Of a DNA stretch of 64,000 nt, positions 1 to 64,000 are shown piece after piece (position 1 is the stretch's first letter; the number at the start of each line of letters is the position of its first letter). The notes under the pieces are model-generated. The model was not told the DNA's origin, did no database searches, and saw only the letters and a program-made list of their open reading frames with translations. The translations under genes were made by a program, and so were the position numbers. The DNA is from Eledone cirrhosa (lineage: Eukaryota), in contig OZ024746.1 of NCBI GenBank assembly GCA_964016885.1, positions 101,742,001 to 101,806,000 of the forward strand. The letters run 5' to 3'.

Positions 1-2722
1 GTTAGACGTGAGTTACAAGTCGTCAGAGTCACAGACATTCCTTCCATCAGTTAGACGTGAGTTATAAGTCGACAGAGTCACAGACATTCCTTCCATCAGT
101 TAGACGTGAGTTACAAGTCGTCAGAGTCACAGACATTCCTTCCATCAGTTAGACGTGAGTTACAAGTCGTCAGAGTCACAGACATTCCTTCCATCAGTTA
201 GACGTGAGTTATAAGTCGTCAGAGTCACAGACATTCCTTCCATCAGTTAGACGTGAGTTATAAGTCGACAGAGTCACAGACATTCCTTCCATCAGTTAGA
301 CGTGAGTTACAAGTCGTCAGAGTCACAGACATTCCTTCCATCAGTTAGACGTGAGTTATAAGTCGACAGAGTCACAGACATTCCTTCCATCAGTTAGACG
401 TGAGTTATAAGTCGTCAGAGTCACAGACATACCTTCCATCAGTTAGATGTGAGTTATAAGTCGACAGAGTCACAGACATTCCTTCCATCAGTTAGACGTG
501 AGTTACAAGTCGTCAGAGTCACAGACATTCCTTCCATCAGTTAGACGTGAGTTATAAGTCGACAGAGTCACAGACATTCCTTCCATCAGTTAGACGTGAG
601 TTACAAGTCGTCAGAGTCACAGACATTCCTTCCATCAGTTAGACGTGAGTTACAAGTCGTCAGAGTCACAGACATTCCTTCCATCAGTTAGACGTGAGTT
701 ATAAGTCGACAGAGTCACAGACATTCCTTCCATCAGTTAGACGTGAGTTACAAGTCGTCAGAGTCACAGACATTCCTTCCATCAGTTAGACGTGAGTTAT
801 AAGTCGACAGAGTCACAGACATTCCTTCCATCAGTTAGACGTGAGTTACAAGTCGTCAGAGTCACAGACATTCCTTCCATCAGTTAGACGTGAGTTATAA
901 GTCGTCAGAGTCACAGACATTCCTTCCATCAGTTAGACGTGAGTTACAAGTCGTCAGAGTCACAGACATTCCTTCCATCAGTTAGACGTGAGTTATAAGT
1001 CGACAGAGTCACAGACATTCCTTCCATCAGTTAGACGTGAGTTACAAGTCGTCAGAGTCACAGACATTCCTTCCATCAGTTAGACGTGAGTTATAAGTCG
1101 ACAGAGTCACAGACATTCCTTCCATCAGTTAGACGTGAGTTACAAGTCGTCAGAGTCACAGACATTCCTTCCATCAGTTAGACGTGAGTTATAAGTCGAC
1201 AGAGTCACAGACATTCCTTCCATCAGTTAGACGTGAGTTATAAGTCGTCAGAGTCACAGACATTCCTTCCATCAGTTAGACGTGAGTTACAAGTCGACAG
1301 AGTCACAGACATTCCTTCCATCAGTTAGACGTGAGTTATAAGTCGGCAGAGTCACAGATATTCCTTCCATAAGTTAGATCTGAGTTACAAGTCGTCAGAG
1401 TCACAGACATTCCTTCCATAAGTTAGATCTGAGTTACAAGTCGTCAGAGTCACAGACATTCCTTCCATCAGTTAGATGTGAGTTATAAGTCGACAGAGTC
1501 ACAGACATTCCTTCCATCAGTTAGACGTGAGTTATAAGTCGTCAGAGTCACAGACATTCCTTCCATCAGTTAGATGTGAGTTATAAGTTGACAGAGTCAC
1601 AGACATTCCTTCCATCAGTTAGACGTGAGTTATAAGTCGTCAGAGTCACAGACATTCCTTCCATCAGTTAGATGTGAGTTATAAGTCGACAGAGTCACAG
1701 ACATTCCTTCCATCAGTTAGACGTGAGTTATAAGTCGTCAGAGTCACAGACATTCCTTCCATCAGTTAGATGTGAGTTATAAGTCGACAGTCACAGACAT
1801 TCCTTCCATCAGTTAGATGTGAGTTATAAGTCGACAGAGTCACAGATATTCCTTCCATCAGTTAGATGTGAGTTACAAGTCGTCAGAGTCACAGACATTC
1901 CTTCCATCAGTTAGATGTAAGTTATAAGTCGACAGAGTCACAGACATTCCTTCCATCAGTTAGATGTGAGTTATAAGTCGACAGTCACAGACATTCCTTC
2001 CATCAGTTAGATGTGAGTTATAAGTCGACAGAGTCACAGATATTCCTTCCATCAGTTAGATTTGAGTTACAAGTCGTCAGAGTCACAGATATTCCTTCCA
2101 TCAGTTAGATGTGAGTTACAAGTCGTCAGAGTCACAGACATTCCTTCCATCAGTTAGATGTGAGTTACAAGTCGTCAGAGTCACAGACATTCCTTCCATC
2201 AGTTAGATGTGAGTTATAAGTCGACAGAGTCACAGACATTCCTTCCATCAGTTAGATGTGAGTTATAAGTCGACAGTCACAGACATTCCTTCCATCAGTT
2301 AGATGTGAGTTATAAGTCGACAGAGTCACAGATATTCCTTCCATCAGTTAGATGTGAGTTACAAGTCGTCAGAGTCACAGATATTCCTTCCATCAGTTAG
2401 ATGTGAGTTACAAGTCGTCAGAGTCACAGACATTCCTTCCATCAGTTAGATGTGAGTTATAAGTCAACAGAGTCACAGACATTCCTTCCATCAGTTAGAT
2501 GTGAGTTATAAGTCGACAGAGTCACAGATATTCCTTCCATCAGTTAGATGTGAGTTACAAGTCGTCAGAGTCACAGACATTCCTTCCATCAGTTAGATGT
2601 GAGTTATAAGTCGATAGAGTCACAGATATTCCTTCCATCAGTTAGATGTGAGTTACAAGTCGTCAGAGTCACAGATATTCCTTCCATCAGTTAGATGTGA
2701 GTTACAAGTCGTCAGAGTCACA
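1..2722. repeat. 49-bp tandem satellite (about 55 copies, runs off the window start)
   Basis: Unit GTTAGACGTGAGTTACAAGTCGTCAGAGTCACAGACATTCCTTCCATCA repeats head to tail with few substitutions and no spacers. Confidence 0.97.
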
Positions 2723-2945
2723 CATCTCTCCAGCTTTCTTAACTTTTGAAAATCATGAAACGTATGAAACCAGTAAAGTCATAAATTGTTGGAAATAAAC
2801 CTTCTTAAAGACTCCATTTGCTTTTTCAACATATTTTTCCTATGTATATTAAACGATGATGATGATATAACAAAGAAAGTGTGGTAAGAAACCAGGAGTA
2901 CTCGATACTTAGGGTAGTAGAGTGGGTAATATGAAAACAGCCAGG

Positions 2946-3041
2946 ACCCCGATGGTTGAGCTCCGGCTGTTTCGACAGCCAGATCCGAACTAAGCCAGCA
3001 GTATTAGAACGGCGGGAATCTAGCTGAATTTATCAAGGGGT
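2946..3041 (-). ncRNA. Type I hammerhead ribozyme, U3-A8 family, degenerate
   Basis: ACCCC-UUGAUAA-long stem II-GAAA-CAGCCGGAGCUCAACC-AUC-GGGGU. Stem III is disrupted. Confidence 0.55.
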
Positions 3042-4105
3042 ACAGTCCATATATGGGCATGCAGTCATAACAAAAAGGTAGAAATATCAAAGCAAACAAT
3101 CCTAAAAATGTGTTGTTTTTCTTGTCTGTCATGGGGAGTGGTCAATGATCTGGGATGTCATGTACATGGTTAAATTCCTTCACAGCGACGAGGGGGGGGG
3201 GGGCAGCCTGAAGAACAAAGGGAAGGGACTAAGAAGACAGTCTGACCTGTGGGTGTCAAGCTAGTCAGGTATTAAGAGAGAAATCTATACAACTATCTTT
3301 CATTTATAGAGAATGTAACCTACAATTCAAAGAGGTAAGGATATATTTTCAGCATGTAAGAATCAAGGAAGGTTGTTAGAGAGTGTAAATATGCAAAATC
3401 TAACACTTAGCTAAAGAGCAAACCATTTATATGTTAATACTGATTCAGTCCCTAATAAAGAAATTTAGTTATCAATTACTCTAATGCACAGGAAGGGCAC
3501 CTCAATACACTAATTTACTTGTATTTTCTTTTATAATGATCAGACACCCCCAAAAAATCAATCCTAGTCCAGTAAGGTGTCATAGCTATCTGTTCGGCTG
3601 GTTCCATAGGACTGTATGTATATTTTAACAAGAGTCGAAATATTCCGGGTTTACCTAAGGAAGGTTAGGAACTGTTTATAATAGTGTAGATATACAAAGA
3701 TCCACCTAAGTGTAATTAAAGTGTGTAACTAACGAAGAAAAAATTCTAATTCTACCTAAGTATGGCATTAGGAATGAGATACAACCTTCCTTGTTTCTTA
3801 CATGCTGAAAATATATCCTTACCTCTTTGAATTGTAGGTTACATTCTCTATAAATGAAAGATAGTTGTATAGATTTCTCTCTTAATACCTGACTAGCTTG
3901 ACACCCACAGGTCAGACTGTCTTCTTAGTCCCTTCCCTTTGTTCTTCAGAACCCCCATCCCGTCTTTGTGAAGGAATTTAACCATGACATCCCAGATCAT
4001 TGACCACTCCCCATGAGAGACAAGAAAAACAACAAATTTTTAGGATTGTTTGCTTTGATATTTCTACTTATTTATTATTTTACTGCATGCCCATATATGG
4101 ACTGT

Positions 4106-4201
4106 ATCCCTTGATAAATTCAGCTAGATTCCCGCCGTTCTAATACTGCTGGTTTAGTTCGGATCTAGCTATCGAAACAGCCGGAGCTCAGCCATCGGGG
4201 T
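4106..4201 (+). ncRNA. Type I hammerhead ribozyme, U3-A8 family, degenerate
   Basis: AUCCC-UUGAUAA-stem II (AGCUAGAU/AUCUAGCU)-GAAA-CAGCCGGAGCUCAGCC-AUC-GGGGU. Stem III mismatches fall at CpG positions relative to the 39861 copy. Confidence 0.55.
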
Positions 4202-4643
4202 CCTGACTATTTTCTTATATATGTGTATTTACCTATATGTGTGTGTGTGCGTTAATTATATGTACACACACACACACACACATATATTTATATGTGTATT
4301 TGGTGTATACGTTCGTATGTGTGCAGGTATATGTGTCGCGCCGGTTTACGTATGTGTGTGCGTGTTTACTTGTACATGCATGTATATGCATGCATGGCGT
4401 GTGTTTTCGCGTATGCACATGTATGTAGGTATATAGATGCATGTATGTATATATTTAATTATTATTACTTTTATGATTTTAATAACGTCTGTCATTTTCG
4501 TTCTACTGATTTATTTACATTATTCTTAACTCCGTAGCTGCGAATCATTCGGTTTTCTAAATAGAATATTAGTCTACGACTTCATTTAGACCATAAACGT
4601 GGTTTTGTCTTTGCGTGTAATTGTTCTCATCGCTCCACATAAT

Positions 4644-4826
4644 TGTTTCTACTTTAGGCACAAGGCCAGCAATTACCCAGTGTATTTCTGCTACTTTATT
4701 TTATCGACCCCGTAAGGATGAAAGGCAAAGTCAACCTCGGCGGGATTTGAACTCAGATCGTAAAGGGACGTAACTATGCTGGAAAGCATGGCGTCCGACC
4801 CTCTAGCGATACTGCCAATCCACCGC
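4644..4826 (-). mobile_element. tRNA-derived SINE with Nin/Deu-like central domain
   Basis: The minus strand has B-box GTTCAAATC followed by GACTTTGCCTTTCATCCTTACGGGGTCGATAAAATAAAGTA. It is flanked by direct repeat CGCTCCACATAAT (4631-4643 and 4824-4836), a likely TSD. Confidence 0.75.
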
Positions 4827-5033
4827 TCCACATAATGACGTTTTATCTTCATTTTGTTCCGTTCATTGCCAGGGAACGTCTTCACGAACCAAAGTATCGT
4901 CTTCCTGTTTTCCTTCGGTTGCAACGTTTTTCGAAATATTTACTTCTGCGTTCACAGATTGATTTTTTTTCAGTTTCAGAAGATCCCGTTAAGGGTGAAA
5001 GCAGAGATTCTTTGCTTAAACTTTAATCTGTTA

Positions 5034-5072
<39 letters not shown>

Positions 5073-5191
5073 GTAATAATAATAAATTTGAAGACTAAAA
5101 TCCAAAGAGGGCTCGATAAGGATAAATATATAAAATCTGTTATTTTAATAAATATATATATATATTTAATATATATATATATATATTCATA

Positions 5192-5403
5192 GGAAATCTG
5201 AGAGATCTGCATGGTGTGGACGTGGATGTTTTCACGAAACATCTTGACACTCTGCTATCCAGGATCTCAGATGAGCCCACAGCACAATATGAAGGTAACA
5301 TAAGGGCACCAGTAGCGAACACCCTCTTACACCAATGGCCAGCCAACGCAGGCTGGAGATAGAATGTATAGCCCCAGCAAGGCCTCAGCAGGTAAAAGAG
5401 TAA
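5192..5403 (+). mobile_element. 3' end fragment of a CR1-like LINE
   Basis: Translates as LRDLHGVDVDVFTKHLDTLLSRISDEP, resembling CR1-type ORF2 C-termini. Confidence 0.4.
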
Positions 5404-5417
5404 TTGAGTAAAAGTGT

Positions 5418-5420
<3 letters not shown>

Positions 5421-5448
<28 letters not shown>

Positions 5449-7930
5449 TTTACGTCCGCTCTTCCCTGCTTGCAAGGGTGGGACGGGTCTTATTCAGCAC
5501 AGCATCTCTCTACTTGTCACGGTCCTTCGTCATCTCCACCGTGACCTTCAGCGATCTGAGGTCTGTTCTCACCACCTCCGCCCATGTTTTTCCTGGTCTA
5601 CCTCTACCACGTCTTCCTTCAACTGGCATTTCCTGGCACTTCTTCACCCATCGGTCATCATCCATGCGCATCACATGTCCATACCACCTCAGTCTCCTCT
5701 ATCGCACACTACATTCTATCCCTCTCAGAGACAGTTTCTCTCTCAACACATTCATACTGGGTCGTTCACGCACATTGACACTGCACATCCAACGGAGCAT
5801 GCTTGCCTCATTTCTCTCCAGCCGTCGTATATCCTCTGCAGTTGCTGCCCATGTCTCACTACCATGCAGCATCGCGCTCCTCACACAGGCATCATATAAC
5901 CGGCCTTTCGTACGCAGGGAGAAACCCTTCTTCGTCAGCAGAGGAAGCAGGTCCCTGAACTTCTTCCAACCCATCCTTATTCTAGATACTATGCCTCAGA
6001 ACACCCCCCTCCCCCTCCCATGCTAATCTGATCTCCTAGGTACCGGAAGCTATCCACCACTTCTATAGCACCCGCCTGCATTTGAAAAATGTGTCTATCA
6101 ATGCGACTTCTACTGTCTAATTTCCCTGTGCATCTACTTCATACGTATTTCTCCCTACCTGTTAGTTTGCCTGCTATCCCACTACATCTCTTGTCTACCC
6201 AGGATCTGCATTGTGTGTATTTTACAGAATTTATGCCAGTTCCTTTTCTGCATATCGAACATGGCCATTTCCCTGACGGAATCAGAGTTTTGTCTTCTTT
6301 TCTACTCATCAACACTTTTGTCTTAGCTAGGTTCACTCTCAGTCCTCTTGCTTCCAACTGCTGTTTCCATAGCCAGAATTTATTCTCTAGCTCCTCTACT
6401 GATTCTGCTATAAGAACCAAATCGTCAGCATAAAGAAGTTACCATGGACAGCCAGTCTTAAACTCCTCTGTTATGGCTTGGAGGACTATAATGAACAAGA
6501 GCGGGCTGAGGACCGAACCTTGATGTACTCCTACTTGTATCTGGAATTCCTCACTAAACTCCATTCCTACCCTGACTTTACTGACAGCACCTCTGTACAA
6601 AGTTTGCACTGTCCTCACAAGCCATTCCTCAACACCTAGTTTCCTTAGGGACCACCAGATGACAGATCGAGGTACCCTATCAAAGGCCTTCTCTAGGTCA
6701 ACAAAGGCTAAGTATAGTGGCTTATTCTTCTCTAAGAACCTCTCTTGTGATTGTCTCACCAAGAAGAGGGCATCTCTTGTACTTCTCAGTACAAAACCAA
6801 ACTACATCTCATCTAGTTTGACCTTTTCTCTAATTAGTTATGCTAATATCTTTTCTGCCACTTTCATAACCTGATCCATCAGTTTTATACCCCTATAATT
6901 GCTCCTCTCCAGAGCATCCCCTTTACCTTTGTAGCAATTTATGAGAATACTGCTGCACCAGTCTTTGGGTATGACACCACTATATATAGCCTGATTGATG
7001 ATGCATGCAACCAGTTTAGTGCCTACGTCCCTGATGCCTTCAGCATCTCAGCAACTATCCCCGATGGTCCAGCAGCCGTACCATTTTTCATTTCGCCTCT
7101 TGGACCCTATATTCGTCAATCTCAATAGCTGGCCCCTCTGTCGGATCTACTGACGGTAATTTCTCTCTCTCCCATTCGTTCTCCACATTCATCAGTCTCT
7201 CATAATGATATTTCCAGGTCTTCTTTTTCTGATCATTCGTGACACTAAGTACACCGGCATCATTCCGGACACATTTATCTCCAACAACATCCTGATTAGC
7301 ACTGACACACTGCCTTGCAATGTGGAACACCGCACGCCTCTGATCTTCCCGTCGCAGAACATTGGCAAACCTCCTACTCTCAGCCTCCCTGCGTGCTAAA
7401 TACACCTGACGTCTAGCTTCTCTCTTATCGGCTGTATATCCTTCTCTACTCCCACCCTTTTTCCAAGCCTTCCATGCTAGTCTTTTGTCTCTAATGGCCT
7501 TATCTACTGTACTGTTCCACCACCAGGTCACTCTCTGTTTGGTTGGAGCTCTGCTCCAGCCACAAGTTTCATCAGTAGCCTGCAGTAAGTTGTCACATAA
7601 GCAATTCCAGTTATTATCTATGTCATACGTCTCTAAATCGTCTTCTTTTTCGTCATACACATCTGGAAGGGCTTTCCTAAATTTGTATTTTAGTGAAAGG
7701 TCTTTTAGCTTCCAGACCTTTCTTCTCCACGCCTTCATGTATGTCTCATTCCATCTCTTGCTTACTGAGATATCACTAATGACTAACCTATGCTGTGGGG
7801 TACATTCTTCCCCAGGGTATCCCTTGGTATTTGACACCATCTGCTTGTCCCGCTGCCTAACTAGTAAGAAGTCAATCTGGCTTATGTGCTCGCCAGATTT
7901 GTAGGTTATTAGGTGGTTGGCAGGTATCTG
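5421..7930 (-). mobile_element. RTE-clade LINE, degenerate (APE C-terminus plus RT), (ATG)n tail
   Basis: ORF pieces SQIDFLL/QHRLV (APE), FVDLEKAFD, GVHQGSVLSP, YADD at about 6421-6432 and AMLHGSETW. (CAT)n tract at 5421-5448. Multiple stops and frameshifts. Confidence 0.9.
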
Positions 7931-9010
7931 GAAGTTACCGATGAAAGAAACGCCAGTAAAGTCAGTGAGACCGGAGACCAAGGTCACCATTGCTAACAGG
8001 GAAGATGGCCTGTTGCCATCCAAGGTCGTCAAACCTGACGTTGCATATTTCATCATCTGCCACTCAGATACAAGTGTCGAGGTCAGTGAGGGGAGATGTG
8101 TGGTTGTAGCAAGGAGTGCTACGAAGTGTGTAGAGGAACTCCGGCATAGCAAAGCAGTTCCTCACTAGGAAGAGGGCTGGGTGGGCGTCAATCATGCCCA
8201 GTCTGCGCATGAGGGTCATGAGCTGCTAGAGCCTGGACCTGATGGTGGAGCAGATGGCATGTGTGAGGATTGATGACCTGAGGAGGAGAACATCCTCTTT
8301 AGGGGTTACCTGTACCTGGTGGAGAATAGATCGCACACGTCTGAGACGGAGGCTGCAAAGCCCTTTCCATCGTGGTTGATATTTACCACCTCGAACTTGG
8401 ATGATTTGACCTCAAGGCTTTCACCAGAGCAGGAACCACTGAACACTGGTCATGGCAGATTCCATGGGCCTGCCCAACATAGCATCATACAGGTATTAAA
8501 CATTGAAAGGGGCCGTGATACTCTGAGCAACGTGGTCTATACTGAGAGCAAAGATGAGGGGGTCCAAAGGGTCACTCTGTTGAACCCCTGTGGCTGAAGG
8601 TATGACCATGTCAGCAGCAAGGACCATGCTCTGGGGTCCATACAACTGGTAGGCCAGTGGGTATGCAGAGGGGTCTCAACAGAGGGGGGAATGACAGAGG
8701 GGGTTCAGCTGAGGTAGGCCTCGAGCAAATGGTCACGAAGTAGGCAGTTAAAAGCATTCCCCCATGTCAAGATTGACAATGAGGTGCCTGGTATTCCTCA
8801 ATGGACCTGCAGACCACCTTGGCTGCCAGCCTCCAGAAAACATTGTCCACAGCGATGGGGCGTATGCCACCATCTTTCTTCCTGGGAGTAGTCAGTCTGG
8901 CCAAAAAGAAGAGGCCTTGGGTATAAGGGCCCAGGGCACCATGGATGAACCTGTTAATTAGTGCCACAACTGCTCTCAGAAGGCAGTGCCTATCTTCGGC
9001 TGATAGGGTG
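7931..9010 (-). mobile_element. CRE-like non-LTR retrotransposon RT fragment
   Basis: KKDGGIRPIAV..WRLAAK (8767-8967), then NAFN and GVQQxDPL-like motifs in broken frames. Confidence 0.6.
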
Positions 9011-9320
9011 AGGGAGGTTGGTTACTTTGTGTTCAGGCCTGGTTTCTACATATTGCAATAGTGTTTCACAATTTTCCACAAAACCTCAAATTATAAGTTT
9101 CTGCTAAATAAAATTATATTTCTTTCCAAATTCACTATTTTCCGAAAACAAAATATATGATTTATTGGCAATATCTTCTTTCTCAAGAGCAATCAAAGCA
9201 ACAGATATCCTGTAATCTTTTTGTTCCATAAGCCAGAATGTCAGCAATGTAAACCCATTAAATGTTAACATGGAAAAAAAAATGGAAACATTTATTTTTA
9301 TGAATAAAAAATATACTTAC

Positions 9321-11690
9321 ATTAGAAAGTTTTAATCCAAATTGTTTTGGTCTCCTGTTGAGATTATTGAAGTAGAGAGTTAAAGAACTCAGTGTTTCAT
9401 GAACATTGATGTCTCTTGATATGCAAGGAACTAGTTTATTATGGTAGAGCCTTGCATCTATATTAGTATCCAGCATTTGAGAAAAACATTGGAAGCTGTG
9501 TGGCATTTGGTGAGTTGTTATATTTTGAAATAAATTCCTGTATTGTATTGGAAGTAATTTCTTTCTATTTATCTTCTTTTGATATATGACGTTTTCATAG
9601 GATAAAAGTTTAGTAGAATTTTCCAAAACTCTTCTTATTGACTTTGCACCAGTTCCAGCTAATGAGAGGGCATGATGAATGGCTAATGTTAGGCTTTCTG
9701 TATTGGTATTTATTATAAGTTCTGAGCTAAAATCTTTTAGTATCAGTGAAATGTTAGAACATGTAAGAAGTTGTCTGTTATTTACCAAATTTGTGGTGTC
9801 TGGTTCCATTTCTATGGGGAAAGTGTCATAAGATTCAGAATCGGACGGTGGTAAAATAGATTTTCTCAATGGATAAGATATACAAGCCTGCTTACCACAG
9901 GAAAATACCTTTTTTATATAAATATTTACATCATTTATGAATTTAATTAAAACTATTTGCTTGTCAAAATCAATTTTAACTTGTTTCCATATTCGATTTG
10001 TATTTATAGTGCCACCATATTGCAGGAAATTATTACTATTCTGTTGATTAATATAAAAAAGTACCATTGATTTTAATAATGACTGAAAAATATCTGATCT
10101 TATATTCAAGTATTTCTGATTTCCTTCAGGGGATTCATAAGTAATTTGTGGGAGATACATTGGAGAATTAGTTCTATATGCCATTGAAATGTTATCTAAA
10201 CTTACCAAAGCAGTAGAATGATCAGTAAAAATATTTCCACTTGATATTTCAACAAAGCAAGGTTTCACCTTTGTAGAAATTAGGCGTTTAATATGTGAAG
10301 GAGTAATTGAAAGCAAGAAAGTATTTTCACTAGAATTTGGTAGTAATATCATTGTATTATCTAATGGGGTACGAACTAATCTTTTAGACATGTTAAGATT
10401 TGTGGTTGTTGAAACAAAAATGGAGTCTTTAACATGGATATTTGAACTATTTGAAATGAAACTCAAATAAAGAGTTCCAGGTAAATCAGGAAAGTTATTT
10501 CTTTTTAGTTGATCATCAAAAGACTTTCTTTGAAGGAATGAAAACTTATACCTGTTGGCTTTTGACAGAGCTAAAGATTTTCTCCTTATTTTTGAAGAAA
10601 AGTAAGTTTCTGGACAAGGTTTCAGTGAAATTGGAAGATGTATTAAGGAAGTATTCAAAAGAGATTTGTCAGAATTTCTGCACTGGATAGATAGAATAGG
10701 TGATGCCATAGCAGATGGTACCAATTGCATTTCAGGGAAATTATTTGGTTCAATTGTCGATATCATAGCTTCTGTTGTTTTAGAATTTGATTGGTTAATT
10801 CCAGACAAGGGGAGATCTGAAATCAGATTTCCCAGTTTCCTTTTATTTATTATAGGATTATAATTTGAATCATTTATTGAAGCAATTGAATTGGAACTTA
10901 TAACTCTTAAACTTCTCTGAAAATATAAAGAGAATTTACTTCTTTTCAGTGGAGATATATTCATTTGCCTCGTTTGGGGTAAGAATATATTATTGTTAGA
11001 ATCGGGGGAATATGGAATACAGTCAGCAACATTTCTTTGGGCAGTATTTGTTAATACTGTAGAGATATTGCCAAAGTCACCAATAAAAGACTGACTGCTT
11101 GAAGAAAATTCTGGTGTCTGACAAACATCTTTCACTAGGGTATAAACATTATCTTGTTCAAATAAAGTCAAAGGAGTTTGTTTGGAAGTAACTGACCGAA
11201 TATCTAAATTCTTTATCAAAGAATTTTCCTTTCTTAAAAGCATTGAGGCATTAGAAAAATCAATAGAGCATAAAGAATTGTTGTTGATAATATCTGGAAG
11301 TTTTATTTCTGTTAGGTTAAAAGTAACTCCCCAATTCTTTGGAAATGGCAAAAATGGTCTTTCTGAAAATTTTCCTTTGAAATTAGTGAAGGTGTCAATG
11401 TTTGATTCTATAGAAGAAGGTTTGTCTTCACATGACCTGAGAAATTTCAATGCAATGATATTTTCTTGAGAGATTCCTTGATTGTAAGGAAACGTATTTT
11501 CTTCATTTCTTCTGCAATATGAAACATTTGTGTTGGTAGCCATAGTAGCAACAGAAGAAGATATTTCTGGAACATTATCTGATGGATCAATATTATTTTG
11601 GCAATCAGAAACTGTTTGGTAGTATGTGTTAAATTCATTTTCACTTTTTGTTTCCTTAATATCCACAAAAGAAAGATTATTGTTTAATGC
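9321..11690 (-). CDS. Large internal coding exon (2370 nt, 790 codons, phase 0-0) of an unidentified host gene; Ser/Asn/Ile/Leu-rich, no recognised domain
   Basis: 802-codon ORF in AT-rich DNA. Acceptor TTTTTTTAAATTTCAG ends at 11691, donor GTAAGT at 9320-9315, and both are in frame with the ORF. Confidence 0.75.
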
Positions 11691-11946
11691 CTGAAATTTA
11701 AAAAAAGTTTGGTAAATTAATGGGAAACAAACATTAAAATATCACGAATGAACATTTTGAATTCAAAGTTATTGAAAAAAGATGTCTTGCCTAGCTTTGA
11801 ATCTTTATATGAAATAAAATATATTTGAGCTAACAACACAATATGTATATCTGGTGGACATGAGAATGAGTACTCGATATGGAACTAAAGTTTAAATATT
11901 CATTTATTATGGTTAAGTCTCATGATTTTGTTAGTGCACAGCTGAA

Positions 11947-11977
11947 ACTCCAGAGTAACAAGAGTCACCATTTAGCC

Positions 11978-12039
<62 letters not shown>

Positions 12040-12069
12040 GGCTAAATGGTGACTCTTGTTACTCTGGAG

Positions 12070-12070
<1 letters not shown>
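11947..12070. repeat. Perfect 34-bp inverted repeat centred on (TA)n
   Basis: ACTCCAGAGTAACAAGAGTCACCATTTAGCCATT (11947-11980) and its reverse complement (12037-12070). Confidence 0.92.
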
Positions 12071-12099
<29 letters not shown>

Positions 12100-12103
<4 letters not shown>

Positions 12104-13003
12104 GTTGACAGCTTCTGCTACCTAGGTGACCGAATTAGCAACGGAGGTGGGTGTTCAGAAAGTGCAATAACTAGGGTAAGAACGGGATGGAAGAAGTTTA
12201 GGGAACTACTACCACTGCTAGCTGCAAAAGGCTTCTCCCTCAGAATGAAAGGCAGACTGTATGATGCGTGTATTCGAACAGCGATGTTGCATGGTAGCGA
12301 GACCTGGGCGCTGAAGGTGGAAGACTTACGTAGATTAGAGAGAAACGAAGCCTGCATGCTCCGATGGATGTGTAACAATAATATACGTGAACGACAAAGC
12401 ATAAATGAATTGAGAGAGAGACTGAGCATAAGAGGAATCAAATGCTGTGTGCAGGAGAGGCGGTTGCGCTGGTATGGACATGTGATGCGTATGAAGGATG
12501 ATAGCTGCATAAAAAGGTGCAGAGCACTAGAAGTTGATGGAAACTGCAGAGTGGGGAGACCCAAGATGACCTGGGATGAGGTGATAAAAGCCGACCTTAC
12601 CCAATTACACCTCTCAAAGACAATGACACACGACCGTGACTTCTGGCGTCACGCAGTAATACAGAGTACCCGACCTCCCATGGGTACAAGCTGAAGCATA
12701 TAGACAATATGCCCCCACACCCCCCCACCGCAAGGTGGTCGTGGAGGTGCCACGGAAAAAAAGCACCCAGCCCACACTGTAAAGTGGATGTGTAGGCGCC
12801 ACGGAAAAAAAGTACCCAGCACTCACTGTAAATGAGGTTGGTGTTAGGAAGGGCATCCAGCTGTAGAAATCAAGCCAAATCAGTTCCTGTATGAGCAAGG
12901 CATGGTCAGCCGACCAGACACTGCCCACAACAGGACAACCCGTCTAACCCATGCTAACGTGGAAGAACGGACGTAAAACGGTGATGATGAGGATGATGAT
13001 GAT
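12100..13003 (+). mobile_element. 5'-truncated RTE LINE (ORF C-terminus plus 3' UTR, (GAT)n tail)
   Basis: FCYLGD, AMLHGSETW, RRLRWYGHVMRM and GRPKMTW. Homologous to the ORF at 5699-5974. Confidence 0.9.
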
Positions 13004-13483
13004 ATGTGTGTGTGTGAATGAATTCCATCGGAAAGGTCCAGGAAAAAAGAGTGCTCTATGTAAGTTACAGAGCTTATTAGTTATGTAATAAATAACATAA
13101 GATAATTATTTCATTTACCAGTGGTTTCTTGAAAGCAAGCAAAATTTGCTTTCAGTCATCAGAATGAAAAAATCCTGGTGTATTTATTGACAGTGGATTT
13201 TAAAAACAAAAATATAATCTATATGAAAGTGAAGCTGGAAAAGGAAGAAGGAAAGGAAAAAGAATAAATATAAAAATAGATAAACACACATGCACACACA
13301 CACACACACACACATATACATACACACATACATATATATATATATATACATACACACAGACATACACATACATTCACATATATATATATCCATACATACA
13401 CATACACATAAATACACAAACACATATATATATATATATATACAATATTAAATAAATGGAAACTATATTTATAAAACCATATT

Positions 13484-13549
13484 TATTTCATTATACATAT
13501 TTCAGGGATGCCATATTAAAAATATGGCATGCCTTCGTCAGATAAAATA
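13484..13549 (-). ncRNA. Type I hammerhead ribozyme with minimal stem III
   Basis: Exact reverse complement of 13893-13958. Confidence 0.8.
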
Positions 13550-13892
13550 CAATATATAAACAGTTTTATAAATAATTTTGACGTACCATAAATATAAGCG
13601 ACCATTAAGATAGGAGGCTGGCTTGGTAGTGAAGTGTTTATAATTATTTAGTTATAGTGTTTAGCACAGTTAGAAAAAAAGACGGAGAGAAAGAAGAAAT
13701 GGATGTCTCCCCCCTATTTCTCTCTGTTTTTCTTTACATCCATTTCTTCTTTCTCTCCGTCTTTTTTTCTAACTGTGCTTAACACTATAACTAAATAATT
13801 ATAAACACTTCACTACCAAGCCAGCCTCCTATCTTAATGGTCGCTTATATTTATGGTACGTCAAAATTATTTATAAAACTGTTTATATATTG

Positions 13893-13958
13893 TATTTTAT
13901 CTGACGAAGGCATGCCATATTTTTAATATGGCATCCCTGAAATATGTATAATGAAATA
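13893..13958 (+). ncRNA. Type I hammerhead ribozyme with minimal stem III
   Basis: Stem I UAUUUUAU/AUGAAAUA, core CUGACGA, stem II AGGcAUGCCAUAUU/AAUAUGGCAUcCCU, GAA-AUAUGUAU-A. Predicted cleavage after 13950. Confidence 0.82.
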
Positions 13959-14108
13959 AATATGGTTTTATAAATATAGTTTCCATTTGTTTAATATCGT
14001 ATATCTACTCCAAAAACTTGTCGAGTGCTTTATATCGGTTATAAAATATTTACTTGTTGTAACCCAACAATTTTAAATAAAACTTTTGCATATATATATA
14101 TATATATA

Positions 14109-14177
<69 letters not shown>

Positions 14178-14363
14178 ACATACACATATATATACACACA
14201 TGTACATACACACACGTACATACACACATATACACGCATACATACGCACACTCATATATAGATATATATACACACACCTACATATGCACACATACAATTA
14301 GTTATAAGAAAAAATAAAAAACAATGAACAAACATATAATGCAATAGGCCGTCACATAAAAAT

Positions 14364-14535
<172 letters not shown>

Positions 14536-14819
14536 GAGAGGGAGAGAGGATTATGTAGCAATTGAAAGAGATTTCAATTAGGTTTCAAGCTGGAATCTTC
14601 TTCAAACTCAAAGTAGTCCAAATCATGTACCCCCCCCCCCTCTCAAGGTGTAAACAAGTTATAAGACTATCATTTCTCAAACAAGAATGTCATTTGGAAA
14701 ATAAACAAATCCTCATACAAACTAACATAAACCCTATTCCAACATATTTCACTGACTCAAACAGCTAGAATTATTTCATCCATTTCAAAGAACTTCTTTT
14801 CAGAGAACTCACAGCTGGC

Positions 14820-15015
14820 TGGAAAGCATACTAGAAGCATCTACGTGGCTGCTCAACCTACTAGAAATAGCAGCTAACTATCGCCCAAAAAGAAAATACA
14901 TATTGTATAATGCATTTCTAGACACAGTATGTTTAAAGTGAAATATGATTGGAATGCATTTGATCATCAGCCTGTTTGACCAGGGTTGACCTAGGGTTAA
15001 ACAATAACAACAAAT
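14820..15015 (+). mobile_element. Probable SINE 3' fragment with (AAC)n-like tail
   Basis: Ends GACCAGGGTTGACCTAGGGTTAAACAATAACAACAA. Recognised by general resemblance only. Confidence 0.3.
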
Positions 15016-15134
15016 AGTTATCCATAGTTGTAATTTAAGAATGTTTTAATCAGGGATATTTGTGGTATATACTGGCTATCAAACTAATTAGGTATTCAAA
15101 AGAAAACTGAAAGAGCAAAATCTATCTAACGTTT

Positions 15135-18100
15135 CTCTAATACTCTAATAGTCAAATAGTCTAATACTCTAATACTCTAATACTCTAATAGTCTAATACT
15201 CTAATAGTCTAATAGTCTATTACTCTAAGAGTCTAATAGTCTAATACTCTAATACACTAATACTCTAATAGTTTAATAGTCTAATACACTAATACTCTAA
15301 TACTCTAATACTCTAATAGTCTAATACTCTAAAAGTCTAATACTCTATTAGAGTATTAGACTATTAGACTATTAGAGTATTAGTGTATTAGACTATTAGA
15401 GTATTAGTGTATTAGACTATTAAACTATTAGAGTATTAGTGTATTAGAGTATTAGACTATTAGACTCTTAGAGTAATAGACTATTAGACTATTAGAGTAT
15501 TAGACTATTAGACCAATTAGTCTAATGCCTATTAGAGTATTAGAGTATTAGAGTATTAGGGTATTAGACTATTAGACTATTAGAGTATTAGAGTATTAGA
15601 CTATTAGAGTATTAGTGTATTAGACTATTAGAGTATTAGTGTATTAGACTATTAAACTATTAGAGTATTAGTGTATTAGAGTATTAGACTATTAGACTCT
15701 TAGAGTAATAGACTATTAGACTATTAGAGTATTAGACTATTAGACCAATTAGTCTAATGCCTATTAGAGTATTAGAGTATTAGAGTATTAGGGTATTAGA
15801 CTATTAGACTATTAGAGTATTAGAGTATTAGACTATTAGAGTATTAGACCAATTAGTCTAATGTCTATTAGACTATTAGACTATTTGCCTATTAGAGTAT
15901 TAGACTATTAGAGTATTAGGGTATTAGACTATTAGAATATTAGACTATTAGAGTATTAGACTATTAGAGTATTAGACTTTTAGAGTATTAGAGTATTAGA
16001 CTATTAGTCTAATACTCTAATAGTCTAATAGTCTAATAGTCTAATGCTCTAATAGTCTAATAGTCTAATAGTCTAGTACTCTAATAGGCAAATAGTCTAA
16101 TAGTCTAATAGACATTAGACTAATTGGTCTAATAGTCTAATACTCTAATAGTCTAATAGTCTATTACTCTAAGAGTCTAATACTCTAATAGTCTAATACT
16201 CTAATACTCTAATAGTCTAATGCTCTAATAGTCTAATACTCTAATATTCTAATACTCTAATACTCTAATATTCTAATAGTCTAATACCCTAATACTCTAA
16301 TAGTCTAATGCTCTAATAGTCTAATACTCTAATAGTCTAATACTCTAATTCTCTAATAGTCTAATAGTCTAATACCCTAATACTCTAATAGTCTAATGCT
16401 CTAATAGTCTAATACACTAATACTCTAATAGTCTAATGCTCTAATAGTCTAATACTCTAATACTCTAATTGTCTAATAGTCTAATAGTCTAATACACTAA
16501 TAGGCATTAGACTAATTGATCTAATAGTCTAATACTCTAATAGTCTAATACTCTAATATTCTAATAGTCTAATACTCTAATATTCTAATAGTCTAATACT
16601 CTAATACTCTAATATTCTAATAGTCTAATACTCTAATAGTCTAATAGTCTATTACTCTAAGAGTCTAATAGTCTAATACTCTAATACACTAATACTCTAA
16701 TAGTTTAATAGTCTAATACACTAATACTCTAATACTCTAATACTCTAATAGTCTAATACTCTAAAAGTCTAATACTCTATTAGAGTATTAGACTATTAGA
16801 CTATTAGAGTATTAGTGTATTAGACTATTAGAGTATTAGTGTATTAGACTATTAAACTATTAGAGTATTAGTGTATTAGAGTATTAGACTATTAGACTCT
16901 TAGAGTAATAGACTATTAGACTATTAGAGTATTAGACTATTAGACCAATTAGTCTAATGCCTATTAGAGTATTAGAGTATTAGAGTATTAGGGTATTAGA
17001 CTATTAGACTATTAGAGTATTAGAGTATTAGACTATTAGAGTATTAGACCAATTAGTCTAATGTCTATTAGACTATTAGACTATTTGCCTATTAGAGTAT
17101 TAGACTATTAGAGTATTAGGGTATTAGACTATTAGAATATTAGACTATTAGAGTATTAGACTATTAGAGTATTAGACTTTTAGAGTATTAGAGTATTAGA
17201 CTATTAGTCTAATACTCTAATAGTCTAATAGTCTAATAGTCTAATGCTCTAATAGTCTAATAGTCTAATAGTCTAGTACTCTAATAGGCAAATAGTCTAA
17301 TAGTCTAATAGACATTAGACTAATTGGTCTAATAGTCTAATACTCTAATAGTCTAATAGTCTATTACTCTAAGAGTCTAATACTCTAATAGTCTAATACT
17401 CTAATACTCTAATAGTCTAATGCTCTAATAGTCTAATACTCTAATATTCTAATACTCTAATACTCTAATATTCTAATAGTCTAATACCCTAATACTCTAA
17501 TAGTCTAATGCTCTAATAGTCTAATACTCTAATAGTCTAATACTCTAATTCTCTAATAGTCTAATAGTCTAATACCCTAATACTCTAATAGTCTAATGCT
17601 CTAATAGTCTAATACACTAATACTCTAATAGTCTAATGCTCTAATAGTCTAATACTCTAATACTCTAATTGTCTAATAGTCTAATAGTCTAATACACTAA
17701 TAGGCATTAGACTAATTGATCTAATAGTCTAATACTCTAATAGTCTAATACTCTAATATTCTAATAGTCTAATACTCTAATATTCTAATAGTCTAATACT
17801 CTAATACTCTAATATTCTAATAGTCTAATACTCTAATAGTCTAATACTCTAATATTCTAATAGTCTAATACTCTAATAGTCTAATACTCTAATATTCTAA
17901 TAGTCTAATACTCTAATAGTCTAATACTCTAATAGTCTAATACTCTAATATTCTAATAGTCTAATATTCTAATAGTCTAATATTCTAATAGTCTAATACT
18001 CTAATATTCTAATAGTCTAATACTCTAATAGTCTAATACTCTAATAGTCTAATACTCTAATATTCTAATAGTCTAATACTCTAATATTCTAATAGTCTAA

Positions 18101-19630
18101 TACTCTAATATTCTAATAGTCTAATACTCTAATAGTCTAATACTCTAATAGTCTAATACTCTAATATTCTAATAGTCTAATACTCTAATAGTCTAATACT
18201 CTAATAGTCTAATACTCTAATATTCTAATAGTCTAATACTCTAATAGTCTAATACTCTAATAGTCTAATACTCTAATATTCTAATAGTCTAATACTCTAA
18301 TAGTCTAATACTCTAATAGTCTAATACTCTAATATTCTAATAGTCTAATACTCTAATATTCTAATAGTCTAATACTCTAATAGTCTAATACTCTAATAGT
18401 CTAATACTCTAATATTCTAATAGTCTAATACTCTAATATTCTAATAGTCTAATACTCTAATATTCTAATAGTCTAATACTCTAATATTCTAATAGTCTAA
18501 TACTCTAATAGTCTAATACTCTAATAGTCTAATACTCTAATATTCTAATAGTCTAATACTCTAATAGTCTAATATTCTAATAGTCTAATACTCTAATAGT
18601 CTAATACTCTAATAGTCTAATACTCTAATATTCTAATAGTCTAATACTCTAATAGTCTAATACTCTAATAGTCTAATACTCTAATATTCTAATACTCTAA
18701 TAGTCTAATACTCTAATATTCTAATAGTCTAATACTCTAATAGTCTAATACTCTAATAGTCTAATACTCTAATATTCTAATAGTCTAATACTCTAATAGT
18801 CTAATACTCTAATATTCTAATAGTCTAATACTCTAATATTCTAATAGTATAATACTCTAATAGTCTAATACTCTAATATTCTAATAGTCTAATACTCTAA
18901 TAGTCTAATACTCTAATATTCTAATAGTCTAATACTCTAATATTCTAATAGTCTAATACTCTAATAGTCTAATACTCTAATAGTCTAATACTCTAATATT
19001 CTAATAGTCTAATACTCTAATATTCTAATAGTCTAATACTCTAATAGTCTCATACTCTAATAGTCTAATACTCTAATATTCTAATAGTCTAATACTCTAA
19101 TATTCTAATAGTCTAATACTCTAATAGTCTAATACTCTAATAGTCTAATACTCTAATAGTCTAATACTCTAATATTCTAATAGTCTAATACTCTAATAGT
19201 CTAATACTCTAATAGTCTAATACTCTAATAGTCTAATACTCTAATATTCTAATAGTCTAATACTCTAATATTCTAATAGTCTAATACTCTAATAGTCTAA
19301 TACTCTAATAGTCTAATACTCTAATATTCTAATAGTCTAATACTCTAATATTCTAATAGTCTAATACTCTAATAGTCTAATACTCTAATAGTCTAATACT
19401 CTAATATTCTAATAGTCTAATACTCTAATATTCTAATAGTCTAATACTCTAATAGTCTAATACTCTAATAGTCTAATACTCTAATATTCTAATAGTCTAA
19501 TACTCTAATACTCTAATACTCTAATAGTCTAATACTCTAATATTCTAATAGTCTAATACTCTAATACTCTAATACTCTAATAGTCTAATACTCTAATACT
19601 CTAATAGTCTAATACTCTAATACTCTAATA
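15135..19630. repeat. 8-bp satellite TA(CT/GT/TT/CA)CTAA with polarity flips and a 1200-bp higher-order duplication
   Basis: Orientation switches near 15346, 16006, 16778 and 17206. Lines compared across 15601-16645 recur at +1200. Confidence 0.95.
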
Positions 19631-19689
19631 CATTCTTCCAATTATGGACATATGGTGGGTGTTAACAGGTTTTCTTGACCTGAATGATG

Positions 19690-22600
19690 ACATTAATATC
19701 TGTGGGAAAGGCATCGGGTGACGCGTTCAGTGGAACGGGCCTCGAACTTTTAGTTCAAATGAGGCCTGAAAGGATCGTTCAGATCCCTGAACGCGTCATA
19801 CTTGATGACCAAAATTTTATAAACATTACCGTTGAGGGTAGGCAGCCCTCGTGTTACCTCTGTGGAACCAGAGATCACCTGAAGGCTGTCTGTCCTCAAT
19901 TTAAAAAGAAAACTCCAATTCTGCCCACACCACCAACAACTACACAACCAAGACAATCACCAACTCCACCACTACAAAAACAACAACCACAAGTTAACAC
20001 AAAACAAAACACTGTCCAATCCATTCCCCCCACTCAAAAAACAATTTCCAAAACACCCGCACCGCAAACACTACCCGGAAATTTACCCCTCCCCTCCAAC
20101 ACAGAAGACGACGCCCGTTCGTCATCAGACGAGGGGGAGCATTTCCAAAAAGTTAAAAGAAAGAAAAAAAAACACCTTAGACACACAAATAAAAACAACC
20201 CCTCCCCAAAACATAACACAGACATCAACACAAAAGAACACACAACAACAGCAAACAAAAAACACCACACAAAAACAAAAATATGCATACACATACATAA
20301 ACACAAGAAACAAAAAACCGTTGAACATTATTTATAATAACAATTTGGTAAAAACCGAAGGGCCTAACTTCACCCAGGCAGGGGATTTCCCCCACCTCAA
20401 AATGATAAAAGTCCCAGAGGACATATACAGAACTTTAAAGGACAATTTTAAAGAGGACGTGGTCCCCCCCCCCCTGCGTCGGACCCATTAACCGCGTCTT
20501 CCTAAAAAATTTCCCCACCCCCTCCCCAAACACCCACACAACTCCAAACAACCGAACCCCACCACACACTGATGCCCCCACTCTACCACAAACCTCCCCC
20601 CCCCCCACCCAACAACCCCTCCCCTCACACCCATGGAAATTGTGCGACCTGGTCCCCGGGACGCAGAGAGGTAGGTGCCTCCTTTTCCTCTTTACATGGC
20701 TGTATTGAGAGTAGCTTGTCTAAATGCACGCGGCCTGGGCTCATATTGGAAGCAACCAAAACTTCTAAATTACCTCAGGTCACGCTGTATAAATGTGATG
20801 GTCATTTGCGAGGCCCGGATCAGCAGCGTGTGCCAGCTAGCCCTCAACTTTGACGATTTTGAGATGCACACATCTCTCTGTCAACCCGGAGGTGGGGGTG
20901 GGGTTGTCGTTCTGCTGCAAAAACATCTGGGTCTCGCCGCACAGACGGTACACCTGGACCTGGAGGGTCGACTGGTGGTTTTAGAGGTTGGCAGTGGTGA
21001 ATGCGGAGCCTTTAGGCCGGTCGCCGCCTACGCCCCTTTTGGGTCGGCGCGGCTGGATTTCTTCCAACGTCTGGAGACTTTTCTGGGGACGTCCCACTCC
21101 TTGCTTTTAGTGGGAGACTGGAATGGTATCCTAGATGCACGTTGGGACTATGTAGGAGCATGTCCCGATAGAGGGGGGTGTAACAGCCTCAAGGAGTTAA
21201 TCGGCCGATTTGACCTGGCCGATAGATATCGACTAGATTTTCCGACTGCGCCAACCTGGACTTGGGCAAACCGCAGCAGATCATCTAGGTCGTACCTAGA
21301 TAGGGTCCTAGTTAGAAATAAGGATAGGGACCTTTTAAACTGTCCAAAGATGCTCATGGTTGGCTATTCAGATCACAAATTAGGGACCTGCATACTCAAC
21401 CTTGATAGAACCCATAGACAGGGACCCGGTTACTGGAAGCTCAACTTGTCCTTACCAGCAAGTAAGGCTTACAGGGACCGGATTAGTACTTTAGTTAAGG
21501 AGCGGTTGACGGGAGCGATCGTCAACAGCAGGTGGTGGGGATCTCTCAAAAGAGAGATTAGAGTAGTTTCAATAGGATATAGTAAGGAGTTAGTCTCAGA
21601 TAGAAATAGGAAGGAAAGGGAGTTGGTAGATAGTGTAGAAGAGGCAATTAGAAGCGGCGACGTGGCCAGAGTGCTAGCGTCGAGAACGGCCCTGGGCCGG
21701 TTCTTTGACGTGAAGCACGAAAGCTGCGTTGTCCGAAGCAAAATACGTGATCTAGGAAATGAGGGGACCAAAGCTGTTAGCTGGGCTCGCGTGACAGAAG
21801 CCAAAAGAGGGATTAGATCCACTATCCGGTCTTTGCGAGACCAGGATGGATGGGTGATCCTTGAACCTAAGCAGATGTGTGAGGCCTTTCAAAGGCACTT
21901 TACCCGATTGTTCGGGAGGGGCGGGGGGCTGAATGGGGATGTGGACTTCGGTCCATACCTCGACGGCTTGCCGTGTCTATCGGACGAGGAGGGGAAGTCC
22001 TGCGAGGGGCCGATTTCAGCCGCTGAGATAGGGGACGTGCTGAGCCGATGCGGCAAACGCAAATCTCCGGGTCTCGATGGTCTTCCATACGAACTATATC
22101 TAGCTATGCCGGACTTGTTCCCCGATCTCCTCGAGGCGGTCTACTGCAACTGGCAACAGAACGGGAGAATTCCCTGTTCTGTGACCAAGGGCGTAGTCTC
22201 GCTAGTGAGGAAGGATGAGAACAAGAGGGACGAAATAAGTAATTTCAGGCCCATAACTCTGCTAAATGCAGAGTTAAAGATTTTGGCCAAGGTGTTAGCA
22301 AAGAGGTTGGCGCTTGTCGTGGGCAACCTGGTGGGAGATGCGCAGACATGTGTTATCCCATCCAGGTCCATCCACGACAACCTCCACCTTATGCGATACA
22401 TTATAGAGAGGGTTGGGAACGAACCCGGCTTTGGTGGGGCCCTGATCAACTTGAATCAATCTAAGGCATTCGATAGGGTTGACCATGGTTACCTGGATGC
22501 AGTGCTAGTGGCAGCAGGTTTCGGACCCGTTTTCAGGGGCTGGATCACTGCCATGCACAGCAGCCGCATCTGCTCTAGAGTCAAGGGGAACGGCTACCTC

Positions 22601-24330
22601 TTGAAGCCGTTCGAAATCATGCAGTCCATCCGACAAGGGTGCCTCTCTCCTCCCTTCTGTATGCTGAAGTTGGAGTTGTTGCAGGGCATCCCTTTGGAAC
22701 CGGGATTGCGGAAAGCGGTATCGGCCTACGCCGATGACGTAACAGTAATGGTGTCGGCCGCCTCGGAAATCGGGGCGATCGGCACCTTACTGGAGGAGTA
22801 CAAAAGGTTTACAGGGGCTAAGCTGAACCGGGACAAGTCGATCGGGTTGCAACTCGGCACGTGGAGCGGCAAATCAATGCTCTCCGATTGCGTCGTCGGA
22901 CGCTGGACGGAGGGCCCGGTGAAGTTGCTCGGGGTCTGGTTCGAACCAGACCTCCAGGTGGAGAAGAACTGGGGTGAGATAACGAACAGGGTGTTTGCTC
23001 TAACCCAGAAGTGGGCCGAGTGCAAACTGTCCCTGAAAGGTCGGGCGGAGGTGGCGAACACTTATATAGCGTCCGTTATCTACTACCACCTGACCGTCGT
23101 GCTTTGCCCAAAGGAAACGCTCACCAAAATGGAGCGCGCACTCTTCCAATTCCTTTGTAAGAAGCCGACGCCTTTGGTGAGGCGATCCATCTGCTGTCAA
23201 CACCCTTCGAAAGGAGGGCTGGGGATGCCATGGCTGCTGATGCGTAAACACGCATTAAGGCTACGACACCTCCAGGTATTCCTCACTGGTCAACCGGTGT
23301 GGGCTCAGTTTGTGAGACGAACCTTTCCGAGACTCGTTTCACTCACCGAGTTGCAATCCTCGGTCAAGCAAAGACCAAGAAAACTGGGCGCCTGGGACAC
23401 CGAGTGTGTCCAAGCGCTCACGGCTCTCTGGCATGCGGACCTGGCTGTCAGTGGAGAATCCACCTCGACATTCTATAGAAGGCTGGTACTCAGCAGGTGC
23501 GACAACGCCCTCGGAGAAGCACTAGGCCTGGAGGAAGACGAACTGGCCAGCCTGTTTGGTAGGACATTTAGCCCGGGACCCATGGACAACTTCCAGAGGT
23601 CCCTGGCCTGGCAGTGCTACCGAGGGGCTCTGCCCGTTCGAGACAAGCTCTACAGACACGGGCGCCCGGGTAGGGACCCCTCGAAAAAGATCTGTCCAGA
23701 TGCGTGCGCGACGAGGAAACCATGCATTGGTACACTGCCCGGGCGTCGCCGATCTGCGGGGCTATGTCGAATGACTGCTGTCACGGGTGGGACCTATCCA
23801 GTTGACCACCGAGTCCATTATAATGATCAAGCCGCCTCCCTCCTTCAAAAATGAAGGAGAGGCGGTGTTTCTGTGCGTAATAGCCATGGTGAAAGAGGTT
23901 GCATGGTGGACGCGTCTGAAAGGACTGAGGTCAGACACCTTTCTCTCAGGCCAACAACTGGTCCTTTTCTCCCGATATCATTTCGGAAGAAGGATCAGGA
24001 TGGAGAGAGAGGTGCTCCAGCCCAGCCAGTTTTATGAAAGGGGGGTGAAAGTGGCGAGAATGGCCCGTGTGAATGGGCCTTCTCTCAATATAAGCATGTA
24101 GGTGAAAAAGATGGAAGAACAAGGGAGCACCCTCTCTCTGTGCTCCTGAGGAGAAGGGTTGCACACTTTTTGGGGGGGTGTGTGCGACCCCCTAAAAGGC
24201 CCCCTCCCTATTGAGGACTTTATTGTTAATTTTATATTTGTTATTTGTTTTTTTTAATCGTTCCTTTGTGTAAACTGCCCCCTTTGTATTTGTCTCCTTC
24301 TTTTGCTCCCTCGTGGCAATAAATAGAAAC
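19690..24330 (+). mobile_element. Tx1/L1-clade LINE, 5'-truncated (copy 1)
   Basis: ORF1 remnant with CCHC knuckle CYLCGTRDHLKAVC, ORF2 APE-RT, and a 3' end CCCTCGTGGCAATAAATAGAAA like the other copies. Confidence 0.92.
20696..24101 (+). pseudogene. Tx1 ORF2 APE endonuclease-reverse transcriptase, frameshifted near the C-terminus
   Basis: LNARGL, GDWN, SYLDR, SDH, WKLN, SPGLDG, RPITLLN, RQGC and YADD. Motif A reads NQSKAFD versus DQSKAFD in the other copies. Confidence 0.9.
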
Positions 24331-25565
24331 AATACAACTATATCCCTTAATACAACTATATCTCTTAATACAACTATATCCCTTAATACAACTATATCCC
24401 TTAATACAACTATATCGCTTAATACAACTATATCCCTTAATACAACTATATCTCTTAATACAACTATATCTCCTTAATACAACTATATCCCCTTAATACA
24501 ACTATATCCCTTAATACAACTATATCGCTTAATACAACTATATCCCTTAATACAATTATATCTCTTAATACAACTATATCTCCTTAATACAACTATATCT
24601 CTTAATACAACTATATCTCCTTAATACAACTATATCCCCTTAATACAACTATATCCCTTAATACAACTCTATCCCTTAATACAACTATATCTCCTTAATA
24701 CAACTATATCTCTTAATACAACTATATCCCTTAATGCAACTATATCCCTTAATACAACTATATCTCCTTAATACAACTATATCCCTTAATACAATTATAT
24801 CTCCTTAATACAACTATATCTCTTAATACAACTATATCCCTTAATACAACTATATCCCCTTATTACAACTATATCCCTTAATACAACTATATCCCTTAAT
24901 ACAACTATATCCCCTTAATAAAACTATATCCCTTAATACAACTATATCCCTTAATACAACTATATCTCCTTAATACAACTATATCCCTTAATACAACTAT
25001 ATCCCTTAATACAACTATATCCCTTAAAACAACTATCTCCCCTAAAACAACTATATCCCTTAAAACAACTATATCCCTTAATACAACTATATCCCCTTAA
25101 TACAACTATATCCCCTTAATACAACTATATCCCCTTAATTCAACTATATCCCTTATTACAACTATATCCCTTAATACAACTATATCTCTTAATACAACTA
25201 TATCCCTTAATACAACTATATCTCTTAATACAACTATATCCCCTTAATTCAACTATATCCCTTATTACAACTATATCCCTTAATACAACTATATCTCTTA
25301 TTACAACTATATCCCTTAATACAACTATATCTCTTATTACAACTATATCCCTTAATACAACTATATCTCTTAATACAACTATATCCCTTAATACAACTAT
25401 ATCCCCTTAATTCAACTATATCCCTTAATACAACTATATTTCTTTAATACAACTATATCCCTTAATACAACTATATCCCCTAAAAAATGTATCCCTTAAT
25501 ACAACTATATCCCCTTAAACAAAATATCCATTAAAACAACTATATCCCCTAAAACAACTATATCC
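24331..25565. repeat. 18-19-bp minisatellite (AATACAACTATATCCCTT)
   Basis: Direct tandem repeats with single-base indels in the C/T run. Confidence 0.95.
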
Positions 25566-25567
25566 CT

Positions 25568-26962
25568 CAACAGTGGTACATCAACCAATGACATTCCACC
25601 AACAGTGGTACATCAACCAATGACATTCCACCAACAGTGGTACATCAACCAATGACATTCCACCAACAGTGGTACATCAACCAATGACATTCCACCAACA
25701 GTGGTACATCAACCAATGACATTCCCCCAACAGTGGTACATCAACCAATGACATTCCACCAACAGTGGTACATCAACCAATGACATTCCCCCAACAGTGG
25801 TACATCAACCAATGACATTCCACCAACAGTGGTACATCAACCAATGACATTCCCCCAACAGTGGTACATCAACCAATGACATACCCCCAACAGTGGTACA
25901 TCAACCAATGACATTCCCCCAACAGTGGTACATCAACCAATGACATTCTCCCAACAGTGGTACATCAACCAATGACATACCCCCCAGCAGCGGTACATCA
26001 ACCAATGACATTCCACCAACAGTGGTACATCAACCAATGACATTCCCCCAACAGTGGTACATCAACCAATGACATACCCCTCAACAGTGGTACATCAACC
26101 AATGACATTCCCCCAACAGTGGTACATCAACCAATGACATTCCCTCAACAGTGGTACATCAACCAATGACATTCCACCAACAGTGGTACATCAACCAATG
26201 ACATTCCCCCAACAGTGGTACATCAACCAATGACATACCCCTCAACAGTGGTACATCAACCAATGACATTCCCCCAACAGTGGTACATCAACCAATGACA
26301 TTCCCCCAACAGTGGTACATCAACCAATGACATACCCCCAACAGTGGTACATCAACCAATGACATTCCCCCAACAGTGGTACATCAACCAATGACATACC
26401 CCCAACAGTGGTACATCAACCAATGACATACCCCCCAACAGTGGTACATCAACCAATGACATTCCCCCAACAGTGGTACATCAACCAATCACATTCCCCC
26501 AACAGTGGTACATCAACCAATCACATTCCCCTAACAGTGGTACATCAACCAATGACATTCCCCCAACAGTGGTACATCAACCAATGACATACCCCCCAGC
26601 AGCAGTACATCAACCAATGACATTCCACCAACAGTAGTACATCAACCAATGACATTCCCCCAACAGTGGTACATCAACCAATGACATTCCCCTAACAGTG
26701 GTACATCAACCAATGACATTCCCCCAACAGTGGTACATCAACCAATGACATACCCCCAACAGTGGTACATCAACCAATGACATACCCCCAACAGTGGTAC
26801 ATCAACCAATGACATTCCCCCAACAGTGGTACATCAACCAATCACATTCCCCCAACAGTGGTACATCAACCAATCACATTCCTCCAACAGTGGTACATCA
26901 ACCAATCACATTCCCCCAACAGTGGTACATCAACCAATCACATTCCCCTAACAGTGGTACAT
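25568..26962. repeat. 32-bp minisatellite (AACAGTGGTACATCAACCAATGACATTCC[A/C]CC)
   Basis: Period 32 (25569 to 25601), about 43 copies, directly abutting the 18-bp array. Confidence 0.95.
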
Positions 26963-27800
26963 ATCAAGAAGATATAGTTGAACATGATTCAATAATATTC
27001 TAGCTCTCAGTTATGATGGGAGGGAAAGATAATTTTGATTTAGAAGACACAATGACGGATACATCCATACATGACAGGCCTAAAATAGATGATTGGCACT
27101 GCCCTTTCTCTTTAGATTAACAATCACTGAAGCATATGTTCACTTTTGATGTAATTCTATTGATTTTCCTTGTAGATATATTCATTTCTCCAATTTTTAA
27201 AAATTGTATTTGTCTATAAAAAAAAGAGCTGTGCCCTCTCAGCTGTCAGTAATAATACATACAACTCGGGTTGGTTAAGTTATTTTTGGTTGTCAAACGA
27301 TTTCTTTTTATCAATATAAACTGATGCTTTAATAATACATAAAATATTTTGACATTGTATTTGTCAGAAAAATATTATTTCAGAGTCTTCTATTATTTGA
27401 TATACAACTATCTCTACAGTAGAAGATAAGATAGATTTATTTAAAACTTGACTTGTCTTTTAAAGAAGCAAGTGAACAAAAACACACAATAATTATGGCC
27501 TAAAGTAATCTGATATTATTATGAATTTTCTTTTTATTAATGTATATTTTTTGTTTTTCTTTTTAACCAAATTTTGGTTCAAATTCTAAATTGATAAGAT
27601 AAAGAAAATTTCCAGAAGTAAGTTTTAAATTTTATATTTTCTGTTGGTTCAGAGAAAAAAGACAGAGAATTCCTTATAATCAACACATCTCCCTCGCCAT
27701 CCTCCAGGGACACACCTTCTTTAATCTGTCTACATGGGCTCCCATTTGCTTATAAAAGTGAGAGATAAGGAGAGCAAGATAAATAAAGACTGTGAGTGAA

Positions 27801-27833
<33 letters not shown>

Positions 27834-27873
27834 CAGTGAGTGAAAGAGAGAGGGAGAGACAGAGGCAGTGAGT

Positions 27874-27912
<39 letters not shown>

Positions 27913-28224
27913 GGAGGCAGTGAGGGTAAGAGAGAGAACATCAACACTTATTTATTTAGTTGTATTTATCTGTATTATTTGAGCTATTTGACAAAATAAG
28001 GATCTGAATGTGTGTTGACTAGTGGACCAGTGTTGTCAATAATGATGGCAATAGCGTTGAATGTTTCAATCTTTGTAGTCAAGGAATAGTAAGTCATATA
28101 TACGAGGAACACTAAATATGTAAAACAATTAGACTAACTGGAAAATTTGCATTTTGAAAATTAATGGTTTCAATCTTTTCAGTTGACAATTAAATATTTT
28201 ATTCACTCTGTAAAATATAAGGCA

Positions 28225-30285
28225 TCATCAATGTCAATGTTGTTACATGACATGTCAATATTGTGATGTACTATATCAGTGTCAATGTTGTCATGTCAAT
28301 ATATTCAGGTCCTGTATCACTGTCAATGTTGTCAGGTCCTATATCACTGTCAATGTTGTCAGGTCCTGTATCACTGTCAATATTGTCAGGTCCTGTATCA
28401 CTGTCAATGTTGTCATGTCCTGTATCACTGTCAATGTTGTCATGCCCTATATCACTGTCAATATTGTCAGGTCCTATATCACTGTCAATGTTGTCAGGTC
28501 CCGTATCACTCTCAATGTTGTCAGGTCCTATATCACTGTCAATACTGTCATATCCTATATCACTGTCAATGTTGTCAGGTCCTATATCACTGTCAATGTT
28601 GTCAGGTCCTGTCTTACTGTCAATATTGTCAGGTCCTGTATCACTGTTAATGTTGTCAGGTCCTATATCACTGTCAATGTTATCATGACCTATATCACTG
28701 TCAATATTGTCAGGTCTTGTATCACTGTCAATGTTGTCAGGTTCTATATCACTGTCAATGTTATCATGACCTATATCACTGTCAATATTGTCAGGTCCTA
28801 TATCACTGTCAATATTGTCAGGTCCTATATCACCGTCAATAATGTCAGGTCCTGTATCACTGTCAATGTTGTCAGGTCCTATATCAGTGTCAAAATTGTC
28901 ATGTCCTATATCACTATCAATGTTGCCAGGTCCTATATCACTGTCACTGTTGTCAGGTCCTGTATCACTGTCAATATTGCCATGTCTTGTATCACTGTCA
29001 ATGTTGTCAGGTCCTATATCACTGTCAATGTTTTCAGGTCCTATATGACTGTCAATGTTGTCAGGTCCTGTAACACTGTCAATGTTGTCAGGTCCTATAT
29101 CACTGTCAATGTTATCATGACCTATATCACTGTCAATGTTGTCAGGTCCTATATCACTGTCAATATTGTCAGCTCCTGTATCACTGTCAATATTGTCAGG
29201 TCCTGTATTAATGTCAATGTTGTCGTGTCCTATATCACTGTCAATGTTGTCATGTCCTATATCACTGTCAATATTGTCAGGTCCTGTATCACTGTCAATG
29301 TTGTCAGGTCCTGTATCACTGACAATGTTGTCAGGTCCTATATCATTGTCAATATTGTCAGGTCCCATATCACTGTCAATGTTGTCAGGTCCTATATCAC
29401 TGTCAATGTTGTCAGGTCCTATATCACTGTCAACGTTGTCATCTCCTATATCGCTGTCAATATTGTCAGGTCCTGTATCACTGTGAATATTGTCAGATCT
29501 TGTATCACTGTCAATGTTGTCATGTCCTATATCACTGTCAATGTTGTCAGGTCCTATATCACTGGCAATATTGTCAGGTCCTATATCACTGTCAATATTG
29601 TCAGGTCCTGTATCACTGTCAATATTGCCAGGTCCTATATCACTGTCAATATTGTTATGTCCTATTTCTCTGTCAATGTTGTCAGGTTCTATATCACTGT
29701 CCATATTGTCAGGTCCTATAGCACTGTCAATGTTGTCCGGTTCTATATCACTTTCAATGTCGTCACATCCTACATCACTGTCAATATTGTCAGGACCTGT
29801 ATCACTGTCAATATTGTCAGGTCCTGTATCACTGTCAATGTTGTCAGGTCTTATATCACTGTCAATGTTGTCAGGTCTTATATCACTGTCAATATTGTCA
29901 TCTCCTGTATCACTGTCAATATTGTCAGGTCCTGTATCACTGTCAATGTTGTCTGTTCCTATATCACTGTCAATATTGTCATCTCCTATATCACTGTCAA
30001 TATTGTCAGGTCCTGTATCACTGTCAATGTTGTCAGGTCCTATATCACTGTCAATGTTGTCAGGTCCTATATCAGTGTCAATGTTGTCAGGTCCTGTATC
30101 ACTGTCAATATTGTCAGGTCCTATATCATTGTCAATGTTGTCGTGTCCTATATCACCGTCAATAATGTCAGGTCCTGTATCACTGTCAATATTGTCAGGT
30201 CCTGTATCACTGTCAATGTTGTCAGGTCCTGTATCACTGTCAATGTTGTCAGGTCCTATATCACTGTCAATGTTGTCAGGTCCTA
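28225..30285. repeat. 27-bp minisatellite, about 75 copies, open reading frames on both strands
   Basis: Unit ATATCACTGTCAATGTTGTCAGGTCCT reads (RSYITVNVV)n on + and (GPDNIDSD[I/T])n on -. Confidence 0.95.
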
Positions 30286-30434
30286 GATGAAACAGTATTC
30301 TCTGGCTGGATGGCATTAATGATATCAGTAGCTTTTTTTCTAATGTGATATTTATTCCACTAAACCTCACCATCCAAGTAATGAACTGTATGACGTAGAC
30401 CAATGTTATTGGCTGTTGAAGCTGTGACAGCATA

Positions 30435-30578
30435 AACACACACAAACACACACACAGAAGGACACAAATGATGAGATTCCAACGAAAGCTATTGTAGAGG
30501 ATACTTGCCCAAGGTATCCCACAGTGGCATTGAACCCATATGGCTGGAAAGCAAACTTCTTAACTACACAGCCATGCA
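30435..30578 (-). mobile_element. tRNA-derived SINE fragment
   Basis: The minus strand has A-box-like TGGCTGTGTAG, B-box GGTTCAATGCC, then ACTGTGGGATACCTTGGGCAAGT. Confidence 0.6.
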
Positions 30579-31027
30579 TACGACATAGAAAGTAAAGAGT
30601 GAAGACCTTTAGGACTCCCTGCCTCCACTCCCAATTCCTTTATTAAGAAGTCATGTGACCTCAGAAATATGAGTCAAAGAACTTTTTAAGAATCAGCCCC
30701 AGATTTTCACTGATGACATAATCCAGTAAAAAATGCACTGACAAATGTGAAAAAAAAATAAAATAGATGAAATAAAATAATTGTAATTGGTAAGGAATAG
30801 GAGGAGGGAGAGGAGGAGGAGGAGGAGGTGAGTGGTTTAGTTAGGAATGAGATAACTTGCCCGCTAATTCTTGGAAAGTTGTGTTTTCATAGCTTCAAAT
30901 ATTTCACCTCTGACCTCTATCCACTGGTTGACATTTGAACAGTCTGGCTGTGTGTTTGTGTGAAAACCATTTAACTCTGTTATGTGACAGGACTGGTCTG
31001 AGATTTGACGGGAAGGGCAAGAGAGAT

Positions 31028-31099
<72 letters not shown>

Positions 31100-31761
31100 C
31101 GGAATAGGGAGAGAGAAATGGAGAGAGAGGGAGAGGGAGAGAGAAGATTAGAGAGTGAGAGATAGAGAGAGGAAACGGAATAGGGAGATAGATGAAGAGA
31201 GAGAGAGAAGGGAATAGTTCACAACTTTATGTAAAAGTATTAATTTTTTTATTATATTATATAGAAATCTAGTGATTAAATATGTAGGAGTCAGTGAGTA
31301 TGACATCCATGTTTGGATGTGTGTGGGGGTGTATGTGGGTGTGTGGGTGTATGTGGGGGTATGTATGTGTGTATATGAGTGTGTGTGTGTATGTGGGTGT
31401 GTATGTAAGTGTGTGTGTTTATGTGGGTGTGTGTATATGAGTGTGTGTATGTGAGTGTGTGTGTGTGTGTGTATATATATGGGTGTGGGTGTGTATGTGA
31501 GTGTGTGGGTGTGGGTGTATGTGTGTATGTGAGTGTGTGTATGTGAGTGTGTGTGTGTATGTGAGTGTGTGTATGTGGGTGGGTGTATGTGAGTGGGGGG
31601 TGTATGTGAGTGTGTGTATGTTAGTGTGTGTGTATGTGAGTGTGTGTATGTGGGTGGGTGTGTATGTGAGTGTGTGTGAGTATCAGTACCTGTATGTATG
31701 TATGTATGTATGTATGTATGTATGTATGTATGTATGTATGTATGTATGTATGTATGTATGT

Positions 31762-32365
31762 CAGGTCACCAGTTGGTGCTACTGGTAACATGTATCCCAG
31801 TACAACCTGTCTCATGGTCGGGTCGTTGGCGACTAAACTGGCAACCCCACCAAGGTTTCTTGGTGAGGAGGGTGACTTTGGACATCCTGCAGGACTAAAA
31901 ACAAAACCTGTCAAAAGGCAAAGGAGCTCTTAAGAGTCAATGGCCATCCAAAATCACCGGGAGAGATGACCCCTTAGCCTTTGTCAAGGCAGAATTCTAG
32001 GAGAAGGAAAACTCTGATATAACACCTGCAACCCTGATGGTATCCAATGATGTTGACTTGTTCTTCTTTTTGGTAAATATCATCTTGGTTAAGAGAGTGG
32101 GACTGGCTTTGTGCAGTGCCTTTGCTCACTATAAAAGCTTCACGGCACAGGCATTGCTTTATATCTGTAGATCTCTCTGCACTTGTCGTCACATGGTACC
32201 ATGGGCCCAGCACTATGTGTCAATAATTGTCACAAGTGTAGTATTTGTACCAGAGTTTTCAAGTCGCTGGCTGGACTAAAAAGTCACTCGTTCAGCGCAT
32301 CGGTAGGGGTTCTCTTACATGGATATAAAGTAGTGGCCATACTCGAAAACGAGTTGGCAGCCACC
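31762..32365 (+). mobile_element. Short non-autonomous RTE-derived element, copy 1 of a tandem pair
   Basis: Encodes an RTE-like C-terminal zinc-finger remnant CSICTRVFKSLAGLKSH. Flanked by (TATG)n. Confidence 0.55.
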
Positions 32366-32390
32366 ATGTATGTATGTATGTATGTAGGTA

Positions 32391-32982
32391 GGTGCTACTG
32401 GTAACATGTATCCCAGTACAACCTGTCCCATGGTCGGGTCGTTGGCGACTAAACTGGCAACCCCACCAAGGTTTCTTGATGAGGAGGGTGACTTTGGACA
32501 TCCTGCAGGACTAAAAACAAAACCTGTCAAAGGGCAAAGGAACTCTTAAGAGTCAATGGCCATCCAAAATCACCGGGAGAGATGACCCCTTAGCCTTTGT
32601 CAAGGCAGAATTCTAGGAGAAGGAAGACTCTGATATAACACCTGCAACCCTGATGGTATCCAATGATGTTAACTTGTTCTTCTTTTTGGTAAATATCATC
32701 TTGGTTAAGAGAGTGGGACTGGCTTTGTGCAGTGCCTTTGCTCACTATAAAAGCTTCACGGCACAGGCATTGCTTTATATCTGGAGATCTCTCTGCACTT
32801 GTCGTCACATGGTACCATGGGCCCAGCACTATGTGTCAATAATTGTCACAAGTGTAGCGTTTGTGCCAGAGTTTTCAAGTCGCTGGCTGGACTAAAAAAT
32901 CACACTCGTAGGGGTTCGGTAGGGATTCTCCTACATGGATATAAAGTAGTGGCCGTACTCGAAAACGAGTTGGCAGCCACCA
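32391..32982 (+). mobile_element. Short non-autonomous RTE-derived element, copy 2 (offset 616 bp)
   Basis: Near-identical to 31776-32365, with CSVCARVFKSLAGLKNHTR and a (TATG)n tail. Confidence 0.55.
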
Positions 32983-33019
32983 TATATGTATGTATGTATG
33001 TATATATGTATATTCTTCT

Positions 33020-36000
33020 GGTTTTATAATTTCACAAAGTTTTACCAATAGAGAGAGAGTCGGTCTCTAACATAGACACAAGACTTTCTCATTGGAATTT
33101 ACACAACATCAACTAGGTAGATATGTATGTATGCATGCATGTGTAGATATGGATGTTATTGTATATGTGGATGTGTATGTGTGCATGTGCATATGCTTTG
33201 TATTTGTACATGTGTATATGCAGTTATTAGATGCAACATTTTTGGAATGTTTTACAAATTTTTAATGTTCCATTGTACTTGTACTTGTAATTTCCTAACT
33301 AGTTGTGTTCTTTCTGTTCCTGTGAAGCCTAGCTTCTCAAGATTTGTATTGAGGCAGTTACTAACATATCTCAGTGCCCCAATAATCACAGGCATAAATC
33401 TGAAGGTGTAATCAGGGTGGAGTATCTGCAGATTTCTCATCAGTTCTGCATAAATATTCTCTTTTTCGCTAATCTTTGATATTATATTGGCATCTGCTGG
33501 GCAGCTAATTTCCACTACTGTGCATGCCTTTTTTTCCCTGTCCCATATCATTATATCTGGTCTGTTATGCCTGCATTTTATTGGGGTTTTGACTGGAACA
33601 TTCCACCAGTACTCTTTCATATTATGTACATGGATGTCTTCCACATTGCTGTAGCTTTTAATGTGTTTATTATCGGGGCTATCTTTTTTACGAACTGCAT
33701 TGTACAGTGTTTTGGCCACTACATCATGCCTCATAGGTAGATAGTACCGCGATGACATCTTTGGATAGCTGCTGATGACATGGGTGATATCCTCGGTGTT
33801 AGTTCTGCAGAGTCAGCACTTGTTATCACATCTAGGTGTTTTGCCTGCATCTCTATCTCTTTTGTGAATCAGGTATTTCCTGCTAATCTGCTGTTCTTGG
33901 ATTGCAAAAGCGTATCCTTCAAAGTGGGAGCCAATATAGCAGTTGTTGGTCCAAGATAGACTACTTTCCTTATCTATATTACTCTCACTCTGGAGCTTCT
34001 TGGCAACATATCCTTGCATGATTTTTTGCTGAGAGGCATGCAGTTTTTCATCCATGGATTCACTGCGATACTGCTGAGCGACATCCCTGGGTGTGAGTTT
34101 TTGATTATCACACAGGGAATATCTCTCAAGGAGTTCCTTCCCAACTCTCATGATCTTATCTGTTTCATGCAGATAGACTTGCTCGAGAAGAGGGCTCCTA
34201 CGCTTCGAGGTTCGTAGATGTTGTCGGGGAGATATGATGCGACATTCAAATGTTGTCTGGACTGATGTTAGGCCTCTGGCTCCCTGCTTACGTTTCAAGT
34301 AAAGGCGGTCTATGACACTGTTAATGTGGAAGTTTCCGGTGTTGTTTAGTATTTTTCGAGTTCCAACATCAACTGCTCGGATTTCGTCTATCGTCCAATT
34401 GAGTATTCCAAACGTTGGTGTTAGGACAGGCACAGCAAACATATTGTGAGCCACTGTTTTGTTTTGCGCAGAGAGTTCCGATGACCAGATCTTTCTTAAT
34501 CGAGTGTAGTATTCCATGGTTACGCGCTCTTTATTACAGATACCATTATAGGATATGTTCTCATCTATCCCCAGGTATCTGTAGCAGTCCTCATCAGATA
34601 TCGGTGAAACAGTTAGGCCATTGATGACAATGTTGATAGATTGTTTTTCCCCGCTTTACAATCATGTATGAGCATTTACCTTGGCCAAACTCCATTCCTA
34701 TATCCTTTGAGAACGTTGTAACCAGGTCAAGATTTTTCTTCATCCCATCCATGTTCTTGGCATAGAGTTTCAGATCGTCCACAAAGAAATTATGGGTTAG
34801 GTTCGTATTTCTGTGCTCCTGTGAGCCAATGATGTATCCCTCACATTTCTTGAGCAGAAAGGACAAGGGGTTTAATGACAAGATGAATAATATCACAGAG
34901 AGACTGTCCCCCTGAAATATACCCCTGCAATATTTTATTTTATCAGTGAAAATAGAGTCCTCCCTCTGTCTTTAACCTTAGGATAGTAGCCCAAGAAGAA
35001 GACAGCCTCTCTATGACTCTGACAATAATGCCTGGGACTTTAGCAAGTCGGAGGGCCTCATATCATCCAAGAGTGGGGAACAGAATCGAAAGCTTTCCTG
35101 TAGTCCAGCCAGACTGTAGCCATATTCCTCCTAAGTTGTCGCACCTCCGACATCGCAGTTTTGTTGATCAGGAGTTGTCCAGCACATCCCTAAACCCCTT
35201 TCTTTCCAGCTGCTTGTTCATCTGTGATGATGTTATTATTTTCACAGTGATGTTGGAGGAATAGGTTCAGGCAGGCTATGTACATCTTATACATCAGATT
35301 CTGGCATGCAATGGGTCGGTAGTTTTTTGCCAAGTGGGTGTCTTTGTTCTTGGGGACCAGTAATGTGTGTGCTAATGTCAACCATTCTGGTATAAGTGTA
35401 TCTCCCTTAAGAACTTGTTGGTAGAGGTCAGTAAGATACCTCCGATAGAATATCAGTTTTTTTTGTACCAGTAGCCAACAATCATGTCTCTTCCTGGTGT
35501 TTTCTTATCTTGGAGTCTTCCTATCACAGTCTCAAGGGTACCCTCACTTATTTCGTATGTTTTTGTTGTAGTGTAGGAGCAATAGTTCTTTCGGATTTCT
35601 CTTAGCCACACTGCATCTTGGTTGAAATTCTTCTTTTCACCCCATATTTTGCTCCAAAAGGAATCTATGTCTTTCTGGGATGGGGCCTCAGTGACACTTA
35701 TTATTTTGTTCTTCATATCTCTATAGACTGATGTTTGGTTTCGTCTGAATCTTTTATTAAGCACTTTTATCTCATCTACCTTCTTCAGGTATCGGCGTTT
35801 TTCGCTAACAGCTCTCAATTCTTGTTTGGGGGTGTTCAGCTTATATTGAAGAGTTCTGGTTCTACTGTTACCAAACATCGTCTCTATTTTATTTTTCACT
35901 CTTTGTTGGTGAGGAGTGAGGTTTTTTTGTGTTTGTTTGCATGTAAGGAACATTGTCACATATCCTATGGTTTTTCGTAGGTCAGCAATCTTCTTTTCTA

Positions 36001-36185
36001 TTTTAGTTATATATGATGGTATTTTTGGTGGTGTTCTGTTCTTGTTAATATCTCTACTATCATCAAGATAATGCTTCACTGTCGTTGCTAAGGCATATAA
36101 ACAGGCGTTGATTTGCCAAAATGTTGGGGTTTTTATCTGTCGTAAATTTTTATCAACCGCAAATCCAGGAAATCCAGTCATTTCT
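33020..36185 (-). mobile_element. Dong/R4-clade non-LTR retrotransposon, degenerate (RT plus restriction-like endonuclease)
   Basis: PGRD, NYRPIAC, IFQGDSLS, FVDDLKLY, AIQEQ, RHDVVA and NRPDIMIWD..VEISCP..EK. Many frameshifts. Confidence 0.88.
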
Positions 36186-36924
36186 GACGTGTATAAGTTG
36201 CTTTATAAGTGTTATTTGTTTTTACTTGTTTGCTTTTGATAAGCTTGTGTAATAAAATAAATATATACTGTTGATTTAATTATATGAACTGATAAATTTT
36301 TTTTAAATATGTTTTTTCTTGAAAAATATGAAAATTTCGAAATATCAAACTCCTGACCACAAACCCAAACTTCTGATTAAATAATAGTGTTTTTTTTAAT
36401 AATAATGGGATATAACAAACCAGTAAATGACACTTAGAACCGGGGAACAAAAAATATGCTGCACGGTGTAATCGAATGGAAAGAAGTGCACCAGAATGGC
36501 TAATTTAAAGCCTGTATTCCAACATTCCAGCGGCCAGTTTCATTCTTTCTTTCAAATTAAATCTGTCCTCACTATGCAAACACACACATACACATATCAG
36601 ACACATATATTTCCCATTTTATTGTATACATATTCGCACACATATTTTACTACATAAACTTACATTCATGCACACACATACATATATCATACATTTCACA
36701 ACGCGCACATTTAACTTAAATCTGCTTTCACAACAAACAAGTCAACTTCAATCAATCTTTTAAGTCTCTCATAGGGATACGCCCTTGATAATGAGTTTTT
36801 AAATTTGCTAAGGTAAGATTCTTTTCTCTGAGCAATCTTGATTTTCTTTCTAGTGCATTGAATGGTTTTCAGAATTATTTAAATTTGTGTTTCCTATTCA
36901 ACAATGCTTCAAGCAAACTACAAC

Positions 36925-36987
<63 letters not shown>

Positions 36988-36989
<2 letters not shown>

Positions 36990-38346
36990 CGAAGGAAATG
37001 TGGTAAGGAACCAGATGGACCATAACGCACCAAAGTACTCAATATTTAGGGTAGTAGATGGGTCATACTTGTTCCTATATATATATATATATATACATAA
37101 AATGTGGAGAAGGAACACACGAGTTGGAATATATATATGAAAATAGGGAGAAAAAGACGATTATTAGGAAGAAAAATATATTGTCTTCCTTTTCATTTTT
37201 TTCTCTTTTTTTCTGGGTTAGAAAATGTTTAAAACAAAATATTTTACTTTGTGTGAAGTGTTAAGGTATCAGTTAATTTATTTATTAATTAACAATGGCA
37301 TTTATTTATTTATTTATATATTTAATACTTGTCTATTACCGGTTTCAGCATTTTATGTATTATCAAATTTGTATTGGTGTAAAATGTTGGTGATGTTGAA
37401 CATGTTAAGGAAATGGTGAAGAAAGAATAATGTTATTTACAAACAAGGTTTTTGAAGTGAAAAGAAATAAGAAAAAAAAGGTGTGATGTGGAACATGATA
37501 AGTTAATGGGAAAGAAAAAATAATATTATTTACAGGCATAGTTCTTGAGGATAAGCAGTTCAAAAAGTGTTATTATGGCAAGAATGCTTAGTTGATCCAT
37601 GATGGAGGCAAATGGTAGTCTGGGGTTGGATATGTTTTCCCCTTTTAGAGAGTTAATATGCAGGGGGGGGTAATTCAGGGTGGTCATAGGAGAGAGAGAT
37701 ATGAGAGGGGTAATTCATTTATATAAGAAAAAGGATTACGTAGAGTGTATGGGAGGTAACTCTTTAGAGAACATAGGAATTAGGTTTTGGTTCATTGTTC
37801 GTTCCAGTTTTAGTTTAGTCCGAAGTTTAGTCCATTAAGTAGAGGTTGGAATTTGTTAATGAAGTACGTTTCCTTATTGGTACAATGGATGAAAGAAGCG
37901 TTGTCTATGAATTTGTAAATGGGGAAAATTTTAAAGTTAGGTTGTTGGTTAGGTGCACAATTGGCGATATGTTCACTAAAAGCAATCTTTCTGTATTCCT
38001 GTATTTTGATTTGTGATCTATGGAAGGTCATTCGTTGTCAGAAGCTGTTTTTTGTCTGTCTTATGTAGTGCTCTTGACAACCTGAGCAGGTCAAAGCATA
38101 GATTAGGTTTTCAGATGCACATCTAAAGTTGTATTTAACTGCGAAATGTTGTCCTTGTTTAAAGTGGAATGTTGAACCATCTATTAGATTTATGCATATA
38201 AATTAACTGATACCTTAACACTTCACACAAAGTAAAATATTTTGTTTTAAACATTTTCTAACCCAGAAAAAAGAGAAAAAAATAAAATGGAAAAAAAATA
38301 TTTTTCTTCCTAATAATCATCTTTTTCTCCCTATTTTCATATATAT
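36988..38346 (-). mobile_element. Penelope-like remnant: GIY-YIG endonuclease fragment between inverted arms (about 37131-37281 and 38197-38346)
   Basis: The minus strand gives NLIYALTCSGC..YIRQT..HRSQI..ETYFINKFQPLLN. A PLE terminus motif lies at 36988-37058. Flanked by (TA)n. Confidence 0.75.
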
Positions 38347-38360
38347 ATATATATATATAC

Positions 38361-38489
<129 letters not shown>

Positions 38490-38617
38490 AAAGTTCTATT
38501 TAAAATTGTTGGGATACAACAAGTAAATATTTGTATAACTGATATAAAGCACTCGACAAGTATTTGGAGTAGATATACGATATTAATAAATGGAAACTAT
38601 ATTTATAAAACCATATT

Positions 38618-38682
38618 TATTTCATTATACATATTTCAGGGATACCAAATTAAATTATGGTATGCCTTCATCAGACAAAATA
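38618..38682 (-). ncRNA. Type I hammerhead ribozyme with minimal stem III
   Basis: UAUUUUGU-CUGAUGA-AGGCAUACCA..UGGUAUCCCU-GAA-AUAUGUAU-A-AUGAAAUA. Confidence 0.78.
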
Positions 38683-38795
38683 CAATATATAACAGTTTTA
38701 CAAATAAGCTTTGACGTACCCGGATGGCTTCCAAAAACAATGGTTGCATTTTAAAAGGTTACGTCAAAGCTTATTTGTAAAACTGTTATATATTG

Positions 38796-38860
38796 TATTT
38801 TGTCTGATGAAGGCGTACCATAATTTAATTTGGTATCCCTGAAATATGTATAATGAAATA
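38796..38860 (+). ncRNA. Type I hammerhead ribozyme with minimal stem III
   Basis: UAUUUUGU-CUGAUGA-AGGCGUACCA..UGGUAUCCCU-GAA-AUAUGUAU-A-AUGAAAUA. Confidence 0.78.
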
Positions 38861-38900
38861 AATATGGTTTTATAAATATAGTTTCCATTTATTAATATCG

Positions 38901-39040
<140 letters not shown>

Positions 39041-39266
39041 TAATAAAAACAATGAATAAAAAGAAAGAAACAGTTCCTTATATTAAAAAATTCATCATTT
39101 TACGATCGTTTCTAGGATATATATGTGTGTGTTGGTATGTATATAGATCTATGTAAAAAAAAACATTTTTTTTAATTTTACAAACTATCAGGGGGAATAT
39201 ACATACCTACACATATATATATGCTGTCTTCAGAAATAATCCATTATCCATATTGTTAGATTTATC

Positions 39267-39336
<70 letters not shown>

Positions 39337-39361
39337 AGAATGAAATAATGAAAAATATTAC

Positions 39362-39661
39362 CAAATAAAGATCATTCTCCACATGAATGAGTGTCTCTTT
39401 CTTGTTCTGAAACAGTTGCTGTTGTTGTTGTAGTGTTTTATGTAGCTGTGTCTCATCATCTTGTCTAAACCCCTCTTCAATTGCAGTTTTATTTTCTTTA
39501 ACAATTTCTCTTGGCTCATCTTCCTGTCCTTCCCCTTCATCTGTGTCTTGGCTCTCATCTCGCCACTCACTATTACAGCTATTTACATCTTCAGCCAGAC
39601 TTCCTTCTACAGTAACACATTCTGACTTGATGTCATGGTGGAGCCCATCATCTACAATGTT
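39362..39661 (-). CDS. Internal coding exon (300 nt, phase 0-0), acidic and Gln-rich: NIVDDGLHHDIKSEC...LQQQQQLFQNKKETLIHVENDLYL
   Basis: Acceptor TTTTTTCCTAATTGTAG, donor TTG|GTAATA and exactly 100 open codons. This frame is absent from the ORF track. Confidence 0.7.
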
Positions 39662-39738
39662 CTACAATTAGGAAAAAAGCCAAAATTAGGAACAAATTAA
39701 TTATAAAAGTAATTTATACATACAGACACACACCTATA

Positions 39739-39850
<112 letters not shown>

Positions 39851-39860
39851 AACGAGTAGG

Positions 39861-39956
39861 ACCCCGACGGCTGAGCTCAAGCCGTTTCGACGGCTAATTC
39901 TGGACGAAATGAAAATTTTTATCCTGGTATTTGAATAGCCGAGCTTCTCAAGGGGT
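39861..39956 (-). ncRNA. Type I hammerhead ribozyme, U3-A8 core, long stem II; best-preserved copy
   Basis: ACCCC-UUGAGAA-G..CGGCUA..UAGCCG.C-GAA-ACGGCU-UGAGCUC-AGCCGU-C-GGGGU, with a GUC cleavage triplet. Confidence 0.8.
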
Positions 39957-40009
39957 AATTCCATATATGGTCAAAGTGATTGTCACAAGGATTGGTCAAA
40001 CGTTTGTTG

Positions 40010-42311
40010 GGTAAGGAACCAGAAAAGATACCATCATGGCTAGTTAACGGTATTACATTCCTGCTTCCGAAGAATGATGAGACAAACAATCCCAAAAATT
40101 ACAGACCGATAACTTGCTTGACCACAATGTATAAAATTTTAACATCAGTCCTAACTGAATATACATATGACCACCTGATAACAAATGACCTATTTCCCAT
40201 TGAGCAGAAAGGGTGTAAACGAGGCTCATATGGCTGTAAGGATCAACTTTTGGTTAACAAACTGATACTGGAAGATTGTCATAATAGACACAAAAATTTA
40301 TCAATTGCTTGGATAGATTATAAAAAAGCATTCGATAGTTTGCCACACAGTTGGATTGAAAAATGTTTAGAGATTTTCAAAATATCTCCCGTTGTCAGGA
40401 GGTTTTTGTCGTTCAGTATGAAGATATGGAAAACGACACTCCTTTTGAATAGTGAAACAAAATCACTGGAAGCTGGAGAAGTTAATATTAATTGTGGAAT
40501 TTTTCAGGGTGACTCTTTATCACCGCTTTTATTCTGCATCGCACTTATACCATTAAGTAAAATTCTCAATGAAACAAAACATGGATATAAAGTCTATGAC
40601 AAAACCATTAATCACTTGTTCTACATGGATGACCTGAAATTATTTGCAAAAAGTGATGAACAATTGCAAGGGCTATTATCCACTGTGGAGCAGATCAGTG
40701 ATGACATTAAAATGGAGTTTGGACTAGATAAATGCGCCAAAGCAACGTTCACAAGAGGAAAGCTGCTGAAAAGTTCAGACATTAATCTTGATCGGGGGAA
40801 TGTGATAAGAGAACTTGATCAAGAGGAAACTTACAAATATCTAGGTGTTTGTGAAGGAGATGGAATCAAGCACTCGACAATGAGGGAAAGGATAAGGAAG
40901 GAATGTTACCGCAGAGTAAGAGCAATCTTAAAACGGAATTGAATGCAAGGAATAGGATCGATGCCATAAACACGCTTGTCATACCAGTAGTAACCTACAG
41001 TTACAATGTCATCAACTGGTCAAGCACAGAGATCCGTAGGCTCGATACAAAAATTCAAAAATTCTTAACCATGCACAGAATGCATCACCCTAAGGCAGAT
41101 ATAGATAGAATATATCTCCCTAGGAAAGAAGGAGGACGTGGGTTAATCCAGTTAGACATTGCGTTGAAAACTGCAACAATTGGATTATCTACATATCTAA
41201 GGGAATCACATCATTGGATGATCAAACTCGTTTTGAAACACGAAAACATCAAAAGATCATACTCCATTACAAAAGATGCACAAAGATACAGTAATGGACT
41301 ACAAATTTCAGAAGTCCCATTTACTGCTGAAATGGAAAACACAGAAAAAGCAAAGCAGGTAAAAGTAACTGCAAAGAAAGAACTGCTACAGAAACTGGCT
41401 AAGAAATGGCAAGAAAAGCCTCTGTATGGAAAATACCCAGAACGAGCTAACAATCCTGATGTTGACAAAACTTTAACCCATCAGTGGTTGGCATCCTCTG
41501 GACTGAAATCGGAGACTGAAGGACTGATTATATCAGCACAAGATCAGTGTCTGCCAACAAAAAATTACTAAGCCAACATAATAAAAAATGGATGCATCCC
41601 ATTATGCCGTGTATGTAAAAAACAACCAGAGACCATTGACCATATAATTTCAATGTGCAGTCCTATAGCTCCAACCGAATACCTAAACAGGCATGACAGA
41701 GCTGCACAATACATACATTGGGTAATGTGTAAGCATTTTGACCTGCCCCATCAAAAGAATTGGTGGGAGCATCAACCACCACCCATACTTGAAAAATATC
41801 ACATCTCAATCTTGTGGAACTTTAGCATCCAAACAGACCGAAAAATAGATGCAAATAGACCTGATATAATACTGAAGGACTTTAAAAAGAGTGTATGCCT
41901 GCTAATTGATATGTCCGTTCCAATAGACAAGAATGTATCTATAAAAACATTTGAAAAATTGAGCAAGTATAAGGACCTGGAGATAGAAATTGGAAAAATG
42001 TGGAAATTGAGAACTAAAACAATACCAGTGGTTGTAGGCGCTCTAGAAATGATACCTAAGGGGTCTAATGATTACTTATCGCAAATCCCAGGAAACCCGC
42101 GTATAGGAGAAATACAAAAGATAGTACTAATGGGAACTGCCCATATACTAAGGAAGATCCTGTCAATATAAGTACATCACAAGTCTAAACACTAAGGATG
42201 CATGTGTGAATATGTATGTTCTTTCTTGAACATGGCGGACCTTGTTGTCTCTTGAGGTCACTGGTTGTGACTTGGTGATAACTCGTATAAACATAAAGCA
42301 AGATAAATGCA

Positions 42312-42345
<34 letters not shown>
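40010..42345 (+). mobile_element. Dong/R4-clade non-LTR retrotransposon, 5'-truncated, ending in (AAT)n
   Basis: NYRPITCL, IDYKKAFD, IFQGDSLSP, YMDD, CCHC CRVC..ETIDHIISMC, RHD and NRPDIILKD..IDMSVP..EKLSKY. Confidence 0.92.
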
Positions 42346-42347
<2 letters not shown>

Positions 42348-42937
42348 CTTGATCGGGGGAACGTGATAAGAGAACTTGATCAAGAAAAAACTTACAAATA
42401 TCTAGGTGTTTGTGAAGGAGACGGAATCAAGCACTCGACAATGAGGGAAAGGATAAGGAAGGAATGTTACCGCAGAGTAAGAGCAATCTTAAAACGGAAT
42501 TGAATGCAAGGAATAGGATCGATGCCATAAACACGCTTGCCATACCAGTAGTAACCTACAGTTACAATGTCATCAACTGGTCAAGCACAGAGATCCGTAG
42601 GCTCGATACAAAAATTCGAAAATTCTTAACCATGCACAGAATGCATCACCCTAAGGCAGATATAGATAGAATATATCTCCCTAGGAAAGAAGGAGGACGT
42701 GGGTTAATCCAGTTAGACATTGCGTTGAAAACTGCAACAATTGGATTATCTACATATCTAAGGGAATCACATGATTGGATGATCAAACTCGTTTTGAAAC
42801 ACGAAAGCATCAAAAGATCATATTCTATTACAAAAGATGCACAAAGATACAGTAATGGACTGGTTGTGACTTGGTGATAACTCGTATGAACATAAAGCAA
42901 GATAAATGCAACTGTAATAATAATAATAATAATAATG
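42346..42937 (+). mobile_element. Internally deleted second Dong/R4 copy
   Basis: Matches about 40786-41300, then jumps to the 3' UTR (about 42260 onward) at ACT microhomology. Ends in (AAT)n. Confidence 0.85.
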
Positions 42938-45900
42938 ATTTCTTTATTAACCACAAGGGTTTACATAAAGTAGACATTAAGGACAGTGCAGGACAATACA
43001 GGACGGTACAAATGGGCATTTCTGCATGTAAAAAACAAAAACAGAGGATGTAACAAAAAATAACAATGAAAAATTCACCAATAGGGGGGAGACTTCGGAG
43101 GGACATTTGTGGAGAAAGCCCAGTAAAAGGCCACAATGACCCTGACCACCAAGGCAAGTGCCCTCTCCCAGTTTTCCACCTTTAATTTACAGATATATAC
43201 TCAGAGTAGGCCCATTCACTCGGGCCATTCTTGCTTCTCTCACCCATCTTTCAACAAAATGCTGGGAAGAGAGCACTTCCCTCTCTACTCTGATTTTCCT
43301 TTTCAAATGAAATTTGAAAAAGTCAATCAGAGCATCACCGAAGAGGTAAGTGCTCGTCTTCAGCCCTTTCAAACGTGTCCACCATACTATCTCTTTCGCC
43401 ATGGCCACCAGACAGATAAAAACTGCCTGCCCTTCCCGGCTAAAGGAGGAGGGCGGGGCAATCCTCACGATGGACTCAGATGATAGCCGGATCCGTCCTA
43501 AACGCGACAGCAGGTGTTCGACATAAACCCACAAGTCAGCAATTTTCGGACACTGGACGAGTGCGTGCAGGACGGTTTCGTCGCCCTGCGCGCATCTCGG
43601 ACATGCCCGGCTGACGGCACCTCCATGCCTGTAGAGTTTATCCCGAACTGGCAAGGCTCCTCGGTAGCACTGCCAGGCCAGAGATTTCTGGAAGTTGTCC
43701 ATAGGCCCTGGCCCGAAAGTTCTTCCGAAGAGATTGGCTAGTTGATTTTCGTCGACGCCTAGAGTTTCCCCAAGTACGTCGTCGCTCTTCCCCTCCACTA
43801 ATCCTCTATAGAACGCCGAGGTGGAGTTTCCACCGATCACATTACCCGATTGGTCGAGGGCTGTGAGCGCCTGAAGACATTCCAGTCTCCAGGCGCTCCC
43901 TCTCGGTCTTCGCTTGACCCAGGACTGCAGCTCCGTCAAGGAAACGAGCTGGGGAAATACGTGTCTAGCAAACGGCGACCACACCTGATCACCGTCGAGG
44001 AAGAGGTGGAGATGTCGTAGCCTGAGCGCGTGCCTGCGCATCATCAGCCACGGCATGCCCAGCCCTCCACGTAGCGGGTGTTGACAACAGATGGACCGCC
44101 TGACCATCGGAGCGCGTCCCTTCCACAAAAAGCGAAAGAGCAAACGCTCCAGCGCAGTTAGGCGAGGCTTAGGACAAGGTACGACGGTCAGGCGGTAGCA
44201 GATGACAGACGCGATGTACGCGTTAGCCACCTCCGCTCGACCTTTCAAGGACCATTTCTGGGTGAGAGAAGCCACCCTGCTCGTCACCTCGTCCCAGTTT
44301 TTGTCCGTCTGGAGGTCCGAACCGAACCAGACCCCTAGCAATTTAACCGGTCCGTCCGTCCAGTGTTCGACGACGCTGTTGGACGGCATGGACCTGCCTC
44401 TCCAGGTGCCGAGCTGCAGGCCCACTGACTTTTCCTGGTTGATCATTGCTCCTGTCACCGCTTCGTATTCTCTTAGTGTAGTGCCGATCGCCTCGATGTG
44501 TTTGGCGTTCGACACCACTACGGTGACATCGTCCGCATATGCTGACACGGATCTTCCGCATCCTAGTTCGCGCGGGACGCCCCTCAACGTCTCCAGTTTG
44601 TGCAGTAATGGCTCGAGAGTCAATACGTACAAGAGGGACGAGAGGGGACATCCTTGGCGGACCGAGCGCATGATGTTGAACGGTTCCGACAGGTGACCGT
44701 TCACTCTCACCACAGAGCAGATGTCGCTGTGTATGGCAGCGATCCAGCCTCTGAAGACGGGCCCAAAGCCAGCCGCCCTCAGGACTGCCGCTAGGTAACG
44801 ATGGTCGACCCTATCGAAAGCTTTCGACTGATCTAAATTGATCAAGGACCCACCCGTGCCAGGTTCCCTAGCTACCCTCTCTACGATGTATCGCATGAGG
44901 TGGAGGTTGTCGTGGATGGATCTGTCGGGAATGGCGCATGCCTGCGCCTCTCCCACCAGACCACCAACGACAAGCGCCAACCTCTTTGCTAGCACCTTGG
45001 CCAAAATCTTGAACTCTGTGTTTAGCAGAGTTATGGGCCGAAAATTATCTATGTTATCCCCCTTGTTCGGATCCTTTCTCAACAGTGCCACCGCTCCTCG
45101 GCTCACAGAACTGGGAATTCTCCCGTTCTGTTGCCAGTTGCAGTAGACGTCCGCCAAGAGGCCGCCGAACAAGTTTGGCATCTGTACGTAAAGTTCATAG
45201 GGCAGACCATCCAAACCAGGCGATTTACCCCTTGTGCAGCCAGTCATTGCCTCCCTTACTTCAGCGGGTGTTATCGGCTTTTCGCAACACTTCGCCTCAG
45301 TGGCCGAAAGCCGCGGCAGTCCGTCGAGGTAGACACTAAAGTCCATCCCTCGACCCGGCCCATCGCTTCCCCCGAACAGCTGAGCGAAGTGTCGCTGAAA
45401 AGCTTCACACATTTGCCCGGGATCGAGTAGCATGCGCCCGTCGTGGTCCACCAAAGACCGGATCGTGGCTTTGTTGCCACGACGCGCCTCCGCCACTCGG
45501 GCCCATTGAACGGCTTTCGTCCCCTCGTGTCTGAGAGCACGCACCCTTGCTCTGACAACGCAGCCTTCGTGCTTTGCATTGAAGAATTGGTCAAGGGCCA
45601 ATTTCGCCGCAAGCACGTCGGTCGCAATGCCTTTGCTAAGCGCCTCGTCTAATTTTCTAACTAGTTCTCCCTCTGCTCTATTTTTCTCTATTGCTAAAGC
45701 CTTACTAAACCTAATGGATTCTATTCTAATCGCTCTTTTCAGAGCAAACCACCACTTGTTGTTGACGATGGCCCCCGTCAACGCCCGCTTAACTAGTTCG
45801 CTAATCCGGTCTCTGTAGGCCTTGCGCGCTGGTAAGGACGCGTTTAGCTTCCAGTAGCCGGGTCCTCGTCTATGAAGCCTATCTAAGTCAAGCACACAGA

Positions 45901-48900
45901 TCACTAATTTGTGGTCCGTGTAGCTGACTATCTTGAATTGTGGACAGCCTATGCTAGACCTATCTATTTCCCTACAAAATACTCTATCTAGATATGATCT
46001 GGATGACCCTATGCGATTTGTCCAAGTCCACATTGGCACATTCGGGAAATCCAATCGGTACCTGTCAGACAGTTCAAAACGCCTGAGCAGGTTGGTGAGG
46101 CTCTTTCACCCTCCACCCCTATCCGCTAATCCCACACAGTCCCAGCGTGCATCTAAGATCCCGTTCCAGTCGCCCACTAACACTAAAGAGCGGGACGTTC
46201 CAAGAAAGGTCTCCAGACGCCGGAAGAAATCAGGCCGCCCTGCTCCTGTTGGGGCATAGACGGCCACTAGCCTGAAAGCTTGCCCGTCTCCGCTGGTCAC
46301 GTCCAGCACCACCAACTTACCCTCTGGGTCCAGGAAGATGGCCCGTATGGCGAGATCCAAACCTCTCCGAAAAAGCACAGCAACTCCTCCCCCCGATCCA
46401 GGACGGCTGGGAGATGCGTACACATCGTAGCCGCGGAAGATCGGTGCGAAGGCCCGTGCTTCGGAGATTCTGGTCTCGCTGATGGCCACTACATCTATGT
46501 TTAGTGACCTGAGGTCGTTGAGCAGGTGACCCTGCTTCCATGACGACCCCAAGCCACGCGCATTTATGCTGCCTATTCTGAGTGAGGTCATGTTTAAAAT
46601 AGAGTGGAAAAGATGGGAAAGACCACTTACCGTACTTTTCGTAGAGGAGGGATGGTTTTTACATCCCTTTTCACTTGATCGTCTGGTGAAGGGACCGTTG
46701 AATCGTCCCTTCGGCTGGTCGTCGGCTCTTCTATGAGTATGTCCGAATATACTCTTCGATTGATAGTTCCTCCTAGGTCCCTGAAATCACCAACTGCGTT
46801 GGGGAATTTCGTTTTAATGTTTGTGTATTGTTTCTATGCTATTTTTAGCAGTCTTATGTTAGTTGGCGTTTTGATTGGTGCTGGTATTATGTAGTCGTGT
46901 TGTGAAATGTCTGTGTGTTCAATTATGTAAGTCATTAGTTTCTTGTTGTGTGTATTTATTGCCGTGCATTTGTTTTTCTGGGGTGGGGTGTGGTTTTGCT
47001 ATTTTCTTGTCGTTGTTGCTGGGTGTGTGTGTTTTGTTGTTGTGTTTGCGATGTTGGTGCTTGTGGTGGTGGTGTTGAAGGTGTTGTTGGCGGTGGGGTT
47101 TTCGCCGGTGGTGATGGTGGTGCTAGTGTGGGTGGTGATGGTGTTGGTGGTGTTGCTGCTGTGAGTCTCTTTGCAGTAGACTTTACCCTTTTCTCATTTC
47201 TTTCCTCCCTTTTCAAAGGCGACAATGCGCTGCTTCTGCGTTTGTGCCTTCTTACGACCTTTTGCCATCCCTCTCCCACCTCACACTCCATGTCTGATTC
47301 TGTGAGGTCGGGGAGGGGTACCAGCTCCACTCTTTCACTTGTTGTTGGTGATGTTTGCACTGGAGTCTCTGTTGCAGCTGCATTTGGTATTGCTGTTGTT
47401 GTTGTTGTTAATATTTCCACTGCTGCTGCTGTTTTTGATTTCCGTGGCGTGGGTATGGGTGCCACGGACCTATCGTTCCAGGTTGCCGCTTGTCCTGTTG
47501 CTGGTAGCCGTGGAGCCGGTTTCGGAAGGAGGGGGGTTTTCTCCTTTCTCGGGGTCTTCTCGTTGCAGAAGGCCCTGAGGTGAGTCTTCGATCCACAGCG
47601 AAAGCATTTCGGGCGTTTGCCCTCAACACTTATGGGCAGTTGAGTGCCGTTATCGAAGTCTATCACATCCGGGATAGCTTCGATGCACTCCTGGTTGGTT
47701 TGGATTAACATCTCAATGGAGGTGCCGACCCAATCTTCTCTTACTTTTTTCTGTACTTGCAGTACAGTTGTTTTGTCCTCGATTCCGACGAGGACAGACG
47801 CGGCCAGCCAAGAAGGGGCCATCCCGGGGGGGGACGTGGGTCAGTTTGACCCTCACAATTTTTTGCCCGCAGTAGGAGGGCACCAACACCATTTCCTCGC
47901 TCCTTAGGGTCACTACGGATTGAGCCTTTGCCTCCTGGGGTGTGGCAAAAAGTACGTCTACGGTGGCATATTTTTTGCCTCGGGTGATGTGCGTTTTCCG
48001 CTGCCACACAGACCCCAAGGCTTTTTGTATTTGAGCCTCTGTGGCTCTTTCAACCCTACGGGATTTTGTACTTACTGTACGGTACGTGACCGTACAGTGC
48101 TGTTGGGTTTCGAAAAATGTTTCCGCTGCCTTGCAGATTGCTCGGTGTCCAGTCTTTGTCACCATCTTCTTCGCTTCCTCTAATTCCTCATTTGTTATGA
48201 GGATTGTTTCCAGGTTCTTCGCGATACCTGCAAATGAGATTGGTTTTTCTTTGCTGCTGTTGTTGTTGTTGTCGTCAGAGCTGCTGTTACTTTTGTTGTT
48301 GCTGCAGGTACTACGACTACTGCCTCCGCCGCTGTTTCTGTGGTTGTTGTTGGTGTTGCTGCTGCCAATGATGTTGTTGTTTATGCTGCTGGTGATGCTG
48401 TTGCGGCTGCTACTGTTGTTTTCATTGTCACTGTTGCTGTTGTTATTACGGCTGCTACTGCTATTATTCCTGACGTCAGACGAATGAACTGGGTTTTCGT
48501 ATTTCCCGCACACCTGTTTCGCCGTTGTCGTCGTCGTCGTGGAGAAATCTTGCACGCTTTGCACGAGACTTTTCTTTTCTGTCGTCGCTTGCGAAAGAGA
48601 AGGGAGGGAGAGAGACACATTTAAAGAAGGGAGGGAGAGAGACAATCTTCTCTCTGCTGTAGTGATGATTGAGGAAGAAGAAGACGGAATGAGTGGGAGT
48701 GACCTATGAAAATTCTTTTTCGTAGTCATGTTGTTTTTTTTGTTCTTTTTAAATAAATATTGGGCACAAAACCCCAATAAGCAGTTATTTAACCCCGAAG
48801 GGCCAAATAACGGGCAGAAAGACCCCTCTCACGAGGAGGGGGGTGTTTTTGTCTACAAGTTCGTTAAAGTTTTAAACAATTTACAATTGTTATAGCGTTC

Positions 48901-48949
48901 AAAATTTACAATACCTTACAGAGCCGAGCCTCCGTCAACCATAGCATTC
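42938..48949 (-). mobile_element. Apparently full-length Tx1/L1-clade LINE (copy 2, about 6 kb) with (AAT)n on both sides
   Basis: ORF1 about 48730-46628 (Asn/Ser tract, CFRCGSKTHLRAFC, frameshifted). ORF2 46591-43187 has APE, RT (YADD) and a CCHC motif, with a frameshift near 46106. Confidence 0.93.
43187..46591 (-). pseudogene. Tx1 ORF2 APE-RT-CCHC
   Basis: 161-aa and 955-aa ORF segments: INARGL, ISETR, GDWN, YLDR, TDH, DQSKAFD, RQGCPLS, YADD and CPRC..ETVLHALVQC. Confidence 0.9.
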
Positions 48950-48977
48950 AATAATAATAATAATAATAATAATAATG

Positions 48978-49852
48978 ATTTCATTTATTAGCCACAAGGG
49001 CCGACATGTAGGGGACAATACAAAGACAGGGACAGTGGGGGTTTACAATAAGGTCGAGTAAAAGTGCACAATGGCAAGACTAATTTAACAATGAAAATAT
49101 AAAAATATAAAATAAACTATGCATAAATATAACAAAATAAATTCCCCGATAGGGGGTGGACGACCCTGGGGTGATTCGGGTACCCCACCAATCCTGAACC
49201 ACCCTGCGCTTCTAGGGCACCCAGCAGAGCACCCCTCTCCTCAAGTTAGCCAGCCTATAGGCGCATGGTCAGAGTAGGCCCATTCACACGAGCCATTCTC
49301 GCCACATTCACCCACCTTTTAGCAAATGTACTGTGGGGGGGGGGGCAGCACTTCTCTCTCCACCCTCACCCTCCTTTCCAGGTGAAACTTAAAGAAGTTG
49401 ATGAGGGATTGGCCGAAGAGAAAAGTGTCTGTCTTTAGTCCTTTCAACCTGGTCCACCATATAATCTCTTTCGCAACTGCCACCAGACAGAGGAAAATGT
49501 CCTGCTCTTCCTGACCTAAGGAAGGTGGCGGCTCGATCTTCACTATGGACTCGGCCGATAGCCGGATTCGTTCCACACGCGACAGTAGCTGTTCGACATA
49601 ACTCCACAAGTCAGTAATGCATGGACATTGGACAAATGCATGCAGAACGGTTTCGTCGTTCTGTGCGCATCTTGGGCAGGTCCGTCTGACAGCACTTCCG
49701 TGCCTGTAGAGTTTATCCCGAACCGGCAGTGCCCCCCGCTAGCACTGCCAAGCGAGGGATTTCTGGAAATTGTCCATCGTCCCCGGCTCAAAAGTCCTCC
49801 GGTACAGACTGGTCAGTTCGACTTCGTCGAGGCCCAAAGCTTCTCCGAGTGC

Positions 49853-49853
<1 letters not shown>
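48978..49853 (-). mobile_element. 5'-truncated Tx1 3' fragment between two (AAT)n tracts
   Basis: Homologous to the ORF2 C-terminus. 3' end CCCTTGTGGCTAATAAATGAAATC. Confidence 0.88.
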
Positions 49854-49909
<56 letters not shown>

Positions 49910-49910
<1 letters not shown>

Positions 49911-52900
49911 TTTCTTTATTGGCCACAAGGGCTGACATCAAGAAAAACATTACAGACGGCACAGGACGGTACGATGTGGGTTTTGTGCGTGTAAATATTT
50001 TTATTATTTATATAAGAAAAGAAGAAAAGGACATAGAAACATATATATATATATATAAACAATAAAAATGAAAATTGAAACAATGAAAAATTCCCCAATA
50101 GGGGGGGAAACCTCCGAGGGTTACTCGTGGCGAAAACCACACAAAAGACCACGGCCACCCTGACCACCAGGGCAAGCGCCCTTTCTCAATTTTTTCCATT
50201 TCTCAAACTACAGACGTATATTCAGAGCGGTCCCGTTCACTCGGACCATTCTCGCTACATTCACCCACCTTTCAACAAACTTGCTAGAAGGCAGCACTTG
50301 CCTCTCCACCCTGATTTTCCTCTTCAAGTGAAACTTGAAAAAGTTGATTAGGGATTCGCCGAAGAGTAAAGTGTCTGTCTTTAACCCTTTTAACCTTGTC
50401 CACCACACAATCTCTTTCGCCATGGCCACCAGGCAGATGAAAACCGCCTGCCCTTCCTATTCGGAGGAAGACGGCGAGACCATCTGCACAATGGACTCAG
50501 TCGATAACCGGATCAGTCCTACACGCGACATCAACTGTTCCACGTAGCTCTACAAGTCAGCAATGCTCGGCACTGAACGAGTGCGTGCACAACGGTTTCG
50601 TCGCTCTGCGCGCATCTCGGACAGGCTCGGCTGACGGCACTTCCGTGCCTGTAGAGCATATCTCGAACCGGCAGCGCTCCCCGGTAGCACTGCCAGGCCA
50701 GGGATTTTTGGAAGTTATCCATAGGCCCATAGGCCCTGGGCTGAAAGTTCTTCGGAAGAGAGCAAACAGCTTATCTTCTTCGACGCCCAGGATCTCTCCG
50801 AGAATGTCGGCGCTCTTCCCCTCCACTAGTCCTCTATAGAACGCCGAGGTGGATGTTCCACCGATACTGGTGCCCAGCTGGCAGAGGGAAGTGAGCGCCT
50901 GGAGACATTCCAGTTTCCAAGCGTTATCCCTCGGTCTTTTTATGACCCAGGACTGCAGCTCTGTCAAGGAGACGAGCTGTGGGAAAACGTGCCTGGCGAA
51001 CGGCGACCACACCTGTTCACCGTCAAGGAAGCACCAGAGAAGTCGCAGCTTCAGCGCATGTTTTCGCATCATCAGCCATGGCATGTCCAGTCCTCCACGC
51101 AACGGGTGTTGACAGCAGATGGATCGTCTGACCATGGGAGCGCGTCCCTTCCACAAAAAGCGGAAGAGGAGGCGCTCCATTTTGATGAGAGTTGGGCTGG
51201 AGCAAGGGACGATGGTGAGGCGGTAGCAGATGACGGATGCGATGTACGCATTCGCCACCTCCGCCCGGCCTTTCGGGGACAGCTTCCTCTCGGCCCATTT
51301 ATGGGTGAGGGAGGCCACCCTGCTCGTTACCTCGTTCCAGTTTTTCTCCATCTGGAGGTCCGGTCCGAACCAGACCCCGAGCAATTTAACCGGTCCGTCC
51401 GTCCAACGCCCCACGACGCTGTCGGACGGCATGGACTTGCCTCTCCAGGTACCGAGCTGCAAGCCCACCGACTTTTCCTGGTTTATCTTTGCTCCTGTCA
51501 CCGCTTCGTTTCCTTGAGAGCGATGCCGAGCTTCTGGACGTGTCTGGTACTCGACACCACCACAGAGACGTCGTCGGCGTAAGCCGACTCGGATTTCCCG
51601 CATCCTAGTTCGCGTGGGACGCCCCTCATCGTACCCAGTTTGTGCAGTAACGGCTCGAAAGCCAATACGTACAAGAAGGACGAGAGGGGACAACCCTGGC
51701 GGACTGAGCGCATGATGCTGAACGGCTGCGACAGGTGACCGTTCACCCTCACAACTGAGCAGATGTCGCTGTACATTGCTGCGATCCAACCCCTGAAAAT
51801 GGGCCCGAAACCGGCTGCCTCGAGGACCGCCGCCAGGTACCGATGGTCGACCCTATCGAATGCTTTGGATTGATCCAAGTTGATCAGGGCCCCACCCGTG
51901 ACAGGTTCCTTAACCACCCTCTCTATGATGTATCGCATAAGGTGGAGGTTGTCGTGTATGGATCTGTCCGGAATGGTGCATGTCTGCGCCTCTCCCACCA
52001 GACCCTTGACGACAAGCGCCAACCTCGTTGCTAACACCTTGGCCAAAATCTTGAACTCTGCGTTTAGCAGGGTTATGGGCCTGAAATTATCGATAACATC
52101 CCCCTTGATCGGGTCTTTTCTCAGCAGCGCCACTGCTCCCCGGCTCACAAAACTGGGAATGCTCCCGTTCTGCTGCCAGTTGCAGTAGACGTCTGCCAAG
52201 AGGCCACCGAACAAGTCTGGCATAAATGCATAAAGCTCGTAGGGCAGACCATCCAAACCTGGCGATTTACCCCTTGTGCAGTTAGCCATCGTTTCCCGTA
52301 TTTCACCGGCTGTTATTGGCTTTTCGCAACACAGTGCTGCGGTCGTCGAGAGCCGAGGCAGTCCGTCTAGGTATGCACTGAAGTCCATGCCCCGATCCGG
52401 GCCGCCGCTGCTCCCGAACAGTTCAGCAAAGTGCTGCTGAAAAGCTTCACACATCCGCTCGAGTTCGAGCATCACGCACCCGTTTTGGTCAGACAAAGAC
52501 CGAATTGTGGCTTTGTTGCCACATCGCGCCTCTGCCACCCGGGCCCATTGGACGGCTTTTGTCCCCTCGTATTTCAGAGCACGCGCTCTAGATCTGACAA
52601 CGCAGCCTTCGTATTTTGCGTTGAAGAATTGGTCGAGTGCCAATCTCGCCGCAAGCACGTCGGTTGCGATGCCTGTCCTAAACGCCTCTTCTAGCTTTCT
52701 GACTAGCTCTCCCTCTACTCTATTTTCCTCTATCACTACTCCTTTGCTAAACCTAATCGACTCTACTTTAATTGCCCTTTTCAGGGCGAACCACCACCTG
52801 TTGTTGACGACCGCTCCCGTCAACGCCCGCTTAACTAATACGCTAATCCGGTCTCTGTAGGCTTTGCGCGCCGGGAAAAACGCGTTCAGCTTCCAGTAAC

Positions 52901-55790
52901 CAGGCCCTTGTCTATGAAGTCTGTCTATGTCGATCTCACATATCACAAATTTGTGGTCTGTGTAGTCGACTATTTTAAATTGTGGACAGCTTATACTAGC
53001 CTTATCTAGTTCTCTGCAGAATACCCTATCGAGATATGATCTGGATTACACGATGCGGTTTGTCCATGTCCACATTGGCACATTCGGGTGATCCAGTCGA
53101 TACCTGTCAGACAGTTCAAAACGTCTGAGCAGGTTGGTGAGGCTCTTGCACCCTCCTCCCCTATCCACTAGCCCCCCAGCGTGCATCCAAGATACCGTTC
53201 CAGTCGCTCACTAACACTAAAGAGCGGGACGTTCCAAGAAAGGTCTCTAGACGTCTGAAGAAATCTGGCCGTCCTGCCCCTGTTAGGGCGTAGACGGCTA
53301 CTAGCCTGAAAGCATTGCCTTCGCTGCCGGTCACGTCCAGCACTACTGACTTACCTTCTGGGTCTAGGAAGATGGCCCGTATGGCGAGATCCGAGCCTCT
53401 CCGAAAAAGGACGGCAACCCCTCCCCCCCCCCCCGATCCTGGACGGCTGGGAGATGCGTATACATCGTAGCCGCCGAATATCGGTGCGAAGGCTTGTGCT
53501 TCGGAGATTCTGGTCTCACTGATGGCCACCACATCTATGTTTAGTGACCTGAGGTCGTTGAGCAGGTGACCCTGCTTCCAAGATGACCCCAGGCCACGTA
53601 CATTTATACTGCCTATTCTGAGTACGGCCATGTTGGATGAGAAACGGGGCAAGTGAGAAAGGGTCACTTACCTTGATCGTGTGGTGAAGGGACAGTAGAA
53701 CCGTCCCTTTCGCTGGTCATGGGTGTTTCCAAGAGGATGTCAGTCTATATCCTCTTGGTAACCGACCCTCTGAAGTCTCCAACTGCGTTGGTGAATTTTT
53801 GTTTTAAAGGTTTGTACTGTTCTATTGAGATTTCGATGATGCTTATGTTTGTCGGGAGAGTTCCTGGTGTTGGTGGGGTGTAGTAGTTTTTTTCTGTGGT
53901 GTCTGTATGCTACTTTATATATTGTATGAGTTCTTTTTTTGCCATGTTTATGGCTGTGTACTTTTGGGGGGAGGGGTGATTTTGTTGCTGTTTTCTTCTT
54001 GTTGCTGTTTGGTGTGTGTGTCTTGTTGTGTTTGCGTTGTTGGTGTTTTTGGTGATGCTGGTGGTGGTGTGGTTGTTGTTGTCAGTGGTGCTTGTGGTGG
54101 TGTTGCTGCAAGTTTCCTTGCTGCCTTTACCCCTCTTTGTATGCCTTCGCTTTTGGAGGGTGAATCTAAGGGTTTTTTTTATTTTTTGGTTTTTTTGTGG
54201 TAGACCGTTTGCCACTTCACTCCCGCCTCAAACTCCATGTCGGATTCTGTGGCATCTGGGAGGGGGGTGTGCTCCACGGCTGTTGGTGGTGGTAGTGGAG
54301 CCCCTTCGGCAATTTTATTGCTGGTGTAGCTACTTCAAATGTAGCTATTGGTGTTGCCGCCACTGATGATGCTGCTTTAGTTGTCCGTGGCCTTGGTACA
54401 GGTGCTACGTACGTTGCCCTCCTACTCACCGTGGAAGGGGCTTCTGCGTTTGTTGCCTGCCCTGCTCTTGGTAGCAGGGGACCAGGTATTGGAAGGAGAG
54501 GGGCCTTCCTCTTCGCTGTCTTCTGCGGGCAAAAGGCCCTGAGGTGACCCTTCGACCCACAGAGATAACAGTTTGGTCGTCTTCCTTCTACACTTATAGG
54601 GAGTTGGAGTCCTTCCTCGATGTCTATGATATCGGGGATAGCGTCGATACATTCCTGGTCAGTTTGTATAAGCATTTGCATGCCTATACCTGACCAGTTC
54701 TCTCTCCCTATTTGTTCTACTTGCAGCATGGTCGTCCTGTTCTCGATTCCAGCAAGGAAAGACGCGGCCAGCCAAGGTATGGGCACGTCGGGTGGGACCT
54801 GGGTCACTTTGACCCTCACAATTTTCTGCCCGCAGTAGGAGGGCACCAAGACTATCTCCTCACTCTTTAGGGTTTCCAAAGAGTGAGACTTTGCTTCCTG
54901 GAGGGTGGCGAAAAGTACGTCTACTGTGGGGTACTTTCTGCCTCGGGTGATGTTGGTTTTGCGTGCCCAGACGCACCCCAAGGCCTTTGGGATTTGAGCC
55001 TCCGTGGATCTCTCCACCCGATGTGAGATTTTGCTTACGGCGCGGTAAGTCACCGTCCGTAGCTGCTGATCCTTGAAAGAATCGGGTGGAGGTTTCAGGG
55101 AGACTCTATTGGGGCTTCTTGTCACCATGGCCCTTGCGACTGCCATCTCCTCCTCTGTGACTAACACTGTCTCGATATTTCGGGCGACACCTGCAAAAGA
55201 AGTGGTCCCTTTTTCAGCAGCACCACTATTGCTGCCGCTACTGGTCTTACTGGTGGTGCTGATATCGCTATTACATGTATCGGTGTCATTGCTGTTGTTT
55301 TCGTTGGTACAGTTGTTGGTGTTGTTGTTGTTGTTTTCGTTGATACTGTTGCTGTTGTTACTGTTATTGTGGCTGTTGTTATTATTGTTGTTTTTGTTGA
55401 TACTGTTCCTACTATTATTGTTGTTGTGGCTGTTGTTATTGTCATTGTTATTGTCGTTCTCGACCTTACCGCTGTTATTTTTGTTATTGTCGTTCTCGAC
55501 TTTACCGCTGTTATTTTTGTTGTTGCTGTTGTTATTGATGGTGTTGTTGTTGGTGTTGGTATTATTGTTGGTGTTGTTTGTGTTAGAAATATTTGTTAAT
55601 TTTAAATTTTCTTTTCCTTTGTAATATTTTCGTTTATATTTACCTCCGCTGGAACGGTCTTGTTGACATGCTGATAAAGTCTCCCTCTCTCTGTGTTGTC
55701 TGACAGCGCTCTCTCTGTTTCTTGTGTTGTCCATGTTGAAATTTTTTCAAAAAATTATATTTTTTTACATATTTAAAACAATTGTGATAG
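49910..55790 (-). mobile_element. Near-full-length Tx1/L1-clade LINE (copy 3)
   Basis: ORF1 55734 to about 53664 (poly-Asn tract, CYLCGSKGHLRAFC). ORF2 53631-50208 in several frameshifted pieces. 3' end adjoins (AAT)n. Confidence 0.92.
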
Positions 55791-56449
55791 AATAATTCTT
55801 ATTACAAATGGGACATAAGATACCAGTCTTAACTCTCAGGAAGTGACAACGCATAAAATTATGGCATAGGGCTCCAATATTTAATACTTAATTTTGTATC
55901 AGAAATGTTATAGTCAAAAAAGAAAATGGTTACAAATGGAAGAAAACAACAGCCAAATAATTTCATCTTTTTCCATTTCTCCGAGGGTTCTTAACCCCAC
56001 TATCAGGCTAAATAATTTCTTTAATTTCTTTAGTCAAAATACGGCGATAGCTTACATTTCTAATAATACATATATATATATATTCACATACATATAAACG
56101 CATATATACACACATACACACGTAAGTTCATACATAGAAACAAATAAATATATTAGCACTCAAAAATATTCATACATATATATGAATATGTTAAGTATAT
56201 TTGCAGAGAAAAAGGGAGTTTTCGATGTTGTATTTAGAATCAAGAGATGTAGTAAGATTGGATATAAATCATATGTAAGTGTTATAAGTATAATTAAATA
56301 TATTTGAACTTATATATGTGTCAAATATATCATTATATCTTATAGAGTCATCAAATGTATATACTTACATACCAAGGTGCACGCATAGCGAAAGAAAGAA
56401 GTGAAAATAATCAGTATGTGACTGATATCTGTGAGTTATAGGTATAATT

Positions 56450-57430
56450 AAATGTATGTGTTCATATTAAATATAGGTTCATGGTATTTAGTGTTAATGC
56501 TATTTCATAATTGAAATATGTTCAGAGTGGTTATGTGTCGAAATTGATGCTATTTTTATTCCAACAGGAAAGCAGATGTAATCTTATATGCGGGCAACCT
56601 CTGAAAACTTAGTTTTAGAGTTGAGACAAGTATTTGGAGATTTCAGGTTCTGTAGAATTCTATATTTCCCGGTTATGCATAAAGTACATTTTCTTGTACC
56701 TTTTGCATATTCTTTTGATTGGTCTAAAATAGAACAATTTATTACATATATAATTCCACGTTCTTTCATCTCCCACACTCTGTTTGCAAACGCCGTAGTT
56801 TTCTCTTTTTCAGGATGTCTGAAAGAAGCGAGATGTGCGTAATATCGTTGTTTAAATTTATCTTGAGTCATTCCCACATATTGCTCACTGGTAACTGGTT
56901 GGTATTTAAAGGTGTCACTGTTGCCCCATATGTTGCCTTTACCCTGTAGAGGACATTCTCCTGTATTTATGCATGAACATCCTGGATTTTCTCTGGGTAT
57001 TTTCCTATTGGTAATCTTAGATATCATTGAAAGACTGCATAAATAGCTAATCTTGACTAAATTTCTGTTAAATATTTTATTATACCTATGTTGTTGGGGG
57101 AAATGTTTATCTAAAAGATCAAGGCACTTTTTACCTATATTTGTTTTTACTGCTAATGGTGGTGTAAACCAAATTATTTTTATTTTTCTATTGTTATGAT
57201 TATTGGTATTAGTAGAATTAGGTGTATATTTAATTATTTCGTAAAAACCACTATTTTTAAGTATATATATAGGAAAATGTATGACCCCGACAGCAGAGCT
57301 CAAGCCGTTTCGACGACTATTTCTGGACTAAATTAGAATTTTTAGCCTGGTAAATAAATAGCCGAACTTTTCAAGGGGTAATTCCTTATATGGGAAGATT
57401 GAATTTGTCAAAAGGATTGGTTAACATTTC
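56450..57430 (-). mobile_element. Penelope-like element fragment (GIY-YIG endonuclease) preceded by an HHR-bearing terminal repeat
   Basis: IIWFTPP, KHFP, KIFNRN, CPLQG, YVGMT..FKQRY..H, CTLCIT and LNSK. Confidence 0.85.
57284..57379 (-). ncRNA. Type I hammerhead ribozyme, U3-A8 family
   Basis: ACCCC-UUGAAAA-stem II-GAA-ACGGC-UUGAGCUCU-GCUGU-C-GGGGU. Confidence 0.72.
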
Positions 57431-57728
57431 TTGTAAACACCATTAAATCTTTCATGGCAGTGGGTGGGAGGTGGCGGTGGCTGAACTTGCCTGTAGAGCA
57501 ATGAGGGAGTGTGTATGACAAAGGCTAGGTAGGAGACAGGCGAAAAAGGATTGTAGTTGTCAAAAGGATATAATATATTAGTATAATTAACTTAAACATA
57601 ACCAAATACAAAAGATATTAAAAGATTTCATGGTATTTAATTGGTCGCTTCTATTTGACTTGATATTTGAAAGCAACGGTCACACAGCATTTTTCTTTCT
57701 TTCTTTTTTGCCGTTATGTCTTTCTTCT

Positions 57729-57759
<31 letters not shown>

Positions 57760-58019
57760 TCCTTTTTCTTCCCTAATACGTATATTTACGCATTTAAATA
57801 TTTATGTATGTATGTATTTATTTATTTTTTTCTTGCATTTCCTCATACTCACCCCCTCCTTATACCTATATCTCGCTCCACATCCTCTTCTTCATTAAAT
57901 TTAAGTTTATCATGTTATTATTTGAGGTATATAAATGTTAAGATTTGTTGTAATAAATCACTGCTAATACTGGAATTGAACCATCAAGACCGTTGAGGTG
58001 TGTCATACATCAATTCATG

Positions 58020-58071
58020 TATTTTATCTGACGAGGACATACTGAAAAAACAGCACAGTACCTTTGAAATA
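58020..58071 (+). ncRNA. 5' part of a hammerhead ribozyme interrupted by a Helitron (3' part at 59584-59597)
   Basis: UAUUUUAU-CUGACGA-stem II-GAAAUA | UAUAU-A-AUAAAAC. Rejoining restores palindromic stem III AUAUAUAU and stem I. Confidence 0.68.
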
Positions 58072-59583
58072 TCTATATATATAAAACTGAGGATGTCTGT
58101 CTGTGTGTGTGTGAGTTTGAATCCCTAAAACTAGAGAACCACCCAATCGACTGTTTTCAAACTTTACACATGTAATACTTATGTTTTCAGGGAGTGTTCT
58201 GAGCAAACGAAATTTCTAATTTTCAATGCCCTAGGGACCGCATTAGGTGATTTAGCGATCTCTCTCTATAATTCTTAGTCTTTCTCTTTTTAGATAGATA
58301 CATACATATGAAAAGTTTTGGAGAGATCGTATCTTCTTGCTTCACTCCCTTCTCGACCGGCACTCGTACGGGTGATGACAGCAGAGCTATTTCGGTGGTG
58401 CATCCGGAACTCGCCTCCCTGAGCAGTTGAACGTATTGCGCCTCGACTCCTTGCCTCTGCAGCGAGTTCAGCACTGCGTTGATTTCGACGCTGTCGAAAG
58501 CCTTCTCGTAGTCTACGAACGCGACACAAAGAGGCATCTTGTACTCTTTTGCTCGCTCAAGCAGTTGTGTCAGAGTAAATATGTGGTCCACCAAACTTTT
58601 CACCGCGTGTCTCGAGCAGATCATCAGAGGCATTGATTGGCAAGGCGGTGTCAACATCAACGGCGAGATACTTATCCACCTCCGTTTCGCTGATGACATC
58701 GTATTTATCGCTGAAACCACGGATCAGCTTCAGACCATGCTGACGGAGCTCGACATCAAAAGCTCTGCAGTAGGCCTCAAGATGAAACGCATGAAAACGA
58801 AGTTCATGCGGTCCGACAACGTACCAAACCAACAGGTCGAATGGTGGTTGGCGGTGATGAAATAGAGGAGGTGGAGGAATACATACTTGGGACAAGAAGT
58901 GAACATGCGCCGAGACATTGAGAGGGAGATCTCGCGGAGAATAAGGGCCGGATGGAATGCGTTCAACGGCATAAGGGATGTGCTCAAGGGGAGGTTGGAC
59001 AAGACCACCCGCGCCAACCTCTTCAATAACACAGTTTTACCTGCAATGTTATATGGCAGTGAAACTTGGGCTACAACGAAGAGAGAAGAGCAGAAGCAGG
59101 TAACGGCTCAAAGAGCAATGGAGAGATCAATGCTAGGAATCTCGTTGAGAGAGCACATCAGGAGCGAAGTCGTCAGACAGAAGTCCGGCATGAGGGACGT
59201 CATCACGGAATATATGCGCAGCAAGTTCAGATGGGCTGGACACGTCGCGCCCTTATAATATCTGTCTGTATGTCTGGCTGTGTGCATTACGTCACTTCCT
59301 ACAATTCGCTCTGCGTCCAGAACGCACCCTTATAATACCTGTCTGTATGTTTGGCTGTCTGCTGCCTTCGGTTATTCTGCCACCTTGCTCAAGACAAATC
59401 TCACACTCATTCCCCAAACAGTTGATAAGTGCACACAACTTCTTCCCACGGTGTTGCTTACTTACGTACCACCAGACACTTACTTCTTTGCCAGCCCCGT
59501 GGTTGTGGCAATACTAAGCTTAGCTAAGGCGGTTATATATTTCACAATACCTTATCCCGTGCAACGCCGGGTACCACTGCTAG
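58072..59583 (+). mobile_element. Non-autonomous Helitron containing an RTE fragment
   Basis: Starts TC after host A and ends CTAG before host T, with no TSD. Subterminal GC hairpin CCCGTGCAACGCCGGG at 59556-59571. Confidence 0.75.
58308..59252. mobile_element. RTE-type LINE fragment with inverted 5' part
   Basis: Minus 58590 to 58310: DHIF..FVDYEKAFD..GVKQEDTISPKLF. Plus from about 58588: KLFTACLE..LRFADD..MLYGSETW..RWAGHV. Confidence 0.85.
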
Positions 59584-59639
59584 TATATAATAAAACATAT
59601 ATTTTGATTATGTGAATGTCTTCATTTATTAATATTCTG

Positions 59640-59697
<58 letters not shown>

Positions 59698-59699
<2 letters not shown>

Positions 59700-61745
59700 C
59701 GAAGGAGGCGTGGTAAGGAACCAGATGGACCATAACGCACCAGAGTACTCAATACTTAGGGTAGTAGAGTGGGCAATAGGAAAATGTTTAACCCCGACGG
59801 CAGAGCTCAAGCCGTTTCGACGGCTATTTTTGGACTAAATTCGAATTTTTAGCGTGGTAATAAATAGCCGAACTTTTCAAGGGGTAATTTCTTATATGGG
59901 AAGATTGTAGTTGTTAAAAAATTAGGGGACCAAAAACGTCGTAGTATGAATGAACTTTGTAGAATGCACTGAAATATGCGAGAAAAAAGGGGTATATGTG
60001 TAAAAAAGATATATATGTGTGAGAAAAAGTTTTAAATCTTAATTATGGAGTAAGATATTAGCTGTATATTTTGTGAAATGACCTAAGCGATTTATGGATG
60101 CAAAGAGAAAATAAATCTGTGCGTCTATTTATTATAGAGTTAAAATTAGAGATAATGGTAAATTTTTCCGCTAGACATAAATTACAAGTTCTAGATATGG
60201 AAGCGTTGGAATATGGAGAAGCATTGCATATTTTACACCAAGAAATTTTGTAATTAATGTTTTTGTCTTTTAAGGACCAGATGAGTTCTGAGAGTGCAGT
60301 GTTTGTTCTTTTAAGTGGGTATTTAAAGGACGAAGAATAGTTATATAATCTTGCCTTAGAGGAATAGAAGTAGAGCCAATGTAGGTATAAGAATTGGTAC
60401 TAGTTATCACATTACATTCGTATACTAAATTTGTATCGAGACAGTAATTATTAAGAGGACATTTAGTTCTATTAAGGCAATTGTATTTACGATTAATGTT
60501 ATTAACAGAGTTATTTGCAAGTGGCCCAAAATTATTTATAGAAGGAATTGTAGTGGAGAAATTAACTAAAGGAGGTGCTAATGTTTCCTGATTTAGATAC
60601 TATTAGGAGCATTCATCGAAATTACGTTTGTCGTCGTATTTATGTTTAAGTTATCTTGTCTAGGAGCATTCATCGAAATTACGTTTGACGTCGTATTTAT
60701 ATTTAAGTTATCTTGTCTAGAGTTTACATTGACGTCGGGCCTTATAGTGTTATTACTATGACGCTCAGTGTTGGATGGATATGATTTATTATTTAATATT
60801 TTAGTATTATGTTTAGAGATAATGTTAGAAATGTTGGAAGTGGTGGAATAAGAAAATTTAATTGTATGCTTATTAAAGATCTTACTATAAATATGTGAAG
60901 GAGGGAAGCAATTATCTAACGCCCTAAAGAATAGTTTAGGAATATTACTAATAATAGAAAGAGAAAAAGGAGCGTTGTACCAAATAATATTTTTATATCT
61001 AGGTCTCCTCTTTATGTTATTGGAATGCTTATAACTAGCTATATTACTATAAGTTCTGCCATGATTGGTTTCATTAGTGTATTTAATTCTGTCTGGATAA
61101 CCAGCTCTGGAAAGCGCATTATTGTAATAATTGGCTGTAGCGTCAAAGATAAGTTTATTAGAAAATAGATTAGAAATTCTTTTTTCAACATTTCTGAGTA
61201 TAGCATTCTTAACATTAATAGGGTGGTTTGATTTAAAATTTACATAATTTAGGTTCTCATTATCCTTATGGTATGGGTAATATAGTCCGGTGTCAAGATT
61301 AAGGGATATTTCTAGGAAGTTAGCTAATTTAACGTTGTTCTCAAATTCAATTTTTAGGTTAAGGTGCTTAAATAGATCAAGTATATTATTCTTGATAATA
61401 TTAAGGTTTACTATGTTACAGTTTAAGACAGTAAAAAGGGCATCGTCACGATAAATTCCACCGCGAAGTTGAGGAATTTTCCGATTTAAAGAGTTCAAAA
61501 TGAAGATTCCAACCAAGTCTGTCAATTGCGCTGAATCCGACGAACCCATGGTGATGTCAAAATTGTTGGAAGTATCATCTCTTGTCCAATATTCGTTGTT
61601 GAATTCCAGGATAGTTTTTCTTGCGGTGAGAATGATGTTCAATTCATCTGTAGTGATGTCCGAATATTTAAACGCATAAGAGAGAGCTTTGTTGAGGAGT
61701 GAAAGAGAAATGGAAGAATAGTAACTGGCAATGTCAAACTGAATA
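59698..61745 (-). mobile_element. Penelope-like element: RT, GIY-YIG remnant and 3' terminal repeat with HHR
   Basis: QFDIASYYSSI, ITMGS, IYRDD, KSNHP and IIWYNAPF. GIY-YIG at about 60490-60130 (CPLNNYCL..LVYEC..YIG). Confidence 0.88.
59791..59885 (-). ncRNA. Type I hammerhead ribozyme, U3-A8 family
   Basis: ACCCC-UUGAAAA-G..CGGCUAUUU..AAAUAGCCG.C-GAA-ACGGC-UUGAGCUCU-GCCGU-C-GGGGU. Confidence 0.78.
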
Positions 61746-62439
61746 AATTTTTGTTTGTTTTTATTTGTTTTTATTTGTTTTTATTTGTTTTTATTTGTTT
61801 TTATTTGTTTTTATTATTCAAGTCATTGAACTAGTCTCGTTTTTTTCTTTTTTCTTCTCTCTTTCCGTGCTTGTCTTTGCTTAAATAATTACTTTTTCAA
61901 TTACAATCTATTTAAACAAACTAGGACCCTATATCGTCTGCTAAGCTTATAAATCATTTAATTTTATTTTTATTCACCTTATCTTATTTTACTTTATTTT
62001 ATTTTAATATTACACTTTAATAAAACTTTTTCGCACATCTTAATAAATCCTTCAGTATATAAACCCTAAATAAATAGTATACTTAATTTCTATATCTGTA
62101 ATCATAAACATCATCAATCATAAACCTCATCAATTTTTAATTTTTTAATTTATTTATAAATTTACAACCGTTTTTTCAGTTATTTTTCAGTGAAGACAGC
62201 GTTTTTCAGTTTAAATCTCAGTTTCTCTCTCTCTCCTTTCTCTTTCTCTCTCCTCCCTCCTTCTTATACTCTTCCTCTGTTATCCTTTCCTTCTTTTTTC
62301 CTTTCTTCCTCTTCCTTCTTTTTTTCCCCTTCCTTCCCTTTTTTCCAATCTTCTATATCCTTTTAAATTTATTTATCATATGTTGATTAGACACTACCTT
62401 GTTCACAAGTGTTTTTTTTAAGCATCATATCATGTCAAC

Positions 62440-62510
62440 TATTTTATCTGATGAGAACGCAAATATCGTCACAGGATGATATTTGTTTTTGAAATGCGCA
62501 TAATAAAATA
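62440..62510 (+). ncRNA. Type I hammerhead ribozyme with palindromic minimal stem III
   Basis: Perfect stem I UAUUUUAU/AUAAAAUA, core CUGAUGA, stem II GCAAAUAUCGUC/GAUGAUAUUUGU, GAA-AUGCGCAU-A. Predicted cleavage after 62502. Confidence 0.82.
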
Positions 62511-62627
62511 CATGGAACTGTTTTAACTTTTAATTTCTTCTTATATATACTCCAGTCCAATAAACTGTTCAGTGCTACTTATCCGACATTTGCATTGTTT
62601 TATTGTTCTACAATAAAACTCACCTCC

Positions 62628-62995
<368 letters not shown>

Positions 62996-63109
62996 GTTCT
63001 GGCTTGTTAATTTATTAACACGCCATAGAACCACATTGGCATACGGTTGGATAATACTTGTATCCATATATGTATTTTTTACACGTAGGAACACATACTT
63101 TATTATTAT

Positions 63110-63255
<146 letters not shown>

Positions 63256-63320
63256 TTTATCCCGGGTTCAATCGGAGGTACCCACAGTAAGTAAGGTACT
63301 CAATACATAGCGGAGTATAA

Positions 63321-63450
63321 ATATTTAATATAGAAATAGCTTTTACAGGACTAGAACTGTTTAATTCGGGAGAAATCATCAGTAAGGCCTGATGATTTCT
63401 CCCGAATGAAACAGTTCTAGTCCTGTAGAAGCCATTTCTATATTAAATAT
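63321..63450. repeat. Palindrome of about 62-bp arms centred on a hammerhead core
   Basis: ...TCATCAG-TAAGGC-CTGATGA... The right arm reads CUGAUGA-UUUCUCCCGAAU-GAAAC-AGUUCUA-GUC. Confidence 0.8.
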
Positions 63451-64000
63451 ATATATATATATATTCCCACAAATGTTAAGAATTGCTTAGATATTGTGAC
63501 AATCCAAGTATTTCTTTGGAAGTGTTGCGAGAACGTCTTTCCTTCCTTTATAGAAGGAATTTATCTGTGATGTGTGCTGCCGGCCAAACGTTGTGTAAAC
63601 CTGGGTGGTATACATATCATGTACTTGTCGCCAGTATTAATGAAACAAAATAAGCTTAAGTTGATGATAAAATAAACAGTTTTTCCCTCCTCGCCCCCAA
63701 CTATGACTGTTCCTAGCTTATCCTCCTGACATAGACACAACTTTCACATTAGCTCAGGGCAAACGGATATACTTTTCATTACTTTTTCCTTTTTGTTTTA
63801 TTTTTCCCTCTTCATTTTCCTTAACTTTATACAGTATTGATAGTTCAAAGCATTGACATTTCAATAGCCTAAAGTCATTAGATTGTATTATAATTCTCTG
63901 TGGTAGATAATTTGTGAGAGTTCTTTTCTGAAAGATGTCAGCTTAACGTTTTCATGTTATGGCGTCGAATTGCTGGATAGTGAGAGTAGGTTCTAGATTT

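What the first reader, a model, noticed from the sequence alone, without database searches (positions are those of the whole stretch)
39861..39956. Atypical hammerhead family: U3-A8 core, about 55-nt stem II and palindromic GAGCUC loop, in five copies
Seen: copies at 2946(-), 4106(+), 39861(-), 57284(-) and 59791(-) share stem I ACCCC/GGGGU, core UUGANAA rather than CUGANGA, a long stem II with a conserved CGGCUA/UAGCCG base and variable apex, and a stem III loop that always contains GAGCUC. Established: positions 3 and 8 of the HHR core form a tertiary pair that tolerates U-A, and Penelope-like termini carry type I HHRs that are usually minimal with a tiny palindromic stem III. Inference: this PLE family uses a larger HHR with a stable 5-6 bp stem III and may dimerise through the self-complementary loop. 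A standard CUGANGA search would miss it.
Basis: partly seen in the sequence, partly recalled or inferred. Interest (0 to 1): 0.75.

Follow-up and report, generated by a model that had tools for sequence, protein, structure and literature searches.

The report
Long-armed retroelement hammerhead, loosened core pair
This is a hammerhead (predicted self-cutting) RNA motif at the end of a very abundant Penelope-like jumping gene; its odd core swap is already known from other such elements, but here the element kept spreading for a long stretch with that core pair mismatched, so efficient self-cutting is likely not needed for each jump.

Summary
The motif is real. It is a type I hammerhead fold at the 3' end of a Hydra-clade Penelope-like element, with 6,095 exact whole-motif matches and 55,611 matches to its 3' half in this 3.0-Gb genome. 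The five window copies are four insertions; only 39861 and 59791 are intact. U3-A8, palindromic loop III and dimer cleavage are published for other Penelope-like elements. The 55-nt domain II and 9-nt NN-GAGCUC-N loop are absent from the 25 catalogued Hydra families and are older than U3-A8. Stem II covaries; stem III and GAGCUC are only invariant, so dimerisation is untested. New here: along the element's trunk the 3-8 pair went C-G, U.G, U-A, C.A, U-A, and the mismatched C.A stage left 1,328 matches. Every insertion keeps the cleavage site, ends just before one of two bulged hairpins downstream, and most stop inside domain II. Best reading: a weak or conditional ribozyme on a template that is copied uncut or rejoined. 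This scan noted the Hydra-clade long-armed hammerhead and the twin hairpins before, on other DNA of this genome. No cleavage or RNA data. Interest 0.45.

The parts
39861..39956 (-). Type I hammerhead fold, young subfamily A, U3-A8, intact
   Evidence: 40 best genome hits 98-100% identical
39945..39951 (-). Core positions 3-9, UUGAGAA (U3 at 39951, A8 at 39946); stem I 5' strand at 39952-39956
39889..39944 (-). Domain II, 56 nt: G10.1-C11.1, bulge, 6-8-bp proximal helix, internal loop with AGUCCAG-type strand, variable distal hairpin
39868..39888 (-). GAAA, stem III CGGC/GCCG and 9-nt loop UU-GAGCUC-A (hexamer 39873-39878)
39861..39867 (-). U16.1, C17 (predicted cut 3' of 39866) and stem I 3' strand GGGGU
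   Evidence: cut site inferred from the hammerhead consensus
39846..39988 (-). Whole insertion: 143-nt 5'-truncated end piece of the element, 'short' 3' end running into (TA)n; 5' junction abuts the antisense of a non-LTR reverse-transcriptase frame (39980-40942 +)
2946..3041 (-). Subfamily B copy, decayed; tail-bearing arm of an inverted insertion
4106..4201 (+). Subfamily B copy, decayed; short arm of the same insertion
57284..57379 (-). Subfamily C copy, two changes in stems II and III, short end
59791..59885 (-). Subfamily C copy, intact, with tail to about 59693
59744..59770 (-). Bulged stem-loop in the tail (ACUC / upper stem / UU bulge / GAGU, then ACU), just behind the short-end position; a second copy lies behind the tail end in full elements
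2897..2923 (-). Same bulged stem-loop in the tail of the 2946 arm
60076..61780 (-). Decayed Hydra-clade RT and endonuclease of another lineage (41% identical to the intact protein), to whose 3' end the 59791 copy is joined

Best explanation
The motif is a type I hammerhead fold at the 3' end of a young, autonomous Hydra-clade Penelope-like retroelement, and it likely works as a weak or conditional self-cutting RNA whose cut is not needed for each round of copying. Shown here: the fold, the host element, the history of the 3-8 pair, and the end points of insertions. Inferred steps: (1) the element is transcribed through tandem copies; (2) the reverse transcriptase starts 3-5 nt upstream of one of two bulged hairpins that lie downstream of the cleavage site, priming from nicked (TA)n at a UAU, so the template is uncut or cut and rejoined into a circle; (3) cleavage is held back by a soft 3-8 pair and by a competing hairpin that hides GAAA, and is switched on only when two hammerheads swap strands through the near-palindromic stem III or when the element's protein refolds the RNA; (4) the long domain II stalls the enzyme, which leaves the many short inverted stubs.
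For: Host: intact 718-aa RT plus C-terminal endonuclease frame between two hammerheads 3,118 nt apart, with the Hydra-clade marks RWR, DKT, CxCX5C, CxxC, CxH and (TA)n targets. Selection on the fold: stem II pair 4 goes A-U, G.U, G-C and pair 9 G-C, U-A between subfamilies; 87.7% of cells paired, 53 double-sided changes, 0 of 500 shuffles as high; N7 takes all four letters while U4, G5, A6, A9, GAAA, stem III and UC are the same in every subfamily majority. Soft 3-8 pair: of 6,095 matches about 4,712 are U-A, 1,328 C.A, 46 U.G, 9 C-G; purine-3 (63) and pyrimidine-8 (40) matches are scattered single mutants. The tree is a ladder E (U.G), C (U-A), C.A grade over four starred trunk branches (about 0.2 changes per column), A (U-A), and C.A as a side clade is rejected (25 of 75 rows, p-AU 5e-44); C.A copies carry frames of 481-550 aa, 91-92% identical to the intact protein. 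Ends: insertions stop 15-17 nt behind GCCGUCGG or 46 nt behind hairpin 1, always past the cleavage site. PMC11167929 found in vitro, for a Poseidon element, two internal start sites, a protein-assisted hammerhead and no need of cleavage for insertion. Computed: hammerhead fold is 9% of the ensemble for 39861 and 1.5% for a C.A copy; strand-swapped stem III duplex gains 13.5-16.5 kcal/mol in 8 of 9 copies, top 0.2-1.1% of 4,096 hexamers. Stalling: 21 of 30 unselected copies (18 of 25 insertions) end 5-27 nt upstream of GAAA.
Against: No cleavage, dimer or RNA was observed. Stem III and GAGCUC never covary: 184 of 196 parsed copies have GAGCUC (the oldest subfamily was partly fetched with that word; unforced it is 68 of 100 listed), and the 53 GAATTC copies are spread over all subfamilies, so the invariance may be a protein site. 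U-A was reached twice from U.G and regained after C.A, which fits selection for a good pair and thus for real catalysis. How much a C.A pair slows this ribozyme is not measured; the strong loss for G8A is recalled, not read. The tree uses 83 of 201 parsed copies and a root chosen from protein divergence; recombination could distort it. Short stubs are common in Penelope-like elements, so part of the truncation peak may be a length effect. Stem III (5-6 bp) is stable enough for a monomer, so a dimer may be unnecessary.
Confidence: 0.6

Rival explanations
1. An efficient monomeric hammerhead, stabilised by a loop 1 - loop 2 contact, cuts tandem transcripts into 3.1-kb units that are circularised and serve as the obligatory template.
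For: Stable stem III and extended stem I; more-than-unit insertion in L101 fits copying round a circle, as proposed in PMC4209133; a possible AGU/ACU pairing between the domain II loop and loop 1 scores better than shuffled partners in all five groups; fungal elements with large helix III cleave as monomers.
Against: The trunk passed through C.A and left 1,328 matches; the candidate tertiary pairing is weak in the young groups (mean -1.2 and 0.0 kcal/mol) and does not covary; a competing hairpin is the computed ground state for 39861.
Confidence: 0.2
2. The ribozyme is catalytically dead in the young subfamilies; the three-way junction and GAGCUC loop are kept only as a binding or stop site for the element's protein.
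For: Mismatched 3-8 pair tolerated on the trunk; GAGCUC invariant without covariation; the loop word UUGAGCUC resembles the UUGAGCAC strand of the tail hairpin; truncations pile up in domain II.
Against: All other catalytic positions and the GUC site stay fixed while N7 is free, the pattern expected of a ribozyme core; U-A was restored on the trunk.
Confidence: 0.17
3. Chance resemblance to a hammerhead in a repeat.
For: No Rfam match; folding z-score -1.19.
Against: Position at the element end where Hydra elements carry hammerheads; canonical CUGAUGA core in the oldest subfamily; stem II covariation.
Confidence: 0.02

Closest known systems
Hydra-clade Penelope-like elements and their hammerheads (Craig et al. 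2021, PMC8557442; read: passages, section 11, Files S1 and S2), incl. Hydra-1_Obim
   Same: C-terminal endonuclease, RWK-type, DKT, CxCX5C, CxxC and CxH motifs, (TA)n targets, inverted and tandem ends with a one-sided tail, type I hammerhead near the 3' end
   Different: All 25 listed Hydra families have C3-G8, stem II of 3-7 bp with a 3-10-nt loop and loop III of 1-3 nt; Hydra-1_Obim has a different, canonical hammerhead. Here domain II is 49-56 nt, loop III 9 nt, and positions 3 and 8 take all four pyrimidine-purine states.
U3-A8 minimal hammerheads of Schistosoma mansoni Cercyon elements (Cervera and de la Pena 2014, PMC4209133; read: main text parts 1-2 of 4, passages of one supplement)
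   Same: Same core swap in a Penelope-like terminus, missed by the standard descriptor; palindromic loop 3; dimer model
   Different: Those have helix II of 7-8 bp and little or no helix III; no C.A stage is described in what I read.
Poseidon element of Anolis (Frangieh et al. 2024, PMC11167929; read: parts 1-2 of 4)
   Same: Two internal start sites downstream of the hammerhead that give the tail; hammerhead intact in insertions
   Different: Other clade; its hammerhead overlaps the start codon and has C3-G8; start sites lie in one AC-rich stem-loop, whereas here each end sits before its own bulged hairpin.
Natural U3-A8 hammerheads (Perreault et al. 2011, PMC3088659; read: passages)
   Same: C3-G8 to U3-A8 covariation in nature, stated to be active in vitro
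   Different: Not tied to this element; no long domain II of this kind in the passages seen.
Retroviral dimer-initiation kissing loop (recalled, from no call)
   Same: 9-nt loop with a 6-nt palindrome flanked by 2 and 1 bases; the oldest subfamily has AA-GAGCUC-A
   Different: Here the loop is part of a ribozyme helix, the young subfamilies have pyrimidine flanks, and no alternative palindrome was found.

Membership tests
Type I hammerhead ribozyme | Three helices round the core, ends in stem I | tested here: met
Type I hammerhead ribozyme | Core U4 G5 A6, A9, G12 A13 A14, A15.1-U16.1, H17 | tested here: met
   39861 and 59791; all subfamily majorities
Type I hammerhead ribozyme | Watson-Crick pair 3-8 | tested here: inconclusive
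   U-A in the five window copies and about 4,712 of 6,095 matches; C.A in 1,328, U.G in 46, C-G in 9
Type I hammerhead ribozyme | Helices supported by compensatory change | tested here: inconclusive
   met for stem II, weak for stem I, none for stem III
Type I hammerhead ribozyme | Loop 1 - loop 2 tertiary contact | tested here: inconclusive
   candidate AGU/ACU pairing, no covariation, weak in young groups
Type I hammerhead ribozyme | Site-specific self-cleavage 3' of H17 | not testable with these tools
   needs an assay; no raw RNA run listed
Hydra clade of Penelope-like elements | Single frame, RT followed by C-terminal GIY-YIG-type endonuclease | tested here: met
   718-aa frame in L101 with AYIGLT near the end; 2,054 relatives at E<=1e-20
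Hydra clade of Penelope-like elements | RWK and DKT motifs | tested here: met
   RWR and DKT in P0001
Hydra clade of Penelope-like elements | CxCX5C linker; CxxC and CxH round the conserved E and N | tested here: met
   CNCPDRSIC, CNLC, CKH
Hydra clade of Penelope-like elements | Insertion into (TA)n, inverted or tandem ends, one-sided tail | tested here: met
Hydra clade of Penelope-like elements | Canonical small hammerhead | tested here: not met
   core canonical only in the oldest subfamily; size outside File S2 in all
Hydra clade of Penelope-like elements | Placement with reference Hydra proteins in a tree | not tested
   reference sequences were seen only in a paper supplement and were not used as input
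Naiad clade | Endonuclease N-terminal to RT | tested here: not met
   endonuclease is C-terminal
Non-LTR retrozyme | Non-coding tandem unit of about 170-400 nt | tested here: not met
   unit is 3,118 nt with an intact frame; definition from PMC7229834 abstract
Dimer-initiation kissing loop (recalled) | Palindrome kept by compensatory change | tested here: not met
   one hexamer in all subfamilies; GAATTC only as 53 scattered copies
Dimer-initiation kissing loop (recalled) | RNA dimer formed through the loop | not testable with these tools
   energies only

The most novel reading that the evidence does not exclude
The hammerhead has been re-purposed: catalysis has become dispensable, helix III now serves as a retrovirus-like dimer-initiation loop (NN-GAGCUC-N) that pairs two element RNAs or two tandem ends for a dimeric reverse transcriptase, and the long domain II is a built-in stop that turns most copying events into short inverted stubs. 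The genome then holds a natural allelic series of a ribozyme on its way from enzyme to scaffold.
Probability: 0.15. Interest if true: 0.75.

Novelty: new variant of a known kind. Interest (0 to 1): 0.45.

Why it matters
What hammerheads do in Penelope-like elements is an open question (PMC8557442 calls it unclear; PMC11167929 found cleavage dispensable in vitro for one element). This family offers a dated natural series of the same ribozyme with C-G, U.G, U-A and C.A at the 3-8 pair, each amplified in vivo, and an intact young element to test them in. If the C.A allele does not cut, that is in vivo evidence that these elements spread without self-cleavage. The variant itself is a modest addition: its single odd features have precedents.

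Tried and rejected
Rfam: no hammerhead match in the window at E<=1 or on L101:3250-3600 at E<=10; it also missed ordinary small Hydra hammerheads in L148 and L159, so the miss says little. RNAalifold on the 47-row alignment gave only a weak 7-pair structure; the first pair count used a structure string out of register and was redone. Expression: no RNA holder listed; contigs of four runs were laid, which show ends at the two (TA)n junctions and a depth step inside domain II but may come from the same source and cannot show RNA ends. Neptune and Naiad were considered from memory and dropped after reading the Hydra definition. A link between the loop variant UUCAGCUC and short ends: 5 short against 1 tail among held copies, not significant. 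A compensated palindrome GAAUUC as a subfamily: 53 scattered copies, rejected. Two different RNAs as templates for the two arms: in 19 of 43 opposite-strand pairs no other held copy is closer than the partner and 41 of 43 share the 3-8 state (some pairs are not true arms), which favours one source. First tree was noisy through truncated copies and is used only for the depth of the oldest subfamily. Pfam did not recognise the window's two Hydra fragments. Lunse et al. 2017 (PMC5785218) and Przybilski and Hammann 2007 (PMC1986816) are not held and were not read; the first is a large catalogue of Penelope-associated variants and may bear on novelty, as may the unsearchable supplement file 1 of PMC4209133 and Repbase.

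Full report
Observation. The 96 nt at 39861-39956(-) parse as stem I ACCCC, core UUGAGAA, a 56-nt domain II, GAAA, CGGC-UUGAGCUCA-GCCG, UC, GGGGU. A relaxed type I scan of the window found this copy, 57284 and 59791; a profile search added 2946 and 4106 and nothing else. 2946 and 4106 are the tail and short arms of one inverted insertion and are decayed. The window lies in a 3.0-Gb animal genome, probably an octopod cephalopod (inferred from size and repeat make-up; earlier notes of the scan say octopus). A whole-motif pattern has 6,095 exact matches there, control 0; the 3' half alone has 55,611. These are lower bounds for decayed copies.

Host element. Locus L101 holds hammerhead, tail, an intact 718-aa frame, a 3' untranslated region and a second hammerhead 3,118 nt on, ending in (TA)n. 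The protein has RT followed by a C-terminal endonuclease and the marks that PMC8557442 gives for the Hydra clade: RWR for RWK, DKT, CxCX5C, CxxC, CxH, with (TA)n targets. Its best relatives in the protein collection are 38-54% identical. In 10 fetched regions with paired hammerheads, the inverted arms were one tail end and one short end each time. The 39861 copy is a 143-nt truncated end piece with a short end.

What is known. PMC4209133 (parts 1-2 of 4 read) reports U3-A8 in about 1,300 Schistosoma Cercyon motifs, palindromic loop 3, low dimer activity, and monomer-active variants with large helix III in fungal and protist elements. PMC3088659 (passages) reports natural U3-A8 as active. File S2 of PMC8557442 lists 25 Hydra families, all C3-G8 with stem II of 3-7 bp and loop III of 1-3 nt, and a different hammerhead for Hydra-1_Obim. 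Of 77 metagenome loci of Hydra-type elements, 25 gave a hit in my scan; 24 are C3-G8 with domain II of 11-30 nt and 4-8 nt between GAAA and UH, and one is a weak match inside the frame; 52 gave none, many lacking the untranslated region. Paper searches showed no description of this family; the 2026 Octopus vulgaris repeat paper PMC13282606 has no 'hammerhead', 'ribozyme' or 'Hydra' in its main text. Lunse et al. 2017 could not be read. Also seen: part 1 of 5 of bioRxiv 10.64898/2026.07.22.740005 and passages of PMC6765202, PMC3884650, PMC6155905 and PMC7229834.

Subfamilies and structure. From 201 parsed whole motifs five groups emerge: D (loop AA-GAGCUC-A, core mostly CUGAUGA, domain II 49-55 nt, long branches), B, E, C and A. 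So the long domain II and the GAGCUC loop are older than U3-A8. Stem II covaries between groups: pair 4 is A-U in D and B, G.U in E, G-C in C and A; pair 9 is G-C in D and B, U-A in E and C. On 47 rows the structure has 87.7% paired cells and 53 double-sided changes, above all 500 shuffles and all slid controls, though D rows are out of register at three columns and relatedness inflates such counts. Stem III and the hexamer do not covary: GAGCUC in 184 of 196 (D partly fetched with that word), 68 of 100 unforced old copies, and GAAUUC only in 53 scattered copies. The distal part of domain II folds differently in each group.

The 3-8 pair. Of the 6,095 matches, 55 have G8 (9 C-G, 46 U.G by eye from the list), 1,328 are C.A, and about 4,712 U-A by subtraction; purine at 3 (63) and pyrimidine at 8 (40) are scattered over subfamilies and read as post-insertion mutation. 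A tree of 83 copies (those of the 201 with about 200 nt of homologous upstream sequence, D left out, at most 22 per group, positions 3 and 8 masked, rooted on B) is a ladder: E (U.G), C (U-A), a C.A grade across four starred trunk branches totalling about 0.2 changes per column, then A (U-A), the youngest, to which 39861 belongs. After dropping 8 sporadic rows, C.A as a side clade is rejected (25 of 75 rows, p-AU 5e-44). Endonuclease identity to the intact protein rises in the same order: E 60%, B 65-67%, C 78-88%, C.A 87-97%, A 92-100%. B also holds both U.G and U-A. The coding trunk therefore kept spreading with a mismatched pair, yet returned to U-A; both facts count, in opposite directions. 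Position 3 sits at the border of a C run and a T run, so slippage may ease the change (inference).

Ends and truncations. Short ends fall 15 or 17 nt behind GCCGUCGG (126 of 167) and tail ends 46 nt behind a hairpin in the tail (74 of 106). Both lie downstream of the predicted cut, so the template was uncut or rejoined. In L101 each end is a UAU 3-5 nt before a bulged stem-loop. That stem-loop occurs 50 times in 38 of 77 metagenome loci on the coding strand (6 on the other strand, 1.9 in shuffles), with an upper stem of 3 bp or more in 38 of 50 (null 2.7); on 33 chosen rows 98.7% of cells pair with 45 double-sided changes; TAT lies within 12 nt upstream in 35 of 40 against 7 of 40 downstream. 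I found it before looking at earlier notes, which already describe it. It fits PMC11167929: two internal start sites give the tail, the hammerhead cuts only with protein, and core mutants still insert. Among the first 30 genome matches to the 3' half, 21 end 5-27 nt upstream of GAAA, one at 56, and 8 run on for 83-1,400 nt; counting arms of one insertion once, 18 of 25.

Energies. For 39861 the lowest-energy fold pairs the 3' strand of stem II with the 5' strand of stem III and hides GAAA; the hammerhead fold is 0.7 kcal/mol higher and 9% of the ensemble; it is 38% for 59791, 51% for the intact element's subfamily, 1.5% for a C.A copy. Two stem III regions gain 13.5-16.5 kcal/mol by swapping strands in 8 of 9 copies (10.5 in a decayed one), against a median of 3.4-5.2 for random hexamers. 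This shows that a dimer is possible, not that it forms. The two arms of an insertion mostly share one source.

Verdict. A real hammerhead variant of a known kind in a known clade. Most likely (0.6) a weak or conditional ribozyme whose cut is not needed for every copying round; rivals are an efficient monomer that makes circles (0.2) and a dead ribozyme kept as a protein site (0.17). The part I did not find in print or in the earlier notes shown to me is the history of the 3-8 pair, which gives a ready natural series for testing whether Penelope-like elements need their ribozyme. Interest 0.45.

Noticed in passing
window 59744-59770(-), 2897-2923(-); L101 3415-3441 and 3493-3517; 38 of 77 metagenome loci: Clade-wide bulged stem-loop (GCUC or ACUC / covarying upper stem / 2-nt bulge / GAGC or GAGU, then ACU), often in two tandem copies, each a few bases behind one of the two insertion ends; likely start signal for reverse transcription. 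No Rfam match. Already in earlier notes of the scan.
   Followed up: yes
L126, L130 (partner arms): Inverted partner arms skip exactly from the AGCCGUC of stem II to GGGGU, deleting GAAA and stem III between the two AGCCGUC repeats; suggests a template jump across a folded hairpin.
   Followed up: no
window 63295-63316(-), 63389-63420(+), 13050-13073(-), 13162(-), 14007-14029(+), 38548-38570(-): Other (TA)n-embedded repeat families with the same bulged hairpin and CUGAUGA-type cores.
   Followed up: partly
window 56605-57279(-) and 60076-61780(-); L103, L224: Copies of this hammerhead family sit against pieces of other, more distant Hydra-clade elements (31-49% identity); nested insertion or template switching not told apart.
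   Followed up: partly
window 36983-37067(-): Tail-only piece of the element with the hammerhead deleted.
   Followed up: no
G000:C440 38327, 64749, 91113, 117974: Four near-identical old U3.G8 hammerheads spaced about 26.4 kb apart on a small contig: a large tandem unit.
   Followed up: no
window 39980-42877(+): Broken non-LTR reverse-transcriptase element (RVT_1, E 2.6e-29; R4/Dong-like by recalled motifs) to whose antisense the 39861 piece is joined.
   Followed up: partly
window 9258-11741(-): 827-aa stop-free frame, low in GC and rich in S and N, unlike the surrounding retroelements; possibly a long host exon.
   Followed up: no
window 28214-30559 and about 15000-19500: A roughly 21-nt tandem array open in several frames, and an 8-nt satellite with inverted blocks.
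   Followed up: no
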